DNA from: a virus
Taxonomy: Duplodnaviria > Caudoviricetes
Strand: one strand, 5' to 3'
IMG/VR virus record: IMGVR_UViG_3300033121_000711
Coordinates: 1 to 64,000 of that record
DNA length: 64,000 bases
Shown: positions 1 to 64,000 of the stretch, one piece after another
How positions within the stretch are numbered: position 1 is the first letter of the stretch
Layout of the letters: each line of letters begins with the position of its first letter
The notes under the pieces: generated by a model
Told to the model about the DNA's origin: nothing
Database searches by the model: none
What the model saw: the letters and a program-made list of their open reading frames with translations, nothing else
Made by a program: the position numbers and the translations under genes

Positions 1-1004
1 TTCGCCTGCAAGGTAGAACAAGCTTCGTGAACCAACTGTGACCTCGAATCACGAAAGTAGTCTAAAACTCCTTCAGGATTCTGAATCCTACGCTGGTCAT
101 CCTCGCTACTGGCGATACTCGTTTCGCTGTTAACATTCTCCCCAGACTGTTCCAACCGCCGCACCGAATCGACTCGAAAGGTTTGTGTGTCGATTTCACC
201 TCCAGGCAATGCTGCCCAAAATTCGGCCACACTGGAATAGCCTTTAAGCAGATTCACAGGATCAATATTTGGAAGCTTGGAGTGAGCGTCACTATTGTAA
301 ACATCCAAACACCATTCCCAGGTATTTCCAACCACGTCATACATACCCCACGCATTAGGTGGGTAAGTTCCAACTGGCGTTGTCGAAGCAACATACGGCC
401 CAATCTCATCAGTTCCGTAAGGGTAACGGCCATCAAAATTGGCAAATTTGGAAGTTAAAGTATCTCCAAAAATCGTCACCGTAGTGGTGCCGCCGCGAGC
501 GGCATACTCCCACTCAGCCTCTGTAGGCAACCTGTAAGTACAACCTTCAATCCTTGAAAGCTTCTTACAAAAAGCCACAGCCTCTTGCCATGAAACTTGC
601 TCAACAGGACAATCCAAAGATCCTTCTGTGAAGGACGATGGATCGTAACCCATTATAGCTTTCCAATGCTTTCTGGTTACGAGAGTGGTGCCAATCCAGA
701 AAGTTTTAGTGATTGTCACCTTGCGTTTAGAGTCTTTATCTCCCATCCAGAATGTACCAGCCGGAATCAAAGTCAATTTGATCCCGATAGTGTTAATTTC
801 TTCTGTGATTGGCGGCTTGACATTTTTCTTGTACAAAAGTTCGCGTAGCCTAGCTTCTTTTTCAGGTCTGTTAGACAGATCTGGATCTGCCAAACTTGCC
901 CTAAGACGTATAAGCTCTGCTTCTGCGAGCTGATCCAACTCTTCGAAATAGTCGGATCGTACAAGCCAGTCCGTTTGATCCTGACAATAAAAATCAGTTG
1001 TCAT
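1..1004 (-). CDS. TIGR02996-like N-terminal domain fused to FGE/SUMF1 (formylglycine-generating enzyme family) domain; C-terminal motif is out of frame (possible pseudogene or frameshift)
   Basis: Manual translation from ATG 1004: MTTDFYCQDQTDWLVRSDYFEELDQLAEAELIRLR...EARLRELL (TIGR02996-like), then LIPAGTFWMG, PVEQVSWQEA, YRLPTEAEWEYAARGG, PNAWGMYDVVGNTWEWC. This frame runs off the window without a stop, so it is absent from the ORF track. The canonical end IRCGGW...SVGFRILKEF* lies in the +1 frame and stops at 62. Confidence 0.85.
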   Translation of the reverse strand, partial: MTTDFYCQDQTDWLVRSDYFEELDQLAEAELIRLRASLADPDLSNRPEKEARLRELLYKKNVKPPITEEINTIGIKLTLIPAGTFWMGDKDSKRKVTITKTFWIGTTLVTRKHWKAIMGYDPSSFTEGSLDCPVEQVSWQEAVAFCKKLSRIEGCTYRLPTEAEWEYAARGGTTTVTIFGDTLTSKFANFDGRYPYGTDEIGPYVASTTPVGTYPPNAWGMYDVVGNTWEWCLDVYNSDAHSKLPNIDPVNLLKGYSSVAEFWAALPGGEIDTQTFRVDSVRRLEQSGENVNSETSIASSEDDQRRIQNPEGVLDYFRDSRSQLVHEACSTLQA

Positions 1005-1269
1005 CGGTCATATCATCCCATGCGGTTTTGAAGATAATACCCTTATGTGGATTAGCGGGGCAAGAGTTCACCAATTTGGTGATCTCAGGTCCGATACCCA
1101 ATACTTTTTCCAACTGTTCGGCTTTAATCTCCCCATTTCGGATCGGGTAGTATAAAGCTTCATAATGTTGCTGGTCGTCGATACCGAAATCAACGACTGC
1201 GGCCATTCTTGGCCATTCGTCCAACATGATTGACTCGATCAAGTTTTGGGTTACGGGTCTCATTTTCAC
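994..1269 (-). CDS. hypothetical protein
   Basis: ORF downstream of a conserved promoter motif; overlaps the start of the next gene. Confidence 0.6.
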   Translation of the reverse strand: MKMRPVTQNLIESIMLDEWPRMAAVVDFGIDDQQHYEALYYPIRNGEIKAEQLEKVLGIGPEITKLVNSCPANPHKGIIFKTAWDDMTDDN

Positions 1270-1316
1270 AATCCAATCATCTTTTGTTTCGAGAAACAGA
1301 CCGCCACTACAATAGT

Positions 1317-1343
1317 ATACGGTACTTTTCAGAAAAAATTTAC
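1317..1343 (-). promoter_or_regulatory. phage-specific promoter motif copy 1 (GTAAA-N17-CGTAT)
   Basis: One of six intergenic copies with an identical 17-nt spacer. Confidence 0.65.
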
Positions 1344-1373
1344 TGAAAAATTAAAATGATTTGATTGTGGAAA

Positions 1374-1403
1374 TTGAAAGGGCAGTTAAAACTGCCCTTT
1401 CAA
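1374..1403. terminator. intrinsic terminator hairpin
   Basis: TTGAAAGGGCAGTT-aa-AACTGCCCTTTCAA, just after the ORF ending at 1412. Confidence 0.75.
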
Positions 1404-1411
1404 CTTTAAAA

Positions 1412-1627
1412 TCAGTCGAGCTTAATCTTAAGCGTCACTGGACCATCGACTTCCTTGCCATCAACGTCAACAACCTTAAAAGAATCCTCAGACATTACCA
1501 CCTTAGCAGGTTGCCCATTAGCCAAAGTGGCTTCAAGAAACTTGCTAAGAAGGTCTTGGATGTTGACGTTTCCAAGAGCTGCCTTCAAAGTCTGCAACAG
1601 AAGATTCAACAAAATCTTACGACCCAT
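1412..1627 (-). CDS. hypothetical protein
   Basis: AGGAG RBS before ATG 1627 (MGRKILL...). Confidence 0.65.
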   Translation of the reverse strand: MGRKILLNLLLQTLKAALGNVNIQDLLSKFLEATLANGQPAKVVMSEDSFKVVDVDGKEVDGPVTLKIKLD

Positions 1628-1637
1628 AACTATACTC

Positions 1638-2630
1638 CTACGCACCACGGGTAACAGAACTGAACCAGTTATCGTTAACTGATCCGTCACCCTCTAATGC
1701 TTCCTTAAATCCGTCCAACAACCGGCAACGAGCTTCACTATCTTCCTTGCTCACATCCCTAAAGAAATGATCGCTGTTAATAAGCTCCCACGCATACTGT
1801 GCTTGCGAGTAAACATTCCACTGAAACTCTGAACGCACTCTTGATCGATGTTCAGCAACCCGAATAGCGGGTCTTGAATCAGGTACAGCTTTACACGCAA
1901 GTTGATCGATAGCTACAATAAAATCTCCACCAATATCTTCACCGCACAACCATCCGTAAATCGAAAGCTGCCTTGCCCAATCTTCATGCAACTCATCTAA
2001 AGACTGAGCAACATTAACAAGAATACCGTTAATGTTAATTAGTTGAGCTTCTTTGTGTTGACCTTTATTAACAGAACCATCATGGAGACGCACATAACCT
2101 TTGAGTGGTGTGGTTGTACGATCAGCACAGTAACCACTAACCTTCCAATCAAAAATAACATGAGCCCCTTGACTATTGATATAGAAAATATCAGGCTTAC
2201 CTAAGAAAGGCACACCTAACATATTCTTTGTTACACCTTCTCTGTAACCGTTAATAGTGCCTTTAACTTCTAGCTCGAATCGTGGTTCCGAAATCGACTT
2301 TTGCAAATCAAGCATCAAATTGCCAAGAGCACCAGACCTTTTGTACAACTCGAAAAGATGCAAGCCAACAGGTCGGCCCCAATCTCTATTATGTGGTACA
2401 ACTTGAGCTGTAAAAATAGCATCAAGTTCAAATTTAGGATCGTTCTTACCGAAGAGTCTTTCGTATAGATAAGATTTCACGTAAGCATCAAAAGCAGAAC
2501 CAGCAGCCATTGGTTGAGTTTGAGGCTCTCGTGGTGGACGATTATCTGAGAGATAAGTCAGATAATACTCTTGCGGATTTTTAATAAAAATTCCAAGACT
2601 GGTAGGACTAAGATGTTCTGGCTTTCGCAT
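1638..2630 (-). CDS. PD-(D/E)XK (RecB/Cas4-like) exonuclease
   Basis: HLSPTS N-terminus, GKPD...DWK catalytic motif, QLSIY motif. Confidence 0.8.
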   Translation of the reverse strand: MRKPEHLSPTSLGIFIKNPQEYYLTYLSDNRPPREPQTQPMAAGSAFDAYVKSYLYERLFGKNDPKFELDAIFTAQVVPHNRDWGRPVGLHLFELYKRSGALGNLMLDLQKSISEPRFELEVKGTINGYREGVTKNMLGVPFLGKPDIFYINSQGAHVIFDWKVSGYCADRTTTPLKGYVRLHDGSVNKGQHKEAQLININGILVNVAQSLDELHEDWARQLSIYGWLCGEDIGGDFIVAIDQLACKAVPDSRPAIRVAEHRSRVRSEFQWNVYSQAQYAWELINSDHFFRDVSKEDSEARCRLLDGFKEALEGDGSVNDNWFSSVTRGA

Positions 2631-2631
2631 A

Positions 2632-3015
2632 CTAATCTCCAAACTTTTTCAAGCGTACAGGAATAGAAGTTAACGGACCTAAATATAACCCTGTTGGTAT
2701 TTCTACACCGTCAGGACCAATTAAATGTGTCGTTTTTATCGGTACACTTCTTGGCTTATACTTAACAGTCATGTCAGTAAAAGTCAAAATCCTTGTTTCC
2801 GGATTCCATTCTAGCGTACCAAAGTGATGAATACAAGCCTCATCATAATAGACAAAATAATCCCATTTGTTGTTTTTATGAACTGTTAAAATGCCAGGAA
2901 CATTATACCAGTGCATCACATACGTGCCTGGCGTTACTTGAAATCCTTTATACTTTTTTGACTTAACCTCCGGAATCGGTGTAAAAAGTGTAAGTAAGAC
3001 TAATAAGATTTCCAT
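2632..3015 (-). CDS. hypothetical protein with hydrophobic N-terminus
   Basis: GGAG RBS and ATG 3015 (MEILLVLLTLF). The longer ORF-track start lies inside the tRNA. Confidence 0.6.
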   Translation of the reverse strand: MEILLVLLTLFTPIPEVKSKKYKGFQVTPGTYVMHWYNVPGILTVHKNNKWDYFVYYDEACIHHFGTLEWNPETRILTFTDMTVKYKPRSVPIKTTHLIGPDGVEIPTGLYLGPLTSIPVRLKKFGD

Positions 3016-3035
3016 ATCAATCTCCGCGACGCAAA

Positions 3036-3109
3036 TACCCTGGGCGGGACTCGAACCCACACTTTACGGTTCTTAAGACCGTTGCCTCTGCCAATTGGGC
3101 TACCAGAGC
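3036..3109 (-). tRNA. tRNA-Leu (anticodon TAA), short variable loop, no encoded CCA
   Basis: GCTCTGG-TA-GCCCAATTGGCAGAGGC-A-ACGGT CTTAAGA ACCGT-AAAGT-GTGGG TTCGAGT CCCGC-CCAGGGT-A folds as a cloverleaf. Confidence 0.9.
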
Positions 3110-3118
3110 ACCTCTCCC

Positions 3119-3571
3119 CTAGAGGAACAATCTAGGATCACAATTACGTGGCCACTCGTAAGGGAGAAGCGGTGAGTCGGTCCAACCAAACGCACTATAA
3201 TAGAGATAATCTTTCCTAAGTAAATTACCTCTATGACTCGCGTGAAAAGCTTCATTGCCTAGCCATTTTGGCAGTGGCACAGATTGTTGAGTAGGCGTAA
3301 AATCAACAGTCTTATAAGCAAGAATTTTTCCATAACACGAATCTTTAAAACCCCTATCCAGCCATTCTGAACAAATAGCTAGACCGTAAGCCACAAGTGC
3401 GTCTTTGAAACCCCACCACATAATACAAGCCGGATGTCTATGGACTCGATCTTTTGGATTATCCAATCCATTCAGTAACTGAATAACTTCTGCACGCTGT
3501 TTACCTAATCTTCTATCGTCTAGAACACTTGCCGACTGGACAAAATCGGCATAAGGTAAAAACGTCTGCAC
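3119..3571 (-). CDS. pyrimidine dimer DNA glycosylase / endonuclease V-like (MSMEG_6728 family)
   Basis: MQTFLPYADF..SA.VLD.RRLGKQR.E, HPA..MW, PKWLG...FHASHR.NLLRKD motifs. Confidence 0.85.
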   Translation of the reverse strand: MQTFLPYADFVQSASVLDDRRLGKQRAEVIQLLNGLDNPKDRVHRHPACIMWWGFKDALVAYGLAICSEWLDRGFKDSCYGKILAYKTVDFTPTQQSVPLPKWLGNEAFHASHRGNLLRKDYLYYSAFGWTDSPLLPYEWPRNCDPRLFL

Positions 3572-3574
3572 AAG

Positions 3575-4267
3575 CTACTCTTTGTTAAGGCGATCGAATC
3601 TATCCTCCATCTCTTTCCTAAGCCTATGGACGTAGGCTGTGGAAATTCCTAACTGCTGACCAATCTCAGCATCAGTATAACCTTGTGATCGCTTCTCCAG
3701 GATTATACGATCACGATCAGACTTAGCTGAAAGACCCAACATCTCCTTCAAAGCTAGAAAACCACCAGCAATAGTTGAACGAATTTTATAACATTTACTC
3801 AAATGTTTTTCATTATTACCCGAATCAATTTCCCGCTCATCCATTACCACCGCAGTAACTGTACGAAGTTCACGTCCTTGCTTTTTTGCTTTACTGTAAG
3901 TGGTTGCGGGAACCCTTACCAAGTGATCTTTTTCGTAAAATTGACGAATAAAACGTCTAATATTTACAATCACCCAAGCAGTCAAATTATCGTCGTACAA
4001 TTTTTCTTTAGCACGATCTAAGGCATACGCGATGCCGAACAGTGCTGCTGAAGCGTAATCGTCTCCTTTCTCTGGTCGTTGCCTAGAATAACGTGCGGCC
4101 ATTCTTAAAGCCAACTTGATATAACTGCAACCAAGTTCTTCACGTTCAATCTGAGTTATACAACCGTTACGAAGACGCCCAATAAGATAGGTTAACCTTT
4201 CAGGTGTTACGCTATTTGTAGCGTTGCCTAACGGGTGTTTTAGATTAACCTTCTTAGGTCTTTGCAT
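3575..4267 (-). CDS. phage-encoded sigma-70 family RNA polymerase sigma factor
   Basis: Region-2-like IKLALRMAARY...DDY.S.A..GI..A...LTAWV...IR...VRVP and region-4 HTH GYTDAEIGQQLGISTAYVHRLR; AGGAG RBS before ATG 4267. Confidence 0.8.
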   Translation of the reverse strand: MQRPKKVNLKHPLGNATNSVTPERLTYLIGRLRNGCITQIEREELGCSYIKLALRMAARYSRQRPEKGDDYASAALFGIAYALDRAKEKLYDDNLTAWVIVNIRRFIRQFYEKDHLVRVPATTYSKAKKQGRELRTVTAVVMDEREIDSGNNEKHLSKCYKIRSTIAGGFLALKEMLGLSAKSDRDRIILEKRSQGYTDAEIGQQLGISTAYVHRLRKEMEDRFDRLNKE

Positions 4268-4366
4268 ACGCTCTCCTAAATTATTGAAACTGGGATGAGC
4301 TTCCACAATCGACGCCGGTTGTGGAGCTTGATTTGATTTTCAATTCAAATAACACCTCCTAACACC

Positions 4367-4394
4367 ATTTTAATGCAATTTTTTGGAATGTCAA
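4367..4394 (-). promoter_or_regulatory. sigma70-type promoter upstream of the sigma factor gene
   Basis: TTGACA-N16-TAAAAT on the minus strand. Confidence 0.65.
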
Positions 4395-4396
4395 GG

Positions 4397-4855
4397 TCAG
4401 TCTTGAAATGATTTGATTTTCCAAAAAGCTTGCATTTTGAAGTTTTCCAATTTGTACATTTGACCGTTAGGGTCAAAACAAGATCCGTAATGCCAGGCAA
4501 CAGCATGTGGCTTCCCAGCTAAAGTGTTACCTGTCAAAACTCCTTCACTATCATCCATGATTTTAAGAATCTTGTTAATATCTACTGGAACAATTTGCGG
4601 TATTGCTGTCTCATGCCCTTGTGCTCTTGGCATTGGCTCAAAACGAGTTACAGAAAATCCAAGGTCATGACTAACCATGATAAGTTCTTGTATATGGAAT
4701 CCGCGACGACAATAAGGCTCGGGCAATGAAGGCCACCATTTTTCAGAACCTTCATGCCCGATAGCCTTAAATACGTCATATACAGATACGTCTAATATCA
4801 TGGCGAAGCTGGTTGGCAAACAGCTCCATCTATAAGGACTTACTTGTGGAGTCAT
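4397..4855 (-). CDS. papain-fold (C39-like) Cys-His-Asp protein
   Basis: SCLPTSFAMIL...HAVAW...FDP pattern. Confidence 0.5.
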   Translation of the reverse strand: MTPQVSPYRWSCLPTSFAMILDVSVYDVFKAIGHEGSEKWWPSLPEPYCRRGFHIQELIMVSHDLGFSVTRFEPMPRAQGHETAIPQIVPVDINKILKIMDDSEGVLTGNTLAGKPHAVAWHYGSCFDPNGQMYKLENFKMQAFWKIKSFQD

Positions 4856-4866
4856 TGAGATCCTAG

Positions 4867-5538
4867 TTACGCAGAGATATCGTGTTCTTTTTCAAAATAC
4901 GTGAGATCCCCGTTCTCTTGGAACGAGACATCAAAATCTTCAAGAACGAGAGGCTCAGCCAAACTGGCATGAGTAACAGTCACGGTCATATCAGTGTTCT
5001 CACCAGCAACTAGCGTAAGAAATTCTGCACGACCATTAGAATCTGTTGTACCCCTTGCCACAAGACCTTTAGAACCAACTGCAACAACTTCAGCACCAAC
5101 AAGCGGTGTTGCACCATCAAAAAGATCAAGACGAACAGAAGAATAACCCCACCAAAGTGGACCGATAGCATCGTTGTTCGGCCTTGGTGCGAGGACACCT
5201 CCAAGCTGAAGTGCAGGAGTTTGAACTGGGAATACATCCCAGCCATTAACATCATTAGCTTCGGCACCGATAACTGTAAAAGTTGTAGGCTCATATCCGG
5301 GAGCAGTCACAACGATTTCAAGATCAGTTCCAGAAGTATAATCGACATTGACGTCACAAGAGCCTTGAGGCGTAGCAGGAGGCACAGTATTCTGACTCTC
5401 AACAGGAGTTGTAACAAGCGGAGCTGTAACAACTCCCGGCCGACCCTTAGCAAAAATTGTTACTGTAGCATTAGTCAGCGGCGAGTAGCCCAAATTCTCA
5501 GCCACAGAAACACGCATCTGGAATCGATTGTTTGGCAT
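4867..5538 (-). CDS. acidic beta-sandwich protein (two carboxypeptidase-regulatory-like repeats)
   Basis: PLTNATVTI...VTAPGY and PLVGAEV...GTTDSNGRA motifs. Confidence 0.5.
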   Translation of the reverse strand: MPNNRFQMRVSVAENLGYSPLTNATVTIFAKGRPGVVTAPLVTTPVESQNTVPPATPQGSCDVNVDYTSGTDLEIVVTAPGYEPTTFTVIGAEANDVNGWDVFPVQTPALQLGGVLAPRPNNDAIGPLWWGYSSVRLDLFDGATPLVGAEVVAVGSKGLVARGTTDSNGRAEFLTLVAGENTDMTVTVTHASLAEPLVLEDFDVSFQENGDLTYFEKEHDISA

Positions 5539-5809
5539 CGTGACGTTTCTCCTCTTTCAGAGTAGGTAAAACAAAAACAGCTTTTTGAATAGTTAGGCCC
5601 TTAATTTTAACGTCTTTGAGTTCATACTCTAAATACGTTAAGAGCTTAACATGCTTACGAAATTGATCTAAAGTTATCTTTTTGAATTTCCCTGTCACAG
5701 GCATTTCAATCAGAATAATAGCATCTTCTGCTACAACCGTCGAAATATTGAATCGATAAGGTGTGCTTTCAGGAGTTAAAAGTAAGGTTGCAAAAATCAA
5801 AGATAACAT
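5498..5809 (-). CDS. hypothetical protein, possible signal peptide
   Basis: ORF in an overlapping gene string. Confidence 0.55.
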   Translation of the reverse strand: MLSLIFATLLLTPESTPYRFNISTVVAEDAIILIEMPVTGKFKKITLDQFRKHVKLLTYLEYELKDVKIKGLTIQKAVFVLPTLKEEKRHDAKQSIPDACFCG

Positions 5810-6024
5810 TAAAGTAATCCTTTATCGTCTACAATTTCAGCACCAGCAATATCAAGACTAACGTAAATCTTGTCATTGCTGGGACCTATATCTATACTAA
5901 AGATAGGGGTCGAGTCCGTGACCCCTAAAGCTTCAACTTGCTCTTTAATCTCTGACCAAGTTTTAAGAAGCTTCTTTGAAGCTTTCGGCTTCGATTTCTT
6001 CGAGGTGTTCGACACTGATCTCAA
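5809..6024 (-). CDS. hypothetical protein
   Basis: ORF in an overlapping gene string. Confidence 0.55.
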   Translation of the reverse strand: MRSVSNTSKKSKPKASKKLLKTWSEIKEQVEALGVTDSTPIFSIDIGPSNDKIYVSLDIAGAEIVDDKGLL

Positions 6025-6475
6025 TCCATTCGTTAGAAGCGTCTTTCAATTCTCGACTAATACAACAGCCGAGAACAACAACTTTAACACCTTCAGATTT
6101 TAGATATTCAACCAACGGTACAAAAGCAGAGTTAGCAGTGCACAGAATAACTGTATCAGTACGCTTACTATAACGTACTGCGTCCACTGCAATACCTACC
6201 TCCCAGTCTGCTCTCCTTATATTCCTCTTCTCACCTTCCATAGGAGAAGAAGGCTCCCTGTACTTAGGCTCGTAACCAATCTTCCTTAAGCAGGAAATAA
6301 AAGCAGATGCTTCAGCTTGTTGCTGAACGCCGTAAGCAAAACAACGAACAATAGAACCAACAGTTTGAGCTGTTTTATAAAGCCGCTCATAATCAAGCTT
6401 ACGATTCTCGAACTTTCGTCCGACCGTATAGTAAAGATTCGAGATATCAGCGAACAAGACGCAACGATTCAACAT
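5963..6475 (-). CDS. NYN/LabA-like PIN-domain protein, degenerate active site
   Basis: LFADISNLYY, ADWEVGIAVDA, F.PLVEYLK..G..V.V, S.ELK...EWI; the usual SGDxDF is TANSAF. Confidence 0.8.
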   Translation of the reverse strand: MLNRCVLFADISNLYYTVGRKFENRKLDYERLYKTAQTVGSIVRCFAYGVQQQAEASAFISCLRKIGYEPKYREPSSPMEGEKRNIRRADWEVGIAVDAVRYSKRTDTVILCTANSAFVPLVEYLKSEGVKVVVLGCCISRELKDASNEWIEISVEHLEEIEAESFKEAS

Positions 6476-8648
6476 TGGGAATCTCACAAATTGGGCCGGA
6501 ACAGTACTTCTCATCGATTCCGTCGCTACCTTTCAAGGAAGACCAATCGATAGTACCGATCGCAGCAAGTCGCATTTCATACTCAGTTTTAGAGATGCCT
6601 TCCTCTGGCATCTGACGATAGGCCCCTTTACAAGAGTGAGGGAGCAGACTCACCGATTTAGTATGTGGTGCAATAGCTGAAAGAACAGGTTCTATGGAAT
6701 CTTCTTCATGTGTAGGATCATATTCATAAATCCACATCTTAGAGATACCTCTAGATGGTGCTTTATGCCATTCAATCCTAATTTTGTAGCGATTTGGCAC
6801 TTCATAAGATGTTAGATGATTGTAATGAATTTCGTAGCAAGCTGCAACACCAATCAGGTTATCCAGACATCGCTCGAAATTACAATCAACAACTTCAATC
6901 AGCGGCCATTTCGGCTTAAAATATAAAGTATTGCTTACAGCGTTATCTGCCCATTCCCGTTGAACAAGAATCAAATTCATAGCCTGTTCCCAAAGGGATA
7001 CTTCGTAAGCAGGCTTTGCTGGTCCTTGTAAAATCGGAAATTCAAAAACATCTGTATACTTGTCAAAATAATCCTCTTCAAAAGGTATACCAGCTTTGAC
7101 AAGCAATGGATGCACTGGCGAATTTTTAGCAACTCTAATTCGCCTAATCGTATAATCAAAAGTAGGATGTCCAATACCAGGAGTTTTACCAGGTAACTTA
7201 GGACCTGTACCACCTGGCTTGATCGTAGTTACTCTAATAGAGACAGGAACGCCAGCTTCTTCGTTAAGCTTTTTATTAGCCTTACGAATCAACTTATAAC
7301 CTTCCCGCATATATTTCGTAACTTTATGGACACTTTCTTTTAATTTCCATCCTGAAAAATCAACAATACTCACACCTATCCGTCTATTGCGAGCAACTAC
7401 TCGATTAGTTGCAGGCTGATGTGTAGGTATCAGTGAAACTGTTGATGAGTAAAACGTGGCAAAGTCACAAGCCCTAAGCCACTCTTCCTTGTTAGTACAC
7501 ATTGTCGGTAATGTTTCAACAACATTACAAACTTCTTTATCCTCTAAAGGAATCTCGCCACACGGATTGAAACCTTTTGCCTTATCTTTCCGAAGACCTT
7601 TCATCTTCTTGCCGATACGAGCGAAAGGCATATTCCTACGATTAATGTAGCCTGGCTCACCATTACGAATAACAGATTTTGCAATCTCGCCAAGCATCAT
7701 AAAATCTTCGTCAGTCTCAAGCTCAACAGAATTATTAGACATCCAACCAAAAGCTTCACGCTCTGGATAGAGATCGTAATTTTTAAGATTCATGAACGTT
7801 TTATCACGAACCTTACCTTTAGCTAATTCTGCTGACCGTCGAACGTTACCAGCGACAACACAACATCCTGTATGATTAGCTAAATTTGTGAAAAGGTAAA
7901 CACTATCATATTCAGGCCTAGTGTTATATTTTTCAAATTCGGCGATTGTGCGTTCATGCAAATCTTTCAAAGGTTCAGGACCTGATGAGATACCACCAAA
8001 TCCTTTGATAGGCAGCCCTGGACCTCTAACTTTATCATATATAAAACGCGGTTTCTTTTGTCCCGGTTTTGTATATGCGTCAATCAGTGTTTGTTCGCTA
8101 TGACACCAACCTTCTCGGGTATCAGGGATTACATAATCATAAGTACCGACAGGGTTATAGATTTTGAAACCGTCATCCCTAATAGGGCCAAAACCTACAC
8201 CGACACCATGCATTAAGCAATCCATCAACCAACTTATATCAGGCCCTAATGTCTTAGAATTAAGATCTGTATAAGCACAGTTGTAAAGAGCCATAGCTCC
8301 GCGTTCGTATACGAAATCAGAACCCATAGCCCACAATCCACGCCCAGGAGGCATCCATTGCATCATGAACATGGCATGGATGAATTTATTAGAATACTCC
8401 CTCCAATAATCTTCATCCCATTGAATATGGTTTTTCAGATACCAATCTTTACGAATACTGAAAGTCCCTTCAGTATTTCGTATACAAACATCTGCCCAAT
8501 CTTCCTGACCTTCATTATTTTTGATACGACTGTAAGTTCTCCAAAAAGTTAGTTCACCAAATCCATTGTAGCCAAACGGTGGAGTAAGGCTTTTAATCTT
8601 ATCCACCGTTGCTTCACTAACCTTAAAACGATGCTCTACAAAAGACAT
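6447..8648 (-). CDS. nrdJ: class II (adenosylcobalamin-dependent, monomeric RTPR-type) ribonucleotide reductase
   Basis: RTYSR, PPGRGLW, NCA, GVGVGF, VVAGNVRRSAE, NPCGEI, TTIKPGGT, C-terminal CSGPIC. Confidence 0.95.
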   Translation of the reverse strand: MSFVEHRFKVSEATVDKIKSLTPPFGYNGFGELTFWRTYSRIKNNEGQEDWADVCIRNTEGTFSIRKDWYLKNHIQWDEDYWREYSNKFIHAMFMMQWMPPGRGLWAMGSDFVYERGAMALYNCAYTDLNSKTLGPDISWLMDCLMHGVGVGFGPIRDDGFKIYNPVGTYDYVIPDTREGWCHSEQTLIDAYTKPGQKKPRFIYDKVRGPGLPIKGFGGISSGPEPLKDLHERTIAEFEKYNTRPEYDSVYLFTNLANHTGCCVVAGNVRRSAELAKGKVRDKTFMNLKNYDLYPEREAFGWMSNNSVELETDEDFMMLGEIAKSVIRNGEPGYINRRNMPFARIGKKMKGLRKDKAKGFNPCGEIPLEDKEVCNVVETLPTMCTNKEEWLRACDFATFYSSTVSLIPTHQPATNRVVARNRRIGVSIVDFSGWKLKESVHKVTKYMREGYKLIRKANKKLNEEAGVPVSIRVTTIKPGGTGPKLPGKTPGIGHPTFDYTIRRIRVAKNSPVHPLLVKAGIPFEEDYFDKYTDVFEFPILQGPAKPAYEVSLWEQAMNLILVQREWADNAVSNTLYFKPKWPLIEVVDCNFERCLDNLIGVAACYEIHYNHLTSYEVPNRYKIRIEWHKAPSRGISKMWIYEYDPTHEEDSIEPVLSAIAPHTKSVSLLPHSCKGAYRQMPEEGISKTEYEMRLAAIGTIDWSSLKGSDGIDEKYCSGPICEIPNVESLRLVR

Positions 8649-8941
8649 GAAACACCTTTAGCTTTTTGCAACTCCTCCCCAACGGAGTTACATTTATCTT
8701 TAAAAGGGCATTGTCTACAGCTCTTAATAGAGAAGATCTTAAAAATAAGTTTCTTGAACCAATTACATTGACGTTTTTTAATACGTCCGTAATTAGGTCC
8801 TTCGACATTCGTTATAGTGATTTTACCCTCTTGGTTCTTCACTAAATAGTGATTCTTATCTCCAGCCAATAATTGCTGCAAGATGTGTTCTGCTTTTTCG
8901 TAATGCATCAGGTCTTCATTACACTTAAATAGGTGTACCAA
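8636..8941 (-). CDS. hypothetical protein with CxxCxxxxxC
   Basis: ORF; CRQCPFKDKC. Confidence 0.55.
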   Translation of the reverse strand: MVHLFKCNEDLMHYEKAEHILQQLLAGDKNHYLVKNQEGKITITNVEGPNYGRIKKRQCNWFKKLIFKIFSIKSCRQCPFKDKCNSVGEELQKAKGVSCLL

Positions 8942-9273
8942 TTACAGGGACCAAATAGTTTTTTATATTCATAATCAGTTCCGTTAACTAGAACCCACAC
9001 GCCTGCACCGTTAGCACACAGTTTCGGAAAAACATCAAGTTGAGCTGGAGTAAATTTATAAGATTCTATAAATTTAGCTTCAACCCAACGAGTGCCATAT
9101 CTACTATGGCAACAATAAAGATCTGGCAATCCAGACTGATATTCACTTCCATGAGTTTTTATTGTATACCAGCCATGCATATGTAATGTAGCTCGTATAT
9201 CTGTTACAACTCCTGCTTCTGGTCCTTTACGCTTTCTCCGTTTCAGTGGTTCCACTTCGTTGTACCTTTGCAA
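8908..9273 (-). CDS. VRR-NUC family nuclease / Holliday junction resolvase-like
   Basis: GLPDL...WVEAK...TPAQ motif. Confidence 0.85.
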   Translation of the reverse strand: MQRYNEVEPLKRRKRKGPEAGVVTDIRATLHMHGWYTIKTHGSEYQSGLPDLYCCHSRYGTRWVEAKFIESYKFTPAQLDVFPKLCANGAGVWVLVNGTDYEYKKLFGPCNWYTYLSVMKT

Positions 9274-9490
9274 GAGCCAGTAAAGCTATAGCTTGACTGA
9301 TGGTATCTTGATAGAATTGAGGAGTATTTTGTGCTTGTCGAATCAATTCAATAGCACGCAATTCACAATAGCGTGGATCTTCCATATCCACAATAACAGC
9401 CATAGGCGTTTTTGCTCGCGGGTCAAAAACGCTAGCAGCTAAGGCTTTCTTGATTGTCGTTTGACTCGGATGCCGGTTCTTTTTCGCCAT
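9227..9490 (-). CDS. hypothetical protein
   Basis: ORF in an overlapping gene string. Confidence 0.55.
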   Translation of the reverse strand: MAKKNRHPSQTTIKKALAASVFDPRAKTPMAVIVDMEDPRYCELRAIELIRQAQNTPQFYQDTISQAIALLALAKVQRSGTTETEKA

Positions 9491-9815
9491 AACGCTTTCT
9501 CCATACTTTACGAAGCTCTTTACGAGCTTCTCGTAATAGACGTTGCTCTCTTAAAGAATATTCACCAAACTCTTCGTAACGCTTCCAAACAGTATCAGGT
9601 AAAAGACGCTGAATATCGAATACTTTAAAATACTCTTTTTGTTGTGTTCGTTTTAGAAAATCAAGACGATTATCTAAATCTTCATCCGTTAAAAGCTGAT
9701 CCGCATCTAGAATCTTATTAAAAGTTTCAACAGGAACACCGGCTTGTAACGTGAGTTGTTTCATCTCCGCTACTAAGGCTTCTATCGCAGCCATTTTTTC
9801 TGTGAGAGTCATCAA
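9432..9815 (-). CDS. hypothetical protein
   Basis: ORF in an overlapping gene string. Confidence 0.55.
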   Translation of the reverse strand: MMTLTEKMAAIEALVAEMKQLTLQAGVPVETFNKILDADQLLTDEDLDNRLDFLKRTQQKEYFKVFDIQRLLPDTVWKRYEEFGEYSLREQRLLREARKELRKVWRKRYGEKEPASESNDNQESLSC

Positions 9816-10188
9816 AATGCCCTTGTATTATTACTATCTGTGATAACAAACTAGCTTTCGGCAAGTATTGATACTTTTCAATGCCCAGTGATCCTGCAAT
9901 CCGTCTTAACTCTTTAACAGGTAACTCTTCTAACTTTAAAGTTTTAGTTTCTTGTAGTGTCATCCAACTTTGAACAGAATCACGATCACCAGATTGTATA
10001 TATTTTAAAACTTTATTTTTGTCTATATCTGAAGCTTTACCGTAATAAAATTCAAAATCCTTTGACGCTACCATTCTTTGAAGACTACGCAGATCATTTA
10101 GTCGGGAGTGCAGTTCCTGCTGAACAGTCAGCAGAGTTATCTCCACGAAATTGCTCCTCCAGCTCCCGTATTTTACGCTCAGCAACAC
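9727..10188 (-). CDS. protein with Rho-N/SAP-like helix-extension-helix domain (start uncertain)
   Basis: LEELPVKELRRIAGSLGIEKYQYLPKASLLSQI. Confidence 0.55.
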   Translation of the reverse strand: MLLSVKYGSWRSNFVEITLLTVQQELHSRLNDLRSLQRMVASKDFEFYYGKASDIDKNKVLKYIQSGDRDSVQSWMTLQETKTLKLEELPVKELRRIAGSLGIEKYQYLPKASLLSQIVIIQGHFDDSHRKNGCDRSLSSGDETTHVTSRCSC

Positions 10189-10345
10189 TTTTATATTTAA
10201 GTGTAGCTGTAATGATTTCTTGTTCGATTGGAACTAATATATCATGCATGTCTGTATACCCTTTTTGCCAATCTTGTTCGGCCAATGGCCTATATTCTAA
10301 TTTATTTGCTCGGGCTTTACAGCCTTCGATATATAATCTATTCAT
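10094..10345 (-). CDS. hypothetical protein
   Basis: ORF in an overlapping gene string. Confidence 0.5.
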   Translation of the reverse strand: MNRLYIEGCKARANKLEYRPLAEQDWQKGYTDMHDILVPIEQEIITATLKYKSVAERKIRELEEQFRGDNSADCSAGTALPTK

Positions 10346-10580
10346 CTTCAGGCTTATTGGCTTTTAGCCATTCCTTATGTTGAGCTTCTACTTGAAGCGT
10401 TTCACACTCGGTTTCACAAATTTGCTTGCGTACAAAAAGTTGTTGTAATGTGCAGAAACTCGTAATGTAACAGCACATACGCTCATACATCAACATTTCA
10501 TACTCAGTCAAATGCGTTTCAGAGGATTTTTCTGCATAGTTCTGACAAGTCTGTAAGACCATCATAACTAGCTGTTCCAT
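10338..10580 (-). CDS. hypothetical protein
   Basis: ORF abutting its neighbours. Confidence 0.55.
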   Translation of the reverse strand: MEQLVMMVLQTCQNYAEKSSETHLTEYEMLMYERMCCYITSFCTLQQLFVRKQICETECETLQVEAQHKEWLKANKPEDE

Positions 10581-10769
10581 TTAACCATCCTCCAAAGAAT
10601 TTCTTAATTCTGTATTCTCTAACTCAATCATCGACTTTTCTTGTCTAAGAGTCTCAATCTCTTTTATGACTAACGGTATCCATTTATGGACAAATTGATA
10701 GATATAATATTCGTCAGATGTTTTTAAAGCTTCTTGAGACTCATTTTCTAATACTGTAAGATCTATCAT
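10581..10769 (-). CDS. hypothetical protein
   Basis: ATGA overlap with the polymerase stop. Confidence 0.55.
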   Translation of the reverse strand: MIDLTVLENESQEALKTSDEYYIYQFVHKWIPLVIKEIETLRQEKSMIELENTELRNSLEDG

Positions 10770-13126
10770 GATTTATCTGCCCACGAATTTAATTTTTTCT
10801 GCCAGTCCATTTTAATTAATGGCACCTTAGGTCTAAAAGATTCTACACACTCGTTAACAATCTCAGCAACTCTATCTACAACTTCAGGCTTAGTTGGACA
10901 CATAATTTCATCATGAATATTCATTGGTTGTACAAGCCAAGGATTAATACCGCTAGGCTGTACCGTCCAAATCTTGCACTGAACTTCTTTAGTTATTTCA
11001 GCACCAGATGATTGAATAACATGATTAGCCGCAGCTCGCATATTTGCAGATTGCAGACCGAACGCAGCACCATACAAAGCTGATTGTACTGCACCAGAAG
11101 CTGACTGAGTTCTATCTCTACGAACAACTTTAGAACCACTTGTTAGAGCATTCCATTCTCGTGGAGGTGAGTTCGCCAAGTCAAAGAGTGCCTTACAGAT
11201 GGTATTTTCAAGAGTGAAATACCTACGAAAACCAAACATAGACTCGATATAATCTGCCGGCTCATGCCAAACAACTTTTGTACCAAGACCTCCAGGTTGA
11301 CGCATGCTACAAAACATATTAGAAATTTTCTGTCTTGCGATGCCAACTTGACGATACTTTTTACAAAACGCTGCATAAGCCTTATCAGCAGTTTCAAGAT
11401 CAACACCCAAACGAGACTTGAGAGTGAATCCTTCACCTCCATAAAACATTGTGAACACAGCTTGCTTGCAACGCGTGTATTTATCATCTTTCGTACCCTC
11501 AGTTGCAAGAATCTGTTCATACGTCATATCTGGATAGACATGAACGCCGAACAACGCATGAATCTTTTTACCGCTTTGTAAATCCTTTCTAAGATCAGGA
11601 TCTTTATAACAAGCTTCAGCTAATGTTACTTCAAAGCCTGAAAAATCGCCACCACATAAAACAAAATCAGCAAAAGCCAGAGGAAAATTACCGCGTACTT
11701 CCTTTGTTTTCTTGACCCCTTGAGCATTAAGGCCATCAGTACCAGCCATGCGAGAACTGAGAGCACCAATGACAACAAAGGAAGCATGAAATCTGCCAGC
11801 CAGGATAAATTTGTCATAAAGATCAGCTTCGTAGTTAGCCTGTCTAGCTTGAAGAATCTCTGTAGCTCGTTCAGCAACTGGATGAGGAACTGCACCAGTA
11901 CCATTACAATTAACACATTTACATAGATCAGCGATACCACCGCAAACTAACTTTCCTTTTGGAAGAATTGTTCCTCGTCCCTCACAAAGCTTACAATCAA
12001 TTGTAAGTTTGGCATACTCTTCAAGCAAGATTTTCTTGGTACTGTCTCCAGCTAAAAGTTGCTCCTCTGCACTTAAAACTTGATTGATATAGATCTTAGC
12101 TTTTGCAGGTGCCGTTGGAATGACAAACTCTTCACCGTTTGGTAAAATCTTCGATTTAGAAGCTAAAGTTTTAGTCTTAAGTGCTTTCAATCCTTCGATA
12201 TTGCATTTGTAACCTTTCCATCTAACGGCTGCAACCATACAAGATAAGATTGAATCATTATCACCTAGAGTTGGTGAGCCGAAAAATTTATATAAAGCTC
12301 TAGTATACTCTACATCTTTTTTCGCATACTCACGAGCTAGTTGATGGTAACTCCAATGGTTAATATGGTGTATAATCTTTTCAGGCCATGCACCATTCCA
12401 GCTATGTCTATTACCTATTGCTTTAGCAAAAGGTGCATAGCCATACTCTTCAGGATAATGAACTTTATCAATTTCAATATCTGTAAAGAGTAAGACCGAA
12501 TCAACTGGAAGTTTTAATGCATCTACAGCAAGAGCTTTTAGAGCACTTGATGGATGAAACTTTAAGACAACGTCTTTAAAGTTTGGATTGATATCGCCAT
12601 CCTCATCAGTGATATCAAAAACTTGCCATTTGGTCGCAGTTTTATCTTTACGGCGTGCAAAATAGATATCTGAAAGTTCTATTCTTTTTTCTAGCTCTTT
12701 AGCAAGCTGCCAAGCTAAAGCAGTAGGTACACGACGTATACGGATATCACCACGATCCATAGTCGATTGATATGGACCTTTCCTTGCGTGAAGCATAATA
12801 TCAAAAGCACTTTTAGGCTTCACGCAAGGACCATCACGACCTAATGGTTCAAATTCAGCAATCTCATCAATCATATCAATTGGTTCGACGTCCGTGTCAG
12901 GCAGTAGACTTAACACGGTGTAAGCTTTACAAATCATGAACCAATCGAACGCAAGATTGAATCCGACAACACCATCACTGTTGACGAATCTTTCAATCAG
13001 TTCAAGTGTTTGTCTAGCTGGCGTAGTCCAAATACTATGTAAATGGATCTCGCCATCATCTTCAGCATACTGAATAAGGACCGGCATTCCATGCAAGCCA
13101 CAAGTTTCTGTATCAAAGAAGATCAT
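10766..13126 (-). CDS. polA: family A DNA polymerase with 3'-5' exonuclease domain
   Basis: DTET (ExoI), FNLAFD, YAKKD, motif A DFSGFE, motif B RCKQAVFTMFYG (Phe at the 762-equivalent), motif C IHDE. Confidence 0.95.
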   Translation of the reverse strand: MIFFDTETCGLHGMPVLIQYAEDDGEIHLHSIWTTPARQTLELIERFVNSDGVVGFNLAFDWFMICKAYTVLSLLPDTDVEPIDMIDEIAEFEPLGRDGPCVKPKSAFDIMLHARKGPYQSTMDRGDIRIRRVPTALAWQLAKELEKRIELSDIYFARRKDKTATKWQVFDITDEDGDINPNFKDVVLKFHPSSALKALAVDALKLPVDSVLLFTDIEIDKVHYPEEYGYAPFAKAIGNRHSWNGAWPEKIIHHINHWSYHQLAREYAKKDVEYTRALYKFFGSPTLGDNDSILSCMVAAVRWKGYKCNIEGLKALKTKTLASKSKILPNGEEFVIPTAPAKAKIYINQVLSAEEQLLAGDSTKKILLEEYAKLTIDCKLCEGRGTILPKGKLVCGGIADLCKCVNCNGTGAVPHPVAERATEILQARQANYEADLYDKFILAGRFHASFVVIGALSSRMAGTDGLNAQGVKKTKEVRGNFPLAFADFVLCGGDFSGFEVTLAEACYKDPDLRKDLQSGKKIHALFGVHVYPDMTYEQILATEGTKDDKYTRCKQAVFTMFYGGEGFTLKSRLGVDLETADKAYAAFCKKYRQVGIARQKISNMFCSMRQPGGLGTKVVWHEPADYIESMFGFRRYFTLENTICKALFDLANSPPREWNALTSGSKVVRRDRTQSASGAVQSALYGAAFGLQSANMRAAANHVIQSSGAEITKEVQCKIWTVQPSGINPWLVQPMNIHDEIMCPTKPEVVDRVAEIVNECVESFRPKVPLIKMDWQKKLNSWADKS

Positions 13127-13386
13127 ATAATGTACACCAATATAGTGGAATAAAAACTGGCAGTACGCACTACTGTATATTCCAATTCTTTAGCTTCAAA
13201 TATTTTTAGAATATATTTGAAAGTTTTTATATCCACTTTTAAATCAATTGCTTCGACCAAATTTTGATAAGTTTTATTGGAGTAAGGTACAGTCCAATGA
13301 GATTCTTTCAAAATTATAAGAATATCTTTCATGATAACCCTCAAAAAGCTGTTACAGCTTTTACAACGTCTATAGGTATTTGCCAA
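13123..13386 (-). CDS. hypothetical protein (true start probably later)
   Basis: ATGA overlap with the polA start. Confidence 0.45.
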   Translation of the reverse strand: MANTYRRCKSCNSFLRVIMKDILIILKESHWTVPYSNKTYQNLVEAIDLKVDIKTFKYILKIFEAKELEYTVVRTASFYSTILVYII

Positions 13387-14192
13387 GACTTACCTTGAGC
13401 CTCAGCATAAATTTTAAAATCACGCATAAGATCAAAATCATTAATCTCGCCGGCAGCCCAAGCAAGACAACGACTATAAAAACCTGGACCTACAACATCC
13501 ATGAAGAGTTCCATCATCTTGAAGATATCTTCGCTTTCCCTCTTCTTTTTCTGAAGAGGGTTGATCTTCTTTGGTGGCAAGATTTTAATCTTTTTCTTCT
13601 CGCCAGCAATCTTTGATTGCTTAATCTTTTTGACGGCTTCAAATTGAGCTTGCTTATTCCTAATAGTTTTCAGCTGTTTAATCTGCTCTTGAGAGAGAAA
13701 ACCGGCAGCAGCTTCTTGCTGAATTTCTTCTGGAAGCTCAATTAGAGCACAACGAGCTTGAACCCAACCGCGTGACTGATTGAATCGTTTTGCAATCTCA
13801 TCCTGAGTCCAACCTGCTCGCACAAAAGGTTGGATAGCATTTGACTCTTGAAGAATATTCAAATCCTTACGTTTGAGATTTTCTTCAAGATTCAACTGAC
13901 GTGCAGTTAGCTCGTCTAAGTTTCCTTTAATAATTGCTGGAATCGTTTTACGATTCAACACTTTAAAAGCATTCCAACGGCGATGGCCTGAAACAATACG
14001 CCACTTGTATTGATCTCCTGCCCAAGGCTGAACTGTAATTGGCTGTTGCAATCCCTGTTCGTCGATCGATCTAGCAAGATCGAGAACATCTACTTTGAGA
14101 ATAGCTCCACGACAATTAAAGCTATTATCACAGAAAATATCTGCGACAGGGATTTCAAAAACTTGCATATCGGAAGGTTGAAGATTGTTCAT
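13341..14192 (-). CDS. ParB/Srx-like protein with HTH
   Basis: LARSIDEQGLQQPITV, IVSGHRRW.A, ENLKRKDL, WTQDEIAKRF. Confidence 0.9.
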   Translation of the reverse strand: MNNLQPSDMQVFEIPVADIFCDNSFNCRGAILKVDVLDLARSIDEQGLQQPITVQPWAGDQYKWRIVSGHRRWNAFKVLNRKTIPAIIKGNLDELTARQLNLEENLKRKDLNILQESNAIQPFVRAGWTQDEIAKRFNQSRGWVQARCALIELPEEIQQEAAAGFLSQEQIKQLKTIRNKQAQFEAVKKIKQSKIAGEKKKIKILPPKKINPLQKKKRESEDIFKMMELFMDVVGPGFYSRCLAWAAGEINDFDLMRDFKIYAEAQGKSWQIPIDVVKAVTAF

Positions 14193-14241
14193 TTTAAATT
14201 CCTAAATCAAATCCGTGAGAGGTTATATCCCTCATATTAGT

Positions 14242-14268
14242 ATACTGTACTTTCAGAATTTTTTCAAC
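14242..14268 (-). promoter_or_regulatory. phage-specific promoter motif copy 2 (GTTGA-N17-AGTAT)
   Basis: Intergenic, upstream of the ParB-polA operon. Confidence 0.65.
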
Positions 14269-14291
14269 TACTTTTATTTACCGATTTGATT

Positions 14292-14420
14292 TTAGATTAC
14301 AATCCAGATACCAGAATCGTCGTCATATATAGCAATATGCCCACAAGCCAATAGAAGAGTTTCTTCATGCTCTACAATAGCTGTAGCACATTGACACTTA
14401 TCACAATAAGCCTTAGTCAT
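14292..14420 (-). CDS. small zinc-ribbon protein (42 aa)
   Basis: Manual translation MTKAYCDKCQCATAIVEHEETLLLACGHIAIYDDDSGIWIVI. Confidence 0.5.
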   Translation of the reverse strand: MTKAYCDKCQCATAIVEHEETLLLACGHIAIYDDDSGIWIVI

Positions 14421-14489
14421 CGACCCAATCCTTTAACAATGGAATACATTAAAGAGATCCAGAGAACAGCCAAGAATACAGTTATACAA

Positions 14490-14696
14490 CTACTTATTAA
14501 AATTTCTTTTATTTGGTTCAGCACAGATTGTAGCATCCTCTTCTTTAACAAGAGCCCATAAAGTCCCATCACTAAAAGCTACTTCTACATGCAAAATAGT
14601 GATAGTATCAATTTTTTCAACGTCATGCACTTTCCCAATAAAAGTAAGAACGCGACCTAAATGTTTTTGAGCGAATTTAACGAATTTCCCTTTCAT
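14490..14696 (-). CDS. hypothetical protein
   Basis: ORF in a gene string. Confidence 0.5.
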   Translation of the reverse strand: MKGKFVKFAQKHLGRVLTFIGKVHDVEKIDTITILHVEVAFSDGTLWALVKEEDATICAEPNKRNFNK

Positions 14697-14946
14697 TAAG
14701 CGAATTCTCCAGTCGCTCTATACGCTTTATTAGTTCTTGCATCTTTTCATCTATGACACTATGAATCACTTGATGCTCTTCACCATTTTTACGGAATTTT
14801 TTGATATCTGCGGAAAACATTACAAGGGCGATGGCTAAATAAATGAGAAGAAATCCGAAGCCTGCCAAACTAGCTTGTTTAGCACGGGAATAGCTATCGT
14901 CTTTCATTTTATTTCTCCTTCCCCATTTAAAAATTGGGGCAACCAT
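14677..14946 (-). CDS. small membrane protein (one TM helix plus coiled coil)
   Basis: GFGFLLIYLAIALVMF. Confidence 0.5.
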   Translation of the reverse strand: MVAPIFKWGRRNKMKDDSYSRAKQASLAGFGFLLIYLAIALVMFSADIKKFRKNGEEHQVIHSVIDEKMQELIKRIERLENSLNEREIR

Positions 14947-15107
14947 TCACGTTTAGGCTCATCTGGACCTTTTTTGTGAATAGAAAGCATACGAACTCTA
15001 CCCTCTAACGATCTAATTTTAACATCTAAATCTCTAGTTATTAAAACTAAAAGACCATTTGTAAAAATTAAAACAATTAGAATGGTAGAGTTCAGTATGT
15101 CTTTCAT
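14904..15107 (-). CDS. small membrane protein
   Basis: ILIVLIFTNGLLVLI; ATGA overlaps at both ends. Confidence 0.5.
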   Translation of the reverse strand: MKDILNSTILIVLIFTNGLLVLITRDLDVKIRSLEGRVRMLSIHKKGPDEPKREWLPQFLNGEGEIK

Positions 15108-17086
15108 GTCAATCTTTCAGTTGAAAGTTCGGCAAGTAAAATGGATTTTAATTCACCCATACTAATATCTTGCAGACGTTTCTTCTGCTTAAGATTATTA
15201 AGAATCTTTCTATCAGTAGGTAGATGCAACAAATCTACAATCGTTGCACCTTTACTCAAATCCATTCCAGCTCGATGAATCCGATCTTCAGATTGGAGAC
15301 GAGACTCAGCATTAAAGTCATTACTGTAATAGACAATCATTGACGCTGCCGTTAAAGTAAGACCCATACCTGCCGCTCCGGGCTGAGCAATAAAAGCGAC
15401 TCTAGAGAAATTCTTATTCGGATCTTGAAACGCCCGAACCAGAGCTTCAGGACCATTTACAGGTAGATCTGAAAACCATCCACGGCCATCTACTCGAATA
15501 AAATTCCACTGAGCACTTTTTATGATACTGCAAACACGATCAATAGAACCTGTGAAGCCTCCGTAAATAACTATACGCCCAATATCGTCATTCTCTTCCA
15601 AAAGTTCTTTTAAGGCATCTTCTTTTGGAGTTTGAAACATTACAGTTGAACGCTCGATCTTGTCAATCGTTCCTGTTGCATTACAACGATCGCAAGCAGA
15701 GATAGCAAACTGCGGACCTATCTCATGCTTATTCTCATCAGCGTCTAGATAGTATCCTTGAGCTTTCTCTTCTTCAGTGTAATCGTCTGATGAATACTGA
15801 GGCTTATTGTACACCTTAGTACCATGACAAACATCGCAAACTTGCGTACCTAAAACAGTGTCTTTATACTGAAAGCCATCAGACAATTCTCGCAGCAACG
15901 TCATGCAAGTCATAGCATTAGGTGCTGTAGCTTGTATGATACTTGCTAAATTGAGCACTTGTCTTGATGGCTTACATTCAACCTCCCTATAAATTTTATC
16001 AGGAAGATCCAAACAATCTTTTTTGAGCTTGACCATTACAAGCCCGTTCATTCTTTTATACAGCGTGTCAACTTCATTGACTGAAGGTACGTATTTGTGA
16101 TTTGTCGTTGTTTGAGCAAACACGTCAATACTATTTGAATGTGTCTCCGCATCTTCGTACAATCCGCAGACATTACATTTCCTGGCATCATCTCGCCAAG
16201 TAAGAAGATGTGGGTAAGCTCCGCCTCCATCGAATGCTTCGCGTGTTTCAACAATTGCAAGTCTTCGTTTGAATTTATTGAGATCGCCTTCTTTGAGGAA
16301 TCCCGGCTGAGCAATTTCGCACTGGCTCCACCAATCCAGCGGAGACTTCGGTGCAGGAGACCCTGACATTTCGATAACAAATCCATTTAAGCCCCACTCG
16401 TTTCTTACAGCCTTAGCCAGGTGAGCCGCCGCAACAGTCCTTTGAGCTGTTGGATTCTTCAATCGAGAAGACTCATCAAAGATGACTATCTGTGGAGGTT
16501 TTTTACCAGACGGCCAATTCTCAATCATCTTTTTGAGAGCTTCGTATGTTGCATATACGATCGGGAATTTGCAACTCCACTTCGTGTATTCCAATTTGAC
16601 TGAAACGAGTGCCGGCTTTGGACCAACCCAGAGAATGTCTGTCGCACCACATGCTTCGATAACTTCAAAAGCTGCCAGAGTTTTTCCAGTACCCATTTCT
16701 GCTGCAAAGACGCAGTAATGTCTTGTATAGCCGTGTTTAAAGAGCTCGTTTTGATGCTTGTATAAAGCCCTAGTTGGTTGTCGGTCAGTAAGAGGTTGAT
16801 CGTACCAGTAGTATGGGTTATTTGGATCTTTTCCGCTTGGAAAAGCAAGGTAGGCAAGTTGGAATCTGTTTCTTTCGTTGTCTTCAATGGACCATATTTT
16901 TCTAGGGACTGGATCATACCCGTGAAATTTAGCTCCCTTCATTTCTTTAATTTCAGCTATCAAATTTTTATTGTAGCCGAAATGAAGAAATAGTCGCTCA
17001 CCTTCTTTTACAATTCTAGTCTTAACCATTCTAAGACCAGCTTTGAGATGAGCTTCCCAGTCGTTCTGAATATTTGTTATGAACAT
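15104..17086 (-). CDS. SNF2-family helicase
   Basis: EMGTGKT, DESS, SGSP, AAGMGLTLT, QSEDRIHRAG. Confidence 0.93.
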   Translation of the reverse strand: MFITNIQNDWEAHLKAGLRMVKTRIVKEGERLFLHFGYNKNLIAEIKEMKGAKFHGYDPVPRKIWSIEDNERNRFQLAYLAFPSGKDPNNPYYWYDQPLTDRQPTRALYKHQNELFKHGYTRHYCVFAAEMGTGKTLAAFEVIEACGATDILWVGPKPALVSVKLEYTKWSCKFPIVYATYEALKKMIENWPSGKKPPQIVIFDESSRLKNPTAQRTVAAAHLAKAVRNEWGLNGFVIEMSGSPAPKSPLDWWSQCEIAQPGFLKEGDLNKFKRRLAIVETREAFDGGGAYPHLLTWRDDARKCNVCGLYEDAETHSNSIDVFAQTTTNHKYVPSVNEVDTLYKRMNGLVMVKLKKDCLDLPDKIYREVECKPSRQVLNLASIIQATAPNAMTCMTLLRELSDGFQYKDTVLGTQVCDVCHGTKVYNKPQYSSDDYTEEEKAQGYYLDADENKHEIGPQFAISACDRCNATGTIDKIERSTVMFQTPKEDALKELLEENDDIGRIVIYGGFTGSIDRVCSIIKSAQWNFIRVDGRGWFSDLPVNGPEALVRAFQDPNKNFSRVAFIAQPGAAGMGLTLTAASMIVYYSNDFNAESRLQSEDRIHRAGMDLSKGATIVDLLHLPTDRKILNNLKQKKRLQDISMGELKSILLAELSTERLT

Positions 17087-17108
17087 GATTGGCCCAGTAA
17101 CACCAGGT

Positions 17109-17534
17109 CTAGTTATGGAACCCTTTAAGGGATCCTAAAAATGTAATGTGGTAGAAGCCGTCATCAAAAGGTCGAACAATTCCAGCATCATTTGGATCGT
17201 GAACAATCTTATCATTAAGGCCAACAACTGAATGGCCTGTACCTACAGCTGTTTTACCTCCCAAGATATAATAAGTGTTAGGATTCATTGTTCCTACAGT
17301 ATATAAAATATCATCTAAGTTGCCAGCAAAAGCAATACGTATAGGAACAAGATCTAACAATAGTAAAAAGTCGCGTTCACGTTTTTCAAACTCTACACCA
17401 GATGGTCAGCCGTCAGCAAAATGTGGAACAGTATCATAATCTAACTCTAAGATAGAAACAATACAAGCTCTATGACAATCGCCGTATTGTTTAAGATGGG
17501 GTAAATGTTTTATTTTTTGTTTGACGGGGTTCAT
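17109..17534 (-). pseudogene. C39-like Cys-His-Asp protein interrupted by an in-frame TGA (17406-17408)
   Basis: Manual translation MNPVKQ...GDCHRACIVSILEL...VPHFADG*PSGVEFEKRERDFL...GHSVVG...VHDP. Confidence 0.7.
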
Positions 17535-17752
17535 AGCGACAGTTTTAACTTATGCGTTGAAAGTTTCTCATCTAGCTGATCGTAGAAAGTTAAAGTAAAA
17601 TCATGAAAATCAATTACTGCACTCGGGAAGATTGTACCTTTCTTATATTTATCCATCTCAATTTTCAAGACAACTTTTTTAAGAATCACAATAGGATTGC
17701 CATTTACTTTTACTGCCGGTATCGAATTCTCGTAAGTAAAAAACTCATTCAT
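17531..17752 (-). CDS. hypothetical protein
   Basis: ATGA overlaps at both ends. Confidence 0.55.
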   Translation of the reverse strand: MNEFFTYENSIPAVKVNGNPIVILKKVVLKIEMDKYKKGTIFPSAVIDFHDFTLTFYDQLDEKLSTHKLKLSL

Positions 17753-18264
17753 TTTTTCTCCGTTAAAATCAACTCAACGCCACCAGAACGTGAATAATTT
17801 TCCCAGAGCTTTGACAATCCAATCTTATCAAAAGCATGCAGAACTTGCCTAGAAAAAGTGCGTTGCATTTTTGTGGCTCGAGGAGTTGCAAGGTTAATTA
17901 TTGTCGTTCTCCACTGTTGTAAGTTAGCAGAGACGATAAATACCTTATCACAATCATCGCAGTCGAGTATGTGCAAGTCACCATTAAAGGCAAGTTCTGC
18001 AATTGTGTCAAAATCTTGACAGAAGATCAAGAACGACACTGAGAAATGTTTTAGCAGAGTCCCAGCATCTCTCAAAGTCTGAGAGTAATCTATATTATCC
18101 TGTTGAAACTCACCAAAGGCAACAATGGCTTCGGCAAGCGAACGATCAGTTATGCCTTTAGCATCTAACGGTCTTAAGATAGACCTATTTAAAACCGTTT
18201 GAGCTACTCTTGTCAAGAGAGCCCAATCAATAGTAGATTGGCCAAGAGGCATAACTGTTATCAT
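17749..18264 (-). CDS. hypothetical protein, weakly ThyX-fold-like
   Basis: LKHFSVSFLI and VSANLQQWR resemble ThyX segments; no RHRxxxxxxxS motif. Confidence 0.4.
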   Translation of the reverse strand: MITVMPLGQSTIDWALLTRVAQTVLNRSILRPLDAKGITDRSLAEAIVAFGEFQQDNIDYSQTLRDAGTLLKHFSVSFLIFCQDFDTIAELAFNGDLHILDCDDCDKVFIVSANLQQWRTTIINLATPRATKMQRTFSRQVLHAFDKIGLSKLWENYSRSGGVELILTEKK

Positions 18265-18266
18265 GA

Positions 18267-18488
18267 TTACGTCTTCGAGTAATACGTGATTACTTTCTTA
18301 ACAATTTCACCTTTATCGTCCTTGATTTCTTCTTCGTGCTTTTCTACTTTGATCACGCCTTTACGTTTCAATACTGAAAGGATTGTATTAAGGCGTTTCT
18401 CATGACGCTTTGTTTTAGCGTGTTTGAACAAATGGTCATGAAAGCCGGGCAAAACTTCTAAAATATTTTTCTTAGTCAGAAGCATCAT
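18267..18488 (-). CDS. small basic hypothetical protein
   Basis: ORF with GGAG RBS. Confidence 0.55.
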   Translation of the reverse strand: MMLLTKKNILEVLPGFHDHLFKHAKTKRHEKRLNTILSVLKRKGVIKVEKHEEEIKDDKGEIVKKVITYYSKT

Positions 18489-18505
18489 AACTCCGAATAA
18501 TAAAT

Positions 18506-18535
18506 GGGTAAGAGGCTCTTACGAACCTCTTACCC
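18506..18535 (-). terminator. hairpin / probable terminator
   Basis: GGGTAAGAGG...CCTCTTACCC with a T-rich tail on the minus strand. Confidence 0.55.
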
Positions 18536-18555
18536 TCTAGGCTGAGTCACCCCAC

Positions 18556-19236
18556 TCAGCGTACCCGATCACTATCAGCCGGTGCCTCTTCTTTTTCCGT
18601 CTCAGGCGGAGAGTTGAACTTTGTCACTTGTTCAATCAACTCGTCTTGCGTAGGCAACGCAGTCAACGGTTGAGAATACATTGTGACAACTGGTCCATGC
18701 CAGGCATACTTGTTGGCTTTGATAAGCTGGCACTTAAGCAATGCAGACTTACCCATCAAAGACTTCAAGTTTGGTGCTTCACGTCGAGATGTCTTACTCG
18801 ACATAAAGTATGTACCAAAACCACGGACAGAAGGAACCCAGAGAAGAAACTCAGGACCGTACATACATCCGGTATCTTGCTTGCCAGAATCAGCTTCGGC
18901 AGCGATATTCTTGAAAGCTTGACTTGACGGATTATACACAGACAACACGTCGGAGTCTGTGATATGCATGGCCTTAGGACGCCAACTCAAAACAAGAACA
19001 GGCACTTCAGGAGTCAAATCATCAAGATTATCTTTAGTACGCACAAAAGCGTAACGACCTTGATTGATTTTACCTTCCTTGACCGCTGTACTGTTAGAGC
19101 CCATCAACATAACGCGGGGCAGCCAAGCGGCACCGTTCGCAACAATGTCGAAGGACTTGTCATCAGCGTACTTCGCAATCCCGAGATCGGAAATAGCAAG
19201 AGCAGTTTCATTATTCAGAGCAATTTCATTAGTCAT
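18556..19236 (-). CDS. putative single-stranded DNA-binding protein
   Basis: Position in the replication module, beta-rich core and acidic C-tail; inference only. Confidence 0.45.
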   Translation of the reverse strand: MTNEIALNNETALAISDLGIAKYADDKSFDIVANGAAWLPRVMLMGSNSTAVKEGKINQGRYAFVRTKDNLDDLTPEVPVLVLSWRPKAMHITDSDVLSVYNPSSQAFKNIAAEADSGKQDTGCMYGPEFLLWVPSVRGFGTYFMSSKTSRREAPNLKSLMGKSALLKCQLIKANKYAWHGPVVTMYSQPLTALPTQDELIEQVTKFNSPPETEKEEAPADSDRVR

Positions 19237-19276
19237 AGTAAATTCTTTTCAGTTTTCAGTTTGCAGTTTTGAGTTT

Positions 19277-19384
19277 TTAGCACATCTTAGAAGACTTTGC
19301 CGGCTTGGCAGCAGTCTTCTTTGCCGGCTTCTTTACAGGAGCTTTACCAGTCTTGACTGGAGCTTTAGCAGGTGTCTTAGCCAT
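19277..19384 (-). CDS. histone H1-like Lys/Ala/Pro-rich peptide (35 aa)
   Basis: GAGG RBS; MAKTPAKAPVKTGKAPVKKPAKKTAAKPAKSSKMC. Confidence 0.75.
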   Translation of the reverse strand: MAKTPAKAPVKTGKAPVKKPAKKTAAKPAKSSKMC

Positions 19385-19402
19385 TTTTTCCTCAGAGTTA
19401 GT

Positions 19403-19435
19403 AAAAGCTAGGATACAACGTGTATCCTAGCTTTT
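19403..19435. terminator. intrinsic terminator hairpin
   Basis: AAAAGCTAGGATACA-acg-TGTATCCTAGCTTTT. Confidence 0.75.
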
Positions 19436-19440
19436 AATAC

Positions 19441-20418
19441 TTACTTGGAGACAGATTCGAGCTGATGCTGAAGATTGGCTGCCTTTTCAGCGGCTTCACG
19501 CTGCTGCTTTTCCAATCGTTCCTTATCTCGCCGCTCCTTGGCTTCCTTAAGACTCTTCTTACGCTCATCTTCCTTGGTTCGAGCAGCATCAATGCTTGCG
19601 GGATCCATATGGAGAGCCCACTTAACGCCAAGATTGAAAGCTTCGATTGGATTCTGAATATTGAGCTGTGACATCAGCACTTGCCCAACACGTCGAGATT
19701 CCATTTCTTCCTTAAGCTCACCAATCTTACGAAGATGAGCAACAGGAACAAACTCCCCTGGAGCCGTCGATCGCCCCTGACGCTTAGCGTCCTTAATCTC
19801 CTTGATACGAGCATTCACCGTAGGAATAAATTCCTGCGGCTTCATCGTGATGCTTCGATCAAGGAAGGCCGGCTGCTCATCGACAGGCAGCTTCGCCATA
19901 GCGTAAGCGTTAGAGAGGTTGACTTTGCCTTCGTCAACCAAACTGGCGATCGACGGCTCCAACTTAACAAGCCCGAGCCGCTCATTGAGCCAAGCCGGCG
20001 ATTTCGACAATCGCGACGCAAGCTCTGCGAGAGGCATCAAGGGCTTCTGAGCCAGGATGCGGACAAGCTGCTTGCTGTATTCAACAGGTCGCGTTTCGAC
20101 CTTATGAACATTGGCAAGAACCTGTGCTTCAAGGATATCGGCATCCTCCATGCTCAACACTTGAGCCGGGATGGTATCCCTGCCTGCATCCTGGGATGCT
20201 GTAAATCGATGAAGACCATCGACAAGCCCGTACACCTTTGCACCAGTGTCGGGATCAATAGTCTCACGCACGACGATAGCATTCAATACGCCATTTCGAC
20301 GGATCGAATCCACCAGTCCCGTATACGCTTCCGATGTACGGTTGACCGTACGAAGGGCAACCGGATTCTCTCGAATATTAACGAGAGGGATGTGAAGTAG
20401 TGTACTCTGACTCATCAA
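19441..20418 (-). CDS. ParB/Srx-like protein with HTH and coiled-coil tail
   Basis: LVDSIRRNGVLNAIVV, LVDGLHRF.A, LAELASRLSKSPAWL. Confidence 0.9.
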   Translation of the reverse strand: MMSQSTLLHIPLVNIRENPVALRTVNRTSEAYTGLVDSIRRNGVLNAIVVRETIDPDTGAKVYGLVDGLHRFTASQDAGRDTIPAQVLSMEDADILEAQVLANVHKVETRPVEYSKQLVRILAQKPLMPLAELASRLSKSPAWLNERLGLVKLEPSIASLVDEGKVNLSNAYAMAKLPVDEQPAFLDRSITMKPQEFIPTVNARIKEIKDAKRQGRSTAPGEFVPVAHLRKIGELKEEMESRRVGQVLMSQLNIQNPIEAFNLGVKWALHMDPASIDAARTKEDERKKSLKEAKERRDKERLEKQQREAAEKAANLQHQLESVSK

Positions 20419-20560
20419 GACCTCAAAGGGGTGAATTGATTGCCCAATCGATCAAATAGATTGCACAATCCATACATAAAAATCACAAGTCGAAAATAAA
20501 AATCAAATCCAAACTGAACCGACCTTCACTTTCGACGAAACGGAACGCCACCATATACAG

Positions 20561-20587
20561 ATACTGCCATTTTCCATTTTTTTCTAC
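20561..20587 (-). promoter_or_regulatory. phage-specific promoter motif copy 3 (GTAGA-N17-AGTAT)
   Basis: Leftward member of a divergent pair. Confidence 0.7.
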
Positions 20588-20598
20588 AGTTAACCGAA

Positions 20599-20688
20599 CT
20601 ACCGTTTCAAGGTCGAATACCTTTTATATAAGGTCTACCCCTTTAACCCTTAACCTTATGTGTAAATAATATGACCTTGAAACGGTAG
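20599..20688. repeat. perfect 16-bp inverted repeat between divergent promoters
   Basis: CTACCGTTTCAAGGTC (20599-20614) / GACCTTGAAACGGTAG (20673-20688). Confidence 0.85.
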
Positions 20689-20701
20689 AAAGAGTAATTT
20701 T

Positions 20702-20728
20702 GTAGAAAAAAAATGAAAATGGCAGTAA
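20702..20728 (+). promoter_or_regulatory. phage-specific promoter motif copy 4 (GTAGA-N17-AGTAA)
   Basis: Rightward member, upstream of the primase. Confidence 0.7.
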
Positions 20729-20827
20729 GTAATAGTGGGACTAGAAGTCTCGTTTTACTAAAATCAAATCAGCCATCAGCGTGGATTTGATTTTGAATAT
20801 TGGATTTTCCAACCTATCGGAGATTGT

Positions 20828-23533
20828 ATGTCGCAAGTTATGAAGACACAAGCCATTAAAGCGTTTCTTAACAATTTTGCACCAGTTGATTTAGCAAGCC
20901 TGTACAACGAAAATATGGAAGTGCAGGTTACAGTAGCTAAAGATCAAGGTGAACGTATCGAAGGTGATTTTAAGGGAAAAATGTGGCACGGATATACTGA
21001 TGGTATGCAGGTGTGGAAGCCTATCCGTATCCCACGTAACGCTAATACTGAGCCCGAGTTTGAAGATACGCCTATGTCATACGATCTATCCGCACATGCG
21101 GAAGGCGTAGGCATGACAGGTTGGGATTGGAAGAACAAAATAAGTCGATGGGTGGCTTTTGACTTTGATGCAATTGTTGGCCACTCTGAAAAACATTCAA
21201 AGAAACTTACTCCGGAAGAGTTACAAGCCATACAAGTTTCTTTGGCTAATATTCCAACAGTTACGATTCGTCGATCAACTGGTGGTAAAGGATTGCATCT
21301 TTACGTTTTTCTTGAACCTATACGGACAAACAATCATAACGAACATGCTGCCGTAGCTCGTGCAATCTTAAGTCAACTTTCAGGTATTGCTGGTTTTGAT
21401 TTTTCATCTAAAGTTGATATTTGTGGCGGTAATATGTGGGTCTGGCATCGAAAGATGAAAGACAATAATGGTCTAACCATTATCAAACAAGCCACGCAAA
21501 CAGCTACAGTACCATCAAATTGGGCAGACTATACAAAAGTAGTATCAGGGCGTAGGCAGAAGAATTTACCACGCTTCATTGAAAGCCAATCTCAAGTTCA
21601 TCAAGATATTGAATCTGTCTTTGAAGAATTGACAGGTCAACGTCTGCGGGTGCAACCAGATGCAGAACACCGTAAAGTGATGGATTGGTTGTTCACAAAC
21701 TATTCATCTTGCTCTTGGTGGGATGCCGAACACCATATGCTTGTGACGCATACACATGCATTGAAAGAATGTCACGTTGAACTTGGATTGCGTGGTAAGT
21801 TTGAGACTAATGCTACTGGTACTGAGAAAGGTTACGATCATAATGCGTTTGCTTTTCCAATCGCCAAAGGTGCTTGGGCTGTCCGTCGTTACACACTTGG
21901 CGTTGCCGAACATCCATTCTGGGAGCAAGACGGGGCGGGATGGACTCGTTGCTTATACAATCGCGAACCCGATCTGGGTGGGGCCTCACGTATATATGAA
22001 GGTATCGAGCGATCTGAAGGTGGATTCTGGTTCGCTACGGCAGACGCGGCACAAAGTGCAGCACTCCTCTTAGGTGCCGATCTTTCGCTACCGGCGTGGG
22101 TGCTAGGTAAGCCAGCTATTCTTAAGCTTCACAAGTCTGGTAGATTGATTGTGGAGATTGAAAAAGATTCAAATAGTCCACAACTTCCAGGTTGGCTTGT
22201 TAAAGGCAAAAAGTTTGAACGTATTTTTAATATTCGTACGATGGGGCCAGATGAGTCTGAAAGCTTCAAGCTAGATGAACGTCTACGGCATCTTGTCGGC
22301 GAAGATGGTCTCGACGCTGGTTGGGTAATCAAGTCTGAAGGTGATTGGCATGGTGAACCGTTTCAACACGTTAAAGTGTATTTGCAAGGAGCGGGCTATC
22401 AACCAAAAGACGTAGCTATCATTTTAGGTAGTAACATTGAGCAGTGTTGGCGGCTTGTTAATCGTCCTTTCAAGGATGAATATCCGCAAAATAGGCAATG
22501 GAATCGTAATGCAGCACAGTTGAGATTTAAGCCATCGCTTAATCGCGATCAGTTAAATTATCCTAACTGGATGAAGATTCTTCAGCATTGCGGTCAAGGT
22601 CTAAATGAGGCTGTAAGGAATCACGCGTGGTGCAAATCAAACGGTATTCTTACAGGTGCGGATTGGCTCAAATGTTGGATCGCTAGTATTTTTCAAGAAC
22701 CAACAGAACCACTACCTTACATCTTTTTCTATGGACCACAAGATAGTGGTAAGAGCATATTCCACGAAGCCGTATCCTTGCTTATGACTCGTGGCGTTGT
22801 TCGTGCAGATACGGCTCTTACAAGCCAGTCCGGTTTCAACGGTGAACTAGAAAATTCTGTTATCGCAGTTGTTGAGGAGACAAATTTACAAAAGAATCAA
22901 GTTGCATATAATCGTATTAAAGATTGGGTAACTGGTCGTCAATTGCCTATCCATAAGAAATTAAGGCAACCTTACTCAATTCAAAATACAACTCATTGGG
23001 TGCAATGTGCCAATAGCCATTTGGCTTGTCCAGTCTTTCCTGGTGATACTCGTATTACTATGATCTTGGTTGATTCTTTGGATCCTAAAACTACGATTCC
23101 AAAGAAACAATTTCTACCTATGCTTGAGGCTGAAGGTTCCGATTTTATTGCAGAGCTTTTAAGTCTTGAGCTGCCACCGAGCAATGATCGTTTGAATATT
23201 CCTTGTATTGCAACTGAGGATAAAGCATTAGCTGAACATGCTAACAAAACTCCTCTTGAAATGTTTGTTGAAGAGAAAACTTATTACACTCCTGGATACC
23301 GTGTTAAGTTCAGCGAGTTCTATAGTAAATTTCTTGAATGGCTTGATCCACAACAAATGCATATGTGGACAGCTATTCGAGTTGGACGCGAACTGCCTCC
23401 ACGTTATGCTAAAGGACGAATGAGTAATAATGAAGTTTGGATCGGTAATGTTAGCTTTGAAGAGCAACAACCCACAAACTTACGATATGTCGTAAGGGAA
23501 GGTAAATTGGTGCAAGATGTCTATAAAGTATGA
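20828..23533 (+). CDS. primase-polymerase (AEP) fused to SF3/D5-like helicase
   Basis: DFD, STGGKGLHLY (AEP); GPQDSGKS Walker A, VVEE Walker B, DTR. Confidence 0.9.
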   Translation: MSQVMKTQAIKAFLNNFAPVDLASLYNENMEVQVTVAKDQGERIEGDFKGKMWHGYTDGMQVWKPIRIPRNANTEPEFEDTPMSYDLSAHAEGVGMTGWDWKNKISRWVAFDFDAIVGHSEKHSKKLTPEELQAIQVSLANIPTVTIRRSTGGKGLHLYVFLEPIRTNNHNEHAAVARAILSQLSGIAGFDFSSKVDICGGNMWVWHRKMKDNNGLTIIKQATQTATVPSNWADYTKVVSGRRQKNLPRFIESQSQVHQDIESVFEELTGQRLRVQPDAEHRKVMDWLFTNYSSCSWWDAEHHMLVTHTHALKECHVELGLRGKFETNATGTEKGYDHNAFAFPIAKGAWAVRRYTLGVAEHPFWEQDGAGWTRCLYNREPDLGGASRIYEGIERSEGGFWFATADAAQSAALLLGADLSLPAWVLGKPAILKLHKSGRLIVEIEKDSNSPQLPGWLVKGKKFERIFNIRTMGPDESESFKLDERLRHLVGEDGLDAGWVIKSEGDWHGEPFQHVKVYLQGAGYQPKDVAIILGSNIEQCWRLVNRPFKDEYPQNRQWNRNAAQLRFKPSLNRDQLNYPNWMKILQHCGQGLNEAVRNHAWCKSNGILTGADWLKCWIASIFQEPTEPLPYIFFYGPQDSGKSIFHEAVSLLMTRGVVRADTALTSQSGFNGELENSVIAVVEETNLQKNQVAYNRIKDWVTGRQLPIHKKLRQPYSIQNTTHWVQCANSHLACPVFPGDTRITMILVDSLDPKTTIPKKQFLPMLEAEGSDFIAELLSLELPPSNDRLNIPCIATEDKALAEHANKTPLEMFVEEKTYYTPGYRVKFSEFYSKFLEWLDPQQMHMWTAIRVGRELPPRYAKGRMSNNEVWIGNVSFEEQQPTNLRYVVREGKLVQDVYKV

Positions 23534-23816
23534 AGGTTCGCGTATTAATCGTAATAGTCATTGTCCTTGCGGCTCTGGTCGTAAATTTAAAAATTGTTGT
23601 AAAGACGAAAGATTTGTAACGGTGAATTATGAAGATACTTGCGTTCGGACATCGAAAGTATGTGGGGAAGGACACGGCGGCGAGGTTCGCTCTGACGTAC
23701 CTTCGGAGCATGAACAAAGTCAGGAACGCCCAGAAGAAGGGCTTCGCCGACAAACTGAAAGACGTTTGCTATCAACTTTACGGTTGGGCGGGAATGATGC
23801 CTGGCCACTGGTATGA
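23517..23816 (+). CDS. SEC-C zinc-binding motif protein
   Basis: INRNSHCPCGSGRKFKNCC; the tail overlaps the kinase gene. Confidence 0.7.
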   Translation: MSIKYEGSRINRNSHCPCGSGRKFKNCCKDERFVTVNYEDTCVRTSKVCGEGHGGEVRSDVPSEHEQSQERPEEGLRRQTERRLLSTLRLGGNDAWPLV

Positions 23817-24213
23817 AGAAAATGGTAGACAATCATTAAAAGATGAAATTCTTCCAGCTCTAGGCAAATCTCCTAGAGCTATTTGGATTGCATTCGGTAA
23901 CGAAGTTAAAAATGCAGCTTACGACCATACTTGGCTAGACTTTCTATTAAAGAATACTGATGGCTGCGATTTCTTACTTGTTAGCGATATGCGTTTCCCT
24001 AATGAAGCTGAACGTATTAAACAACTTGGAGGTTATGTCGTTAGAATCGATCGTCCAAATATTGCACCTACTTCTGACGCAGCAGATGATCCTCTATCTG
24101 ATTATACTGGATGGGATTTCGTCATCACTAACACAGATCTTCAGAAGTTTTACACAGATGTTAGTCATGTTGTAGAGGAAGTTTTAACATGCACACCTCG
24201 CTTAGCGATCTAA
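23629..24213 (+). CDS. deoxynucleoside monophosphate kinase
   Basis: GHRKYVGKDT, FADKLK, SDMRFPNE. Confidence 0.9.
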   Translation: MKILAFGHRKYVGKDTAARFALTYLRSMNKVRNAQKKGFADKLKDVCYQLYGWAGMMPGHWYEENGRQSLKDEILPALGKSPRAIWIAFGNEVKNAAYDHTWLDFLLKNTDGCDFLLVSDMRFPNEAERIKQLGGYVVRIDRPNIAPTSDAADDPLSDYTGWDFVITNTDLQKFYTDVSHVVEEVLTCTPRLAI

Positions 24214-24515
24214 ATAAAAACACACCTACTGTTAGGTGGTGGATCGAGTCTAAAATCAAGGAAGATATAACTAGACTGCCGTTACTTAATGAAGTTGAAC
24301 TTTATCCAAAGTTCAATTATTTAGCTACTATTTGCGAAGATCTTGGAATCAACTTCTGGGATATGGTTCAAAGTGTTAGCGGCTATCATGGTATGCGTAT
24401 TTTAATGCATGCCATTTTGATTGTGAAAGGATTTCCAAATGGAGTTAGACAGATGGGTGAAGAAAGAGATAAAAAGCCGTCTATACCAAGTGATTCAATT
24501 CCAGGCGTACTTTGA
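24189..24515 (+). CDS. hypothetical protein (paralog of next gene)
   Basis: RWWIESKIK...ICEDLGINFWDMV. Confidence 0.5.
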   Translation: MHTSLSDLNKNTPTVRWWIESKIKEDITRLPLLNEVELYPKFNYLATICEDLGINFWDMVQSVSGYHGMRILMHAILIVKGFPNGVRQMGEERDKKPSIPSDSIPGVL

Positions 24516-24705
24516 TTACGAGATGTTTGATACTTGGGTTAATATCTGTATACAGGTAGATATTTCTATCTGGGATATTATTTTAGATCTTGCGGGTGAT
24601 CGTTCGATTGCCCGCTTCCTTAACACTGTAATAGAAAAATATAAAAATGAGCAAAGAATTGTTGGGAATGTTAAACGCTTTAGATTCCCACGAAGAAGTG
24701 CGTGA
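24439..24705 (+). CDS. hypothetical protein
   Basis: RWVKKEIK...ICIQVDISIWDII. Confidence 0.5.
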   Translation: MELDRWVKKEIKSRLYQVIQFQAYFDYEMFDTWVNICIQVDISIWDIILDLAGDRSIARFLNTVIEKYKNEQRIVGNVKRFRFPRRSA

Positions 24706-25528
24706 ACAATACACGCGAGCACCTTTTGGGTATCCAGGAGCTAAAAGCCGAAGCTTAGAAAATATTTTACCACATCTACCGTATCGTTCAGGTTACGGTG
24801 AACCGTTTGGTGGTAGCGGTGCTGTTCTTTTAGCCAGGAACGCATCGTCTTTAGAAATTTTCAATGACCGTTATAGCGGTGTAACTTGTTTTTATCGCTG
24901 TATACGTGATATTAGTAAGATGAACGCTTTATTAGATAGGCTTAATCTTTGCCTACATTCACGAGAAGAATTTATATGGTCTCGCGATACTTGGAAAAAT
25001 TGCGAAGACGAAGTTGAACGTGCTGCTAGATGGTATTATATGGTGGCATGCTCTTTTGGTTCTCAAGGTCGTAATTTTGGAAGATGTATTAAAGGCAAAG
25101 CTCAAATTGGTCCTAAGATTAAAAATAATCTTAAATTTTTTGTTGATTGCCATAAAAGGCTTCTTAACTGTCAGATTGAAAATCAAGATTGGAGAACGTG
25201 TCTTAAAGATTACGATAACTCTGATTTTGTTTGGTATTTAGATCCCCCGTATTATGAGTACGCTAAGGGGATGTATGAATGTGAAATGTCTAAAGAAGAT
25301 CACGTAGAGCTTATTGAACGCATTTTCACGTTAAATGGTTTTGTTGCCTTATCTGGTTACGATAATGAACTTTATGAAAAATATCCTTGGGATTATAAAT
25401 ATAGCTGGATGATACAAGCTACAGCCCTCTCTCAAGGATTCACTGAATCTAATAATTTAGCCGGTAAAGAAGAAACTATGAAACGCGGGATGGCTAAAGA
25501 AGTTTTATGGATTAAGGAAGCTAAGTAA
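24647..25528 (+). CDS. DNA adenine methyltransferase (D12/Dam family)
   Basis: YPGAKS, EPFGGSGAV, YLDPPY. Confidence 0.93.
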   Translation: MSKELLGMLNALDSHEEVREQYTRAPFGYPGAKSRSLENILPHLPYRSGYGEPFGGSGAVLLARNASSLEIFNDRYSGVTCFYRCIRDISKMNALLDRLNLCLHSREEFIWSRDTWKNCEDEVERAARWYYMVACSFGSQGRNFGRCIKGKAQIGPKIKNNLKFFVDCHKRLLNCQIENQDWRTCLKDYDNSDFVWYLDPPYYEYAKGMYECEMSKEDHVELIERIFTLNGFVALSGYDNELYEKYPWDYKYSWMIQATALSQGFTESNNLAGKEETMKRGMAKEVLWIKEAK

Positions 25529-26166
25529 TGTCGGACGTCAATCTTAAAACATCAAGACGTAATGGGATGATGCATCTCAACAACAACTTAATGTGTGTTG
25601 TTGATTGTGAAACAACTGGAAATAGACCGGGCGTTAATGACATATATCAAATTTGTATTTTACCTTTAGATAAAGATCTAAAGCCTTATAAAACGATTAT
25701 TCCTTTTTATTGCAATATGAAGCTTAAAAGGCCCGATGATATAGATCCTAAAGTCTATCGAAGACAGCGTGAAGCTATTTGTCGGGCAAATACTGAAGGC
25801 TTAGATCCTGACAGGGCGGCAGACTTATTTGATGAATGGTTCGCAAAATTAGAGCTACCGTTTAATAAGCAAATCGTTCCACTTGCTCAGAATTGGCCAT
25901 TTGATCGTGGTTTTATTATTGACTGGTTAGGTCATGAATCTTTTGAACAATATTTTAGTCCTCTGTATCGCGATACAATGACAGCATCGTTATTTATGAA
26001 CGATCATGCTGATTTCCATAATGAAAGAGTACCTTTCCAGAAGAACTCGCTACGTTGGATGACTACACAATTAGGTATTATTCATGATAATGCTTATGAA
26101 GCACTTTCTGATTGTTTAGCCACTGCCGAGTTGTATAGACTACTCTGTAAAGGTTTCATTAAATAA
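25528..26166 (+). CDS. DEDD 3'-5' exonuclease (DnaQ-like)
   Basis: VDCETTG, AQNWPFD, AYEALSD (Tyr where HxAxxD is usual). Confidence 0.88.
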   Translation: MSDVNLKTSRRNGMMHLNNNLMCVVDCETTGNRPGVNDIYQICILPLDKDLKPYKTIIPFYCNMKLKRPDDIDPKVYRRQREAICRANTEGLDPDRAADLFDEWFAKLELPFNKQIVPLAQNWPFDRGFIIDWLGHESFEQYFSPLYRDTMTASLFMNDHADFHNERVPFQKNSLRWMTTQLGIIHDNAYEALSDCLATAELYRLLCKGFIK

Positions 26167-26167
26167 T

Positions 26168-26205
26168 AAAAGCCACCAACAGATTAATTTCTGTTGGTGG
26201 CTTTT
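26168..26205. terminator. bidirectional terminator between convergent operons
   Basis: AAAAGCCACCAACAGA...TCTGTTGGTGGCTTTT. Confidence 0.88.
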
Positions 26206-26207
26206 TT

Positions 26208-27080
26208 TCATGTAATACCAAAGAAGCTTAAAAGCTCAGCGACTTGATCCCCGTCTTTATGCATGATAACTACATCGCCATGTAACATACCAGTTAGAGC
26301 GGCATTTACTTTATCTATTGTAGCTTGAGTATTGCCAACTACAACTGTTTCTTGAGGTTCACCAGAAATAAAGTTGATACCACCTTCAGGTTGAAAGCAC
26401 GTTATCATCTTTCTCTGGATCGTCAAATCTACTGGTTCATTATCGTCATCTGTTAATAACACATATCTTATTCGATTAAATCTTAATACCTGCGGATCTA
26501 CCAATTCTTTATCTGTATCATATGTTTCATTAATTTCAACGTCTGAATCTCCGGCCCAATAAGTTTCTTCGTAGCTTAAAGCTTCAGTGCCTCCGAAACT
26601 ACCACCACTATAAGTCGAACAATCAGTATCTGAGCCTGGAGGTACTGTTATTGTTATAGTTTCGCTTATTGGTGTAATGTCTAAGTATACGAGAAACTCA
26701 TCTCTATCTACAAAAACTATAAGATCGCCGCTATCATATTTTGTAGGATCTTTAAGATCCCCATCACCACCTACAGGCATACCCACGCCTAAAGGTCTAG
26801 TTCTTAATTCTTCTATAGAGTAAGGAAATCCAGGTGAACCTGTTGATACAATAACGCCTTTACGTTTTAATTTTATAAGTATGTCTTCACCTAAAGCTTC
26901 AAACTGTTCTGCACTTATACCAACACAAGCTTTAGGGTATCTGATTATCCAATTCGTTCCTCCACCTCCTGAATATTCTGCTGAAGTTCCAGAAGTTATT
27001 TTTCGACCTGTCCAAACTTTAGGATTGCCATCAGCGTCGTATTCTGGGATTTCACAAGCTTCAAATTGTTCGATACCCAT
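26208..27080 (-). CDS. hypothetical acidic protein, last gene of the late operon
   Basis: Long ORF abutting the upstream gene. Confidence 0.65.
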   Translation of the reverse strand: MGIEQFEACEIPEYDADGNPKVWTGRKITSGTSAEYSGGGGTNWIIRYPKACVGISAEQFEALGEDILIKLKRKGVIVSTGSPGFPYSIEELRTRPLGVGMPVGGDGDLKDPTKYDSGDLIVFVDRDEFLVYLDITPISETITITVPPGSDTDCSTYSGGSFGGTEALSYEETYWAGDSDVEINETYDTDKELVDPQVLRFNRIRYVLLTDDDNEPVDLTIQRKMITCFQPEGGINFISGEPQETVVVGNTQATIDKVNAALTGMLHGDVVIMHKDGDQVAELLSFFGIT

Positions 27081-27623
27081 TTACAGCTCCAATAATATTG
27101 GCTTATCTAAACAGTCATAATCCCACAAGTCGCCTGGAAACATTAACGCTGATTCTTTTAACGCTAAACATTTTCCAAAATTTAAAGCTTCAGAAACAAA
27201 TTCTGCACAATGAAAACCTGTTCCAACTTTTGTCGGATAGCCTAACAATTTTCTAGTACGCCTGAACGTTGGTGAAATGAAACTTAAAAACTGAGCCCAA
27301 GAGGCATATTTTCTACCCCATTGAGATATAGCCCAGCCTAAGATTTCGTTAGGTTCTTCAGACTTTAATTTTTGCCAGTATACTTTACTTGAGCTTTTCA
27401 AAGCTAGTTTTAAAGGTATAATTCTTGTACCGATTGGTTCCATACTTTCTAGAACACATAATCGATCTTCTGTCTCTGTGCCAAATCTAAGCCATAGAGC
27501 TAGTCCTACATGACTCACTTCTTGCTTTGTCCAATATCTAATCAGTTTCGATACCAACCAATCTCCGGCAAAAGTCAGAACATCTCCGTTTTTGATTTCA
27601 CTTTCAGCCTGACTGTATTTCAT
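27081..27623 (-). CDS. permuted papain-like amidase (YiiX/YaeF, NlpC/P60 superfamily)
   Basis: GDVL, SHVG, C-terminal CAEFV; probable start MKYSQ. Confidence 0.75.
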   Translation of the reverse strand: MKYSQAESEIKNGDVLTFAGDWLVSKLIRYWTKQEVSHVGLALWLRFGTETEDRLCVLESMEPIGTRIIPLKLALKSSSKVYWQKLKSEEPNEILGWAISQWGRKYASWAQFLSFISPTFRRTRKLLGYPTKVGTGFHCAEFVSEALNFGKCLALKESALMFPGDLWDYDCLDKPILLEL

Positions 27624-27858
27624 TTTTGCCCTCTTTAGTGCATGTAAAACATATAGCTCTATCAACAAACTTTTCGTAATGGTCACACCAGTCAGGTCCA
27701 CCAGATCCATTACAACCGCCACAATCAGATTGTTTAGTTCTATGTCTACATTGCACTAAAGGAAGACGAAATACAAAAGGATCTCCAGGCTCTCTTATAT
27801 ATGGCGGTTGATCTGGTGGAGGGTTTCCTCTTTTCGGAAAAATTAAAATATTTTTCAT
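27604..27858 (-). CDS. small Cys-rich protein
   Basis: C...CGGC...C...CFTC; ATGA overlap with the upstream gene. Confidence 0.55.
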   Translation of the reverse strand: MKNILIFPKRGNPPPDQPPYIREPGDPFVFRLPLVQCRHRTKQSDCGGCNGSGGPDWCDHYEKFVDRAICFTCTKEGKNEIQSG

Positions 27859-30596
27859 AGCCAGACAGGCACTTGGAAGTACCACTCAACGACAGTCTCT
27901 TGCCCATTTTTGATTTTGTAGACTATACGGTTAGCAAAGACCCAAGTTCCTTCACTAACTTCTTCATCGGGGTCTATTTGAAGAACCCATGCTTCGTCTA
28001 CTGTGATAGACTTTCTATCAGTACCTTCAGTATATACTTTTAACTGATAAGGACCTTCACCAGGACCGCCACTTACAACCTTAGCAGGAAAGACCGTTGT
28101 AAGCATGGACGGTGTGATAGGTTGATCTTTAACGATACTCTTATTTAATTGATACTCGACCGTCCCTGTAGGCTTCTTAGACTGTGCAGGTCTAATAAGC
28201 GTATCATCTATTCTTGTAGATATTTCAGGCGACACATTATTCACGTCACTAAATTGACTCGGATCTGTACCCCAAGTATGTGGTCTTCTAGTGACGTGCA
28301 CTGAACCGCCATTACCTGTATCGCCTGATAGTGGCTTATCATGTTCAGGCGTACCTGTAGTCGGTTCTCTGACATTATTATTGAAACTTACGTCGTTACC
28401 ACCACCAGCACGACCAGTTTCAATATCTATTTCAGTAGGCCAGAAATACTGTATAGCCAATCCGCCAGGAAATGCAAACAGGTATTCAGTCATTTCACCA
28501 GCACGAACTGGACACCATAAAGTTAACTGGATTGTATAATCTGCCGTATCTAAAATTGCAGATTCAACAATACAATCAACAGCTGTGTTAGCTATAAATT
28601 TATTAGCAAAATTTAAAGTAACCGTATCCAAAGTTTCAATATTTAAAAACTTAATTGGTACTTTAAAAGAGACCCTTTTAAATGTATTAGAGTCCCGAAT
28701 AAGCCAGAAAACGGCCGATTTCTCGACCAATAATTGTTGATTGTAAATAAAATAATTACGTTCCATTTCATGTAATCCGTAATACTTAATATTGTATCGT
28801 AGGATTACTAGGTTATTATTGTTTTGCTTATAATCTGATTTCCAAGCTGCTTTTACTTTGGTTATAAGATCTTCTGTCTCAGTATAAGAAACTTCTAATG
28901 TCTGTTCTATAATGTCAGATTCTGTTATAGTTGTAACTGCTGTTGATTTCTTAGATAAATATTTAATATGAAAGACATTGTTTTTCAACCAAACAATACA
29001 ACGTGATTGATAAGCAATATCTTGGATAAGACTTATAACATTTGGTCGGTCTAATAAAGCAAAATTAGAAGGATAGGCAGCTAGTAGACTTTGAACTTCA
29101 TTGAAGCTAGTTGTATCATAAGTATGATCTGAATACGTATCAATAAGCCATTTAATAATTGTTACAGTATTTGGCCCTATTGGGCTTGTGCATGTTACAT
29201 ATAGTTCATCATCCCAGCCGAGACTATCACCATTAGCATCGTTTAGCGAAGACAATGCGTTAGGCACTACAATCATTGTTACTGGTAATGTGCCAAAACT
29301 GCATTGTGTCGTATAATATAGATTTGTAGGAACTAGAGATAATTGTTTTATGCCACCATAATCTCTGTAAGCGTAAACAAGTTTCACTGTAACTTGGATT
29401 GTGGCAGCTACAATGTATCTAATATAATCAGGTTCTTCATCAACATCCCCGGCAACTAATCCAAGGATAAGTCTTTGACCGGCAGGATTCCAGAAGAATT
29501 TATCTCTAGCTATATAGAGTGGTGGATCTTCAGAGCCTGCTTCTGGCGGTTCAATGTTTTTATATTTCTCAGTCTCTGGGTGTTCAGTTGAAGTGATATG
29601 GAAAGAATCGCCAAGAAAATATCCTCGATACGTTCCAGATCCTATTCTATAATTACGTTCAACTCCTTGACGGAAAACTGATCCGTTAGTAACACCTATA
29701 ACATTTTTATTATAAGTTTTCTGTTTGTTTAAAATTGTTTGAAGTGCATCATTATTATCTTTGATCTTTTGAGCTTGCAAAAGATATTTATTGCCTTGAT
29801 CTAAATATTGTTTAGCCAATCCACTATAGTATCCAGTACCTTCTTCAATAGATGCGAGATCGTCCAACTCTCCAAGTTTTCTTGCAGTATAAGAAGCTTG
29901 CAGATAACCTAATAAATAGATTTGTGCTAGAGATGCAGCGTAATCAGATTGCTTAACCTGATCTGCAATATGTGGTTCAATAGAGGGATCTTCAATACCG
30001 TGATCGTCAGTTGTCGTAGAGTCTGCGGCATCGCCTTGACGATCTTTATAAGGGATATCATCTATTCGTGTAGCCGGTAATTTTAAAACAGTGCCAAAAA
30101 TTAACGGCCAGACTTTGCCTATCTGATCTTGAGGTAGATTAGAAAACTGTCCTTCTTCTGGTGAGAATCCAACTTCAATATCCGAAGCTTGCGAAATCAC
30201 TGAAAAAGTTAATGTTCTATCTGACTCTTTCCATATTACAGGTGAGGCGATTATACCAGAAAAAAGAACAAACTTATCTGTTATAGGTATGCCTGAAAAC
30301 CATTGATAAATTGTTACTTTCTTGCGATGTATATCTACATTGTTAAAATATTGTTTCATCTGTCCGTCACTATCATCTAATGTGACGGTAACATTTTGTG
30401 ACGTACCGCTTTTGCTGACATTAAGAACATCATCAAAAGCTGAGATACTTAAAATTCTCCCTTCAATCCCCTCAAAAGTTTTATCTCCATAAATTTTAGT
30501 CGAGTTTGTATTCCATTCAATCTCAACTAAACAGATAGGCTCTGTTCCAGTTTTTTGCTGTAGCTTTGTAAGACTGGCTGTTGATATAGTTCTCAC
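27855..30596 (-). CDS. tail tip / baseplate hub protein
   Basis: 913 aa, downstream of the tape measure; WPLIFGTV and LETLDTV.L patterns typical of tail hub proteins. Confidence 0.7.
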   Translation of the reverse strand: MRTISTASLTKLQQKTGTEPICLVEIEWNTNSTKIYGDKTFEGIEGRILSISAFDDVLNVSKSGTSQNVTVTLDDSDGQMKQYFNNVDIHRKKVTIYQWFSGIPITDKFVLFSGIIASPVIWKESDRTLTFSVISQASDIEVGFSPEEGQFSNLPQDQIGKVWPLIFGTVLKLPATRIDDIPYKDRQGDAADSTTTDDHGIEDPSIEPHIADQVKQSDYAASLAQIYLLGYLQASYTARKLGELDDLASIEEGTGYYSGLAKQYLDQGNKYLLQAQKIKDNNDALQTILNKQKTYNKNVIGVTNGSVFRQGVERNYRIGSGTYRGYFLGDSFHITSTEHPETEKYKNIEPPEAGSEDPPLYIARDKFFWNPAGQRLILGLVAGDVDEEPDYIRYIVAATIQVTVKLVYAYRDYGGIKQLSLVPTNLYYTTQCSFGTLPVTMIVVPNALSSLNDANGDSLGWDDELYVTCTSPIGPNTVTIIKWLIDTYSDHTYDTTSFNEVQSLLAAYPSNFALLDRPNVISLIQDIAYQSRCIVWLKNNVFHIKYLSKKSTAVTTITESDIIEQTLEVSYTETEDLITKVKAAWKSDYKQNNNNLVILRYNIKYYGLHEMERNYFIYNQQLLVEKSAVFWLIRDSNTFKRVSFKVPIKFLNIETLDTVTLNFANKFIANTAVDCIVESAILDTADYTIQLTLWCPVRAGEMTEYLFAFPGGLAIQYFWPTEIDIETGRAGGGNDVSFNNNVREPTTGTPEHDKPLSGDTGNGGSVHVTRRPHTWGTDPSQFSDVNNVSPEISTRIDDTLIRPAQSKKPTGTVEYQLNKSIVKDQPITPSMLTTVFPAKVVSGGPGEGPYQLKVYTEGTDRKSITVDEAWVLQIDPDEEVSEGTWVFANRIVYKIKNGQETVVEWYFQVPVWL

Positions 30597-30961
30597 AAGT
30601 CCACCTGAAATGAGAAGCCAGCCTGATAGTCTTCCACACCTTCTTGGGAGACTTCGTCAGCCGGAGTTGTTATAATACAGTTGTTTAAAGTCCGACCTTC
30701 ATAATCTAGTATAGTTATTTTTTGACCTAAGCTATTTCTCATAAAGGTTAAAAGATTGTACAAATCGTTTTGAGTTAAATAGCTGAACTTCCAAGTATAC
30801 GTCACAAACTTAGGCCAATTGCTATCACGAAAAATTACTAAATCACCACCTCTAGTTTTCCTATTTATTCTACGTATCTCTACAGACTCTTTGTCATTAA
30901 AATCTGGATTTCTCAGTGTTACACTATTTAGTCCGTAAGTCAAAGTAATCATTATGAACAC
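30593..30961 (-). CDS. distal-tail-like protein
   Basis: Position and size; similar to the C-terminal domain of 46308-48014. Confidence 0.55.
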   Translation of the reverse strand: MFIMITLTYGLNSVTLRNPDFNDKESVEIRRINRKTRGGDLVIFRDSNWPKFVTYTWKFSYLTQNDLYNLLTFMRNSLGQKITILDYEGRTLNNCIITTPADEVSQEGVEDYQAGFSFQVDL

Positions 30962-31491
30962 TCCGGTGCATTAGGCCCTGTCAATGTTGGAAGTGTTATA
31001 TAGTATTTGTCATAATCTTCTATAATACCGACACCGTAAGAAGATATAACTAAAGTTTGAATTATTTCTATATTTCTTATAACCGTGTAAGTTGCTTCTT
31101 GTGTAAATGTTATTGTTTGTATTGCAGCTTTACAATTATGTACTGTTACTGATTGTTCAATATCTAAAGTATGAGTAATTTGCTCATACTCAACAACTTT
31201 AGCTACTTGACCTATAATCAAATACTGAACAATATCTTGTTGGCCAGCTGACTTATGCCCGCCTTGATGCAGGTCTAAAAACTGAGTAACTGAAATATTG
31301 TTGATAGATTTTCTTACAGAGACGTTTTGAGATAAATGTAAAAAATTTGCGACGCTTAAAAACTGTCTATAGTTTTTTGCACTATCCGTTAAAACTAAAA
31401 CTTGATCAACGAAAAGACTTGTTGGGAAATATTTTGAATTTCCCTGATCAAGAGCTAGAAACTGTACCACCTTCAATTCGTACACTGCCAT
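30952..31491 (-). CDS. minor tail protein with V.Q.L.L.Q repeats
   Basis: Periodic repeats shared with 46308-48014. Confidence 0.55.
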   Translation of the reverse strand: MAVYELKVVQFLALDQGNSKYFPTSLFVDQVLVLTDSAKNYRQFLSVANFLHLSQNVSVRKSINNISVTQFLDLHQGGHKSAGQQDIVQYLIIGQVAKVVEYEQITHTLDIEQSVTVHNCKAAIQTITFTQEATYTVIRNIEIIQTLVISSYGVGIIEDYDKYYITLPTLTGPNAPECS

Positions 31492-31750
31492 CGATATCCT
31501 CCAGATCTAATGTTTGTCCACGAAGATCGTGATGACAGTCATTTAAGAATTCGATTTTACCTTCTTTAACATAATGGTGACAATGAATAATTTCACCACG
31601 CCGACTATAACCTTCAGCTAAAATTGACGGTGAAAATGTTGGCCTATCTAAATCGCCATTCCATTCCCAAATCTTTGAACTGATTTCATGCTCTATGCGA
31701 CAGCCTGGACAATTATAGGAAACAACACTACCTGATACTTTAACTTTCAT
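31448..31750 (-). CDS. DUF6527-like Cys/His metal-binding protein
   Basis: CPGC..EH...WEWNGDLDRPTFSPSIL...CHHYV..G.I.FL.DC.H.L.GQT; GGAG RBS. Confidence 0.75.
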   Translation of the reverse strand: MKVKVSGSVVSYNCPGCRIEHEISSKIWEWNGDLDRPTFSPSILAEGYSRRGEIIHCHHYVKEGKIEFLNDCHHDLRGQTLDLEDIDGSVRIEGGTVSSS

Positions 31751-31766
31751 TTTGACTCCAGAAAGC

Positions 31767-31806
31767 AAAATAGGCGAGCCGAGCGAGTGCCCGGCTCGCC
31801 TATTTT
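31767..31806. terminator. intrinsic terminator hairpin
   Basis: AAAATAGGCGAGCCG...CGGCTCGCCTATTTT. Confidence 0.8.
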
Positions 31807-31809
31807 TAT

Positions 31810-32361
31810 TTACGCATTCAGCGTGTAAGTAACTTTCAACTGGTCTCCATTGACTACCGGAACGTCGGCAGTAAACAGAGCTGTAGACCAAAGATAGCCA
31901 GTCGTTCCACCTTTAGTATTGTTACTGGTGATAAAGATACCCTTAACCGTGCCACTAGAAGACACGTCAAAAGTAGCAGGAGTACCATTAGTCACAGATT
32001 GAGAAGCCGCAGCGTCAGAGCCCCAAGCCACGCGATTGGATTGGCTATAGCTTGTGAACTCTGTCCAGCCACCGTGACTATTCATCACGTCTGTAGCAGC
32101 TAATGCACTGTAACTTGTCAAGTTGATAAGACCAATATACCAACTGGAATTAGCAACTTGCGTTTCATCGTTGAACATGACATCGAAAAGAAGGTTCTTG
32201 CCTTGATTTACGATATCATTAAAAATTGTATAATGGTCGTAGAATTTACCTTCACGAAAATGATCGATATCAAATCGACCTCTAAGATCCAGCTTTTGTC
32301 CTTTAGGACGCTCTTGCATCTTAAGAAACATGGAACCATTTTCAAGTACGATTTTATTCAT
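31810..32361 (-). CDS. virion/tail structural protein (paralog of 45736-46311)
   Basis: WYIGL...HGGWTE...NNTKGGTTG...VVNGD.L.VT. Confidence 0.7.
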   Translation of the reverse strand: MNKIVLENGSMFLKMQERPKGQKLDLRGRFDIDHFREGKFYDHYTIFNDIVNQGKNLLFDVMFNDETQVANSSWYIGLINLTSYSALAATDVMNSHGGWTEFTSYSQSNRVAWGSDAAASQSVTNGTPATFDVSSSGTVKGIFITSNNTKGGTTGYLWSTALFTADVPVVNGDQLKVTYTLNA

Positions 32362-32364
32362 CTT

Positions 32365-35300
32365 TTATCCTAAATTTATTGTACCACGCCGGATACCGCG
32401 ACGTAGACCTTGTGCAATGTTTCTCAACGATTGTCCGTCAGTTTGACCGCCAGACACATTAACAGTTATATCGCCAACATTTGTAACGGGGCCACCGTTA
32501 TTCATATACTTAGGCATACCGCCAGAATTCATAGCTCTAAGTAAAGGTGCAAACATTTTGGTTGCATCTTCATTCATTACATATTCTTTTTTACTCAACA
32601 TGGCAGGCACGTTATCGCTACCTCTCGGCACGAAATTAACAAAACCGCCATATTTCATATACTCTGGAGGCTTACCGCCAAACATACGACCTTCAGCCGG
32701 TACGTTTGGTAAAGCATCTATAGGATTTAGCCCTGGTTGATTATTAAGAGCATTATTTATACGTTCAAGTTCATTAGCATAATTTGCGGCTGCATTAGCT
32801 AAAGTTTGAAAATTAGATTGTACAACAGGTGTTGAATTAATAGATGCTTCAGCCATAGCCCTTAAAGCACCGGGGACATTTTTTAGGCGTTGATCCAAAT
32901 TAGCGGCCGTATTTAAAGCAGCATCTAATTTGTTTTTAGTTTGCTCTATACTTGTAGCAGCTGTAACTAAATCTTGACCAACACCTGTAGATAGTCCTAT
33001 CTGATCTTTTACAGATCTACCTTTATCTGCACCAAAAGATATTTTATCTGGACTTCCAAGATTACGTAATCTAATATATTCCAATGTTGCAGCGTTAAGA
33101 GCTTCAATAGCTTGACGTACTTTGTTAGCGTTTTCAACAGTACGTCCACCAGAGGCGTTAAATGCATCTCTTGCAGCTTTTAAATCGTCAACTTTTTCTA
33201 AGGCTTTATTGCGAGCTGGTTCAGATTCTTTATCGGTTCTTATACCATCTATCTTAATAGGCTTATCAAGACTGGCTTTAAAGACATCTATTTGACGATT
33301 AACACCACTGAGTAGTCTATCTATTTCAGTAGTTTCTTGCCTAATCTTTTCTTGAGCTTTAGTCGCTAAGTTTTCAATATTTTGAATATCTCGTCCAGCA
33401 CCTTCTTGAATCTTTTGAGCAGATTCAACATTTTGTGCTGTTCGTATTTGATTGATAATGCTATCTCTTTGCTTTTGCAAATCGATAAAGACTTGGAATC
33501 CTCTTCCAGGATCTGAATCTTGGGAAGCTAATTCTAATATCTTTTTACGTCGAGTTTCAAACTCGCGTAAAGCACGTTCAGTACCTTCAGGGCCTTTATA
33601 CTCATTCTTTAATTTACCTTCTTTATTGAAGACATCAATCTTCTCAAGAAGCATAAATTGTTGTTGCAGAAGACGTATACGTTCACGTTCTTTAGCTGCA
33701 AGCGACTCTTGCTGTTTTTGCTTATCGCTCTGTACTTGACGATATTGCTCTTCTAAAGCTAATCGTTCTTGTGTCAGAGAATTTATCTGAGATTCAATAT
33801 CTTTTGTTCTAACTGTGAACTCGTAACGAGCTTGACCGTCAGGGCCAATTGTTGGTGCTACTTGTCCTTGTTTTACCCGGAACTCAAACTGTTTTCTTTC
33901 ATTCTCAGTTTGTTTCTGGAATAATTGAGACTGTAACTGTTGAACATCGTTAAATAGTTTTCGACCTTCTTCAGCACCTTCTTTAGTGCCTTTAGCAAAC
34001 TCTTCTCTAGCTTGTGCAGCTAGTTGTAGAATTCTTGCTTTTAATAATTCGATCTGTTGATCGTTAGCTATAAATCCTGTAAAATTGTCTTGATTGCCAG
34101 GACTTGCAAATTTTAATTTTTCGTTAAAAATTGCATTAGAGCCACGTCTTGGTAGATCTTCAGATTCTCTCAAACTTTGACGGATCTCAGACTTAGCTCT
34201 GTTAGCTTCTTCATTGAATCTAGAAACATTACGACGAAGACTTTCAAAATATGTACCAGAACTTGTTTTAAGATTCTCAGTTATAGCTTTCAGATTATCT
34301 GTAGCTACAACCTTAAGTCTATTAGCTTCTTTCAAAACGTTCGTAGAGAAAGTTAAAACAGTTTGGAATCTTTTCTTATACTCTTCTTTAACCTTTTCAG
34401 TTGTTTGACTTACACCTTTTTCTTCAAGTTCACCAATACCTTTACGAACTTTTTCAGCTTCTATAGATGCTTGTTTAGATTTTGAAATCACATTGTCTAA
34501 AGCATCAAGCTGCTTACTAAAGATTTTATCTCCAACATAATAGCTTCCCCCAAAAGCTATAGCTAAAGCGGCAACTGGTGTAGCAGCAGCTAATGCTGCT
34601 TTTGTTACAGCCCCTAATCCTGTTAACATAGCAGGAAAAGAAGTTGTGCTTAAATAAGTGTAAGCTACACTTAGAGCTGTAGTAGTTGCTGTCAGCGTTC
34701 GCTTAGCCAAAGAAGATGCAGCAGTTAGAGCTATTTCAGTTTGCATTGCCGGGTGTAGAGCTATTAAAACACCTCGATAAGCAATATACCCACCAATAGT
34801 TAATTGGATAGTAGCTAATAAGCCTTTAGCAGCATTGGCTGCACCACCCATACCTTCAACAATACGTACTAATCCTTTTAAGAACGGCTCACCAAAATCT
34901 TGCTCAAAATAATTGCGAAGTTGAATCATCTGTTGGGCAGCTCTTTGTCCCGGAGATTCTTGAACTTCTTTTTTAGCGTTCTCGTACTCTTTTTGAGCTC
35001 CTGTGATCTTTCTTAAAGAATCTTGGAAGTCATTAAAGGCCCCACCAGTAAGACCGACAGTTCCTCGAATAGCTCGAATCTGTCCGAGCAAGTCACCAAT
35101 CCTACCAGTACCTTTAGCTGCTTCTTGATCTAATTTCTGTAATACTCCAGCAAATCCAAAAGTAGCAATAGCTGCCGTACCGCTAGAAACACCCCACTCT
35201 TCAAAAAGCTTCTTCATCTCATCTGTAGGACGGATAAGCTTTAAAAGAATATTTTGAATAAGTGTGCTAGAGTCGTTAAATTTAATACCGCGATTTGTTA

Positions 35301-36810
35301 ATACTGCAATAGCAGCAGATACTTCTTCTAGCTTGACACCTGCATCGGAAGCAATTGTACCGACACGTCCAAACGTATCAGCCATTTCGCGTGCTCTAAC
35401 ACGACCTAATTCAATCGTCTTAAATAAGATGGCTGCAATACGTTCAGTATCAGCTAAAGGTAACTGGAAACTCTTTAAAGCACCAGAAAGTAAGTTCACG
35501 GAATCTGTAGCTGTACTAACACTAGCTTGCGAGAAGCCTAAAGCAGATTCTAAGAACTTAAAAGATTCTGCACCTTTAGCTACCTGGTTCGATAATGTTT
35601 GATAAGCTGCTTCTGCAACGTCAGATTGAGTTCTACCAAAAGCATTAGAAAGTTCTGTAATACTGCTGGACCATCGTTGTGTCGATAATTGTGCATCTTG
35701 CGAGATAGTTCTGATCTCAGCAATTTGCAGCATGAATTTTTGAGCTGCTGCAACTGATGCTATAATCTCACCTTCAAATGTCGCAAAAATACGCTTCAAT
35801 AATTGAGCTTCAAGTAATCTTAAAACACCGCCAAGACTGATAAAGATGCTTTTTGTTTCAGCTACTGCTTTATCAGTTTTCTTGAAGCCTTCTATAATAG
35901 TTCTAAGACTATTTGTCAATCTTTGTTCATCAGTTGTAAGATCCGGAATAACTTTCTTAGGATCTGCTTTAACTGTCGCTAAAATTTCAGCAAAACGCTG
36001 AACGCTGACAGCACCTGAAGAAACAATGGCTTTAACTCTAGCAATTGCAGCTTCAACTTGAGAAATCTTAGCAGGGTTGACATCTTCAAATTTAAAATTA
36101 GATTTTAAGACTTCCCCTACTTCTCGACTTTGAGCTTGTTGTTGATTCTTTTTGATTGCAGCATCAACAAGTCTCTTCTGAGCGTTCTCCTCCTCTTTTG
36201 CTGCTGCAACAACTTTCTTAGCGGCTTTTTCTCTAGCATCTGCTGTACGATCTATTTGATTTTGTATAGAGCGTAAGGCCCTGACAATCTTAGCTTCTTC
36301 GGCTGTTAATCCTGGAAACAGAGCTTTAGGGTCTTTGCTGAACTGATCTAATATTCGTTGAAAAGAATCAAGTTCAACTTTACCGCTTGCTACTAGATCT
36401 TTAATACGTTGTATAGCTGAATCTACTGTATTCAAACTACCAGAAGGTAAGCCTCTACCCGTATTAAAACTTTGATCTAAGATAGATTCGACTTGACTGC
36501 CTTTAGCGGCAGTCGCAGCTACTGCACCAGCGTCTTTAGCTTCTTTAATAGATCTGGCAGCTTTAACAACTTTTGTGTTTAAAACTTCCCAACCTGTTGC
36601 AACTTTCTTTAAAGTTGCTTCAACTTTATCACCTTCGGCAGTTATTCCACCGAAGACTTGCTTAACGATTTCACCCTCTTTATTGGCTATCGCCATTTTT
36701 CTAAAGAGGCTTTCAACTGTCGATGAATTCTTTTGTAATGCTTCTATAAGTTCGTTGGATGCTGATTTAACATCAGTAACATCCATACCGATTTGAATTA
36801 TCTGAGCCAC
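32365..36810 (-). CDS. tape measure protein (TP901-type core)
   Basis: 1481 aa, helical and Ala-rich; C-terminal GG..F.PRGSDNVPAMLS..EYVMN. Confidence 0.92.
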   Translation of the reverse strand: MAQIIQIGMDVTDVKSASNELIEALQKNSSTVESLFRKMAIANKEGEIVKQVFGGITAEGDKVEATLKKVATGWEVLNTKVVKAARSIKEAKDAGAVAATAAKGSQVESILDQSFNTGRGLPSGSLNTVDSAIQRIKDLVASGKVELDSFQRILDQFSKDPKALFPGLTAEEAKIVRALRSIQNQIDRTADAREKAAKKVVAAAKEEENAQKRLVDAAIKKNQQQAQSREVGEVLKSNFKFEDVNPAKISQVEAAIARVKAIVSSGAVSVQRFAEILATVKADPKKVIPDLTTDEQRLTNSLRTIIEGFKKTDKAVAETKSIFISLGGVLRLLEAQLLKRIFATFEGEIIASVAAAQKFMLQIAEIRTISQDAQLSTQRWSSSITELSNAFGRTQSDVAEAAYQTLSNQVAKGAESFKFLESALGFSQASVSTATDSVNLLSGALKSFQLPLADTERIAAILFKTIELGRVRAREMADTFGRVGTIASDAGVKLEEVSAAIAVLTNRGIKFNDSSTLIQNILLKLIRPTDEMKKLFEEWGVSSGTAAIATFGFAGVLQKLDQEAAKGTGRIGDLLGQIRAIRGTVGLTGGAFNDFQDSLRKITGAQKEYENAKKEVQESPGQRAAQQMIQLRNYFEQDFGEPFLKGLVRIVEGMGGAANAAKGLLATIQLTIGGYIAYRGVLIALHPAMQTEIALTAASSLAKRTLTATTTALSVAYTYLSTTSFPAMLTGLGAVTKAALAAATPVAALAIAFGGSYYVGDKIFSKQLDALDNVISKSKQASIEAEKVRKGIGELEEKGVSQTTEKVKEEYKKRFQTVLTFSTNVLKEANRLKVVATDNLKAITENLKTSSGTYFESLRRNVSRFNEEANRAKSEIRQSLRESEDLPRRGSNAIFNEKLKFASPGNQDNFTGFIANDQQIELLKARILQLAAQAREEFAKGTKEGAEEGRKLFNDVQQLQSQLFQKQTENERKQFEFRVKQGQVAPTIGPDGQARYEFTVRTKDIESQINSLTQERLALEEQYRQVQSDKQKQQESLAAKERERIRLLQQQFMLLEKIDVFNKEGKLKNEYKGPEGTERALREFETRRKKILELASQDSDPGRGFQVFIDLQKQRDSIINQIRTAQNVESAQKIQEGAGRDIQNIENLATKAQEKIRQETTEIDRLLSGVNRQIDVFKASLDKPIKIDGIRTDKESEPARNKALEKVDDLKAARDAFNASGGRTVENANKVRQAIEALNAATLEYIRLRNLGSPDKISFGADKGRSVKDQIGLSTGVGQDLVTAATSIEQTKNKLDAALNTAANLDQRLKNVPGALRAMAEASINSTPVVQSNFQTLANAAANYANELERINNALNNQPGLNPIDALPNVPAEGRMFGGKPPEYMKYGGFVNFVPRGSDNVPAMLSKKEYVMNEDATKMFAPLLRAMNSGGMPKYMNNGGPVTNVGDITVNVSGGQTDGQSLRNIAQGLRRGIRRGTINLG

Positions 36811-36820
36811 CTGAATCTCC

Positions 36821-37753
36821 TTAGAGTGTTAAATTGGACTTTGAGCCAGATCCAGGATAAGGAGTCATTTTGGCTCCGCGAATATTACCAACAGGGAGTA
36901 AAGGAGTGCCAAATCTACGACGATAACTTGCAGCAGTATTTGTCCCACCCTTACCGACTTGTGAACCTTTTAAATAAATGAATTGTGATGTTAAAATTTC
37001 TGTGATATATGGATACCTTGACGCCGCTTTTTCTAAATAATTCAATGATGCTTGGAATCCAGCATCAAGACTACGCCAAGGAGCACCTATGATTCTAGAA
37101 TAAAAATCATTGATTCTATAGTAACTGATACCTATATCGAAATTGATTTTACAAGTTGTTCCCGATATTTTGAAAACATCACCAATATCTTTAGGGTTAA
37201 CAAATTTAAGAGCATTTGCAGTTGTTTTTAAAACTCTTTGCTTTTTAGCGTAGTAATAATATTCGTTGAATCTCAGATTCTTTAATCTTTTTTCTGTTGT
37301 TTTATTTTTTCGGTACTTTTTCAATGAGGCTCTAACTTCTCGTTGATACTGTCGTCTTTGAGCTTCTTGGCCTGAAGGACTGATTGGTGGTCTTTTATTT
37401 CTAGGATCCTTTTTTGGATCTTCTTCTTTTGGCTTAGCTCTATATCTTGTTAAATGCTCAAAAACTTCTTTTGCAGCTGTTCCTGGTTCTTCCCCTTCTA
37501 AAGAGGCACTATTAAGTAATGCTGAGAGTGCAGGATTTAAGTCGTTTTTATTGTTTCTACCGTAAGCTCTTTTAAGAGGCTTAAAAGCACTTCTTAAGAA
37601 GCCTGTCCTCATAGGAATTCTAGGAAGACAGGCTCTTAAGAAAGCTTTTAACGCCCCTCGCATCTCTTGAAGTAAAAATCTATCAAGAGACTTATCTACA
37701 GCTTTACCGCTGTGTAAAGTCCATAGTTCAGCAGTTGCTGTAAATAGTGGCAT
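36821..37753 (-). CDS. HK97 gp10-like neck/tail completion protein with basic insertion
   Basis: IPMRTGFLRSA motif. Confidence 0.5.
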   Translation of the reverse strand: MPLFTATAELWTLHSGKAVDKSLDRFLLQEMRGALKAFLRACLPRIPMRTGFLRSAFKPLKRAYGRNNKNDLNPALSALLNSASLEGEEPGTAAKEVFEHLTRYRAKPKEEDPKKDPRNKRPPISPSGQEAQRRQYQREVRASLKKYRKNKTTEKRLKNLRFNEYYYYAKKQRVLKTTANALKFVNPKDIGDVFKISGTTCKINFDIGISYYRINDFYSRIIGAPWRSLDAGFQASLNYLEKAASRYPYITEILTSQFIYLKGSQVGKGGTNTAASYRRRFGTPLLPVGNIRGAKMTPYPGSGSKSNLTL

Positions 37754-37968
37754 TAGAATACTCCAAGTTGCTTTGCTTCTTCGATTTGTCTAATCTGATC
37801 GTAAGACAGTAACATTGCTTGTGTTTGCACGTTACAGCTATTCCAATCAGTTTCCACATCCGGTGGTCTTATGCCAAAACGCTCGCAGCTACGCCAAATA
37901 GAGTATTCCATTGTCCTACCATCAGGAATCACGCACTTAAGGACTCCTGCTCCATTGAAAGTAAAAAA
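37753..37968 (-). CDS. tail assembly chaperone gpT segment (-1 frameshift extension)
   Basis: Slippery TTTTTTA at 37962-37968; -1 frame open (TFNGAGVLKCVIPDGRTMEYSIWRSCERFGIRPP...LGVF*) to TAA 37753-37755. Confidence 0.8.
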   Translation of the reverse strand, partial: FFTFNGAGVLKCVIPDGRTMEYSIWRSCERFGIRPPDVETDWNSCNVQTQAMLLSYDQIRQIEEAKQLGVF

Positions 37969-38405
37969 CGATTTCTTGCCTCATCAAGCTTATCTTGATT
38001 AAGGCAATTTGCAGAAGCAACTCCATACTGAATAATATTAATTTCTGTACTATTAAATCCGGAGGCTTTAAGTTCAGTTTGCCAATTTAACCAAGTTTCT
38101 GGCTTATTGATATCTACAGTCTCCCACTCCAATTCTGGAGTAACTTCGAGAGATTTCAATATCATGTAAGCATAACGCATTTCTTGATATTGCTTAATAG
38201 CTTCTTTATAACGTGTATCGTTATACTCTTCACGTCTTTCGCCACCGGGAAGTAAGACTTTAGGTGGCTTTGGCTCTTGAACTGTATCTGTAAAAGGCTT
38301 CATGTCTAATACAGCTTGAGCTTTGAAAACTAGATCACCATCCGGGCGAGGGATGATGATCCATTCATAATTGGCTCCTGCAATCTTTTTACCTTTAAGC
38401 TTCAT
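37929..38405 (-). CDS. tail assembly chaperone (gpG-like)
   Basis: Follows the tail tube genes; has a slippery site near its end. Confidence 0.8.
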   Translation of the reverse strand: MKLKGKKIAGANYEWIIIPRPDGDLVFKAQAVLDMKPFTDTVQEPKPPKVLLPGGERREEYNDTRYKEAIKQYQEMRYAYMILKSLEVTPELEWETVDINKPETWLNWQTELKASGFNSTEINIIQYGVASANCLNQDKLDEARNRFLLSMEQESLSA

Positions 38406-38414
38406 AAATCCTCA

Positions 38415-39500
38415 TTAGAACGGATAGACGCCGCTACGAGTTGTTGTAGGTTCAGTAATATTACACTTACCAGAAACACTCACTTGTCCTTGCTTGAGAT
38501 CGTGCCCAAGATCTTCATAGCGGAAATCTTGGAGACGATAAATTTCCTTATCTATATCGCTGCAAGGTGGCGTATAGACGATAACAATATCTACAGCGTA
38601 AGGCTCGCAAAGATCTGCCGAACTAGATATCCAGTCAGAAGCTTCGCCCCGCTTTTTCAGTGCATCTTCAATACTGGGAGCTTCACCTGTGTCAGCACGA
38701 AGGAAGACCCAAGTGAAATCAAGTTTCACTTCAACAGGCTCTTCGTCTCCAAGCTTAACAGTATCGAGTGTGCCTCGATCTTTTGTATACTGTATCGATC
38801 GCTTCTCGGTCCATTGGACATTGCCTTCACCAACACGGATATGTAATTGATTTGGCAACCAATGGATCGTAGCATCATCAGCAACAGTATCACCTAACGC
38901 AGGCGTGAAAGTAATACTTGTAGTATTACTTAGCGTTTCACTGTGTGCTGTCACAGTGTGTGCAACGCCAGGATCGCCATCAACCCAGAAACGATCGCCA
39001 GTAACAACAGCCCCTGTAGAGCCGTCCACCAGCATAGTCGTTGTAGCCGCAGCATAGTCAAGTGATGCTGTGCTAACAGTAGGAAAGGCACCAGATCCGG
39101 GAGCAGCGATAGACATATCGTATGTCAGGGTTGTGATTCCCGAAGCATACAATGTTTGAGTACCTGCTCCACCACCATCTGTGCTAATATAGAGCTTACG
39201 ACTAACTGCACCTGTAGGTAGTGCAGGGAAAGTTACACGCGGAATGTTACCGGAAGAGACAACAATACCGCTAGTAGCTGAACTCCTAAGAGTTTCACCG
39301 TAAGCTGTGACAAGTGTGTAAGAGATAAGGTATGTGCCCGCAGCCAGCGATCCACCACTAGCCCCACCACCAGTTGCTGAAACTGTTGGTGCAGATGTTG
39401 GATCTGCGAGCTTATGATTGACTAATGTTGTGCCTGTAACAGAACCGTCGTGTCCATCTTCAATATAGATGTCACAGTTTTTAAGATCAAGTTGAGCCAC
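38415..39500 (-). CDS. major tail tube protein, paralog 2 (extra inserted domain)
   Basis: Near-identical N- and C-terminal segments to 39511-40251. Confidence 0.8.
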   Translation of the reverse strand: MAQLDLKNCDIYIEDGHDGSVTGTTLVNHKLADPTSAPTVSATGGGASGGSLAAGTYLISYTLVTAYGETLRSSATSGIVVSSGNIPRVTFPALPTGAVSRKLYISTDGGGAGTQTLYASGITTLTYDMSIAAPGSGAFPTVSTASLDYAAATTTMLVDGSTGAVVTGDRFWVDGDPGVAHTVTAHSETLSNTTSITFTPALGDTVADDATIHWLPNQLHIRVGEGNVQWTEKRSIQYTKDRGTLDTVKLGDEEPVEVKLDFTWVFLRADTGEAPSIEDALKKRGEASDWISSSADLCEPYAVDIVIVYTPPCSDIDKEIYRLQDFRYEDLGHDLKQGQVSVSGKCNITEPTTTRSGVYPF

Positions 39501-39510
39501 TTAATGCTCC

Positions 39511-40251
39511 TTAGGATGGGTAAGTTGCAGCTCGTGTTGTGGTCGGCTCTGTGATATTGCACTTACCGGAAACGCTCACTTGACCCTGCTTAAGATCATG
39601 GCCAAGGTCTTCGTAACGGAAGTCTTGGAGACGATAAATTTCCTTATCAACGTTGTCGCAAGGCGGCGTGTATACCACCACGATATCAACTGCATAAGGC
39701 TCGCAAGGATCTGCCGAACTAGAGACCCAGGCAGAAGCCTCACCACGTTTCTTGAGAACGTCTTCAATACTCGGAGTCTCGCCAGTATCGGCCTTTAAGA
39801 AGACCCAAGTGAAATCAAGTTTCACTTCCACTGGTTCTTCATCGCCAAGCTTAACAGTGTCAAGAGTTCCACGATCCTTTGTATATTGGATCGAACGCTT
39901 CTCGGTCCACTGCATATTACCTTCACCAACTTTGATTTGCAGTTGGTGACTTAAGAAAGTAATAGCAGCATCATCGACAACACTAGCTCCAAGAGCCGGA
40001 GTAAAAGTAATACTCGTAGTATTACCTAATGTCGCAGATGAGGATGTGATTGTGTGAACCAACCCGGTGGTGTCTCCAGCAACAGTGAACCTGTCACCAA
40101 CAGTGACAGTTCCAGTACTACCGTCAACAGCCATTGTGGCCACGCCGCTAGCGTATCCAGCACCGTTATTCACTAGCATTGAGCCAGTGATTGTACCATC
40201 GTAACCATCTTCAATGTAAATATCGCAATTTTTCAGATCGATCTGTGCCAT
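39511..40251 (-). CDS. major tail tube protein, paralog 1
   Basis: Position between head-tail connectors and chaperone. Confidence 0.8.
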   Translation of the reverse strand: MAQIDLKNCDIYIEDGYDGTITGSMLVNNGAGYASGVATMAVDGSTGTVTVGDRFTVAGDTTGLVHTITSSSATLGNTTSITFTPALGASVVDDAAITFLSHQLQIKVGEGNMQWTEKRSIQYTKDRGTLDTVKLGDEEPVEVKLDFTWVFLKADTGETPSIEDVLKKRGEASAWVSSSADPCEPYAVDIVVVYTPPCDNVDKEIYRLQDFRYEDLGHDLKQGQVSVSGKCNITEPTTTRAATYPS

Positions 40252-40254
40252 CTG

Positions 40255-40728
40255 TTACACCTCTAAGTACATGCAATAACTGGCTTGCACCATTGATTGC
40301 ATCTCTTTGACGTCTGGATTAACTTGACCTAAATGGTCAACTTGTGGGCTAGGATTATCTTTATCGGTGATTATTTGCATACACCCTAACATGGATTCAT
40401 CATCGTCCACACCTGTACCAAATTTATACATTTTGATGGCTTTTTCAAAAGCAGCCATCATAATACCGACGTTGGTATGTAAGGTGTGTATACTATTATC
40501 GTTCCTTTTATGCACTACTAAGATATTGATTGTGACTTGAATTTCCCACCAATTTTTACTTCTTTCCCATAAGTACGGACCATTTAATCTGAACTCGAAA
40601 TAATCTGAAAGGTCCGCAGTTTTTGCATCATCGCCTTCAATGAAGAGAGTGATTCCTTCTCTTTTTGAATCAAAATGCTTTGTGAATGATGCAAAAATCC
40701 ATCGAGCCCAGTTTTTATCTACGGCCAT
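40255..40728 (-). CDS. putative tail terminator
   Basis: Synteny and size. Confidence 0.55.
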   Translation of the reverse strand: MAVDKNWARWIFASFTKHFDSKREGITLFIEGDDAKTADLSDYFEFRLNGPYLWERSKNWWEIQVTINILVVHKRNDNSIHTLHTNVGIMMAAFEKAIKMYKFGTGVDDDESMLGCMQIITDKDNPSPQVDHLGQVNPDVKEMQSMVQASYCMYLEV

Positions 40729-41217
40729 TTAAAGTTCTCCTATTCCTGATTGTGAGAGTCTCAGGGTCTGGTGAACTATGGCTTCATGAACTTCGTTCGG
40801 TATAGAGCCTCTAAGGTGATTTACGAGAAGTTGATAGCCAAGATCTTGTTCTATAAGCTCTATTTTAACAATTTCAAATTTCTTATGTTGATACACGAAG
40901 TAATCATCCTGCCGGATTTCAAATCCGGCAGGAAGATCATTACCATCTATTAAAACGTGCTTAAGATCCTGATCTTGAAAACCACCGTAAGAAAATTCTC
41001 TGGCAGATTTTAAAAGAGCTGAACCGTAGAAGCCTAAAGATTCAGCTTTAAAAGGTATAACGACACATCGATCAATAGCGTATTTGACTCGGGTAATGGA
41101 TTTACTACCCGATTCTAAATTTGTTGTGCCAGGAGTTATTCTATAGAGTGCTCCGGAATATCCAAAATCCATTTTTAATTGATATAAAACTCGGCGTAAC
41201 AAGACCAGGTTATTCAT
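40729..41217 (-). CDS. putative head closure (stopper) protein
   Basis: Synteny; beta-rich DD.F.Y..K.FEI pattern. Confidence 0.55.
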   Translation of the reverse strand: MNNLVLLRRVLYQLKMDFGYSGALYRITPGTTNLESGSKSITRVKYAIDRCVVIPFKAESLGFYGSALLKSAREFSYGGFQDQDLKHVLIDGNDLPAGFEIRQDDYFVYQHKKFEIVKIELIEQDLGYQLLVNHLRGSIPNEVHEAIVHQTLRLSQSGIGEL

Positions 41218-41218
41218 T

Positions 41219-41524
41219 TTAAGCCTCGTCTTTTGTTAATATTTGATTATTTTTTTCGACTAATACTAAAATTTTTTCACTTGTAGCTTCAAGAGCTTCA
41301 AGCTTTGCATTCTTAATATCCAGGATTTTAGAAACTCTTTTAAGAACTCTGGCATTTATCTTGTTTGTTTTCTTGCTCTCTTCAACCATCTCGATATGGC
41401 TTTTAGCAATAGGCTTCACTATTTCTTTAGCGAGCCAGACAAGAGTCAACCAGAAACCGGCACCTAAAAGTCCAGTGCCGACTATAGGAGCTCCAACACG
41501 TTCAACTGCTGACCAAAAGTCCAT
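41219..41524 (-). CDS. membrane protein, holin-like (TM helix plus coiled coil)
   Basis: GAPIVGTGLLGAGFWLTLVWL. Confidence 0.45.
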   Translation of the reverse strand: MDFWSAVERVGAPIVGTGLLGAGFWLTLVWLAKEIVKPIAKSHIEMVEESKKTNKINARVLKRVSKILDIKNAKLEALEATSEKILVLVEKNNQILTKDEA

Positions 41525-41546
41525 AATTAACTCCTGGCTTCAAAAA

Positions 41547-41577
41547 CCAGGGAGCCATCTAGTAGATGGCTCCCTGG
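41547..41577 (-). terminator. terminator after the capsid gene
   Basis: CCAGGGAGCCATCTA-g-TAGATGGCTCCCTGG with a T-run on the minus strand. Confidence 0.85.
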
Positions 41578-41584
41578 AAAGAAA

Positions 41585-42985
41585 TTAACCAAGGAGCACA
41601 GCCCCAAGATTCGTGTCCAGCACCTTGACACCCATGAGCATGTCAAGAGTAACCAAGTGACCCTGCGAAGAACCATTATAAGTAATGGTCGCACGCATGG
41701 AAAGGCCATTGTTATTGATGACAGCAGAAGCCGCACCAACACCTGCTCGGGGCATGTTGAGAGGACGGACCACCAGAGCAACAGCGTCTCGGTGGAAAGC
41801 AAAGTTATACTGGCCAGCCGGACCGATATTCACAGGAGCATCGTCAGCAATAGCAGCTTCCAGAGCACGATCCAGGAGGAGGCTAGTTGTAGTAGCTTCC
41901 ATGACCGTGTAAATGGCAGCCGAGCCAGAAGCTCCGAAAGACACGATCTGGCCAGTCTTAGGAGCAACCGTGAAGCCGTCAATAACGATCGGCTTTGTCC
42001 AACCAGCAGCGTAACCAGCTCCTAAGTTAACGGCACCCGGAGTGTAGAAAGTGATAACAGCATCGTTAACAACAGCTGCACCCAACGGATAACGGAGAGT
42101 AATACTGGTTGTATTGCTCAGCGTTTCGCTATGAGCCGTAACCTGATTGGGGCGATCATCGCCAGCAATCTTGAGCCATGTCCCAGTCGCGATAGCACCA
42201 GTGATACCGTCAACAGTCAGAGCACTTGTCGTGCCCTTAGCATAGCCGGAGCTATTGTTGATAGCACCAGTGCTCGTCGTGTTACCAGTAGCAATATCTG
42301 CCATATTCTGGCACATATAGTTACTGAAGCCAAACTTACGGCCGAGGAAAGCCTCAGCCTGAGCTGTACCATCGTCACCAGTGTCCTGAGCATTCGTGAA
42401 CTCAGACAGGCTAAGGGCGATGGTTTCGCCGCTTGGGCACCAAATCAGGTTACGCCCTTCAGGGTAAGCCTTATTGATGTTCATGATGTTACGAGTGTTA
42501 AGGATACGATCCTTAACATTGGAGCTCGAAAGACCACCAAGCGAGCCGTAAGTATTAGCCAGGAACTGACTGTACTGGCCAAGCACGACCTTATCAACGA
42601 ATCGAGCCTGAGCCAGAACGGCTGGCTTAAGATAGATTTCGACCAGATCCTTGAAAGCGTAAGATTCTTCGCCGTCCATGATCATGAACGAAACGTGAAC
42701 GTGCTGATCGAGCTTGACCTGCACGTCAGTGCTGGTAGCGTCCTGAACGGTAACGCTATCAGTAGTAACCTTACGCTTTGCACTGAACTCACCAGGGCGG
42801 CGAGTATGAACGATATCGCCAAACTTAGCGAACTCGTCCCTGAAATCTCGATGCACAAGGTTGGCAACAACCATGTGCTCTTCGAGAATAACCAAAGACT
42901 CGTTAGCCCACATTTCTGGGATAAGAGCATCGACATCGTTCGAGTAAACGTTGATGACAGCATTAGCAAGAATGAACGTATTCAT
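41585..42985 (-). CDS. major capsid protein (P22 gp5-like) with two inserted beta domains
   Basis: IPEMWANESL..L, VHRDF..EF...GD.V, FAFHRDA.ALV.RPL, D.L.GVK.LD. Confidence 0.92.
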   Translation of the reverse strand: MNTFILANAVINVYSNDVDALIPEMWANESLVILEEHMVVANLVHRDFRDEFAKFGDIVHTRRPGEFSAKRKVTTDSVTVQDATSTDVQVKLDQHVHVSFMIMDGEESYAFKDLVEIYLKPAVLAQARFVDKVVLGQYSQFLANTYGSLGGLSSSNVKDRILNTRNIMNINKAYPEGRNLIWCPSGETIALSLSEFTNAQDTGDDGTAQAEAFLGRKFGFSNYMCQNMADIATGNTTSTGAINNSSGYAKGTTSALTVDGITGAIATGTWLKIAGDDRPNQVTAHSETLSNTTSITLRYPLGAAVVNDAVITFYTPGAVNLGAGYAAGWTKPIVIDGFTVAPKTGQIVSFGASGSAAIYTVMEATTTSLLLDRALEAAIADDAPVNIGPAGQYNFAFHRDAVALVVRPLNMPRAGVGAASAVINNNGLSMRATITYNGSSQGHLVTLDMLMGVKVLDTNLGAVLLG

Positions 42986-42994
42986 TTTAAATTT

Positions 42995-43825
42995 TTACCC
43001 TTTACGTCCAAGACCCATCTCCTTACGCATTTTTCGCCATTGCTCAGGAGTTGCAGTCTTAGGATCAATTGTTCGTCCACCAGCACCACGATTGCCAGAA
43101 GCTCCAATGCCTCCAGCAACACCGGACTTGAATAGATTGCCGTATTCATCGGCTCTATCCTTCATCCGCTTAAGAGCCTCTTGGATTGTGAGATCCAGAG
43201 TAACAGGCTTTCCTTCCTTATCAGTATCGTTAAAGCGAACTTTAGCGACAAACTCATCAGGAACTGGATTGCCTTCAGAATCTAACACCTCGACTAAGCG
43301 AGTATTACCTTTTAGAATGGTAACAATTTGAGTAGGGTTGAAAGCTTCAGCCCTAACAGCCTCGTCCATAATGGAGCGAGTAATGGTTGCACTGACGAAT
43401 CGATTCTGCCAAGAATCTCGCTCGCCAGAGACTTTTTCAAGGATGCTCTTATGCTCATTCCTGAGCTTTTCTTGCTCTTTACGAGCAAGCTCTTCTTTAG
43501 TAAGAAGCGAGTTATTTAACTCTTCGATACGTCCTTGGAGTTCGGTCTTTTCCTTATCGGAAAGGCCTTTAGATTTCTTGAACCTTTCAAGCTCTGCGAC
43601 AGTGACTTCAACTTGTTTTTGATGTTTTCGGCGATCCTCTGCCAACATCTTATTTACTTGTTCTTGTGTAAATACTTTATTCCTATCTTCTTTTTTCTCT
43701 TCCTTCTTTTCGCTATCATCATTCAGGCCTTCATTGTTCTGGCCTTCATTGTTCTGGCCTTCCTCACCATCATAGACAAGGATCCAAGAAGCCGAGAGCT
43801 CGAAATTAGAATACCGCATAATCAA
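42995..43825 (-). CDS. capsid scaffolding protein
   Basis: FTQEQVNK, coiled coil, LFKS...GG.G tail; directly upstream of the coat gene. Confidence 0.85.
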   Translation of the reverse strand: MIMRYSNFELSASWILVYDGEEGQNNEGQNNEGLNDDSEKKEEKKEDRNKVFTQEQVNKMLAEDRRKHQKQVEVTVAELERFKKSKGLSDKEKTELQGRIEELNNSLLTKEELARKEQEKLRNEHKSILEKVSGERDSWQNRFVSATITRSIMDEAVRAEAFNPTQIVTILKGNTRLVEVLDSEGNPVPDEFVAKVRFNDTDKEGKPVTLDLTIQEALKRMKDRADEYGNLFKSGVAGGIGASGNRGAGGRTIDPKTATPEQWRKMRKEMGLGRKG

Positions 43826-43867
43826 TCCTTTAACCCGTGACTGTTAATTGATTTGCAAAGCTCACGG

Positions 43868-44722
43868 TTACTTTGCACGCAGCAAATTAAAATAAATTTG
43901 ATCTGCGTCGTTGTAGAAACTCAACCACAAGGCACCAGTAGGCTTTGGCGGCTTGCCTGTTTCAATATGCCAACCGCCAAAGCCGTCACTGTACTCGTCT
44001 TTATAGGTAGGAACTTGAACGTGTATTTGTTCATCATCATAATGATTATGATTACTGTCTATTCGAGTCCTACTAATTGGAACAATCCACTCGTCATGCG
44101 TATGACCAGATAACACGATTTGAGCATCTGGTAAATATACAGCTTTTCTATTAGATTGTATAACACCTCTAGTTACTGGGCCACCGCCACCATAACCGTG
44201 TATATACCACAATCTTATATGTTGCGTCTTTTTTGTTTTAATATTATGGAACTCAAAAACTATCCAACCGGAATAGCCTCCGTTATAGATTTTTGAGTTT
44301 GTTTCTCTATTAAGTTCTTTAACTAGATTACTGGTTAAATTAACTTCGTGCTTTTTCAAAATCGATGTTTCATGATTACCCATACCAATCATTATAAATT
44401 GTTTGGCATAAGGTTTGAACCATGTCGTTGCGGTTTTAACTAAAGAGTCTAAATAATCATCAACTTGATGTATGGATCTTATTGATGCCTTATTTGCTCT
44501 TTTATCGAACTTGCCTTGCATGGCACAGAAGAAATCACCAATATCTATGACACCTGCCCCATACCTTTTAGCTTGATCTAAATGCTTTTTCTGCTTTATC
44601 CAATCAGATCTTGGGTTATCCCAATGCCTATCACCTGTTAGTAAAAATCTTTGATCAAGCTCATTTTTATAGTCAACGCGAACTATTGAAATATTTCGTT
44701 CTCGTTGGCTTACTTTGTACAC
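43868..44722 (-). CDS. calcineurin-like metallophosphoesterase
   Basis: GDRH, GDFF, GNHE, HG, GHTH; GAGG RBS before GTG 44722. Confidence 0.9.
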   Translation of the reverse strand: MYKVSQRERNISIVRVDYKNELDQRFLLTGDRHWDNPRSDWIKQKKHLDQAKRYGAGVIDIGDFFCAMQGKFDKRANKASIRSIHQVDDYLDSLVKTATTWFKPYAKQFIMIGMGNHETSILKKHEVNLTSNLVKELNRETNSKIYNGGYSGWIVFEFHNIKTKKTQHIRLWYIHGYGGGGPVTRGVIQSNRKAVYLPDAQIVLSGHTHDEWIVPISRTRIDSNHNHYDDEQIHVQVPTYKDEYSDGFGGWHIETGKPPKPTGALWLSFYNDADQIYFNLLRAK

Positions 44723-45543
44723 TACAACCTCGTAAATGAAATCTCTTGCGGATCTCGTACATAAGGTCTTATATAATTCCAAGCTGAAGCACTGGGTATC
44801 CCAGCTCTCATATGTTCCGGTATATACTCTCTATTGTAATTTGTCGTTACTGATGAATATTTATGGCTTTGATGTGATAAATTATCGGCTTCAATATCTG
44901 GATCCCAACCATCTAATAGTCTATCTGCTATTATGTATGTGGCAAATTTAATATCATCAGGAACATTTACATCTGTCGTTGTTGTCACTTCACTTGTGAT
45001 AGGGTCTGTGTAAGTATTTTTCCTGGGGAATTGTAGTACTTGTAAGCTACTGGCTTTTTCTCCGGAAAAATTTAACCTATCAATTATTCTTGTAGCGTCT
45101 ACTAACGCTTTACTTTTATTGTCTACGCTACTAGCTTTCCACTTTTTGCCTTTTAGCGAATTACTAAAAAATACATCACCACCATTGACGTTCCCATAAT
45201 AACTGAAGCTAATAGCATCATCTGGCAAAGTTGAATCGCTTGCCACAACCAAGAAGGTATCGCCGAAGGCTTCCGTCGTAACAGAAGACTTATAGCGAGT
45301 GCGAATAACGTCGCCAGGATTATTAAGTAGTGCTGAACTGATTGAAGCGTAGTAGCGGCCGTATGATACAGCTGTAAGTGTTGTAATACCACTCGGGTTA
45401 AAAGCTTCACCATTTATGCTGTACTCGGGTTGGCCACCAGCTTCAGAAAGAGCAGGACTTACTAAGTCAAGTAGCCTAACATCAAAGTAGGCTCGCAGTA
45501 ACTCAGTATCTGTCTCTCCTACTTTGATGTTTCGGATTGCCAT
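44722..45543 (-). CDS. head-tail adaptor (DnaT-like family) with N-terminal extension
   Basis: KALVDATRIIDRLNFSGEK...LQFPR...VPDDIK.A. Confidence 0.75.
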   Translation of the reverse strand: MAIRNIKVGETDTELLRAYFDVRLLDLVSPALSEAGGQPEYSINGEAFNPSGITTLTAVSYGRYYASISSALLNNPGDVIRTRYKSSVTTEAFGDTFLVVASDSTLPDDAISFSYYGNVNGGDVFFSNSLKGKKWKASSVDNKSKALVDATRIIDRLNFSGEKASSLQVLQFPRKNTYTDPITSEVTTTTDVNVPDDIKFATYIIADRLLDGWDPDIEADNLSHQSHKYSSVTTNYNREYIPEHMRAGIPSASAWNYIRPYVRDPQEISFTRL

Positions 45544-45544
45544 A

Positions 45545-45736
45545 TCATTCCTTGTATATTAATGATCTTACTGCACAATCTTTGGCTTCGAGTAGTTTGC
45601 GTAAAGCTACCGTACTTTCTGCGTTATGTGGTAAATTCTGGCATAAAGTATAAGCCATTACCTTAAAATGTGTTGCCACTTCTTTAAGATTATATGGAAG
45701 ATGATCGCATTCAAAAAATTGTAATAGACGCTGCAT
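45545..45736 (-). CDS. small helical-hairpin protein, Acb2/Tad1-like candidate
   Basis: FF..DHLP..L.....F...A......LP...E.TVALRKLLEAKDCAVR. Confidence 0.6.
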   Translation of the reverse strand: MQRLLQFFECDHLPYNLKEVATHFKVMAYTLCQNLPHNAESTVALRKLLEAKDCAVRSLIYKE

Positions 45737-46311
45737 TATGCACTCGTTTGAGTTAAAGTAACAGTGACGTTAAGAGTATCGCCATTAACAACAGCTCGCG
45801 AAGATCCGAAATCTCCACCACCATAAAGCGTGCCAGTTGTGCCGCCCTTGGTGTTGTTATCGGCTAAAAAGCAACCATAAACAGTCGAACTGCCATTGAT
45901 ATTGAAAACAGCTTTGCTAGCTGAATTATCAACAGCTCCTGAAGAAATAGATCCGGGTGTAAATGTCGGCCTATTGGAATCGGAGTATGGCGTAATTTCT
46001 GACCAGCCACTATGAGTACCCATAGTGTCTGCGGCAATCATTGAGCCTGTACCTTTTAGTCCAACATACCAAGCAGGGCTAGCAAGACCTGTCTTAAAAG
46101 TCGCATCAAGCAACTTATTAAGTCCAGCAGTCACAACAATATTGTAAAAATGATCTTTCCAGCGTAGCTTAGGAGTCTCACGCTTCTTACCGTTTTTATG
46201 GTAATTACTCCAGCACTCGACATCGTAACGTGTGCTAGAGAGAACTTTAAATTCGTTAGGAACGCCTGGACGATCAACTAAATTTAAGCAGTTTGAAACA
46301 ATCTGATTCAT
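45736..46311 (-). CDS. virion structural protein (paralog of 31810-32361)
   Basis: WYVGL...HSGWSE...NNTKGGTTG...VVNGDTLNVT. Confidence 0.7.
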   Translation of the reverse strand: MNQIVSNCLNLVDRPGVPNEFKVLSSTRYDVECWSNYHKNGKKRETPKLRWKDHFYNIVVTAGLNKLLDATFKTGLASPAWYVGLKGTGSMIAADTMGTHSGWSEITPYSDSNRPTFTPGSISSGAVDNSASKAVFNINGSSTVYGCFLADNNTKGGTTGTLYGGGDFGSSRAVVNGDTLNVTVTLTQTSA

Positions 46312-48014
46312 CTTTTAATTCCTTCAAATTCTAAGGTAACGTCTACACGTTCACCTTTTGGTTGCCAACGTGCCGCATGAACAAATTCAAAAGGATTATT
46401 GGTAAGGTAGACGAACCAGGTTTCACCCTTCCAATTACGCAATGTTATTAACTCGCTTGAATGCTCTTCTAAAAACTTTCTCAATTCTATGGCTTTATAA
46501 GTACCTAGATTGAAACTGTATTTTAGTTTTTGCGTGGTTGTTTTCTTTACGTAGGTGAATGTGTCTCCCGTCATTGTTTTCTTAAGATTCAATTCACCTG
46601 TATAATTTTGAGTGTCCCCGAATAAAGGACAGGGTAGTATAATAGATTTTGCTGGGGTTCCTAAAATCACCATACATTTAGTAGGTATCAAAACAACGTC
46701 TACTAAAGGTTGATTATATTGGAACTGTCCATTAGATCCTAAAATCGGTGCACTAACTTGTCGTGGCACGTTAAATACTAAAGTTTGTGCAACGCTTAAA
46801 TTATATGTAGCCTGTCTTCCAACAGACTGTGTAAGATTTAGAGTTTGCGTTACGCTACAATTTATAACTTTCACGCAGGTCGCAGTTTGAGACAAATTCA
46901 ACGTGTGCGTTGCAGCTCTAAATCCTATAGCCTCTTGTGTTAGGCTTATAGTTTGACTTACAGTTTTATTGATAATTTTTTGGACAGTCGCCGATTGAGT
47001 AAGTGCTAAAGAGTGTGTTGCTATACCTGTAGTCTTACTCAGTGTTGCTTCTTGAGTTAATTCTAAGCTTTGAGTGACTGTTCTATTAAAGACTCCACTA
47101 CAACTTGCACTAAATCCACTTACACCTTCAGGTGTTTGTGATTTGTTGGAATCCATCTCAAAACTAGATGCAAAACTTGCAATAGCTGTAGTGACATATA
47201 AAATATCGTAATAATTTTCAACATTTACAAACCCTACGCTTGTTAATGTTAAAGAATCTACTGTTTCTATAAGATTCGACCTAGCGATATCAGCTACACC
47301 TGCAATAGTTAAAGTAATACCGCCAGTATAAATATTGCTAGTAGTAAAATCACTAATGCCGTCAATAGTTAAAAGCAGATTTTGAAATCTTACTTCAGTC
47401 TGTGTAATATCTGAAACACCATCAATACTGACAGGATCTTCAGTATAACTAAATCCAGGCAATTGGCTTACACTTGAAGATCCTAAAATTTCAAACTGAT
47501 TATAAAGTAATTGCCCACTCAGAACGGTGAAATTACTTAATCCAGCTATACTTAATGTCGGTCTATGATCTAATAATGCAGTTTCAGTGATATTGCTTAC
47601 ACTTGAAATACTTAAAGTATGGCCGAAAGATCCTATGTTAGCTATTGTTACATCTGCTACAGAGTCTATGCTTAAATCTCTGTCATAATTATTACCATCA
47701 ACTTCTGTCAATATTGAGCCTATACCAGCTATAGTTAGCGTCTCTGGGTAAGAAGCTCCAGCTAATATAGTGAAATCGCTTATACCATCAATCGACAGCG
47801 TTTTATCGTAAGGTATACCGCCAGAAAAAGTAAAATTACTTACACCTGCGGTTGTTATAGTTGGATTGTATATGCTTCCAGCTGTACTTTGATCTATTGC
47901 AGATGTTCCGCCGATTGTGAGATCGCGTTCAAAAACTGTGCCTGAAGTAGCTGTCATACCTGGCTGCATATTTCCAGGCATTGAACTACTTGTGCCAAGT
48001 ACAGATGTTAGCAT
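46308..48014 (-). CDS. repeat-rich fibre/virion protein
   Basis: ~22-aa L(S/T)I(D/A)G.S repeats, then V.Q.L.L.Q repeats, then a domain like 30593-30961. Confidence 0.65.
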   Translation of the reverse strand: MLTSVLGTSSSMPGNMQPGMTATSGTVFERDLTIGGTSAIDQSTAGSIYNPTITTAGVSNFTFSGGIPYDKTLSIDGISDFTILAGASYPETLTIAGIGSILTEVDGNNYDRDLSIDSVADVTIANIGSFGHTLSISSVSNITETALLDHRPTLSIAGLSNFTVLSGQLLYNQFEILGSSSVSQLPGFSYTEDPVSIDGVSDITQTEVRFQNLLLTIDGISDFTTSNIYTGGITLTIAGVADIARSNLIETVDSLTLTSVGFVNVENYYDILYVTTAIASFASSFEMDSNKSQTPEGVSGFSASCSGVFNRTVTQSLELTQEATLSKTTGIATHSLALTQSATVQKIINKTVSQTISLTQEAIGFRAATHTLNLSQTATCVKVINCSVTQTLNLTQSVGRQATYNLSVAQTLVFNVPRQVSAPILGSNGQFQYNQPLVDVVLIPTKCMVILGTPAKSIILPCPLFGDTQNYTGELNLKKTMTGDTFTYVKKTTTQKLKYSFNLGTYKAIELRKFLEEHSSELITLRNWKGETWFVYLTNNPFEFVHAARWQPKGERVDVTLEFEGIKR

Positions 48015-48026
48015 TTAAGGCTCCAT

Positions 48027-48983
48027 TTACTGCTCCACCCAGCTAAGGATATTGAAGTAGCTTCCGTAACTATTAGCCACGGCACCGTAAATAAATGAAT
48101 CGTGAGTCGCTAAAAAGTCTGTTTTACTTTTTGTAGCCCATGTAATAAAATTAAAACCATCGTAAGAACTTCTAAAATGGAAGTTTGAAGAATCGGCTTC
48201 AAACTGTAACCATAAAAGATGTCGTGACGCCCAAGTAAAATCTTGACCATCATTTAAAGCACTATCAGCATAATCGCTATTATAGCTTGTGGCCGTATTC
48301 ATTTTAATGATTCTCATGGCACCATTCCATGAGTGGCCAAAGAATATAAATTTACCTGTACCGCTATCTCTTGGACCAAATCCAAAGGCTATACCATTAC
48401 CATGCGTAACATTACAGCCCATTGTAATAGTATACGTTCCTGATTTTGACTTTGATCTTATGCTAAAATCAGTATCTCCTGTAGGAACGTATAAAGAATG
48501 CATAAGACCGTTAGCTAAAGTTGTAGCTCCACTAGCTTGACGAACCCAAGAAAAACCTGAGTCGTCGTGAGGAGTCATCAACCAAGAAGGTCCGTAAGTA
48601 TACCAAGCAGATCCATCATCAAAATGCCTATGCGGACCGTCCGTGTCAAAGAAGTGTCTTCCTTTAATTCCGGCCGCAGGTCTATACGCTCCGGCTCCAA
48701 ATCCAAGAAGATCGCCTCTCCATTGATCTAAAGAATCTGCTGTTATTATATGCGATATAGTCGCCCCATTAGTGTGAGACGCTGCTGTAGTGTCTTCAAG
48801 TCCGCGTTCTATAGTAAAAGTTGTTCCTGATACTGCTGTTACTTTCATGATTTCAGAATCTATAACAATTCTGAAATCTCCGCTTGTAGGAAAAAGTGCA
48901 GCAGACGTTACAACTAATGAAGTTACAGAGCTATTTATCGTACCATTTAATGTGGTAGTCGCGTTATTACTGTATTTTTCCAT
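48027..48983 (-). CDS. fibre / receptor-binding-like protein with lectin-like C-terminus
   Basis: N-terminal TTLNGTI...IDSEIMKVT...TIERG..T.AASH domain common in phage fibres. Confidence 0.6.
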   Translation of the reverse strand: MEKYSNNATTTLNGTINSSVTSLVVTSAALFPTSGDFRIVIDSEIMKVTAVSGTTFTIERGLEDTTAASHTNGATISHIITADSLDQWRGDLLGFGAGAYRPAAGIKGRHFFDTDGPHRHFDDGSAWYTYGPSWLMTPHDDSGFSWVRQASGATTLANGLMHSLYVPTGDTDFSIRSKSKSGTYTITMGCNVTHGNGIAFGFGPRDSGTGKFIFFGHSWNGAMRIIKMNTATSYNSDYADSALNDGQDFTWASRHLLWLQFEADSSNFHFRSSYDGFNFITWATKSKTDFLATHDSFIYGAVANSYGSYFNILSWVEQ

Positions 48984-50722
48984 TATTTAATTTTCCCTTC
49001 ATCTTTCATAGGATCCTTAGATTTTTTCTTTTCTTCGGATCCGCTATTGAGGTTAGGATCTGCTTCAATAATTCCACGAGCAGCACCGTTAACCATACCG
49101 TTATTTTCTTGCTGAGACTTAGCAATCCGTGCTAGACGATCAGCATGATTATCAGCAGCTTTATCGGGTGTACCTTTAGGATACCCTAAAAGATCTGCTG
49201 CTAATTCCAGATCTAAAATACCAAGTTCAACAGCTTTTGAAATTACTTCTGGATCTGGTGAAATAGCTTCAGCACTTTCAATTTCTCTAGAAATTTTGTC
49301 AAATGTTTCTGTTTCAATTTGACGGCTTATTGTAAGTTCTGCAATTCTCTTACAAATTTCTTTTTGAAATTTCTTTGAAGGCACAACGTATAAAAGCTTT
49401 GTCAAATCATCAGCTTCTTTACGGCGTTCTTCTTCAGTCTTTATAGAATAGTTAGTAGGATAGTAAATAGTTGCAGGTTCAATGCTTTCATACATTGACC
49501 AATAATCTGCAACTTTACGCTCCATGTTTTCCAATTCGAGTCCGATATAACTTAGACCGCTCTCTAATCCTTGACGATCCATTCCTTTAGATTCGGCACT
49601 AGCCATCTTTGGCGAAAGATTGGTTACAGCAAGATTAACTAATTGCCGCATTTCGGCTTTCATTTGTTCTTGCTTTTCCATTGATGCTTTTAAAGGCTCA
49701 GAAGACGGATGTATAAAAGCAGGTCGTTCCATACCTTTAGGGTAACGACGACCGCGACTAACACCTACCCGAACTTCTGTTTGCTTACCTTCAGCCGCAT
49801 CACCACTCTCGCCGCCTTGAGTATTTCCAGGCTTTCTGATGAATTCATTCATAGCTCTTGGCTCAAACATTTCCGTATAAAAAGGAAAGTTTGAACTTAA
49901 AGCGTAAGCCATATCTGATGAAGCTAGATTGAGCAAGCCAACTTGATATTTTGAAATTTCAGCAAGAAGACTATCGCTCAATTCGCAAACAAGAAAAGGT
50001 ATTCGATCAATTTCAAGTTCTATAATTGAATCTTTGCTTTTAATGCCATCTTGGTCCGTTTCCATTCCGGACTCATTATAAAACTGAAGTTGAACATGGC
50101 CATTATCAATCCACATTCTTCGGTATCTGCTAGTTGTACCGTTAGGGAGACCGGTCTTATCATCATAGGTATTGTAATAGTCTCGAAGGAGCACATTTGA
50201 GAATTCATTTGTATTTGCAGATTCATCATAGCACCAGCTACAAATGTCTTCAGCTCTGTATAAATAAATGTAAGGTCTTACATTTCTTGTTTCAGCTACT
50301 GTTACGCCAGAAATTGGTGGCATATCAACATATACACCAACTTTAGCCATAGTTAAAAGTTCAGGTAGAAGACTTCTACCTATAAATGAATTCATGGATG
50401 ATCCTAAAAGATCGACACCTCCCATATGCCCTTCTACTGCCAACTTGTAACTATCAGAACCACCTCTGCGACTGATATCTACTAAGCGTTGGAAGATTGA
50501 ATTCTTGATTTCATCGACAGCTTCTTTGGCAAAGCTGGGATTGTAGGTCATCTTCTTTCGACGGGCATAATCTTCTGGTTGTTCTCTTGAAGAGAATTTT
50601 TCCAGATATCTATCGATAAAGTTTTGACCACCCTCGTATGTATCTCGCCAAAGTTCCCAGTCGCGGTATCGTTCCTCATATAGAGGGTGACGGATTTCCG
50701 CAACAGTTTTCTGAATCGCCAT
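48983..50722 (-). CDS. portal protein
   Basis: RHP.Y......W...RD.YEGG...YL......E....Y..R; follows the terminase. Confidence 0.9.
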   Translation of the reverse strand: MAIQKTVAEIRHPLYEERYRDWELWRDTYEGGQNFIDRYLEKFSSREQPEDYARRKKMTYNPSFAKEAVDEIKNSIFQRLVDISRRGGSDSYKLAVEGHMGGVDLLGSSMNSFIGRSLLPELLTMAKVGVYVDMPPISGVTVAETRNVRPYIYLYRAEDICSWCYDESANTNEFSNVLLRDYYNTYDDKTGLPNGTTSRYRRMWIDNGHVQLQFYNESGMETDQDGIKSKDSIIELEIDRIPFLVCELSDSLLAEISKYQVGLLNLASSDMAYALSSNFPFYTEMFEPRAMNEFIRKPGNTQGGESGDAAEGKQTEVRVGVSRGRRYPKGMERPAFIHPSSEPLKASMEKQEQMKAEMRQLVNLAVTNLSPKMASAESKGMDRQGLESGLSYIGLELENMERKVADYWSMYESIEPATIYYPTNYSIKTEEERRKEADDLTKLLYVVPSKKFQKEICKRIAELTISRQIETETFDKISREIESAEAISPDPEVISKAVELGILDLELAADLLGYPKGTPDKAADNHADRLARIAKSQQENNGMVNGAARGIIEADPNLNSGSEEKKKSKDPMKDEGKIK

Positions 50723-50892
50723 TAGTTCCTCACAATGTTGCGGTCTGTAAATCTAAATAATCCATCATTGTAGACAAAACAGATGATTGGTGTTGCTACT
50801 ACTAAATATACCCCGTGATTTATTACTGCAAGTATTTTACCTTCGATGATTCTACCATCAAAGGTACGAAACTTTTTTACAACACCAATCAT
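50722..50892 (-). CDS. small hypothetical protein (56 aa)
   Basis: Manual translation MIGVVKKFRTFDGRIIEGKIL...; TGATG and TAATG couplings at its two ends. Confidence 0.6.
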   Translation of the reverse strand: MIGVVKKFRTFDGRIIEGKILAVINHGVYLVVATPIICFVYNDGLFRFTDRNIVRN

Positions 50893-52544
50893 CAGTAAGC
50901 TTCCGTTATGTCTTGCGGATTTGCCATACCCATAGCAAAAGGTAGTGCAAGTTCCGAGTAATTTCTCGCGTGTGCGTAATGATCTTCATCGCTTCCTTTA
51001 ATATATCTTCCAATAATATTACCGTTTCGATCTTTCTCATAGACTCTAACTTGAGATTTTAAGTTAGCTCTAACTTCATGATCGATATCGCAAGGTAATT
51101 CTATTGTTTTATGTCTGAACCTACCTAAAGATAGATCCAGCCAAGAAGTTCTATCGACTGTTATTGTAGGTTCTTCATCTTTACCTACATGGATTTGTTT
51201 ACCTTGAACTCCTTGGCCGTAAAAGCACATTTTAACTAGATTATGGAATCTAGAAGCAAATTCATAAGCTTTACGTCTTTCAGGATTTGCATCTATTACG
51301 CAAAAATTTACACTAAAACGAAATATGAGTTCGTCCAGTTCTTCAAAATTCTTTACTTTACCGTACCATATCGTTTTAGCTCTTGCTAAAACATTTAAAT
51401 CGTTTGAGTTAACATCTCCAGGTAGATGCCATGTATCTACCCAACAGTGTAACCATCTACCAACGTCAACACCGAAAGTAACAACACCTTCAGACGGTCC
51501 TGTTAAATATCTTTTATAGTTACCAATACATTGATCTATGTCAGAGTCTGAAACGCCTGCACCTTCAACAATGTGAGGCAATCCTAGCTTAGAATTATAA
51601 AATTCTTGCTCTTCGGCTTGATCTCTCCGAGACCTTAGATAGCTTTTCGCTAAAGATACCGGAGAAACCGTCGAAGAATAAAGTTGATTAACATGAAAGC
51701 CTCGAGAAGTTCTGTTACTATATGTGGGAACCCACTCAGCTTTTTGCAGCCATTCATGTTTTGTTTCGTGTTGCAGCTTACCGCCACACTCTTTACACTT
51801 TATGAAAGAATTAACAACAGTTTCGTCGTTAACGTCTTCGCCAGTTATTTCGAGACATTGTGGAAAAACAAGCTCTGTAAATCGATTACAGCAAGGACAT
51901 TTAAAAAAGAAATGTTCTTGTGTGGTATCTATAAATAATTTATTGATACCGTATTTTGGTATTGTTGGTGTACTGATCGCCAAAACTTGCTTTTCAACTT
52001 GACCGGCAGCACGCTCAACAGCCAGCGGAATATTATCTTGATCCATTTCGTCAACTTCGTCAAGAATGATGAAGCCAACTGGAATAGATTTTAGACCGCT
52101 GCGAGACTTGGAACCACGAATATAAAGATTCGTGGTTCCTGCTCTTTTATGTCCTACGTTTTTAACGTCTGAAAATAATTTAGTCAAGTGTGGAGATAAT
52201 TCTAAGGCAGGATCAAATCGGGCAGCAGAAAAATCTGAAGCATCAGGTGTCTGAGCAGGCAGAACGTAAAGGCAATCAATACCTTTAACATCGATTGAGA
52301 AGAAAGTACGGTTAAGTGCGTATTCCGTAAATCCCATCTGTGCTGATTTTTGGCCGACAATCATTTCTTCATCGGCATCATGCATTGACCTTAGCCAAGG
52401 GTGATATTTAAAAGACCAAGGGCCTGGATAAGGTCGAGCCATTACTCTACAAGCTATACTCCAACGAGAGCAGCTTGTTAATGACTTTCTTTTTAATCCT
52501 GCCGAAATTCTTTCAGCTAGCAATTGTGCTAGTTTGTGTGTCAT
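50892..52544 (-). CDS. terL: terminase large subunit (lambda GpA-like)
   Basis: KSAQMGFTE, LDEVD, ISTPT, CPCC/CKEC zinc finger, GVDVG, DHY. Confidence 0.93.
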   Translation of the reverse strand: MTHKLAQLLAERISAGLKRKSLTSCSRWSIACRVMARPYPGPWSFKYHPWLRSMHDADEEMIVGQKSAQMGFTEYALNRTFFSIDVKGIDCLYVLPAQTPDASDFSAARFDPALELSPHLTKLFSDVKNVGHKRAGTTNLYIRGSKSRSGLKSIPVGFIILDEVDEMDQDNIPLAVERAAGQVEKQVLAISTPTIPKYGINKLFIDTTQEHFFFKCPCCNRFTELVFPQCLEITGEDVNDETVVNSFIKCKECGGKLQHETKHEWLQKAEWVPTYSNRTSRGFHVNQLYSSTVSPVSLAKSYLRSRRDQAEEQEFYNSKLGLPHIVEGAGVSDSDIDQCIGNYKRYLTGPSEGVVTFGVDVGRWLHCWVDTWHLPGDVNSNDLNVLARAKTIWYGKVKNFEELDELIFRFSVNFCVIDANPERRKAYEFASRFHNLVKMCFYGQGVQGKQIHVGKDEEPTITVDRTSWLDLSLGRFRHKTIELPCDIDHEVRANLKSQVRVYEKDRNGNIIGRYIKGSDEDHYAHARNYSELALPFAMGMANPQDITEAY

Positions 52545-52887
52545 AATCTAACTCAATCATTCGCGTAATATCTGTTGCAACTAAAGAAAATCTTATTTGC
52601 TTGAAGGCTTTAGCTAATCTTAAGCCTAATTATTCAGCAGTTTCTAAAACTTCTTTTGGTTGCTTTGGAAATCTAGGGTAATTTATTAAATGAATTCTAA
52701 CACAAGGTTCATTACCGGACGTGTAAATACAAGTCTCTAGACCTAAAGTTACACCTAACCCCACGACGTCACAAAAGTTTTGACAAATTTCTTTAGCTTC
52801 GTCTACAGTGTGTAATGGACCGCTATAGCCTTCTTTTAAGCCTACAACAATATCAACTTCATATGTTGGGATATCAATTCTTTTCAT
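52513..52887 (-). pseudogene. conserved phage protein apparently truncated by an in-frame TAA (52630-52632)
   Basis: ...INYPRFPKQPKEVLETAE*LGLRLAKAFKQIRFSLVATDITRMIEL...; the frame stays open into the terL start. Confidence 0.55.
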
Positions 52888-53419
52888 TTTTAATCTCAGC
52901 CTTTACATTAATAATCGCTGAGATAATTTCATTACTGATACTATCAATAATGTCATCATCGGTAATATGGGCACTAATGATTTTGACAATCGTTGAAGCA
53001 ATTTGAATGGCTGCTGCCTTGTCTAACAACATACCTGTAGAAGCTTCAAGTCGATGGCAGCTTGAAACTAATTTTTCAAGTTTCATAGCTAGATCGGAAA
53101 TCTTCGACGAATACATGAGTAGCGACTGTGAATCCTCGCACATATTCACAGTTTCTTCCATCAAGATTCGGAGAATACCGATCTCTTCTCTCAACGACTT
53201 GATATTTGTGTCTTCAGCAAAGTTAGACATACGGTCACGCCATTTTGCGAGACGGTACATCTTATCGTTTTTCTTTTCTATTTCGTGTTGTATGTTCCCA
53301 CCATGTATAATGCAGTAATTGCTTCCTTTAGCTTTCCGCATATTACATTGGGATTTTTTGAACATTCCTTGACAGCGTTCAGGGCTGTCATCTTCAACCC
53401 TAGTATAATCATTTGCCAT
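52874..53419 (-). CDS. putative terminase small subunit
   Basis: C..C..C.IHGG motif, LREEI..LR; upstream of terL. Confidence 0.65.
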   Translation of the reverse strand: MANDYTRVEDDSPERCQGMFKKSQCNMRKAKGSNYCIIHGGNIQHEIEKKNDKMYRLAKWRDRMSNFAEDTNIKSLREEIGILRILMEETVNMCEDSQSLLMYSSKISDLAMKLEKLVSSCHRLEASTGMLLDKAAAIQIASTIVKIISAHITDDDIIDSISNEIISAIINVKAEIKNEKN

Positions 53420-53432
53420 GAATCAGCCCTTT

Positions 53433-53470
53433 AAAAAAGGGTCGGGGAGTCGCGTCAACCTCCCCGACCC
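53433..53470 (-). terminator. intrinsic terminator between the accessory cluster and terminase genes
   Basis: GGGTCGGGGAG...CTCCCCGACCC followed by a T6 run on the minus strand. Confidence 0.75.
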
Positions 53471-53536
53471 CGACCTGCATGGTAGCGGCGTAGCTACCAT
53501 TTCCTTATAGAAACAATCTATAAGTCATTGCAAGTG

Positions 53537-53848
53537 TCAATCACCACCAGGACCTGCCGGAATAGGTAACAAAGTAACAGATCCTTGCAGCTTAATATCC
53601 CAAGGTATCGGCGGAGCACCATAATTCACAAGGAATACTTCGGCCGTTATATATCCAGATTTCGTGCACACTGCCCGATATTTTCCTGGATTTACAGTCC
53701 GAGTATCTCCTCCATGCCAGTAACCATCAAGACCTGTATCTGCCTCTACAAGAAAATCGCCATTATCGCGATAGACAGTAATATGCACTCCAGGTAACAC
53801 GTTACCGTTAGAGGCAAACGAGAAAAGAGTCAGGTCAACACTGGCCAT
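53537..53848 (-). CDS. small beta-sandwich protein (carboxypeptidase-regulatory-like)
   Basis: GNVLPGV.ITV...T..DG...PGKY.....KSGY. Confidence 0.6.
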   Translation of the reverse strand: MASVDLTLFSFASNGNVLPGVHITVYRDNGDFLVEADTGLDGYWHGGDTRTVNPGKYRAVCTKSGYITAEVFLVNYGAPPIPWDIKLQGSVTLLPIPAGPGGD

Positions 53849-54405
53849 TAGTAGCTCCGAAATTGTGCTGCACCACCGCAGTAATTACCGGCATTCTGCT
53901 GTAGCACGATGCTTTGCGTGCAAGCTGTTTCAGCTTGCACAACCGGCTGAGTGATAACCTTTTGCGTTACAATTTTCTCTGTAACGATTGGCTGACTTAC
54001 CACAACATTTTCAGTCGGGGTTGTATAAGCCACCTGCTGAGCAACAAAAGGTGCAGCGTAAAATCGTTGACGAGCAACAAAAGGTGCAGCGTAAAATTGC
54101 TGATGAGCAACAAAACGCTGACGAGCAACAAAAGGTGCTCGGTAAGCAGAAAACTGCTGAGCAACAAAAGGTGCCCGACCAACAACAACACGGGCAACAG
54201 GAGTGTTAACAACAACTCGGGCTCGCGGAGTAAAACCGAAAGCCGCAGCTGTAACACGGAAAGGGAAGCCAACAACTCGATTGATTCCGCGACCAATAGC
54301 TGTAGCTACAGGGAAAGGTCGCCGAACTTGAACTTGAACCTGCTGAGCATCAGCAAACATTGCGAAACAGAGCAGGAACAGAAAAGCCAAAATGAACTTC
54401 TTCAT
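53848..54405 (-). CDS. secreted low-complexity repeat protein
   Basis: Signal peptide ending ADA; APFVA(Q/R)Q(F/RF) repeats, visible as GAGCAACAAAA DNA repeats at ~54035-54180. Confidence 0.75.
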   Translation of the reverse strand: MKKFILAFLFLLCFAMFADAQQVQVQVRRPFPVATAIGRGINRVVGFPFRVTAAAFGFTPRARVVVNTPVARVVVGRAPFVAQQFSAYRAPFVARQRFVAHQQFYAAPFVARQRFYAAPFVAQQVAYTTPTENVVVSQPIVTEKIVTQKVITQPVVQAETACTQSIVLQQNAGNYCGGAAQFRSY

Positions 54406-54408
54406 CTT

Positions 54409-55074
54409 TTACCTCTTTGCGTTTTTTGCCCATTCATAGAAAAGCTTAATTTCTTCGTCTGTTAGAGCTTTTCCACCTTTAGGCATTTCACCACTATTTG
54501 CCAGACCAAAACTTTCCCAAACTTTACCAGATGGTAGATCATTTAACTTACCATCTGCGGTGACAAGCTTTGTATACTTGCTATTGACACCGTGACATTT
54601 TACGCACGAGTTATTGATAACTTTCAAAAGTGTTTCATTTTGATAGTTACCAGGTTTTGGCTCCTGCGTATCCGGCTTGCTACTATCACCTGTTGGGGAG
54701 GTAGAATTCTGCGTAGCAGGTCCGGTTGGAAGACGACCAGTCCCGTTGCTGGTATTTTGTTGTAAGCGTAGCAATCGACCGACAATAGCGTCAGCTAACA
54801 AGCTTTGCTGGGCAGCACTGTCGATTGAGTAGTAATGATCTCGGTGCACTTCCACCTGTATTGCTTTAGGCACAAGTACAACGTTTTCATAATATGGCTG
54901 GTAATGGCCTTGATTGTATGTATACAATTGGCCGTAATTACCACTAACGTACTTATGATAACCACCATTATGTTGATAGTACAAAGTACCATGCTGTATC
55001 CTTCGGACACCGCAAGTTTCGCTTACAACAAAAGGAGTTATTAAAAGTAACACCAAAATCGCGAATGTCTTCAT
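54409..55074 (-). CDS. secreted c-type cytochrome (planctomycete cytochrome c-like C-terminal domain)
   Basis: Signal peptide; CVKCH...GEMPKGG..LT.EE..L...W. Confidence 0.85.
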   Translation of the reverse strand: MKTFAILVLLLITPFVVSETCGVRRIQHGTLYYQHNGGYHKYVSGNYGQLYTYNQGHYQPYYENVVLVPKAIQVEVHRDHYYSIDSAAQQSLLADAIVGRLLRLQQNTSNGTGRLPTGPATQNSTSPTGDSSKPDTQEPKPGNYQNETLLKVINNSCVKCHGVNSKYTKLVTADGKLNDLPSGKVWESFGLANSGEMPKGGKALTDEEIKLFYEWAKNAKR

Positions 55075-56603
55075 TTTTTGCTCGCATCCAATTGATAGAC
55101 AATTTCTTTGTAACCGTCTTTTTCCCATGTCCTTCTGGGGATCGTCATTCCCTTTAAGAGCATAGCTATACGAGCTTTTGTACTTTTAGATCCTACAAGC
55201 TTGAACACGTCTTCAGTTACTCCAATCTCTTTAGCTGCGACAGTTAAAGAAACTGGACTATCATACTCGTCTCTCCAAGCTTTTATATTTGCTGCATTTT
55301 CGCCGGCTTTAAAACCGCTAGTACGAGCAATAAATTTAGAGAAACGAGTCTGTTCGTGTTCTAATTTGTCCTCCCAATCCAAGAAAAAGCCTTTAGCATC
55401 TATTGCATCTCGCTTATTCTTGAATTTAATATCTATGCCAGCTTTTAGCATCTCTGTTACGAGATTTCGTGGCGTGATAAATTTTTGTTCATGACAAATA
55501 AAACAAGATCCTGGAGTACGAACACGGGAATCAAACTTTAAATCGCTTGTGTCTGTTGCAAATCTATTATCTGCAACTTCTACAATATTTCCTTTTGAGT
55601 CTACCAGTAAGGCTGCCATGCCACCGGCTGGCAAATCTGTTAAAATTTCACCAGCATCAAACTCAAAATCTTTATTTAAAGTCTCTGCAAAATCACGTGT
55701 TCCGCTAGTTTCTTTCACGTCAAATGTTTTGTAGTACGATCCCATTGAGGTTATTATACGTTCTACTAAACGATTTTGTCGTGCTACAATGGATACTCCG
55801 TTCTCCATTCCTTCAACTACTGCTCCATGCCTTGTATCTATTTTGAACTCTTTTAAGTGCTCTCGAAACTTATCGACAGCGAAAATTCGCTCAAAATCAG
55901 CCTCATTTTTAGGAAATTTTACAAATTTCCCAGAAGTTATAGGCTCAGGTGTTTGAAGAACGCACTTATTGTTCAAATAGTAACCCGCAGGGTAGGCAGA
56001 TCCATCTGCGTTTTTACCTGCTGGACTCCACTCAGAGCCTGCTGGAGGACTACGTGGAAATCTAAATCTGCTAAATAATAGATCGTAGTATGAGGAAGAT
56101 CTATCTGATTCCATAGTTTCACGGAAGAACCAGTCAGCTCTAACAATCGCCTCAGCATGAAAGCTTTTAGTATCTTGCTCAATACCTATCATCTTTCTTA
56201 ACAGAAGTGCAGTAGCATTATCTACTGCCGGTTGAACAAAATACGGTTCTCTTCTTGCTACAGCAGAAAAAGCTTCTTTAGACCATCCAAAATCTCGTAG
56301 ATCTATTGCAAAAAGTAGGCCATCTGATCCGGGTACTTCATTTGCAAAACTTGTAGCAGTTTCTAGATGAAGTTGATTGATCCAGAAACGCATAGTTTTA
56401 ACACGTTTTGCTGCATCTTTCACATGGTAATAAGATAAATATCTTAAATATTCTGCGTCTTTGCCTTGTTTTTGCGAGTATTTATAAGCCAATTCCGCGT
56501 GATCGTTAGGGCAAACTGGATTGACATCCTGTTTACCAGAAGCTAGGAAAATAAATGAGAGCAAAATGAAGACGCCCAAGACGAATTTCATGGTCGTCTC
56601 CAT
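55071..56603 (-). CDS. secreted CxxCH protein of an uncharacterised planctomycete-type family
   Basis: Signal peptide; RYLS, RADWF, NRLVER, YYKTFD, DAGEI..LP, SCFICH. Confidence 0.75.
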   Translation of the reverse strand: METTMKFVLGVFILLSFIFLASGKQDVNPVCPNDHAELAYKYSQKQGKDAEYLRYLSYYHVKDAAKRVKTMRFWINQLHLETATSFANEVPGSDGLLFAIDLRDFGWSKEAFSAVARREPYFVQPAVDNATALLLRKMIGIEQDTKSFHAEAIVRADWFFRETMESDRSSSYYDLLFSRFRFPRSPPAGSEWSPAGKNADGSAYPAGYYLNNKCVLQTPEPITSGKFVKFPKNEADFERIFAVDKFREHLKEFKIDTRHGAVVEGMENGVSIVARQNRLVERIITSMGSYYKTFDVKETSGTRDFAETLNKDFEFDAGEILTDLPAGGMAALLVDSKGNIVEVADNRFATDTSDLKFDSRVRTPGSCFICHEQKFITPRNLVTEMLKAGIDIKFKNKRDAIDAKGFFLDWEDKLEHEQTRFSKFIARTSGFKAGENAANIKAWRDEYDSPVSLTVAAKEIGVTEDVFKLVGSKSTKARIAMLLKGMTIPRRTWEKDGYKEIVYQLDASKK

Positions 56604-56608
56604 TTTAT

Positions 56609-57394
56609 TTAAGCTACGAGTTTTGTTAACCTATAACCATCGACCGATAACTTGCCATTTTCAAATCGAAGGATATAATTTTCGTTTTCGTTTGGTTCGG
56701 ATGGTGGAGCTGGAGGCCCGTACCTAGCTTGCATCTCAGCGACATCACCAGCTTGCGGCGTAAAAATGTTTTGAGAGTGCGTCGGAGCTAAAAGATTACC
56801 TGCCCCGATATGATTCATGCCCAAAGCATGTCCAAGTTCGTGACACATTACCCTGACTATGTCTAATTGATTCCCATTACGAGGACCATCAAAAATAGCC
56901 CAACTATCACGAGTATCGTACCACTGACGGCATTGTCGAGTGTTACCGCAAGGTAATTCTGATTCTGCAAGCACGCCAAACTGACCGTCAATTGCTCGCG
57001 TGTCCATCACGATTCGAGCGTTTGGATTTCCTGGCGTGTACTCTGGACGAATACCTGCTACTTTAGCCCAGCGATTTAACGCTTCAGCAGCACATTCAAC
57101 GTATTTTTGCTTATCAAAGCCCGGAAGAACAGCCACTACATCCCAACTTATGTAACCATCCGGCCACTTACAACGATTAGCTTGGGCCTGCATTGTATCT
57201 GGATGCTTACAGAATCGAATCTCTTGCAAGTGATTGATGATGTCACCAATACTAGAGAGACCGTGGAAAGCAGCGTACAATTTTTGCAGAATACTTAACT
57301 GCTGATCTGTTAATTTATCAAGAGTCTCTTCCAATGTTGAATAGATTTGCCAACCAAATTGGAAGAGACGTATGATTTGTGTGTTTCTATCCAC
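56609..57394 (-). CDS. matrixin (M10) metalloprotease with propeptide
   Basis: RFCKHPD cysteine switch, DG..GVLA, HELGHALGMNH. Confidence 0.9.
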   Translation of the reverse strand: MDRNTQIIRLFQFGWQIYSTLEETLDKLTDQQLSILQKLYAAFHGLSSIGDIINHLQEIRFCKHPDTMQAQANRCKWPDGYISWDVVAVLPGFDKQKYVECAAEALNRWAKVAGIRPEYTPGNPNARIVMDTRAIDGQFGVLAESELPCGNTRQCRQWYDTRDSWAIFDGPRNGNQLDIVRVMCHELGHALGMNHIGAGNLLAPTHSQNIFTPQAGDVAEMQARYGPPAPPSEPNENENYILRFENGKLSVDGYRLTKLVA

Positions 57395-57959
57395 TGTGAT
57401 GTACTTCCAAGGTTATGTAATCAACTTGAGCAGTAGCAAATTCAATAGCTACGTGAGCTGAGATTGATATGCCGAATCCAGGGTGATTAACTTTTTCTGG
57501 CGTCCATGCGTAACCCCACATCTCTGTAGGTCCGCCATAAGTTATTATCACTCCTGCTGCTGGCCACTCGTTACCGTAATCTCTTAAATCGTTGCCTACT
57601 TTGACTCCGGCGTCCCACAGTTTGACTTCCCAATCACTGCTTACAGTTGTGTTTGTAATTGCTTTTTTATGTACAACAGCCGTTATGCCTGTGATTGTTT
57701 TTGCCGGGTCTATATTAAAATTGAATCCACTAACGTACAAATCTTCAACGATCACATCGTCCCGAGTAACCGTAACGGAAGCATACGTCCCATCAAGAGC
57801 AAAAACATTATTTGTGTTAATCCATGAATACTCACCAACGAGTGTAGGTTGACTTGATGCTACACTCCCTGGTCCGGGACCTGCATAATTTGTGTAAGAT
57901 ACCGAACGTCTTTTTGTAAAAAGATTCAGGTATTTAGATAGTGTGAACGGGTTTTTCAT
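57387..57959 (-). CDS. beta-sandwich (carbohydrate-binding-like) virion-associated protein
   Basis: F.F.I.....ITGI, YGG...WG..WT...VN...FG motif. Confidence 0.6.
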   Translation of the reverse strand: MKNPFTLSKYLNLFTKRRSVSYTNYAGPGPGSVASSQPTLVGEYSWINTNNVFALDGTYASVTVTRDDVIVEDLYVSGFNFNIDPAKTITGITAVVHKKAITNTTVSSDWEVKLWDAGVKVGNDLRDYGNEWPAAGVIITYGGPTEMWGYAWTPEKVNHPGFGISISAHVAIEFATAQVDYITLEVHHSG

Positions 57960-58714
57960 AACGAATACTTCTCAGTTAAGTATGCTGCAACGGTATCACG
58001 ATCAGTTTCAGGTAAAACGCTATTGTATATTAGTAATGCGGCCAAATCACCATTCCACAGATTAGTTGTAGGTGATATTGCTGCCGAGCCAGATACTAAA
58101 AATCCGTTTGTACCAGTGGTAATATTTCTATTAGCGGTCCCCGTTGACGCACCTAACTTCACATCAATCGTCATGTTACTGCCTGATGGTCCGGCAGACC
58201 ACCAGATAAATAAGCCCCACGCTGTCGTATAAGTTACTCCAGTAGATTGTTGCCCTGTTCCTGCTTGTAGCAGGGACAGAGCTGCAACAGAATTATGACA
58301 TAATGTTGCAGAACCTGAAGAAGCATGTGAGGTTAATGTTTTTGTTGCATTTGTGTTATTAGCTTTTGCAACCTGAAAGACTGTAAAAGCCGAATTTAAT
58401 GGCAGATAACCTGAACGATACAACGAATCATCTGACCCATCAAAACGTAAAACAGGATAACCATTAAATTGTAATAGTGGCCGTCTAGCATCTGATTGTG
58501 CTGTTACGTGGCGATTATTACCAGATTGATCAAGCCATGTTCCAACTGGATCTGTAGCTACACTTGCCACGGTCACATGGCTAGATCGTTCTTGATATAA
58601 GCCAAAATCTGTTTCTAACCACAGATTTAAGCCAGAGATTTGTGATGGCGTAAAAGTTCTACGTCTTTTCACAAATAAATTTAATGTCTTCGACAGTGAA
58701 AACGGATTTTTCAT
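57956..58714 (-). CDS. LamG/concanavalin A-like protein
   Basis: P.QISGL.LWL, W.DQSGN.RH, FDGSDD, GDLA...IYN..L. Confidence 0.7.
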   Translation of the reverse strand: MKNPFSLSKTLNLFVKRRRTFTPSQISGLNLWLETDFGLYQERSSHVTVASVATDPVGTWLDQSGNNRHVTAQSDARRPLLQFNGYPVLRFDGSDDSLYRSGYLPLNSAFTVFQVAKANNTNATKTLTSHASSGSATLCHNSVAALSLLQAGTGQQSTGVTYTTAWGLFIWWSAGPSGSNMTIDVKLGASTGTANRNITTGTNGFLVSGSAAISPTTNLWNGDLAALLIYNSVLPETDRDTVAAYLTEKYSL

Positions 58715-58977
58715 ACTATGATCCAGAATATTAGATCGCCATTAGTTCCAGCTAATGCGTAAAGATCTGAAAGATTGGCTCCCGGAAGAAAGATACCGTC
58801 TCCGGGAGCCAATTGGAAGCCTTTTGTAGCCGAAACATTACTTTTGCCGATATACATATTAGTTGAATTATCGGCGTCTGCTTTTAACTGTATGCCAGAG
58901 ATTAGTGGACTTGGTGTATTGGTATAGATTTGAGTAGCAGTTGAATTCGAGATTTCAGTCGATCCAAACTCTAGCAT
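58711..58977 (-). CDS. small jelly-roll virion decoration-like protein
   Basis: LKAD.DN...YIG...V....GF.L.PG; GAGG RBS before ATG 58977. Confidence 0.6.
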   Translation of the reverse strand: MLEFGSTEISNSTATQIYTNTPSPLISGIQLKADADNSTNMYIGKSNVSATKGFQLAPGDGIFLPGANLSDLYALAGTNGDLIFWIIV

Positions 58978-59055
58978 TTCAATATCCTCATTGCAAGCCA
59001 GGGGCTGCAATTCTTACACAAGATATTTGCAGATCACCCCCTTTACTGCTATTTC

Positions 59056-59172
59056 TCTCATATCTGTGCACGCTTTTTGGACCAAATTTTGACAGTGTTA
59101 GTTCCCTCATATAGAGATACTGCCTTTTACAGAAAATTTCTACAGCTATTTTTGGCCCAAAAAGCGTGCACG
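59056..59172. repeat. ~21-bp inverted repeat GTGCACGCTTTTTGG(A/G)CCAAA flanking the late promoter; third copy at 63980-64000
   Basis: 59056-59076 (+), 59151-59172 (-), 63980-64000 (+). Confidence 0.8.
59117..59143 (-). promoter_or_regulatory. phage-specific promoter motif copy 5 (GTAGA-N17-AGTAT), head of the late operon
   Basis: Matches the consensus and points into the structural operon. Confidence 0.7.
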
Positions 59173-59216
59173 CGTACCGTAGGTACGCGTAAAATCAAAT
59201 CCGTTTCAACTTTTTA

Positions 59217-59243
59217 GTAAATTTTTTCTTAAAAGTGTCGTAT
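59217..59243 (+). promoter_or_regulatory. phage-specific promoter motif copy 6 (GTAAA-N17-CGTAT)
   Basis: Matches the consensus; divergent from copy 5. Confidence 0.6.
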
Positions 59244-59281
59244 AGGTAGGTGAGGGTATAAATTTTTTAGATTTGATTTTC

Positions 59282-59370
59282 AAAATCGCGATTTTGAAAA
59301 TCGCGATTTTGAAAATGCAAAATGCAAAAATGCTTTTTGTTTCTTGCTCTTGTTTCTTGTTTCTTGTTTA
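59282..59370. repeat. tandem palindromes and short repeats
   Basis: (AAAATCGCGATTTTG)x2, (AAAATGC)x3, (TTGTTTC) repeats. Confidence 0.75.
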
Positions 59371-59472
59371 AAAATTTATAATTCTGGCATAGAGTGGGGC
59401 ACCGGCTGGACCGCTGTACACTGCCATTTTCACAGCTGGCCACGCTCCCCTCCTGGGGGCCTAACCGGGGAC

Positions 59473-59502
59473 TTGCTTTCAACCCTGGCAGTATGATATA
59501 AT
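59473..59502 (+). promoter_or_regulatory. sigma70-type early promoter (extended -10)
   Basis: TTGCTT-N18-TATAAT with TG at the extended -10 position. Confidence 0.6.
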
Positions 59503-59668
59503 GGGGGTGTAAGGAAGAGAGGGTGGCTCGTGGGAGCCAGACGGAGAGCGAGTGCCACGCGTTACTCACAGTGGGAGTGCGTGCCTTTCTCAGAAGAGCC
59601 TAAGCTGGCTCCCCACAAGCGAGCCCTTTCAACCTTGCAGGGGATAACTACGTCAAGAGGGTCATGCT

Positions 59669-59806
59669 ATGTACATCTGGGAGGTAGGGGTTGACGGTGA
59701 TACCGTCGGCGGTATCTACACGCAAACATCGTGCATCTTCAACGCTATCGTAGTGGCCCGTGAAGCGTTCGGCCCGAACGCTGTCCCATTCATCATCTGG
59801 AGGTAA
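59669..59806 (+). CDS. small early protein (45 aa)
   Basis: GAGG RBS; MYIWEVGVDGDTVGGIYTQTSCIFNAIVVAREAFGPNAVPFIIWR. Confidence 0.5.
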   Translation: MYIWEVGVDGDTVGGIYTQTSCIFNAIVVAREAFGPNAVPFIIWR

Positions 59807-59986
59807 CGCTTAGCGGCGTCGGCACCGTGATCGTCGCGACCTATCTGGTGGTCGCGATCGTGGCCTGGGGGTCAACCCGCCCATGACCCTAGGCATCATC
59901 GTCGCCCTTGTCGTGATCGAGCGGATTGTCGCGAGCCGAGACGTTCGGCTCGCGGAACGGCACCGGGAAATTTTTTGGAGGAACGC

Positions 59987-60015
59987 TTGACAGCCGGCCG
60001 TTACTGGCCTAAGAT
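59987..60015 (+). promoter_or_regulatory. strong sigma70-type early promoter
   Basis: TTGACA-N17-TAAGAT with an upstream A/T tract. Confidence 0.8.
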
Positions 60016-60020
60016 GTATA

Positions 60021-60364
60021 TACCGGGAAAGGGAACGCACAGCGGTTCGAGTCCGCTACCCGGGCCTTGCCCACACCTTGTCTTGTTAAGGAGTCCGCGT
60101 AGCTTTTGAGGATCATGATCCCTAGCGGTCGTGTATCCGTGGTCTAGCGAACCTTCTAATTGGCGAGCCGTCCGGAACGGTCAACCCCGGTAGGGGAGAT
60201 ACGGGCCAAGCCGTGTGAACTGCTGTGTCACGGTAGGCTTATGAGGCGGGATACGCTGGTGACATTGAAAGCCAGGAACCGCTGACACCTTGTCCGCAAG
60301 GGAGCAATACGGAACCGCCGACCGTGGTGAAACTCCACGGCCAAGGAGCGGTCCCGGTATAACC
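60021..60364 (+). ncRNA. candidate large structured non-coding leader RNA beginning with a tRNA-like minihelix
   Basis: No ORF in the track; T-arm AGCGG-TTCGAGT-CCGCT closed by CCGGG/CCCGG; many stems including GCAA and TGAAA loops. Confidence 0.6.
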
Positions 60365-60890
60365 GGGGGATAGGCAAAGGGGCTGGACTCTTAACTCTTA
60401 AGAGAAAGGCCAGTCCGATGATTACCAGCTATAAGAACCAAGTCTGCGTCCGTGAGTCAGTCGAAATGGGTCGGACCTACGAGATCCGCTTCTACACTAA
60501 CCCGGAAGGGGAGGTCTACGGTATCAGCGTCTCGCTGGCCACCAGCGGGAACTGGAACTGGACGAAGAATGTCGGGTCGTATGACGACTGGCAAATTAAG
60601 ACTCGGGTCGAAGATGCGGCCATCGAGGCCGGACTCACGATCCCGGCGTACCTCTGGTACGTCGAGCCAGAATGCGAAAGTTTCTGGCTTGTCGTAATCA
60701 ACGAGAACATGAACGACTTCAATGCTCGGGTCGTCAACGATACCGAGTACATCCCGTTCACAAACGAGCGTATCTACACCGCATGCCGAGAGCTGGATAC
60801 GGCTCTCGAACAACTCGAGGAAGCGAAAAGCTACCTCGCAGAACGTTTCGGTCGCTAATCACCTCAGTCCAGCCTCTCTGCCTGTCCCCC
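60365..60890. repeat. inverted repeat pair 1 (25 bp) enclosing ORF 60418-60858
   Basis: 60365-60389 / 60866-60890; 22 WC pairs, 2 G-U, 1 A-C. Confidence 0.9.
60418..60858 (+). CDS. early hypothetical protein
   Basis: ORF with a purine-rich RBS. Confidence 0.7.
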   Translation: MITSYKNQVCVRESVEMGRTYEIRFYTNPEGEVYGISVSLATSGNWNWTKNVGSYDDWQIKTRVEDAAIEAGLTIPAYLWYVEPECESFWLVVINENMNDFNARVVNDTEYIPFTNERIYTACRELDTALEQLEEAKSYLAERFGR

Positions 60891-60909
60891 CTGTTGTACA
60901 TGGGAATAG

Positions 60910-61278
60910 CGTAGGATCCGTACAAACGGGCCGTCAACAGAATGGACGGTCAAGATGTACGAGACATATACTTCTGACGGCGAATTTCTGGAGTTCTACG
61001 ATAGCGTCATGGACGCTATCCTAGGGACTCTGAAATACTGGCCTGAGGACAACAACCCTAAGACGGTCGTTGTCCGTAACCCGGAAGGCATAGACCTTGC
61101 CACGATAGCGGCAAGGTCATGTTATGAGGCGGTAGTAGTAACGGCCGACCACATTGAAGTGGTCAGCCAGATTAACTACTGCGATGGCCGCATCGTCGCG
61201 ACAACCATGCTAAGAAATGGCCATCAGTTCAAGATCAACCACTAACAGGGTTGACGGCCCGTCTGTACGGATCCTACG
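60910..61278. repeat. inverted repeat pair 2 (29 bp) enclosing ORF 60955-61245
   Basis: 60910-60938 / 61250-61278; one mismatch. Confidence 0.92.
60955..61245 (+). CDS. early hypothetical protein
   Basis: ORF track. Confidence 0.7.
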   Translation: MYETYTSDGEFLEFYDSVMDAILGTLKYWPEDNNPKTVVVRNPEGIDLATIAARSCYEAVVVTADHIEVVSQINYCDGRIVATTMLRNGHQFKINH

Positions 61279-62560
61279 TTGGGTGTGGTGTCTCCGCCAA
61301 TACCCCGGATAGTATAATCCCGGATTTTCAACATCAGAGTTTCTACTATCCGGTAGACTGCGTGTGCAGTCTACCTTAACTATGTTCGAGCCGGTTGGCT
61401 CGAAACTGTTCAGGAGTGTATATCATGGCGAAGAACATCACGAAAACCGTTTCGATCGACACCTTGATCGTGGACTTCAAGACCAATGTGCGTCTGGCGT
61501 CCAACTACGATCTCCCGGCAATGGAGCAGTCCATTGTCGAGAAAGGGAGGATCGAGGATGCGATACATGCCAGACTGTGTGACGGCGTTGTCCTTCGGGG
61601 TAATCGTCGCACGCTCGCAGGGCAGAAACTGCTGAAGGATCCCGCCACCCCGCAAGAGGTGGTCGCTAACCTGAAAAAGGTCGTCGTGATCTATCACGAC
61701 GTGGCACCGGGATCAGCGGAGGAGCTGTCCATTGTCCTCGATCACGGTAGCCAGAAGAAGCTGTGCAAGACGGAAGTCTTGTTGAGCGTCTGGCGGCTCG
61801 ATCGCCAGTTCCAGAGCGAGATGCAGATCATCAACCGACTGTACTTCGCTCTGGCGGAGTACACTCGTCGCCAGGAAAAGGCGATCGAGGCTAGCAAGAT
61901 CGTGTCTCTCAAGGAGAGGCAGGACTACCTCCGATCGTGGTTGCACGGAACCGTCGGCAACTATATGTTGGCCGGCAACAAGATGGGCGAGTACGTGCGT
62001 CAGCAGATGGAATTGACCCACATGGCCGAAGACGGCCTACTCCCGCAAGGTGTTACGGTCGAGTGCAAGATCGACCGGACTAGAATGACGAAACTGTCCG
62101 CCGCGAAAGAAGCGGACAGCGACGCCAAGAAGGGCGGAAAGGGCTGGACGTACGAGGCTGGCGGCGAGAAGTTCAATGAACTTCTCGAAACGTTCAAGGC
62201 CGAGGATCGTGGCGAAGTCGAGAAGGAGAAGAAAAGCCGGCCTTCCCCGAAGGAGTTGAAGGATCGGGCAAACTCCTTCAAGAGCCCTGCCATCAGGTCT
62301 GCCCTGATGGTTGCGGCCGGAGAGGTTGAACACGGCAAGGATCTCGTGGAGCTGGATGACCGTCTGCATCGTATGCAGATGGTCACGGATACGCTGTCCA
62401 AGCGTATCGGAGAGATCGCCGACGAAAAGATCGTTGCCCTCATCAAGGCCATCATCGGCGATGGACCGGCCGGTGAAATTGAATTGGCGATCAACAAGAT
62501 CGTCGGCAAGTAAAGTAAGTTAGCCCCTATCCGGGGTATTGACGAAGCCACCACACCCAA
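61279..62560. repeat. inverted repeat pair 3 (34 bp) enclosing ORF 61425-62513
   Basis: 61279-61312 / 62527-62560; three mismatches. Confidence 0.92.
61425..62513 (+). CDS. divergent ParB/Srx N-terminal domain protein
   Basis: NVR...Y.LPAM..SI...G, VLRGNRR..A; AGGAG RBS. Confidence 0.75.
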   Translation: MAKNITKTVSIDTLIVDFKTNVRLASNYDLPAMEQSIVEKGRIEDAIHARLCDGVVLRGNRRTLAGQKLLKDPATPQEVVANLKKVVVIYHDVAPGSAEELSIVLDHGSQKKLCKTEVLLSVWRLDRQFQSEMQIINRLYFALAEYTRRQEKAIEASKIVSLKERQDYLRSWLHGTVGNYMLAGNKMGEYVRQQMELTHMAEDGLLPQGVTVECKIDRTRMTKLSAAKEADSDAKKGGKGWTYEAGGEKFNELLETFKAEDRGEVEKEKKSRPSPKELKDRANSFKSPAIRSALMVAAGEVEHGKDLVELDDRLHRMQMVTDTLSKRIGEIADEKIVALIKAIIGDGPAGEIELAINKIVGK

Positions 62561-62571
62561 AAGGAGGAAGT

Positions 62572-62748
62572 ATGAGTGCATGGGCATACGTCAAGAAAGA
62601 TCTTGACGTATGGCGGTACTGTATGAGCCGATACTTCGCACTATGCGAACGTATCGGCGGAACCGAATGTGCAAAAAGGTGTGTTCGACACCTTTTCAAG
62701 AGATGTGTCGCGGAACAGGTTCACACAATCCTGGAGTTAGTATCATGA
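62572..62748 (+). CDS. small hypothetical protein
   Basis: AGGAGG RBS; MSAWAYVKK... Confidence 0.6.
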   Translation: MSAWAYVKKDLDVWRYCMSRYFALCERIGGTECAKRCVRHLFKRCVAEQVHTILELVS

Positions 62749-62909
62749 AGATCCAGACGACTGGTAGGTTCATCAGTGTTTGCGAGCCCAACCAAGGTCG
62801 CACGTATGATGAAAATGGGCGTTTGCTTACGCGATCGCTCGTTACTGGGCGATCCCGCAAGCTGAACAAAAAGCTTCACGCACGCAAACTAAGGCGTGAA
62901 GTTATTTAG
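62745..62909 (+). CDS. small basic hypothetical protein
   Basis: GGAG RBS, ATGA overlap. Confidence 0.55.
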   Translation: MKIQTTGRFISVCEPNQGRTYDENGRLLTRSLVTGRSRKLNKKLHARKLRREVI

Positions 62910-62996
62910 TCCACATCCGGGGTAGCGATCATCCCCCGCTACTGAAACATAGGGGATGAACGGAGACACCACATTTGTTTCCCGGAGTGAAAAAGC

Positions 62997-63200
62997 ATGA
63001 AACGTCTCATAACGTTTGATATCGGAGACCGTTTCCGGTATCAGAACTGTATATTCGAGGTGAAAGAGTTCGTATACAATAACGGACTCTTGTCCCATTT
63101 GGATTGTATCCTGGTGAGGTTTTTCTCAAACAATAAGTGGGTCTTTCCCGCAAACATTGTTGAGCAATTCTCACCGGAATTGCTTGTGGAGCTCAAATGA
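62997..63200 (+). CDS. small hypothetical protein
   Basis: GGAG RBS; F.IGD.F motif. Confidence 0.55.
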   Translation: MKRLITFDIGDRFRYQNCIFEVKEFVYNNGLLSHLDCILVRFFSNNKWVFPANIVEQFSPELLVELK

Positions 63201-63904
63201 TAATGTTTACACTGTTTCTGGGCATAATTCTGTATATTGTGCTCAGAATGCAAAAGTAAACCCGTGAGCCTAGCTAAACTAGGTGGTTCCGTGTTTATTG
63301 AAAACGGAACCACGAGTCAAGGAAAAGCTACATGCTGATAATCACCCCGAAACAATGGAATGAGGCTACAATAAACGCCAGGTTGCGTTCATTGGGCTAC
63401 TGTGAACTACGATATGTTCAGGTATATCGGTTCAATATACCGCATACTTGAAATGCTCCCGGAGACGGTTCATTGTATCCGTCTAATGTGTTGAGGATTG
63501 GTGTATCACGGAACAAAAAGCCGTGAATATACCAAACAACGTCGTAGTGAAAAAAGTCAATAGGTTATTCCGGGAGCATGTTTGGGTAGATTCAGACGGT
63601 AACGTCTGGGATTATCCGAAAGACGATTGCGTAAAAAAGGAGGTATACACTGCGAATTAATCGGAACGCTCTATTGGAAACTTTTGGACTACCCCAAAAA
63701 ATTCCGGCAGAGTATACGGCGGTTTTCTACAATGTGGAAAACTGGTCGTTTTGTAAGACTTATAGCGAGCGTGAACTGATCGGGACAATTTTGTCATTCT
63801 CCCGTCTCGGAAAAAGAAACATCGTGTTTATGTTGAATGTTCTTGCGGTCGTTTGATAACGACTGGCAAGTTCAAACAACACAGGTGCCTAAAGGCACGC
63901 AAAT

Positions 63905-63940
63905 AAAAATGGCCGGTATTGTACAATACCGGCCATTTTT
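63905..63940. terminator. intrinsic terminator
   Basis: AAAAATGGCCGGTATTG-ta-CAATACCGGCCATTTTT. Confidence 0.85.
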
Positions 63941-64000
63941 TGATTTGACCAAGCTAACTAGCTTGGTCCAAGCCAATTCGTGCACGCTTTTTGGCCCAAA

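Follow-up and report, generated by a model that had tools for sequence, protein, structure and literature searches.

Transfer RNA-like elements are known to direct the processing of longer RNAs in several systems. The tRNA-like modules of mascRNA/MALAT1 and of the gammaherpesvirus 68 TMER sit on a longer RNA, recruit RNase P or RNase Z, and thereby set the end of that RNA; these systems belong to eukaryotes or animal viruses, use other polymerases, and have complete or almost complete cloverleaves. Plant mitochondria have t-elements, reportedly described by Hanic-Joyce in 1990. Found with the motif GGTTCRANYCC, such t-elements direct RNase P and RNase Z cuts at mRNA ends (Forner et al. 2007, PMC1920247). 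Here we describe a tRNA-like minihelix in the genome of an uncultured phage that resembles the t-elements in having an acceptor stem next to a T arm of the GGTTCRANYCC type, placed inside mRNAs or at their ends. The two differ in that t-elements are organellar and often have a degenerate cloverleaf, whereas a linker of 9 to 14 nt replaces the D and anticodon arms of the minihelix, and in that the minihelix stands at the start of a phage early leader and, in most copies, is flush with the promoter. Moreover, RNA termini produced by RNase P and RNase Z fall at the ends of t-elements, whereas for the minihelix we propose such cleavage from its sequence and setting.

Phages have processed leader RNAs of their own. 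According to PMC5499578, CI of P4, C4 of P1/P7, and M3 of phi80 are small RNAs without a T loop that are cut from phage early leaders and matured by host RNase P, as may happen here; the minihelix, unlike these RNAs, keeps a canonical T arm. The only c4-related Rfam match that we obtained (12.9 bits, in the related phage L011) was at chance level. In addition, hammerhead ribozymes flank genes in prophage operons, and one of them heads the early transcript of the haloviruses HF1/HF2; in the text of Perreault et al. (2011, PMC3088659), their proposed role is to cut long phage transcripts, as is proposed here, and that text describes no tRNA-like element beside the hammerheads. Unlike the hammerhead-bearing phages, the window yielded no hammerhead, with none among the Rfam matches over 59300 to 63800, and a protein- or RNase P-dependent signal is proposed instead. 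We found no paper and no Rfam family on anticodon-less minihelices in phage leaders.

The window, by which we mean the whole 64,000-nt stretch of DNA analyzed, covers the first 64 kb of a phage record of 92.7 kb (~93 kb) that is 99% complete. The G+C content is 40.7%, and the leader sits in a block of 55 to 63% G+C (~59400 to 62950), which is the main plus-strand block in a map of long open reading frames (ORFs), the exceptions being 20828 to 26166 and a few short ORFs. On the left, minus-strand structural genes stop at 59010 and are followed by an AT-rich repeat region and then by two sigma-70-type promoters, P1 and P2. The operon runs from the leader through an accessory cassette to a protein of ~100 aa and a weakly ParB-like protein of 362 aa, which we used as an anchor (Table 1). 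The first gene after the leader, ORF146, had no homologue anywhere in our homologue search. The 96-aa ORF matched no known family and is homologous to the ~100-aa protein of L011 (33% identity; the L011 and L018 homologues are 50% identical to each other) and, as judged by eye, to one in L014. The anchor protein has ~49 relatives, counted as cluster representatives, most of them on short contigs and several on contigs of 86 to 96 kb, and ParB_N was matched, weakly, by just 3 of 43 relatives. The loci of the relatives have the same layout, with minus-strand late genes including an M10 peptidase and then a G+C-rich plus-strand island, and every relative has a 350- to 750-nt ORF-free leader or gap ahead of the anchor gene. 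The AT-rich region at 59060 to 59370 contains a palindrome of 50 nt (59272 to 59321) as well as tandem repeats of the GATTTTGAAAATCGC type, and copies of a ~25-nt motif flank the G+C-rich island on both sides, at 59060 to 59370 and at 63979 to 64000 (on to 64325 in the genome). These elements may serve as an origin or as an array for protein binding.

Table 1. Coordinates of features in the window and in other phage contigs.
Feature	Sequence	Coordinates	Strand	Details or basis
Promoter P1	Window	59473-59502	+	TTGCTT 59473-59478, 18-nt spacer, extended -10 TGaTATAAT ending 59502
Small hydrophobic-peptide ORFs	Window	59827-59886, 59883-59990	+	19 and 35 aa, ATGA overlap
Promoter P2	Window	59987-60015	+	-35 TTGACA 59987-59992, 17-nt spacer, -10 TAAGAT 60010-60015
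tRNA-like minihelix	Window	60022-60065	+	Acceptor and T arm, discriminator C60065, no encoded CCA
Minihelix acceptor strands	Window	5' 60022-60028; 3' 60058-60064	+	Sequence
Minihelix linker	Window	60029-60040	+	12 nt, contains GG
Minihelix T arm	Window	60041-60045, 60046-60052, 60053-60057	+	AGCGG, loop TTCGAGT, CCGCT; sequence
Variable 5' part of leader body	Window	60066-60130	+	Pyrimidine-rich tail CUUGCCC, first ACACCTTGTC copy, hairpin CCTT/AAGG
Domain GTATC/GATAC	Window	60133-60137 / 60198-60202	+	Encloses twin hairpins; then AGAUACGGGC; common to L012 4686-4737
Twin hairpins	Window	60168-60180; 60185-60196	+	CCGT/ACGG; CCCC/GGGG
Hairpin AAGCC...GGCTT	Window	60208-60240	+	Inner CCGTG/CACGG; sequence
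Two-tier hairpin	Window	60246-60282	+	Outer GCGG/CCGC, inner CTGG/CCAG, conserved 12-nt loop UGACAUUGAAAG
Module B	Window	60283-60367	+	CCTTG/CAAGG (second ACACCTTGTC), conserved AAUACGGA, outer CCGCC/GGAGCGG, two further hairpins
Module B hairpins	Window	Within 60283-60367	+	CCGTGG-UGAAACU-CCACGG (T-loop-like heptaloop); CCCGG/CCGGG
First panhandle, 5' arm	Window	60365-60389	+	25 nt, 88% complementary to 60866-60890
ORF146	Window	60418-60858	+	146 aa
96-aa ORF	Window	60955-61245	+	Homologue of ~100-aa protein preceding anchor gene in L011, L018
Anchor protein	Window	61425-62513	+	362 aa, weakly ParB-like
Type II hammerhead	L014	3590-3648		Directly after homologous promoter, at minihelix position; RF02276, 21.3 bits, E 0.028 (201-nt search)
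Type II hammerhead	L011	3854-3919		Head of long module B-bearing leader; 29.4 bits, E 2e-4 (201-nt search)
Type II hammerhead	L018	~2425-2490		Just upstream of promoter of module B leader
Type II hammerhead	L236	~3089-3155		Ahead of small-peptide ORF
Minihelix candidate	L036	1409-1459		IMG/VR scan
Minihelix candidate	L089	2147-2197		IMG/VR scan
Minihelix candidate	L071	62-110		IMG/VR scan
Minihelix candidate	L106	1961-2010	-	IMG/VR scan
Minihelix candidate	L119	6860-6911	-	IMG/VR scan
Minihelix candidate	L105	2594-2643	-	IMG/VR scan
Minihelix candidate	L115	5764-5807	-	IMG/VR scan
Minihelix candidate	L088	7845-7893	-	IMG/VR scan

The TTGACA-N17-TAAGAT promoter named in the preliminary description of this DNA was recovered as P2 in a consensus scan, with 10 of 12 consensus matches and an A/T tract upstream at 59970 to 59979. 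In six relatives (L007, L011, L013, L016, L235, and L236), a minihelix is likewise preceded by TTGACw-N16-18-TAnnnT and an A-rich upstream tract. Farther upstream, P1 is followed by a G+C-rich leader of ~190 nt (region 59473 to 59668) with the motif CTCAGAAGARCC, and both P1 and this leader are conserved in L007, L016, L144, and L235. Two 151-nt contigs from run X3 match 59415 to 59702 and no other part of the region; the run is labeled metagenomic RNA-Seq, and that these contigs represent RNA is a guess. None of the contigs of run X1 aligned. Between the two promoters lies a pair of ORFs for small hydrophobic peptides that terminates within the -35 box of P2. Similar peptides (…TYLVLATLAY…) are encoded upstream of the minihelix or hammerhead locus in L007, L011, L014, L016, L144, L235, and L236, and in the close relative X4 the peptide ORFs carry in-frame deletions of 6 and 21 nt.

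Directly behind P2, the minihelix could be parsed at 60022 to 60064, without a D arm or an anticodon arm, as had been claimed, and with a 12-nt linker in their stead. It thus combines a GGTTCRANYCC T arm with an adjacent acceptor-like stem in what would be a longer transcript, as is typical of t-element-like signals. Five of the seven acceptor positions are paired (CCGGG/CCCGG), with mismatches at 1-72 and 7-66; because this acceptor has 5 bp and is mismatched at both ends, the window copy would probably be a weaker substrate than the copies of the relatives. Neither ARAGORN (tmRNA search included) nor Rfam called a tRNA or tmRNA at 60022 to 60065, and the Rfam match to the minihelix was confined to the T arm, with the cyano_tmRNA model, at 11.4 bits against a gathering score of 70. 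Compared with a tRNA (RF00005), the T arm has a loop of the GTTCRANYC type and directly adjoins the acceptor 3' strand (5 of 7 acceptor pairs in the window), yet the 12 nt that separate the T stem from the acceptor 5' strand leave no room for a cloverleaf, and we rejected a tRNA identity. The tRNA-like domain of tmRNA (RF00023) resembles the minihelix in joining acceptor and T arm via a short D-loop-like linker, and with the tmRNA model the L007 minihelix gave an alignment covering both model ends (19.8 bits, E 6e-4); a G3-U70 pair occurs in the L007 and L011 copies and is absent from the window copy. Unlike tmRNA, however, the minihelix has no tag reading frame, pseudoknots, or CCA. A permuted or two-piece tmRNA was also rejected, as both acceptor strands are present and closed on the 12-nt linker and ARAGORN called no tmRNA. 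Elsewhere in the genome, outside the window, two more canonical T-arm motifs lie on the minus strand at ~85,885 and ~71,489, neither being an ARAGORN tRNA; the former has an acceptor stem of 7 bp (GGCTAGA/TCTGGCC), and its anticodon-like loop is oversized.

A T arm with a flanking acceptor stem was found in L007, L011, L013, L016 (twice), L144, L235, and L236, relatives with 36 to 89% identity in the anchor protein. Across the nine copies, the T arm GGTTCGAnTCC is kept, with one variant, TGCAACT, while the acceptor stems are unrelated in sequence and complementary all the same (CCGGG/CCCGG, TCGGGGG/CCCCTGA, CGGGAGG/CCTCTCG, CGGCCG/CGGCCG, TGTGCGG/CCGCACA, and TGTACAG/CTGTACA). Acceptor pairs were counted by script, as MAFFT misplaces the 5' acceptor strands where linker lengths vary. 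By this count, 57 of 63 acceptor cells are paired, compared with 37.3 ± 4.0 when partners were permuted among copies, and none of 10,000 permutations reached 57. Each acceptor position has two to four pair types, and the 7+5 geometry holds in all nine copies. In X4, a close relative known from contigs, the sole change in the minihelix (G60064>T) turns the A60022/G60064 mismatch at 1-72 into an A-U pair. Since the G-U pairs of the minihelix would be C-A mismatches on the other strand, the constraint acts on the plus-strand RNA. Every linker (9 to 14 nt) contains GG, which may take the part of G18-G19 and fix the T loop in a tRNA elbow. None of the nine copies encodes CCA, and the sequence behind the minihelix is a tail of the CUU(C)GCCC type in L007, L011, L144, and L236.

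This pattern bears on whether the minihelix could be a functionless remnant, left either by the decay of a tRNA gene or as the core of an attP site derived from a tRNA. In phages, such cores are often copies of tRNA gene 3' ends, and the present phage does have tRNA genes. A remnant would, however, hardly have kept the complementary 5' strand through compensatory changes in nine copies or a fixed position after the promoter. Furthermore, no tyrosine integrase (PF00589) is encoded in the genome, which is 99% complete, and the exact 25-mer has no second copy in the viral collection. We therefore regard a remnant as extremely improbable.

Seven of the nine copies follow a P2-type promoter, with a gap of 4 to 8 nt between the -10 box and the helix in six of them and of 15 nt in L013. 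Given this short gap, transcripts from P2 should begin almost flush with the helix. The other two copies, L016 (3599 to 3640) and L144 (1335 to 1379), have no promoter and start 4 to 8 nt past the stop codon of a small hydrophobic-peptide ORF, and these copies apparently lie inside transcripts. In the window, transcripts from P1 would run through the minihelix too. These positions also bear on another possible role, in which the leader would be a cis-acting RNA for processive antitermination or transcription control (put-, nut/boxA-, or EAR-like) and would allow read-through of the structured cassettes. The operon is indeed long and rich in strong hairpins, and the leader, which lies just behind its promoter, is tied to the operon and not to a particular downstream gene. 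Yet the minihelix is also found far from any promoter, the conservation of the T loop points to tRNA enzymes and not to RNA polymerase, no Rfam family was matched, and plus-strand terminator-like sites in the operon are no commoner than in shuffled sequences. An antitermination leader is therefore improbable.

In some relatives, a type II hammerhead occurs at or near this locus (Table 1). The L014 hammerhead lies exactly where other phages have the minihelix, and L011 has both elements, a minihelix behind P2 and a hammerhead. The cores of the four hammerheads (L011, L014, L018, and L236) are complete, with CUGANGA, GAA, A15.1-U16.1, and the cleavage-site H17. Stems I (7 bp) and III (6 to 7 bp) are closed and stem II (4 bp) is open; stems I and III covary around the invariant core. 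All four score 21 to 29 bits and are under the Rfam gathering cutoff (37 bits). Because a hammerhead takes the same spot in a relative, the minihelix is most likely an RNA-cutting signal rather than a piece of one large new RNA machine. Recruitment of RNase P or RNase Z by the minihelix was the part of the earlier interpretation that gained most from the comparison, through the hammerhead in the same position and the apparent use of the minihelix inside transcripts, with cleavage itself being what these arrangements would predict. The swap also weighs on the idea of a tRNA decoy that would titrate a host reader of the acceptor and T arm, e.g., a defense nuclease or a nucleotidyltransferase toxin. 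A strong promoter would supply such a decoy early and in large amounts, and the elements of the tRNA elbow are kept, but the minihelix is replaceable by a hammerhead, which mimics nothing, its acceptor sequences are free to vary, and it has no CCA end. The chance that the minihelix is a decoy thus seems very small.

We propose, with a probability of roughly 60%, that the locus encodes a structured 5' leader of the early operon that is headed by a t-element-like RNase P and/or RNase Z signal setting the 5' end of the leader. As to the enzyme, the cut site, and the purpose, we infer the following from sequence. The operon would depend on the host polymerase, and the minihelix would form a coaxial helix of acceptor and T arm, a tRNA mimic for host tRNA enzymes. 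RNase P may trim P1 read-through transcripts at 60021/60022, and/or RNase Z may cut after C60065. Precursors of tRNAs that lack CCA need RNase Z, and this phage has tRNA genes of its own, none of which encodes CCA, which we count in favor of an involvement of RNase Z. Either cut would give the leader a defined 5' end regardless of upstream transcription, and P2 transcripts would start within a few bases of the helix, flush with it. The type II hammerheads of the relatives would do the same job autonomously. Two variants can be envisaged. In the first, RNase P cuts and the helix would stay on as a flush 5' stem, just as a hammerhead would leave a 5'-OH beside its stem I, and both 5' ends would be protected against 5'-end-dependent decay. 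In the second, RNase Z would remove the helix and expose a single-stranded 5'-monophosphate end with a pyrimidine-rich tail. The modules of the leader body may then act on the early operon in cis, through stability, translation, or control of transcription, or else in the form of a released RNA.

The leader body (60066 to 60364) had been described, together with the minihelix, as one densely structured, ORF-free RNA of ~340 nt. It is indeed overlapped by mechanical ORFs of ≤49 aa alone, and single-base indels between relatives in its conserved part led us to reject small ORFs or coding. The density of structure did not hold up against shuffled sequences, the control named in the preliminary description itself: the minimum free energy is -132.3 kcal/mol compared with -127.0 ± 6.2 for shuffles (z = -0.86), and the minus strand gave z = -0.65. 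Because the fold energy is no better than that of shuffled sequences, the structural case rests on the comparison with relatives. Nor does the body behave as one unit, as its first part is variable (60066 to 60130, with no similarity to relatives in blastn and nhmmer searches), the other modules are combined differently in each relative, and the energy is at chance level. A MAFFT alignment of whole leaders was uninformative, and no module of the body is universal to all relatives.

The stretch from 60133 to 60282 is common to L012, and part of it, the two-tier hairpin, is also common to L007. In L012, the twin hairpins carry compensatory changes (CCGA/TCGG and ACCC/GGGT), and the hairpin aligned with AAGCC...GGCTT differs in sequence (CGCAC/GTGCG), which is weak evidence from two sequences only. 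The inner stem of the two-tier hairpin covaries, with GCGG/CCGC and ACGG/CCGT versus CTGG/CCAG, giving three different stems around the invariant loop core GACAUUGAAAG; the outer GCGG/CCGC is also backed by compensatory changes (L012 and L007), and the loop core GACATTGAAAG is identical in these two phages. The sequence features named in the preliminary description all lie at the stated places, and most of its listed stems are present, several of them with compensatory changes; CCGC.TAG/CTAGCGG is not conserved: X4 reads ATTA for CCGC at 60095 to 60098, with no partner-strand change listed. The repeated ACACCTTGTC noted there does occur twice, at 60073 to 60082 and 60286 to 60295.

Module B is 77 to 83% identical to its counterparts in L011, L018, and L235, unpaired bases included, which exceeds the 56 to 62% amino acid identity of the neighboring protein. 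Within the module, the stem of CCGTGG-TGAAACT-CCACGG shows compensatory changes relative to L011, L018, L235, and L007, its heptaloop reads UGAAAYU across relatives, and the conserved unpaired runs of the module include AAUACGGA and GCCAARGA. Among four sequences only, 94.3% of cells are paired and 6 pairs have changed on both sides. A covariance model of module B (R1) found it complete only in these four (the window, L011, L018, and L235) and did not detect it in L007, L013, L014, L016, L144, or L236. A different hairpin module with TAGCAMGGCAACAG occurs in L007, L144, and L235, and a separate leader type occurs in L016 and L236. Two resemblances were examined and set aside: GGUGAAAYUCC resembles part of the core of the cobalamin riboswitch, yet there is no Rfam match, and GTGAAAC, which recalls a parS half-site, is not palindromic. 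Judged by its sequence, the body from 60066 to 60364 is therefore a mosaic of conserved hairpin modules, each common to some relatives only. The G-U pairs and the compensatory changes show selection for RNA structure on the plus strand, and the data support a non-coding leader that would be transcribed from the conserved sigma-70-type promoter.

Downstream of the body, three long-range inverted repeats (25, 29, and 34 bp) lie in 60365 to 62560, with one early gene inside each. The first of these predicted panhandles surrounds ORF146, and its 5' arm, which overlaps the 3' edge of the leader, is the 3' bound of the leader body. That the leader might guide the processing of these panhandles, as the preliminary description proposed, is a guess. 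Sequences from runs X2 and X4 match the window up to 60412 and then diverge, with the arms and the leader kept and a different gene inside the first repeat; X4 is alike again at 60571 to 60671 and from 60867. Overall, the gene after the leader is ORF146 in the window, another gene in X2 and X4, the conserved ~100-aa protein in L011 and L018, and the anchor gene in L012 and L235.

Such an arrangement might also be expected if the body were a discrete and stable large non-coding RNA of ~300 nt that acts in trans, as a regulator or decoy, and is freed by cleavage on either side. Host tRNA enzymes at the minihelix, or a hammerhead in relatives, would generate the 5' end, and a cut in the stem of the first panhandle would generate the 3' end. 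Built from T-loop-like hairpin modules, such an RNA could, e.g., regulate the early-to-late switch or sequester a host factor. In keeping with this idea, the boundaries are defined on both sides, in all relatives a minihelix, a hammerhead, or a promoter stands at the head of an ORF-free leader of 350 to 750 nt, module B is conserved above the neighboring protein, and the leader is retained while the downstream cassette is exchanged. On the other hand, we looked for a terminator or 3'-end signal of its own and found none, the modules are mixed by lineage with none universal and the 5' third variable, and the fold energy is not above chance. We consider a released RNA of this kind possible but unlikely, and favor the structured leader headed by a tRNA-like processing signal.

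Database searches placed the leader apart from described families. The preliminary description could not assign it to RNase P, tmRNA, or a riboswitch, and in line with this the Rfam covariance models gave no family match in the leader; GOLLD, ROOL, raiA, HEARO, RNase P, riboswitches, and C4 were all rejected on this ground. Between 59800 and 60600, no family was matched at E ≤ 10 besides the T arm and two chance matches outside the leader, and between 59300 and 63800 none was matched at E ≤ 1. A blastn search of 50,697 phage records gave no match to the leader, searches of IMG/VR with the ORF146 protein, the exact T-arm 25-mer, and the module B pattern gave no useful match, and no DNA-level similarity was found in the phage, IMG/VR, and JGI collections. 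A search of IMG/VR with GGYGACATTGAAAGCC returned 89 matches, approximately the chance expectation for a 16-mer; 15 of them passed a hairpin/motif screen, none with the downstream sequence of the leader, and several repeat one coding-like stretch. Scanning metagenomes with the ParB-like alignment recovered four loci, all of them short and with little DNA upstream.

A scan of IMG/VR for a promoter plus a T arm yielded 76 T arms that do not belong to tRNAs called by ARAGORN. Of these, 4 have a fully paired 7-bp acceptor at the spacing of the minihelix (0.64 expected), and 13 have at least 6 pairs (6.2 ± 2.2 expected), a modest enrichment with a handful of credible candidates (Table 1). In these unrelated contigs, a consensus promoter is followed within 9 to 14 nt by an anticodon-less minihelix. 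The candidates in L071, L089, L105, and L119 form one group, and the one in L115 is followed by ACCA.

If the minihelix and the hammerhead are interchangeable, phages would have at least two ways to give the pieces of early transcripts defined, structured ends, one borrowing host tRNA enzymes and the other self-contained. If true, this would provide a testable purpose for the clustered phage hammerheads, a question open since 2011. Anticodon-less tRNA mimics would be a missing annotation class, with no Rfam family and skipped by tRNA finders. The phage family offers natural swaps before homologous leaders, with a minihelix, a hammerhead, or a promoter without either element directly behind it. 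The leader modules, and module B above all, would be RNA motifs that head the early genes of a barely known group of ~90-kb phages.

Follow-up and report, generated by a model that had tools for sequence, protein, structure and literature searches.

Why should three successive genes in a phage early operon each lie between the two arms of a long inverted repeat of its own? The arrangement occurs in IMG/VR record IMGVR_UViG_3300033121_000711 (Duplodnaviria; Caudoviricetes), of which one strand from position 1 to 64,000 was analyzed (the window, 64,000 nt). A sequence-only reading of this DNA had taken the repeats for stems in the early RNA. The same answer is favored here: the arms would pair as RNA helices within a polycistronic early mRNA transcribed by the host, and host RNase III would cut this mRNA into end-paired monocistronic mRNAs. 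Judged from sequence comparison and predicted folding, this has a probability of roughly 0.55.

An inverted-repeat search of the window returned exactly the three pairs described by the sequence-only reading: 60365-60389/60866-60890 (pair 1; 25 nt, 88%), 60910-60938/61250-61278 (pair 2; 29 nt, 97%), and 61279-61312/62527-62560 (pair 3; 34 nt, 91%). Each encloses one plus-strand ORF (60418-60858, 60955-61245, and 61425-62513, respectively), and the 3' arms begin 7, 4, and 13 nt past the stop codon, matching the earlier range of 4-13 nt. Pair 2 directly adjoins pair 3, ending at 61278 where the other starts at 61279 (0 nt gap). The arms of a pair lie 311-1214 nt apart with the gene in between. 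Each pair is unique within the genome, and the longest match between arms of different pairs is 6 nt, in line with the earlier remark that the pairs have no sequence in common. A genome-wide scan ranks the three pairs first among the long-range inverted repeats of the entire 92,712-bp (~93 kb) phage genome, with scores of 17.5, 26.5, and 26.5; locally shuffled genomes yield 0-3 pairs at a score of at least 16, and the window repeats are far beyond chance expectation. The features of the early operon are as follows.

59473..59502, plus strand: upstream promoter-like site, which may serve the operon (TTGCTT, 18 nt, TGaTATAAT), found by eye at the start of a GC-rich island
59987..60015, plus strand: candidate sigma-70-type promoter (TTGACA-17-TAAGAT; 10/12 consensus matches)
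60019..60364, plus strand: ORF-free leader of ~340 nt, a non-coding 'cassette 0' in which 60019-60030 can pair with 60352-60363
60353..60389, plus strand: helix 1 5' arm (core 60365-60389, outward extension to 60353)
60418..60858, plus strand: cargo gene 1, 146 aa, an ORFan (GC3 0.71, coding-type pattern)
60866..60904, plus strand: helix 1 3' arm (core 60866-60890, extension to 60904), 7 nt past the stop
60910..60938, plus strand: helix 2 5' arm, ending 16 nt ahead of the ATG
60955..61245, plus strand: cargo gene 2, 96 aa, an ORFan
61250..61278, plus strand: helix 2 3' arm, 4 nt past the stop and 0 nt from the next 5' arm
61279..61312, plus strand: helix 3 5' arm, carrying a GTCTCC motif
61313..61424, plus strand: ORF3 5' UTR, 112 nt, with local hairpins and the Shine-Dalgarno sequence AGGAG 9 nt ahead of the ATG
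61425..62513, plus strand: cargo gene 3 (ORF3), 362 aa from its ATG, predicted ParB/Noc/KorB-like, the conserved anchor gene of the module
62527..62560, plus strand: helix 3 3' arm, 13 nt past the stop, followed directly by AAGGAGG and ORF4
62572..62909, plus strand: two small ORFs, 62572-62748 (58 aa) and 62745-62909 (54 aa), with an ATGA overlap and without a 5' arm of their own
62915..62973, plus strand: alternative bipartite 3' partner of 61279-61312, made up of ATCCGGGGTA (62915-62924) and CGGAGACACCACA (62961-62973)

The promoter at 59987-60015 is the top consensus match within 58.9-64 kb and predicts a transcript start near 60022; the site at 59473-59502 is missing from the consensus-scan list because its -35 hexamer matches at just 3/6 positions. 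The closing stem of the leader is present in both the minimum free energy (MFE) and centroid structures and begins at the predicted 5' end of the transcript. The leader region as a whole (60016-60420) folds no better than shuffles (z = -0.67), and no Rfam family was matched in 59.3-63.1 kb at gathering or permissive thresholds. Long-range RNA folding, suggested by the sequence-only reading as a check, predicted the closing helices of cassettes 1 and 2 in MFE and centroid structures alike (z = -7.4 and -11.9, respectively). Helix 1 can be extended to 60353-60389/60866-60904 by 11 more pairs, two of them G.U. For helix 3, a local hairpin at 61305-61353 rivals the long-range pairing for CCGGATAG, and the GTCTCC motif in its 5' arm is mismatched against the 3' arm and common to the equivalent arm in relatives.

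The enclosed ORFs show a coding-type GC3 pattern and have Shine-Dalgarno sequences. ORF1 and ORF2 have no relatives and no Pfam or PHROG family match; 48-49 homologues were found for ORF3. The AlphaFold2 model of ORF3 (pLDDT 91.5) has a ParB N-domain fold and matches 5k5d, 6sdk, 7bnr, and 8qa9 in Foldseek, each with a probability of 1.0; the sequence carries a GNRR motif and matches Pfam ParB_N weakly. On the basis of the predicted structure, ORF3 is a ParB/Noc/KorB-like protein.

ORF1 and ORF3, each used as a single-protein query against IMG/VR, gave no match, whereas alignment-based scans did find loci; two sub-alignment scans added no further ones. The resulting comparison set numbers ten loci: the window, L006-L013, and G006:C4. 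All belong to a single syntenic phage family, within which TerL identity is 50-65%. No relative was found among cultured phages, either by DNA or by ORF3, and the closest TerL among isolates is 26% identical. TerL relatives were found in MAGs of five different phyla, assignments that probably reflect mis-binned phage contigs.

At all ten loci the ParB-like gene of the ORF3 type lies in its own helix, and its small neighboring ORFs have helices of their own. The inverted-repeat score of the flanks of the ParB-like gene is 18-29 in 8/8 loci tested, compared with at most 14.5 in shuffles and 8-16.5 for direct-repeat controls; L009 and G006:C4 stood outside this eight-locus test and were each examined separately. 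Helices are 18-36 bp long across loci and their arm sequences are unrelated between loci, yet 95% of 827 positions in 31 helices are Watson-Crick pairs. Between the ParB helices of the window and L010, seven two-arm changes preserve pairs and no one-arm change occurs outside the central loop (paired changes were counted by script; the diverged arms are not alignable column by column in MAFFT). The layout is kept from 28% GC (G006:C4) to 60-65% GC (L006 and L007). Where a clear ORF is enclosed (26 helices), there is always just one, and it is encoded on the operon strand. The median distance from the end of the 5' arm to the start codon is ~19 nt, with the Shine-Dalgarno sequence directly after the arm, which in nearly all cassettes stops upstream of that sequence; the 3' arm begins a median of ~13 nt past the stop, and successive helices nearly abut (0-20 nt gaps). 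At conserved helix positions the cargo is unrelated between relatives. The sequence-only reading had proposed looking in relatives for compensatory changes in the arms and for different cargo inside kept stem positions, and the ten loci supply both, the layout recurring with unrelated arm sequences around unrelated genes. Judged from these comparisons, selection acts on the arms to keep them paired. The repeats are conserved as pairing, not as sequence, and their position is fixed relative to start and stop codons.

How such an operon would work can be set out in steps. Host RNA polymerase would transcribe a polycistronic early RNA from 59987-60015, and perhaps also from 59473-59502 (a T7-type RNA polymerase profile matched none of the phage genomes, nor any of the control genomes, and is uninformative). 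With the transcription of each gene, the arm after its stop codon would pair with the arm ahead of its Shine-Dalgarno sequence, leaving the cistron as a loop on a 25-36-bp helix. Host RNase III would then cut the helices to give monocistronic mRNAs whose 5' and 3' ends are still paired, and the paired ends would shield the message from 5'-end-dependent and 3' exonucleolytic decay. The helices would also act as positional slots, in which the position is kept and the enclosed gene is replaced. RNase III requires two turns of double-stranded RNA, and the helices are proposed as its substrates because their 18-36 bp fit this requirement. The presence of RNase III in the host is assumed, TerL relatives being spread over MAGs of five phyla; among five related phage genomes, no phage-encoded RNase III, RtcB, or RNA-ligase family was found. 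An RNA reading is favored because the helices dominate the predicted fold (MFE and centroid; z = -7.4 and -11.9), because the closing stem of the leader starts at the predicted transcript start, and because arm placement is tied to translation signals. From these features we infer pairing in the RNA, cleavage by RNase III, and, as the outcome, stabilization or insulation of the individual messages.

Some repeats cross others or have two to three alternative partners, namely 62915-62973 in the window, repeats in L006, and 5314-5346/8227-8259 in L007. In the window, pairing of 61279-61312 with 62915-62973 would enclose ORF3, ORF4, and ORF5 jointly, and the stretch between the two parts of this partner (62915-62924 and 62961-62973) holds a local hairpin. 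A simple scheme of one helix and one cut fails to account for such crossing repeats and alternative partners. Extra partners like the one in the window are present in L006 too.

The conservation and geometry above apply equally to helices that form in the RNA and stay whole, closing each cistron so as to insulate its ribosome binding site (RBS) from adjoining sequence, favor re-initiation of ribosomes from stop to start, and/or gate translation. Start and stop codons both lie within ~10-40 nt of the helix base. Under gating, the 5' arm would pair locally with the RBS region and be freed only after the 3' arm is transcribed, and local partners do exist: 60380-60386 in the first 5' arm can pair with 60408-60414, just ahead of the ORF1 ATG, GGCCGTC can pair with GACGGTC ahead of the ORF2 ATG, and the hairpin at 61305-61353 involves the 5' arm of helix 3. 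These RBS-occluding hairpins are short, however, and 25-36 near-perfect base pairs far exceed what closure or insulation needs. Cutting would be expected wherever RNase III is present, and helices left uncleaved are considered unlikely.

Strand tests bear on whether the pairing acts in RNA or DNA. In the window, the mismatch tally of the sequence-only reading holds for two G.U on the sense strand and four A.C (G.T on the antisense strand), to which one omitted T.C is added. Its conclusion that mismatches do not single out a strand carries over to the family, where the 31 helices contain 9 G.U, 15 A.C (antisense G.U), and 17 other mismatches. Duplex energy is lower on the minus strand in 18/27 helices (Wilcoxon p = 0.15; the four G006:C4 helices left out). 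With no sense-strand preference in the wobble or energy tests, the data are compatible with strand-symmetric explanations at the DNA level, in which the cassettes are exchanged through arm recombination or hairpins in a single-stranded intermediate of replication or recombination, or single genes are inverted, and arm complementarity is kept by concerted evolution. Besides the missing wobble bias and the unrelated cargo at conserved slots, three observations speak for this. In a low-depth contig of a near-identical strain, the leader and 5' arm are kept to 60412 and a different ORF follows; in L006 and the window, 3' arms recur as additional direct copies that resemble recombination scars; and the base composition of the module deviates from that of its own genome, in both directions.

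Against this, neither a resolvase/invertase nor a tyrosine integrase (PF00589) nor a Y1 transposase was found in the five phage genomes searched (G000-G004), in searches that were confined to these families and, for PF00589, matched all control genomes. No single site-specific enzyme could recognize all the arms, because they are private to their cassettes. The co-orientation of 26/26 cargo ORFs leaves inversion unsupported. Contigs of two runs, the second covering fragments of the region, contain no joints or inversions there; the check for inverted or excised cassettes in DNA that the sequence-only reading had suggested is thus answered for assembled contigs, all in one orientation, from which rare forms could escape. 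Template-switch correction of quasipalindromes is not known to span 0.2-1.7 kb, the distance that separates the arms. The tying of the arms to Shine-Dalgarno sequences and stop codons, and of the leader stem to the transcript start, fits RNA and has no obvious rationale in DNA. Ends of insertion sequences, already doubted earlier, find no support: target-site duplications are absent, there being no room for one where pairs 2 and 3 abut at 61278/61279, and the three enzyme families named above are missing from the five genomes. A DNA-level origin is accordingly judged quite improbable.

The extension of the sequence-only reading to circular mRNAs, whose cistron ends would be brought together by the helices for ligation, draws on geometry alone (an RNase III cut would leave a 5' phosphate and a 3' OH adjacent in the duplex) and is very improbable, as five related phage genomes contain neither RtcB nor any RNA-ligase family and circular mRNAs formed by such end pairing are not known to us from any bacterium or phage. 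Mimicry of the rRNA boxA antitermination signal is not established: there are two copies of CTCTTAA at 60388-60401, and 6/9 ParB 5' arms contain TCTC motifs, but the relatives do not keep the CTCTT[TA]A words and have no consistent boxA-like word.

Returning to RNA helices cut by host RNase III, a broader proposal is advanced more tentatively, at somewhat short of even odds: the phage family would use an early operon of one gene to one private helix, in which a near-continuous stack of helices resembling an rRNA precursor releases its cistrons end-paired and provides stable slots for unrelated genes. In the literature searched, gene-enclosing helices are described neither for phage operons nor for phage protein genes, in agreement with the earlier statement that no phage system with this layout had been described. 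If the proposal is correct, the architecture of rRNA precursors has been carried over to protein-coding phage operons, in an undescribed mode of phage mRNA organization and processing and a new principle for separating, stabilizing, and insulating early messages. It would explain how unrelated genes can enter an operon while their neighbors stay undisturbed, would provide a sequence signature for early operons and their ORFan genes, often anti-host, in uncultured phages, and would supply synthetic operons with ready-made, orthogonal parts for insulation and processing.

Several known systems share part of this layout. Like integron cassettes, the enclosed genes are co-oriented, promoterless, unrelated, small, and single, with an imperfect inverted repeat at the boundary and turnover in fixed slots. 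The integron attC site is a local palindrome at one cassette end with conserved core sites and needs the IntI tyrosine recombinase, whereas the phage arms flank the gene and are private (at most 6 nt in common), and no tyrosine recombinase (PF00589) is found in G000-G004. Unlike IS elements and MITEs, the module has no terminal repeats on several copies, each pair being unique in the genome, and no target-site duplication. Unlike invertons and shufflons, it comes with no resolvase or invertase that could be found, all 26 cargo ORFs are co-oriented, and the contigs are without joints.

Pairing between the ends of one message has cellular parallels, and in S. aureus icaR it is reported to involve RNase III. 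The 5' UTR and 3' UTR of icaR pair within one mRNA (PMC3868564), and in B. subtilis hbs a 14-bp interaction of the 5' and 3' UTRs modulates cleavage by RNase Y (PMC5737220). The phage helices would be like these in that two ends of one mRNA pair and modulate ribonuclease action. The icaR and hbs interactions are single, shorter, and in cellular genes; here an array of 18-36 bp extends over every gene of the operon. Pairing in icaR is reported to mask the Shine-Dalgarno sequence and so to repress, whereas the phage helices stop short of it.

In the early region of T7, the RNase III sites R0.3-R1.3 are local hairpins between genes. The proposed reading resembles it in that a host-made polycistronic early mRNA would be split into single-gene messages stabilized by duplexes at their ends. 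Unlike at T7 sites, the strands of each duplex flank a gene, so that the gene is looped out and both message ends are mutually paired. The leader-trailer (processing-stalk) helices of E. coli rrn operons enclose 16S and 23S, and RNase III cuts these out of the precursor. The phage operon shares with rRNA operons the long-range complementary flanks of ~25-30 bp around a product of 0.3-3 kb and the succession of helices in one precursor. rRNA helices co-vary between species, and here pairing across the whole product and compensatory changes were found. Unlike in rRNA operons, this is a phage operon and the enclosed products are protein-coding ORFs with Shine-Dalgarno sequences, not stable RNAs. 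As the sequence-only reading had held, the long-range stems of rRNA are a better comparison than the local hairpins of T7, the arms lying on either side of the gene.

The gene-enclosing inverted repeats in the putative early operon of this phage are real and conserved. A repeat search returned exactly the three inverted-repeat pairs proposed by the sequence-only reading, and ORF calling placed one plus-strand ORF within each, giving three cassettes:

60365-60389/60866-60890, helix 1, enclosing ORF1 (60418-60858, plus strand)
60910-60938/61250-61278, helix 2, enclosing ORF2 (60955-61245, plus strand)
61279-61312/62527-62560, helix 3 (the ParB helix), enclosing ORF3 (61425-62513, plus strand, ParB/KorB-like)

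Stop codon and 3' arm are separated by 7, 4, and 13 nt in cassettes 1, 2, and 3, respectively, and pair 2 (end, 61278) is directly adjacent to pair 3 (start, 61279). The pairs had been said to share no sequence, and arms from different pairs indeed have at most 6 nt in common. The three rank top among long-range inverted repeats in a genome-wide scan; locally shuffled genomes gave 0-3 pairs over threshold, none as strong as the real ones. RNA folding of the entire 3-kb stretch retained the closing helices in the MFE structure, and those of cassettes 1 and 2 were present in both MFE and centroid (z=-7.4 and -11.9, respectively). Helix 1 reaches outward to 60353-60389/60866-60904.

The whole virus record is 92,712 bp, judged 99% complete, and the window is its initial 64 kb. 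Terminase, major head protein, and further virion proteins are encoded on the minus strand of the window, in a block closed by a matrixin-type (Peptidase_M10) protein gene (56609-57394, minus strand). No close cultured phage was found by isolate comparison, the top TerL match among isolates having 26% identity. The cassettes are held in a 3.5 kb plus-strand island (~59.4-63.0 kb) of 50-60% GC vs 40.7% for the genome, the single GC-rich island of this kind in the whole genome; GC3 is 0.63-0.75 in this early module (59400-63000) and 0.26 in the terminase. The sole other strong mid-range repeat of the genome is a 27-nt inverted repeat (20562-20588/20701-20727, 25 matches, 112 nt apart) between divergent minus- and plus-strand gene blocks. 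A contig of the probable source run has 15 additional bases (ATCGCGATTTTGAAA) at 59299, within an AT-rich tandem repeat (59263-59329), a difference in the copy number of a repeat unit.

A near-consensus sigma-70 promoter is predicted at 59987-60015, followed by a 340-nt leader without an ORF, whose initial bases pair with those just 5' of helix 1 in RNA folding. Metagenomes contain 49 homologues of ORF3 (362 aa), whose confident structure model (pLDDT 91.5) matches ParB, Noc, and KorB structures; Pfam recognised ParB_N only weakly. No relatives of ORF1 and ORF2 were found; both are ORFans with a coding-type pattern of GC by codon position. A 20-22-bp motif in about six copies, in both orientations, is clustered at either side of the island of the ParB/KorB-like protein:

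Copies of the motif CGTGCACGCTTTTTGGCCCAAA (both orientations occur)
59066-59086, window
59151-59172, window
63979-64000, window
64004-64023, genome
64271-64291, genome
64305-64324, genome

These could be binding sites of the ParB/KorB-like protein, or phage operators or promoters.

Searches based on an ORF3 alignment gave four IMG/VR phages (loci L006-L009; whole genomes G001-G004), syntenic with the window phage (identity 50-65% for TerL and 45-61% for the major head protein), and four metagenome contigs (L010-L013). At every locus the ParB-like gene is enclosed by an inverted repeat (18-34 nt) that belongs to it alone, including an 18-nt pair around a distant ParB-like ORF in L009; flank scores at the eight loci scored ranged from 18 to 29, whereas shuffles reached at most 14.5 and direct-repeat controls gave 8-16.5. 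Small ORFs adjoining the ParB-like gene have a repeat apiece, with six cassettes in succession in L007 and three abutting in L011, and the long-range inverted repeats of related genomes concentrate at the module and are scarce elsewhere. A TerL search added a tenth locus, G006:C4, a contig of 64 kb assigned to a Cloacimonadota MAG, where four abutting helices adjoin TerL, each with one ORF, the final one bearing a ParB-like GHRR motif. Five close TerL relatives (46-64% identity) are on contigs binned into Saccharibacteria, Cloacimonadota, Acetothermia, Pontiellaceae, and Dehalococcoidales MAGs; these are most likely mis-binned phage contigs and thus give no host.

Arms have no sequence relation between loci, still 95% of 827 helix positions (31 helices, window and relatives) are Watson-Crick; the cargo proteins are likewise unrelated to one another. 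Among the relatives compared, L010 is the nearest (62% protein identity); its ParB helix is recognisably homologous to that of the window, with seven positions altered on both arms, pairing kept, and zero single-arm changes outside the central mismatched patch. Over 60355-60412 (first 5' arm and leader), a riverine metagenome contig of a near-identical strain (288 nt, 2x depth) matches the window apart from three differences; its sequence departs from the window at 60413, begins there with ...AAATGAACGCC, and enters a different ORF, which hints at cargo swapped precisely at the ORF boundary. One 5' arm of L006 (5621-5652) has three alternative 3' partners (7103-7134, 8354-8374, and 8733-8756) with GCCGTACTCTTCA in common, and the ParB-helix 5' arm of the window can likewise pair with 62527-62560 or with a second, bipartite partner at 62915-62973, after the small ORF5; the extra partners may be scars of recombination or offer other ways of closing the loop. 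In L007, a 33-nt pair (5314-5346/8227-8259, 32 matches) links the leader of the operon with the final 32 nt of a coding sequence further downstream. This pair crosses the helix that encloses the downstream gene, in a pseudoknot topology; the leader, once released, possibly acts on the message of that gene.

Local GC also rises at the module in G003 and L011, and the G006:C4 module is AT-rich instead (~28% vs 40% GC), the shift from the own genome thus running in opposite directions among relatives. The composition of the module is not tied to that of the backbone, suggesting that the module has been exchanged between phages.

All 26 helices with a clear ORF enclose a single operon-strand ORF, and a few helices enclose segments without one. 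The start codon follows the 5' arm by a median of ~19 nt, with the Shine-Dalgarno directly after the arm; the 3' arm begins a median of ~13 nt after the stop codon, and gaps between successive cassettes are mostly 0-20 nt. This tie to translation signals, together with co-orientation, private arms, a leader stem at the predicted transcript start, and helices of at least two turns, favours arms that act as RNA (probability about 0.8, all RNA readings together). Near-perfect duplexes of 25-36 bp are among the substrates of bacterial RNase III, and no RNase III gene of the phages' own was found in the five phage genomes searched, which makes cleavage by the host enzyme most likely: every helix would be cut, releasing monocistronic mRNAs with ends still paired. 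The main rival is a closing helix that stays uncut and serves to insulate the cistron, recycle ribosomes, or gate translation.

DNA-level readings of the inverted repeats are improbable: resolvase, tyrosine integrase, and Y1 transposase were not found in five genomes, the repeats leave no space for target-site duplications, no inverted cassette was found, and contigs aligned over the region gave no joints. The classic mismatch and energy strand test, however, fails to support the sense strand: there are 9 G.U vs 15 A.C mismatches (17 others), and of the 27 helices outside G006:C4, 18 have duplex energies that favour the minus strand (p=0.15). About half of the A.C mismatches fall in a recurrent central ParB-helix patch facing a TCTC motif. 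TCTC(C/T/A) occurs in six of nine ParB-helix 5' arms (window 61279-61312, L006, L008, L010, L011, and L012), and in most the 3' arm is mismatched at exactly the motif; the patch may thus be an internal loop preserved to expose a conserved motif, rather than drift, and might serve for protein binding or for directing cleavage. The earlier suggestion of ligated or circular mRNAs found no support, as RtcB and RNA-ligase families were not found in five related phage genomes.

Outside the simple RNase III scheme stand the bipartite second partner, the three partners in L006, the L007 crossing pair, the composition shifts, and the low-depth swapped contig. Two copies of a boxA-like word, CTCTTAA, lie 3' of the first 5' arm; they are not kept in relatives, and rRNA-style antitermination is a tentative lead. 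Full-text literature searches turned up no phage operon described as having its genes enclosed by helices, in line with the sequence-only reading, to which no described phage system of this layout was known; the closest published cases, icaR (PMC3868564) and hbs (PMC5737220), each have a single 5'/3'-UTR interaction. The best reading of the layout is a phage early mRNA organised like an rRNA precursor, and the proposed scheme would have its logic in common with rRNA precursors and its purpose in common with the T7 early RNase III sites.

Follow-up and report, generated by a model that had tools for sequence, protein, structure and literature searches.

The stretch of DNA analysed here (the window, 64,000 nucleotides) comprises the first 64 kb of a single-contig record of 92,712 bp, from an uncultured phage, with approx. 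40% G+C, and contains at ~59.4-63.0 kb an island with 54% G+C. A sigma-70-type promoter within this island heads a leader and three cassettes (Table 1); the leader between the promoter and gene 1 is ORF-free and ~340 nt long, and it is followed by three + strand genes. A scan for promoters and terminators found no promoter-like or terminator-like sites between the three cassettes, and no minus-strand promoter-like site was found inside them. Transcription of the three early genes as one RNA from this promoter would be the best explanation, within a reading that, taken as a whole, we hold with even confidence. For gene 2, zero relatives were found among the 5.8 billion proteins searched, and the profile of the ParB-like family that includes gene 3 gave no solved relative by sequence; likewise, no match was obtained with Rfam over the island at gathering and E-value thresholds, with phage DNA and protein collections, or in single-protein scans of viral and genome collections.

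Several other repeats were noticed around the island. A word of ~20 nt (CGTGCACGCTTTTTGGCCCA and its complement) is present in both orientations on both sides of it, in the window at 59066-59086, 59149-59171 and 63978-64000, and past the window at genome positions 64004-64023, 64271-64291 and 64305-64324; this word may have a regulatory role or mark a boundary. A tandem 15-nt palindromic repeat (GATTTTSAAAATCGC) precedes the island at 59275-59304, and the operon is closed by a perfect 18+18-nt palindrome placed between A and T runs (63905-63940), which resembles a bidirectional terminator.

Table 1. Features of the early island (positions are those of the window)
Feature	Position	Strand	Remarks
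Sigma-70-type promoter	59987-60015	+	TTGACA, 17 nt, TAAGAT; 10/12 matches; heads leader and three cassettes
Panhandle 1, 5' arm	60365-60389	+	inner end 60380-60389 doubles as 5' strand of the local RBS hairpin
Small hairpin CTCTTAA-CTC-TTAAGAG	60388-60404	+	within the local structure of gene 1
Local partner of arm 1	60407-60416	+	-11..-2 of AUG; best interior partner in the cassette (1st of 75)
Gene 1	60418-60858	+	146 aa; no family match (Pfam, PHROGs)
Panhandle 1, 3' arm	60866-60890	+	25 nt, 88% complementary; forms in the full-length MFE
Panhandle 2, 5' arm	60908-60938	+	60929-60935 and 60919-60924 shared with two local helices; 60910-60938 is the part paired with 61250-61278
Local partners of arm 2	60945-60951, 60956-60961, 60963-64	+	SD-like; AUG U,G and codon 2; spacing copies the 3' arm
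Gene 2	60955-61245	+	96 aa; no family in Pfam, PHROGs
Panhandle 2, 3' arm	61250-61280	+	29-31 nt, 97% complementary
Panhandle 3, 5' arm	61279-61312	+	34 nt; 29/34 pair with leader and start region in the nascent fold
Leader copy of 3' arm 3 inner end	61346-61353	+	pairs with 61305-61312
Gene 3 start-region decoy	61418-61448	+	segments 61418-21, 61426-30 (AUG U,G), 61432-33, 61435-41, 61446-48
Gene 3	61425-62513	+	362 aa; family of 49 proteins, one with PF02195 (ParB N-terminal domain)
Panhandle 3, 3' arm	62527-62560	+	34 nt, 91% complementary; duplex -54.7 kcal/mol

Each of the three genes is bracketed by the two arms of an inverted repeat, predicted to pair over the gene as a panhandle. A genome-wide scan revealed that long-range G+C-rich repeats of this type are confined to the early island; 0-20 nt separate each 3' arm from the next 5' arm, and these two are not mutually complementary. 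The same layout is present in relatives. Six related loci, for which DNA was obtained among the 49 proteins of the ParB-like family and whose ParB-like gene has 31-62% identity, together with the window gave a set of 21 panhandle cassettes. The ParB-like gene is bracketed by inverted repeats of 18-34 nt in all seven loci (18-31 nt in the six related ones), with arm sequences that are unrelated, and adjacent small genes in the related loci are also bracketed by panhandles. Among the first 19 cassettes, the spacer from the 5' arm to the ATG has 13-28 nt in 13, and the spacer from the stop codon to the 3' arm 2-16 nt in 15. At the level of sequence, the comparison of the seven loci shows that the panhandle, with complementary flanks that enclose a whole RNA, is conserved by co-variation. 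Its most likely role is that of a stem for processing and stabilisation, as in rRNA, which a host enzyme of the RNase III type would cleave; no phage-encoded RNase III gene was found in the record.

The related loci and the surroundings of the cassettes contain additional repeats. In L001, a 33-nt outer repeat with 32 matches (4314-4346 / 7227-7259) encloses five cassettes and ends within the ORF belonging to a sixth one, and an arm core (CGCCGAGGTGC) is common to four consecutive cassettes at 6201-7617, so that those arms are paralogous. L007 has a 56-nt inverted repeat with 50 matches (2523-2578 / 2707-2762) around a 128-nt ORF-free stretch, and in the 370-nt leader of its ParB-like gene a word of ~17 nt (AAGGGCCATAAGCAAAT-like) is repeated three to four times (3540-3670); these words may be binding sites. 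In the window, a second promoter-like site is directly followed by the segment 59504-59526, which shows 78% complementarity with 3' arm 1 (60869-60891) and is a possible outer or alternative partner.

An initial sequence-only reading of this region proposed that the inner ends of 5' arms 1 and 2 can pair locally, burying the ribosome-binding site (RBS) of the gene that follows. For gene 1 the letters are as described: GGGCTGG at 60380-60386 pairs with CCAGTCC at 60410-60416 through seven pairs including one G.U, the strands CTCTTAA (60388-60394) and TTAAGAG (60398-60404) close a loop of 3 nt, and the purine run is located at 60400-60409, followed by the ATG at 60418. The proposed structure is the exact MFE of 60378-60421, with -15.8 kcal/mol and a z of -1.97, and 9 of 200 shuffles were as good; compared with arm shuffles, this hairpin gave p values from 0.25 to 0.04 depending on the measure. 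Two tandem CTCTTAA words (60388-60401) lie directly after 5' arm 1 and resemble the lambda/rrn boxA core (CGCTCTTA); in the six related loci there is one copy of CTCTTAA, at 257 of L007 only, outside the cassettes.

For gene 2, GCCGTC (60930-60935), GACGGT (60945-60950), the SD-like GGACGG (60944-60949) and the ATG at 60955 were likewise found in place, and the hairpin is the MFE, with a helix of 7 bp (60929-60935/60945-60951), -10.7 kcal/mol and a z of -2.79 (3 of 200 shuffles). In an 83-nt context, a second helix that was absent from that reading, between 60919-60924 and 60956-60961, covers the U and the G of the AUG. The duplex of arm 2 with its RBS differed from shuffles with p 0.001, and by RBS opening cost the gene 2 hairpin gave p 0.085.

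The same reading considered that an RBS-occluding design was not obvious for gene 3, a statement that the folding refutes: the nascent segment 61279-61460 folds with -65.8 kcal/mol and a z of -5.07, and none of 200 shuffles reached this value. In this fold the 29 paired nucleotides of arm 3 are distributed over collinear stretches of leader and start region, in the same order in which they would pair with the 3' arm, and among the three early genes gene 3 is the strongest for a start segment that resembles the 3' arm. In L002, the closest locus with DNA, codons 4-6 differ and the arm differs to match. Arm 3 has, in addition, a second and split 3' partner at 62911-62975, where two segments pair with 61284-61296 and 61301-61310 with an inserted hairpin between them (duplex -43.6 kcal/mol). 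The beginning of this split partner repeats that of 3' arm 3 in direct orientation (62510-62538 / 62896-62924), and if arm 3 paired here, genes 3, 4 and 5 would lie together within an alternative or nested panhandle.

To see whether the complementarity between a 5' arm and its own RBS/start region is specific, we evaluated the complete set of cassettes, with start codons assigned from the ORFs and SD-like motifs. Against arm shuffles (dinucleotide or mononucleotide), the match gave Fisher p values of 1e-8 for duplex energy and 2.7e-6 for the ungapped helix, and against windows of the same size in the same ORF p was ~6e-3. In 8/21 cassettes the arm has its best interior partner within -20..+20 of the AUG, compared with 2.6 expected (P 0.0018; P 0.0003 without three paralogous L001 arms). 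When arms were swapped between all 21 cassettes, a fit as good as the observed one did not occur in 100,000 permutations (p ~1e-5); with the seven ParB-like cassettes only, p was ~1e-3, and swaps within a locus, which control for composition, gave p values of 1e-5 to 4e-5. Comparison of the own arm with the reversed arm gave p values of 2e-5 to 3e-3. In the window, the helix scores on the own RBS were 19, 18 and 17 for the own arms versus 12.5-13.5 for the other two arms. As regards chance, the two hairpins alone are marginal (arm-shuffle p 0.04-0.3, depending on the measure), but the family of 21 is clearly non-random.

The partner is frequently the start codon together with the first codons, rather than the Shine-Dalgarno (SD) sequence. 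In L005, the arm segment 2056-2069 matches 2106-2119 with 13/14 pairs across the AUG; in L001, 4898-4913 matches 4955-4970, 16 nt at -1..+14; in L007, the arm matches 3738-3752, 15 nt at +1..+15, behind the 370-nt leader; and in L003, 138-149 matches the SD at 158-169 with 12 pairs. In these four cases, as well as in gene 3, the RBS/start segment reproduces part of the 3' arm in degenerate form, and in L003 and L007 the start copy departs from the 3' arm by transitions, which preserve G.U pairing on the coding strand. A special arm-start match is absent in ~10/21 cassettes, including three small L005 and two L001 cassettes. Taken together, the sequence comparisons support the view that the RBS/start of the gene is a specific second partner of its 5' arm, and this feature is kept in relatives with unrelated sequences.

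Over all cassettes, the panhandles contain 464 Watson-Crick pairs (95%), 9 G.U, 9 A.C and 7 other; G.U and A.C are equal (9:9), i.e., there is no + strand wobble excess, so that these counts do not establish that the long repeats arose at the RNA level. This composition would suit a process at the DNA level, in which the inverted repeats and the third copy at the decoy are traces of the making or exchange of cassettes, by template switching or arm recombination, without function in the RNA. A contig from a riverine metagenome points in the same direction: it matches 60355-60412, that is 5' arm 1 and the leader, and then enters a different gene, so the gene between the arms may be swapped among relatives. 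However, the arms are unrelated between homologues and yet each matches its own conserved coding start, which argues that they track the start region and are not relics. Furthermore, neither a core motif common to the arms nor target duplications were found, nor a recombinase near the cassettes, and in the alternative helices, under symmetric scoring, G.U pairs outnumber A.C by 11 to 4 on the + (coding) strand. An origin without RNA function is, in our opinion, very improbable.

The behaviour of the growing transcript was approached by folding RNAs of increasing length; these folds are equilibrium snapshots and not kinetic simulations. The local hairpins are built from nucleotides of the panhandle 5' arm and therefore exclude the panhandle, as had been proposed. 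In the equilibrium folds of growing transcripts, the arm remains paired with the RBS-proximal region as long as the 3' arm is shorter than ~14 nt; beyond this length the panhandle wins in every cassette. SD-sequestering hairpins are predicted in truncated RNAs, and the panhandle is present in the predicted full-length MFE of 21/21 cassettes, being worth 14-45 kcal/mol in the long ones. From the length just before the 3' arm to full length, the cost of opening -15..+2 decreases from 10.0 to 5.0 kcal/mol for gene 1, from 9.3 to 6.4 for gene 2 and from 9.2 to 5.6 for gene 3, and in L003-121 it drops by ~12 kcal/mol (18.2 to 6.4). The refolding barrier along a direct path is ~4 kcal/mol for gene 2 and L003-121; for gene 1 and L001-6549 the values of 11.8 and 21.9 kcal/mol are upper bounds. 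From these models we infer that panhandle and decoy structures would form in vivo.

The effect on the RBS is less uniform. Shuffled free arms also raise the opening cost of the RBS (null mean 4.2 kcal/mol for gene 1), and part of the opening effect is thus generic. For gene 2 the mean unpaired probability barely shifts (0.27 to 0.33 for the SD and 0.36 to 0.28 for the AUG), and in the full-length MFE folds the freed RBS re-pairs with ORF sequence. The number of unpaired RBS nucleotides in these full-length folds gave no discrimination, because the G+C-rich ORFs pair nearly everything. Accordingly, the idea of an RBS closed on nascent RNA and opened by the 3' arm finds backing in the equilibrium folds by length, with a drop of 3-5 kcal/mol for the three genes, but it is weakened by the nearly constant accessibility of gene 2 and by the generic part of the opening.

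These same observations would be accounted for if the panhandles were genuine RNA helices serving excision of the RNase III type and stabilisation of the mRNA, and the G+C-rich free arm paired with whatever is next to it, leaving translation ungated. The response of the opening cost to shuffled arms, the individually marginal hairpins of the window, the roughly half of the cassettes that lack a special match and the nearly constant accessibility of the gene 2 RBS all fit such stems dedicated to processing. Nevertheless, swapped, reversed or shuffled arms fit an RBS/start much less well than its own arm does, and in ParB-like cassettes with long leaders the best partner is at the AUG despite a leader of 112-370 nt and an ORF of ~1 kb; moreover, in L001-4887 and gene 3 some positions of the arm match the start copy even though this introduces a mismatch into the panhandle. 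A function limited to processing seems to us unlikely.

It could also be thought that the decoy is a folding guide that protects the 5' arm against nucleases and keeps it from pairing wrongly with the ORF while the 3' arm is still to be made, in which case closure of the RBS would be incidental. Almost all of the gene 3 arm is accommodated on collinear leader and start segments, the barriers for the hand-over to the 3' arm are low, and metastable hairpins of the hok type act as folding guides (PMC6733600), all of which would agree with such a role. Nonetheless, an arm that had only to be parked could be parked anywhere in the leader, and yet in the significant cases the site overlaps the SD or the AUG, even in L007 with its leader of 370 nt. 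We judge it improbable that shielding is the main role of the decoy.

The model that we favour, although the case for and against it is about balanced, is a three-strand switch in which the 5' arm rests on a start-site decoy and is subsequently captured by the 3' arm, freeing the RBS. According to this model, each 5' strand would have two partners, the distant 3' strand and a nearby, weaker and degenerate copy of part of that 3' strand, which overlaps the SD region or the start codon of the gene itself. On nascent RNA, pairing of the 5' strand with the decoy would keep the RBS in a helix; when synthesis of the 3' strand is about half complete, the decoy would be displaced by the longer helix, the panhandle would form and the RBS would be freed. 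Since the RBS would be freed only after synthesis of the 3' strand, translation of each cassette would be delayed until the cassette is complete. Ribosome binding would then be gated by these structures, and translation probably waits for transcription of the whole gene. A wider formulation, which we regard as possible but somewhat short of an even prospect, is that a sequence-independent switch (5' arm, decoy, 3' arm) would tie initiation to the completion, and probably to the RNase III excision, of its own cassette, acting as a modular completeness checkpoint. Another consequence of the geometry is that, with 2-16 nt between the stop codon and the helix, and a few nt between the SD and the other strand of that helix, the closed loop could place terminating ribosomes beside the start of the same gene; if this occurs, it would couple termination to re-initiation or transiently re-close the RBS.

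Bacterial translation normally begins during mRNA synthesis; if the switch operates as proposed, a conserved device that withholds the RBS up to the point where the 3' flank of the gene is transcribed would represent a new way to put RNA processing ahead of translation, and arm, decoy and arm would constitute a design rule, portable and free of any fixed sequence, for building delay or completeness gates. Should the switch be inert, the panhandle cassettes would still be an apparently undescribed layout of a phage early operon: no description of gene-by-gene panhandles in phage operons, or of such panhandles with start-site decoys, was found in the literature.

Several known elements were considered as counterparts of the cassettes. 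Integron attC sites are compact imperfect hairpins located 3' of an ORF, with conserved RYYYAAC and GTTRRRY cores; they were rejected, given that the arms described here bracket the ORF at 0.3-1.2 kb and have no core common to the cassettes. Transposon-like terminal repeats were also rejected. The intercistronic RNase III sites of the T7 type are local hairpins with an internal loop between genes, and they do not apply either, since adjacent 3' and 5' arms are not complementary and the pairing spans the gene.

The closest logic is that of hok/sok and of the aapA3/IsoA3 system of Helicobacter, which have metastable SD hairpins and a 5'-3' long-distance interaction; in these systems the long-distance pairing sequesters the SD and the full-length mRNA is inert until its 3' end is trimmed (PMC6733600). 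A 5'-3' long-distance interaction of the hok/aapA type is predicted in the MFE of all 21 cassettes, and the arm-start match is statistically specific in the swap and reversal tests. In contrast with hok and aapA3, the long-distance helix described here would remove the anti-RBS strand and should open the RBS; the panhandle does not sequester the SD, because the arms lie upstream of the RBS and the opening cost falls by 3-5 kcal/mol. Other differences are that neither a toxin nor an antisense RNA is involved, and that successive genes of an operon each carry the design; the cassette products have 96-362 aa, one of them is ParB-like, and they do not correspond to a small toxic peptide gene with a cis-antisense RNA. 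In the leader of the maturation gene of MS2 and other Levivirus, the RBS is open transiently on nascent RNA and closed at equilibrium (PMC4615214). That leader resembles the present cassettes in that the RBS is contested by a complementary sequence upstream of it, with the timing set by the order of synthesis; nevertheless, the polarity predicted here is the opposite, and an RBS that is first open and then closed was not found.

Another element to be considered is the 3' UTR of icaR of Staphylococcus aureus, which is complementary to the SD and represses translation. The likeness is that a 3' element of an mRNA influences, here by prediction, how translation is initiated at the 5' end of that mRNA; the difference is that the 3' arm resembles the RBS/start in the same sense and competes for the repressor strand. 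An anti-SD repression of the icaR type was thus discarded, since the start segment copies the 3' arm and does not pair with it. In the trp leader and in ermC attenuation, a segment A pairs with either B or C, and the choice sets expression. The same three-segment logic would operate in the cassettes, with the choice being made by the completion of a transcript of 0.3-1.3 kb and not by a stalled ribosome or a ligand.

Finally, the leader-trailer helices of bacterial rRNA operons are RNase III substrates and offer the nearest likeness for the panhandles themselves: in both, long and near-perfect helices are formed by complementary flanks that pair over the enclosed RNA, unit after unit, in one transcript. 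The rRNA helices are not known to bear a decoy that controls a ribosome-binding site; in addition, the RNAs enclosed here are mRNAs, and their cleavage is putative. If the model is true, phages would handle these mRNAs in the manner of rRNA precursors, which are folded, excised and then used.
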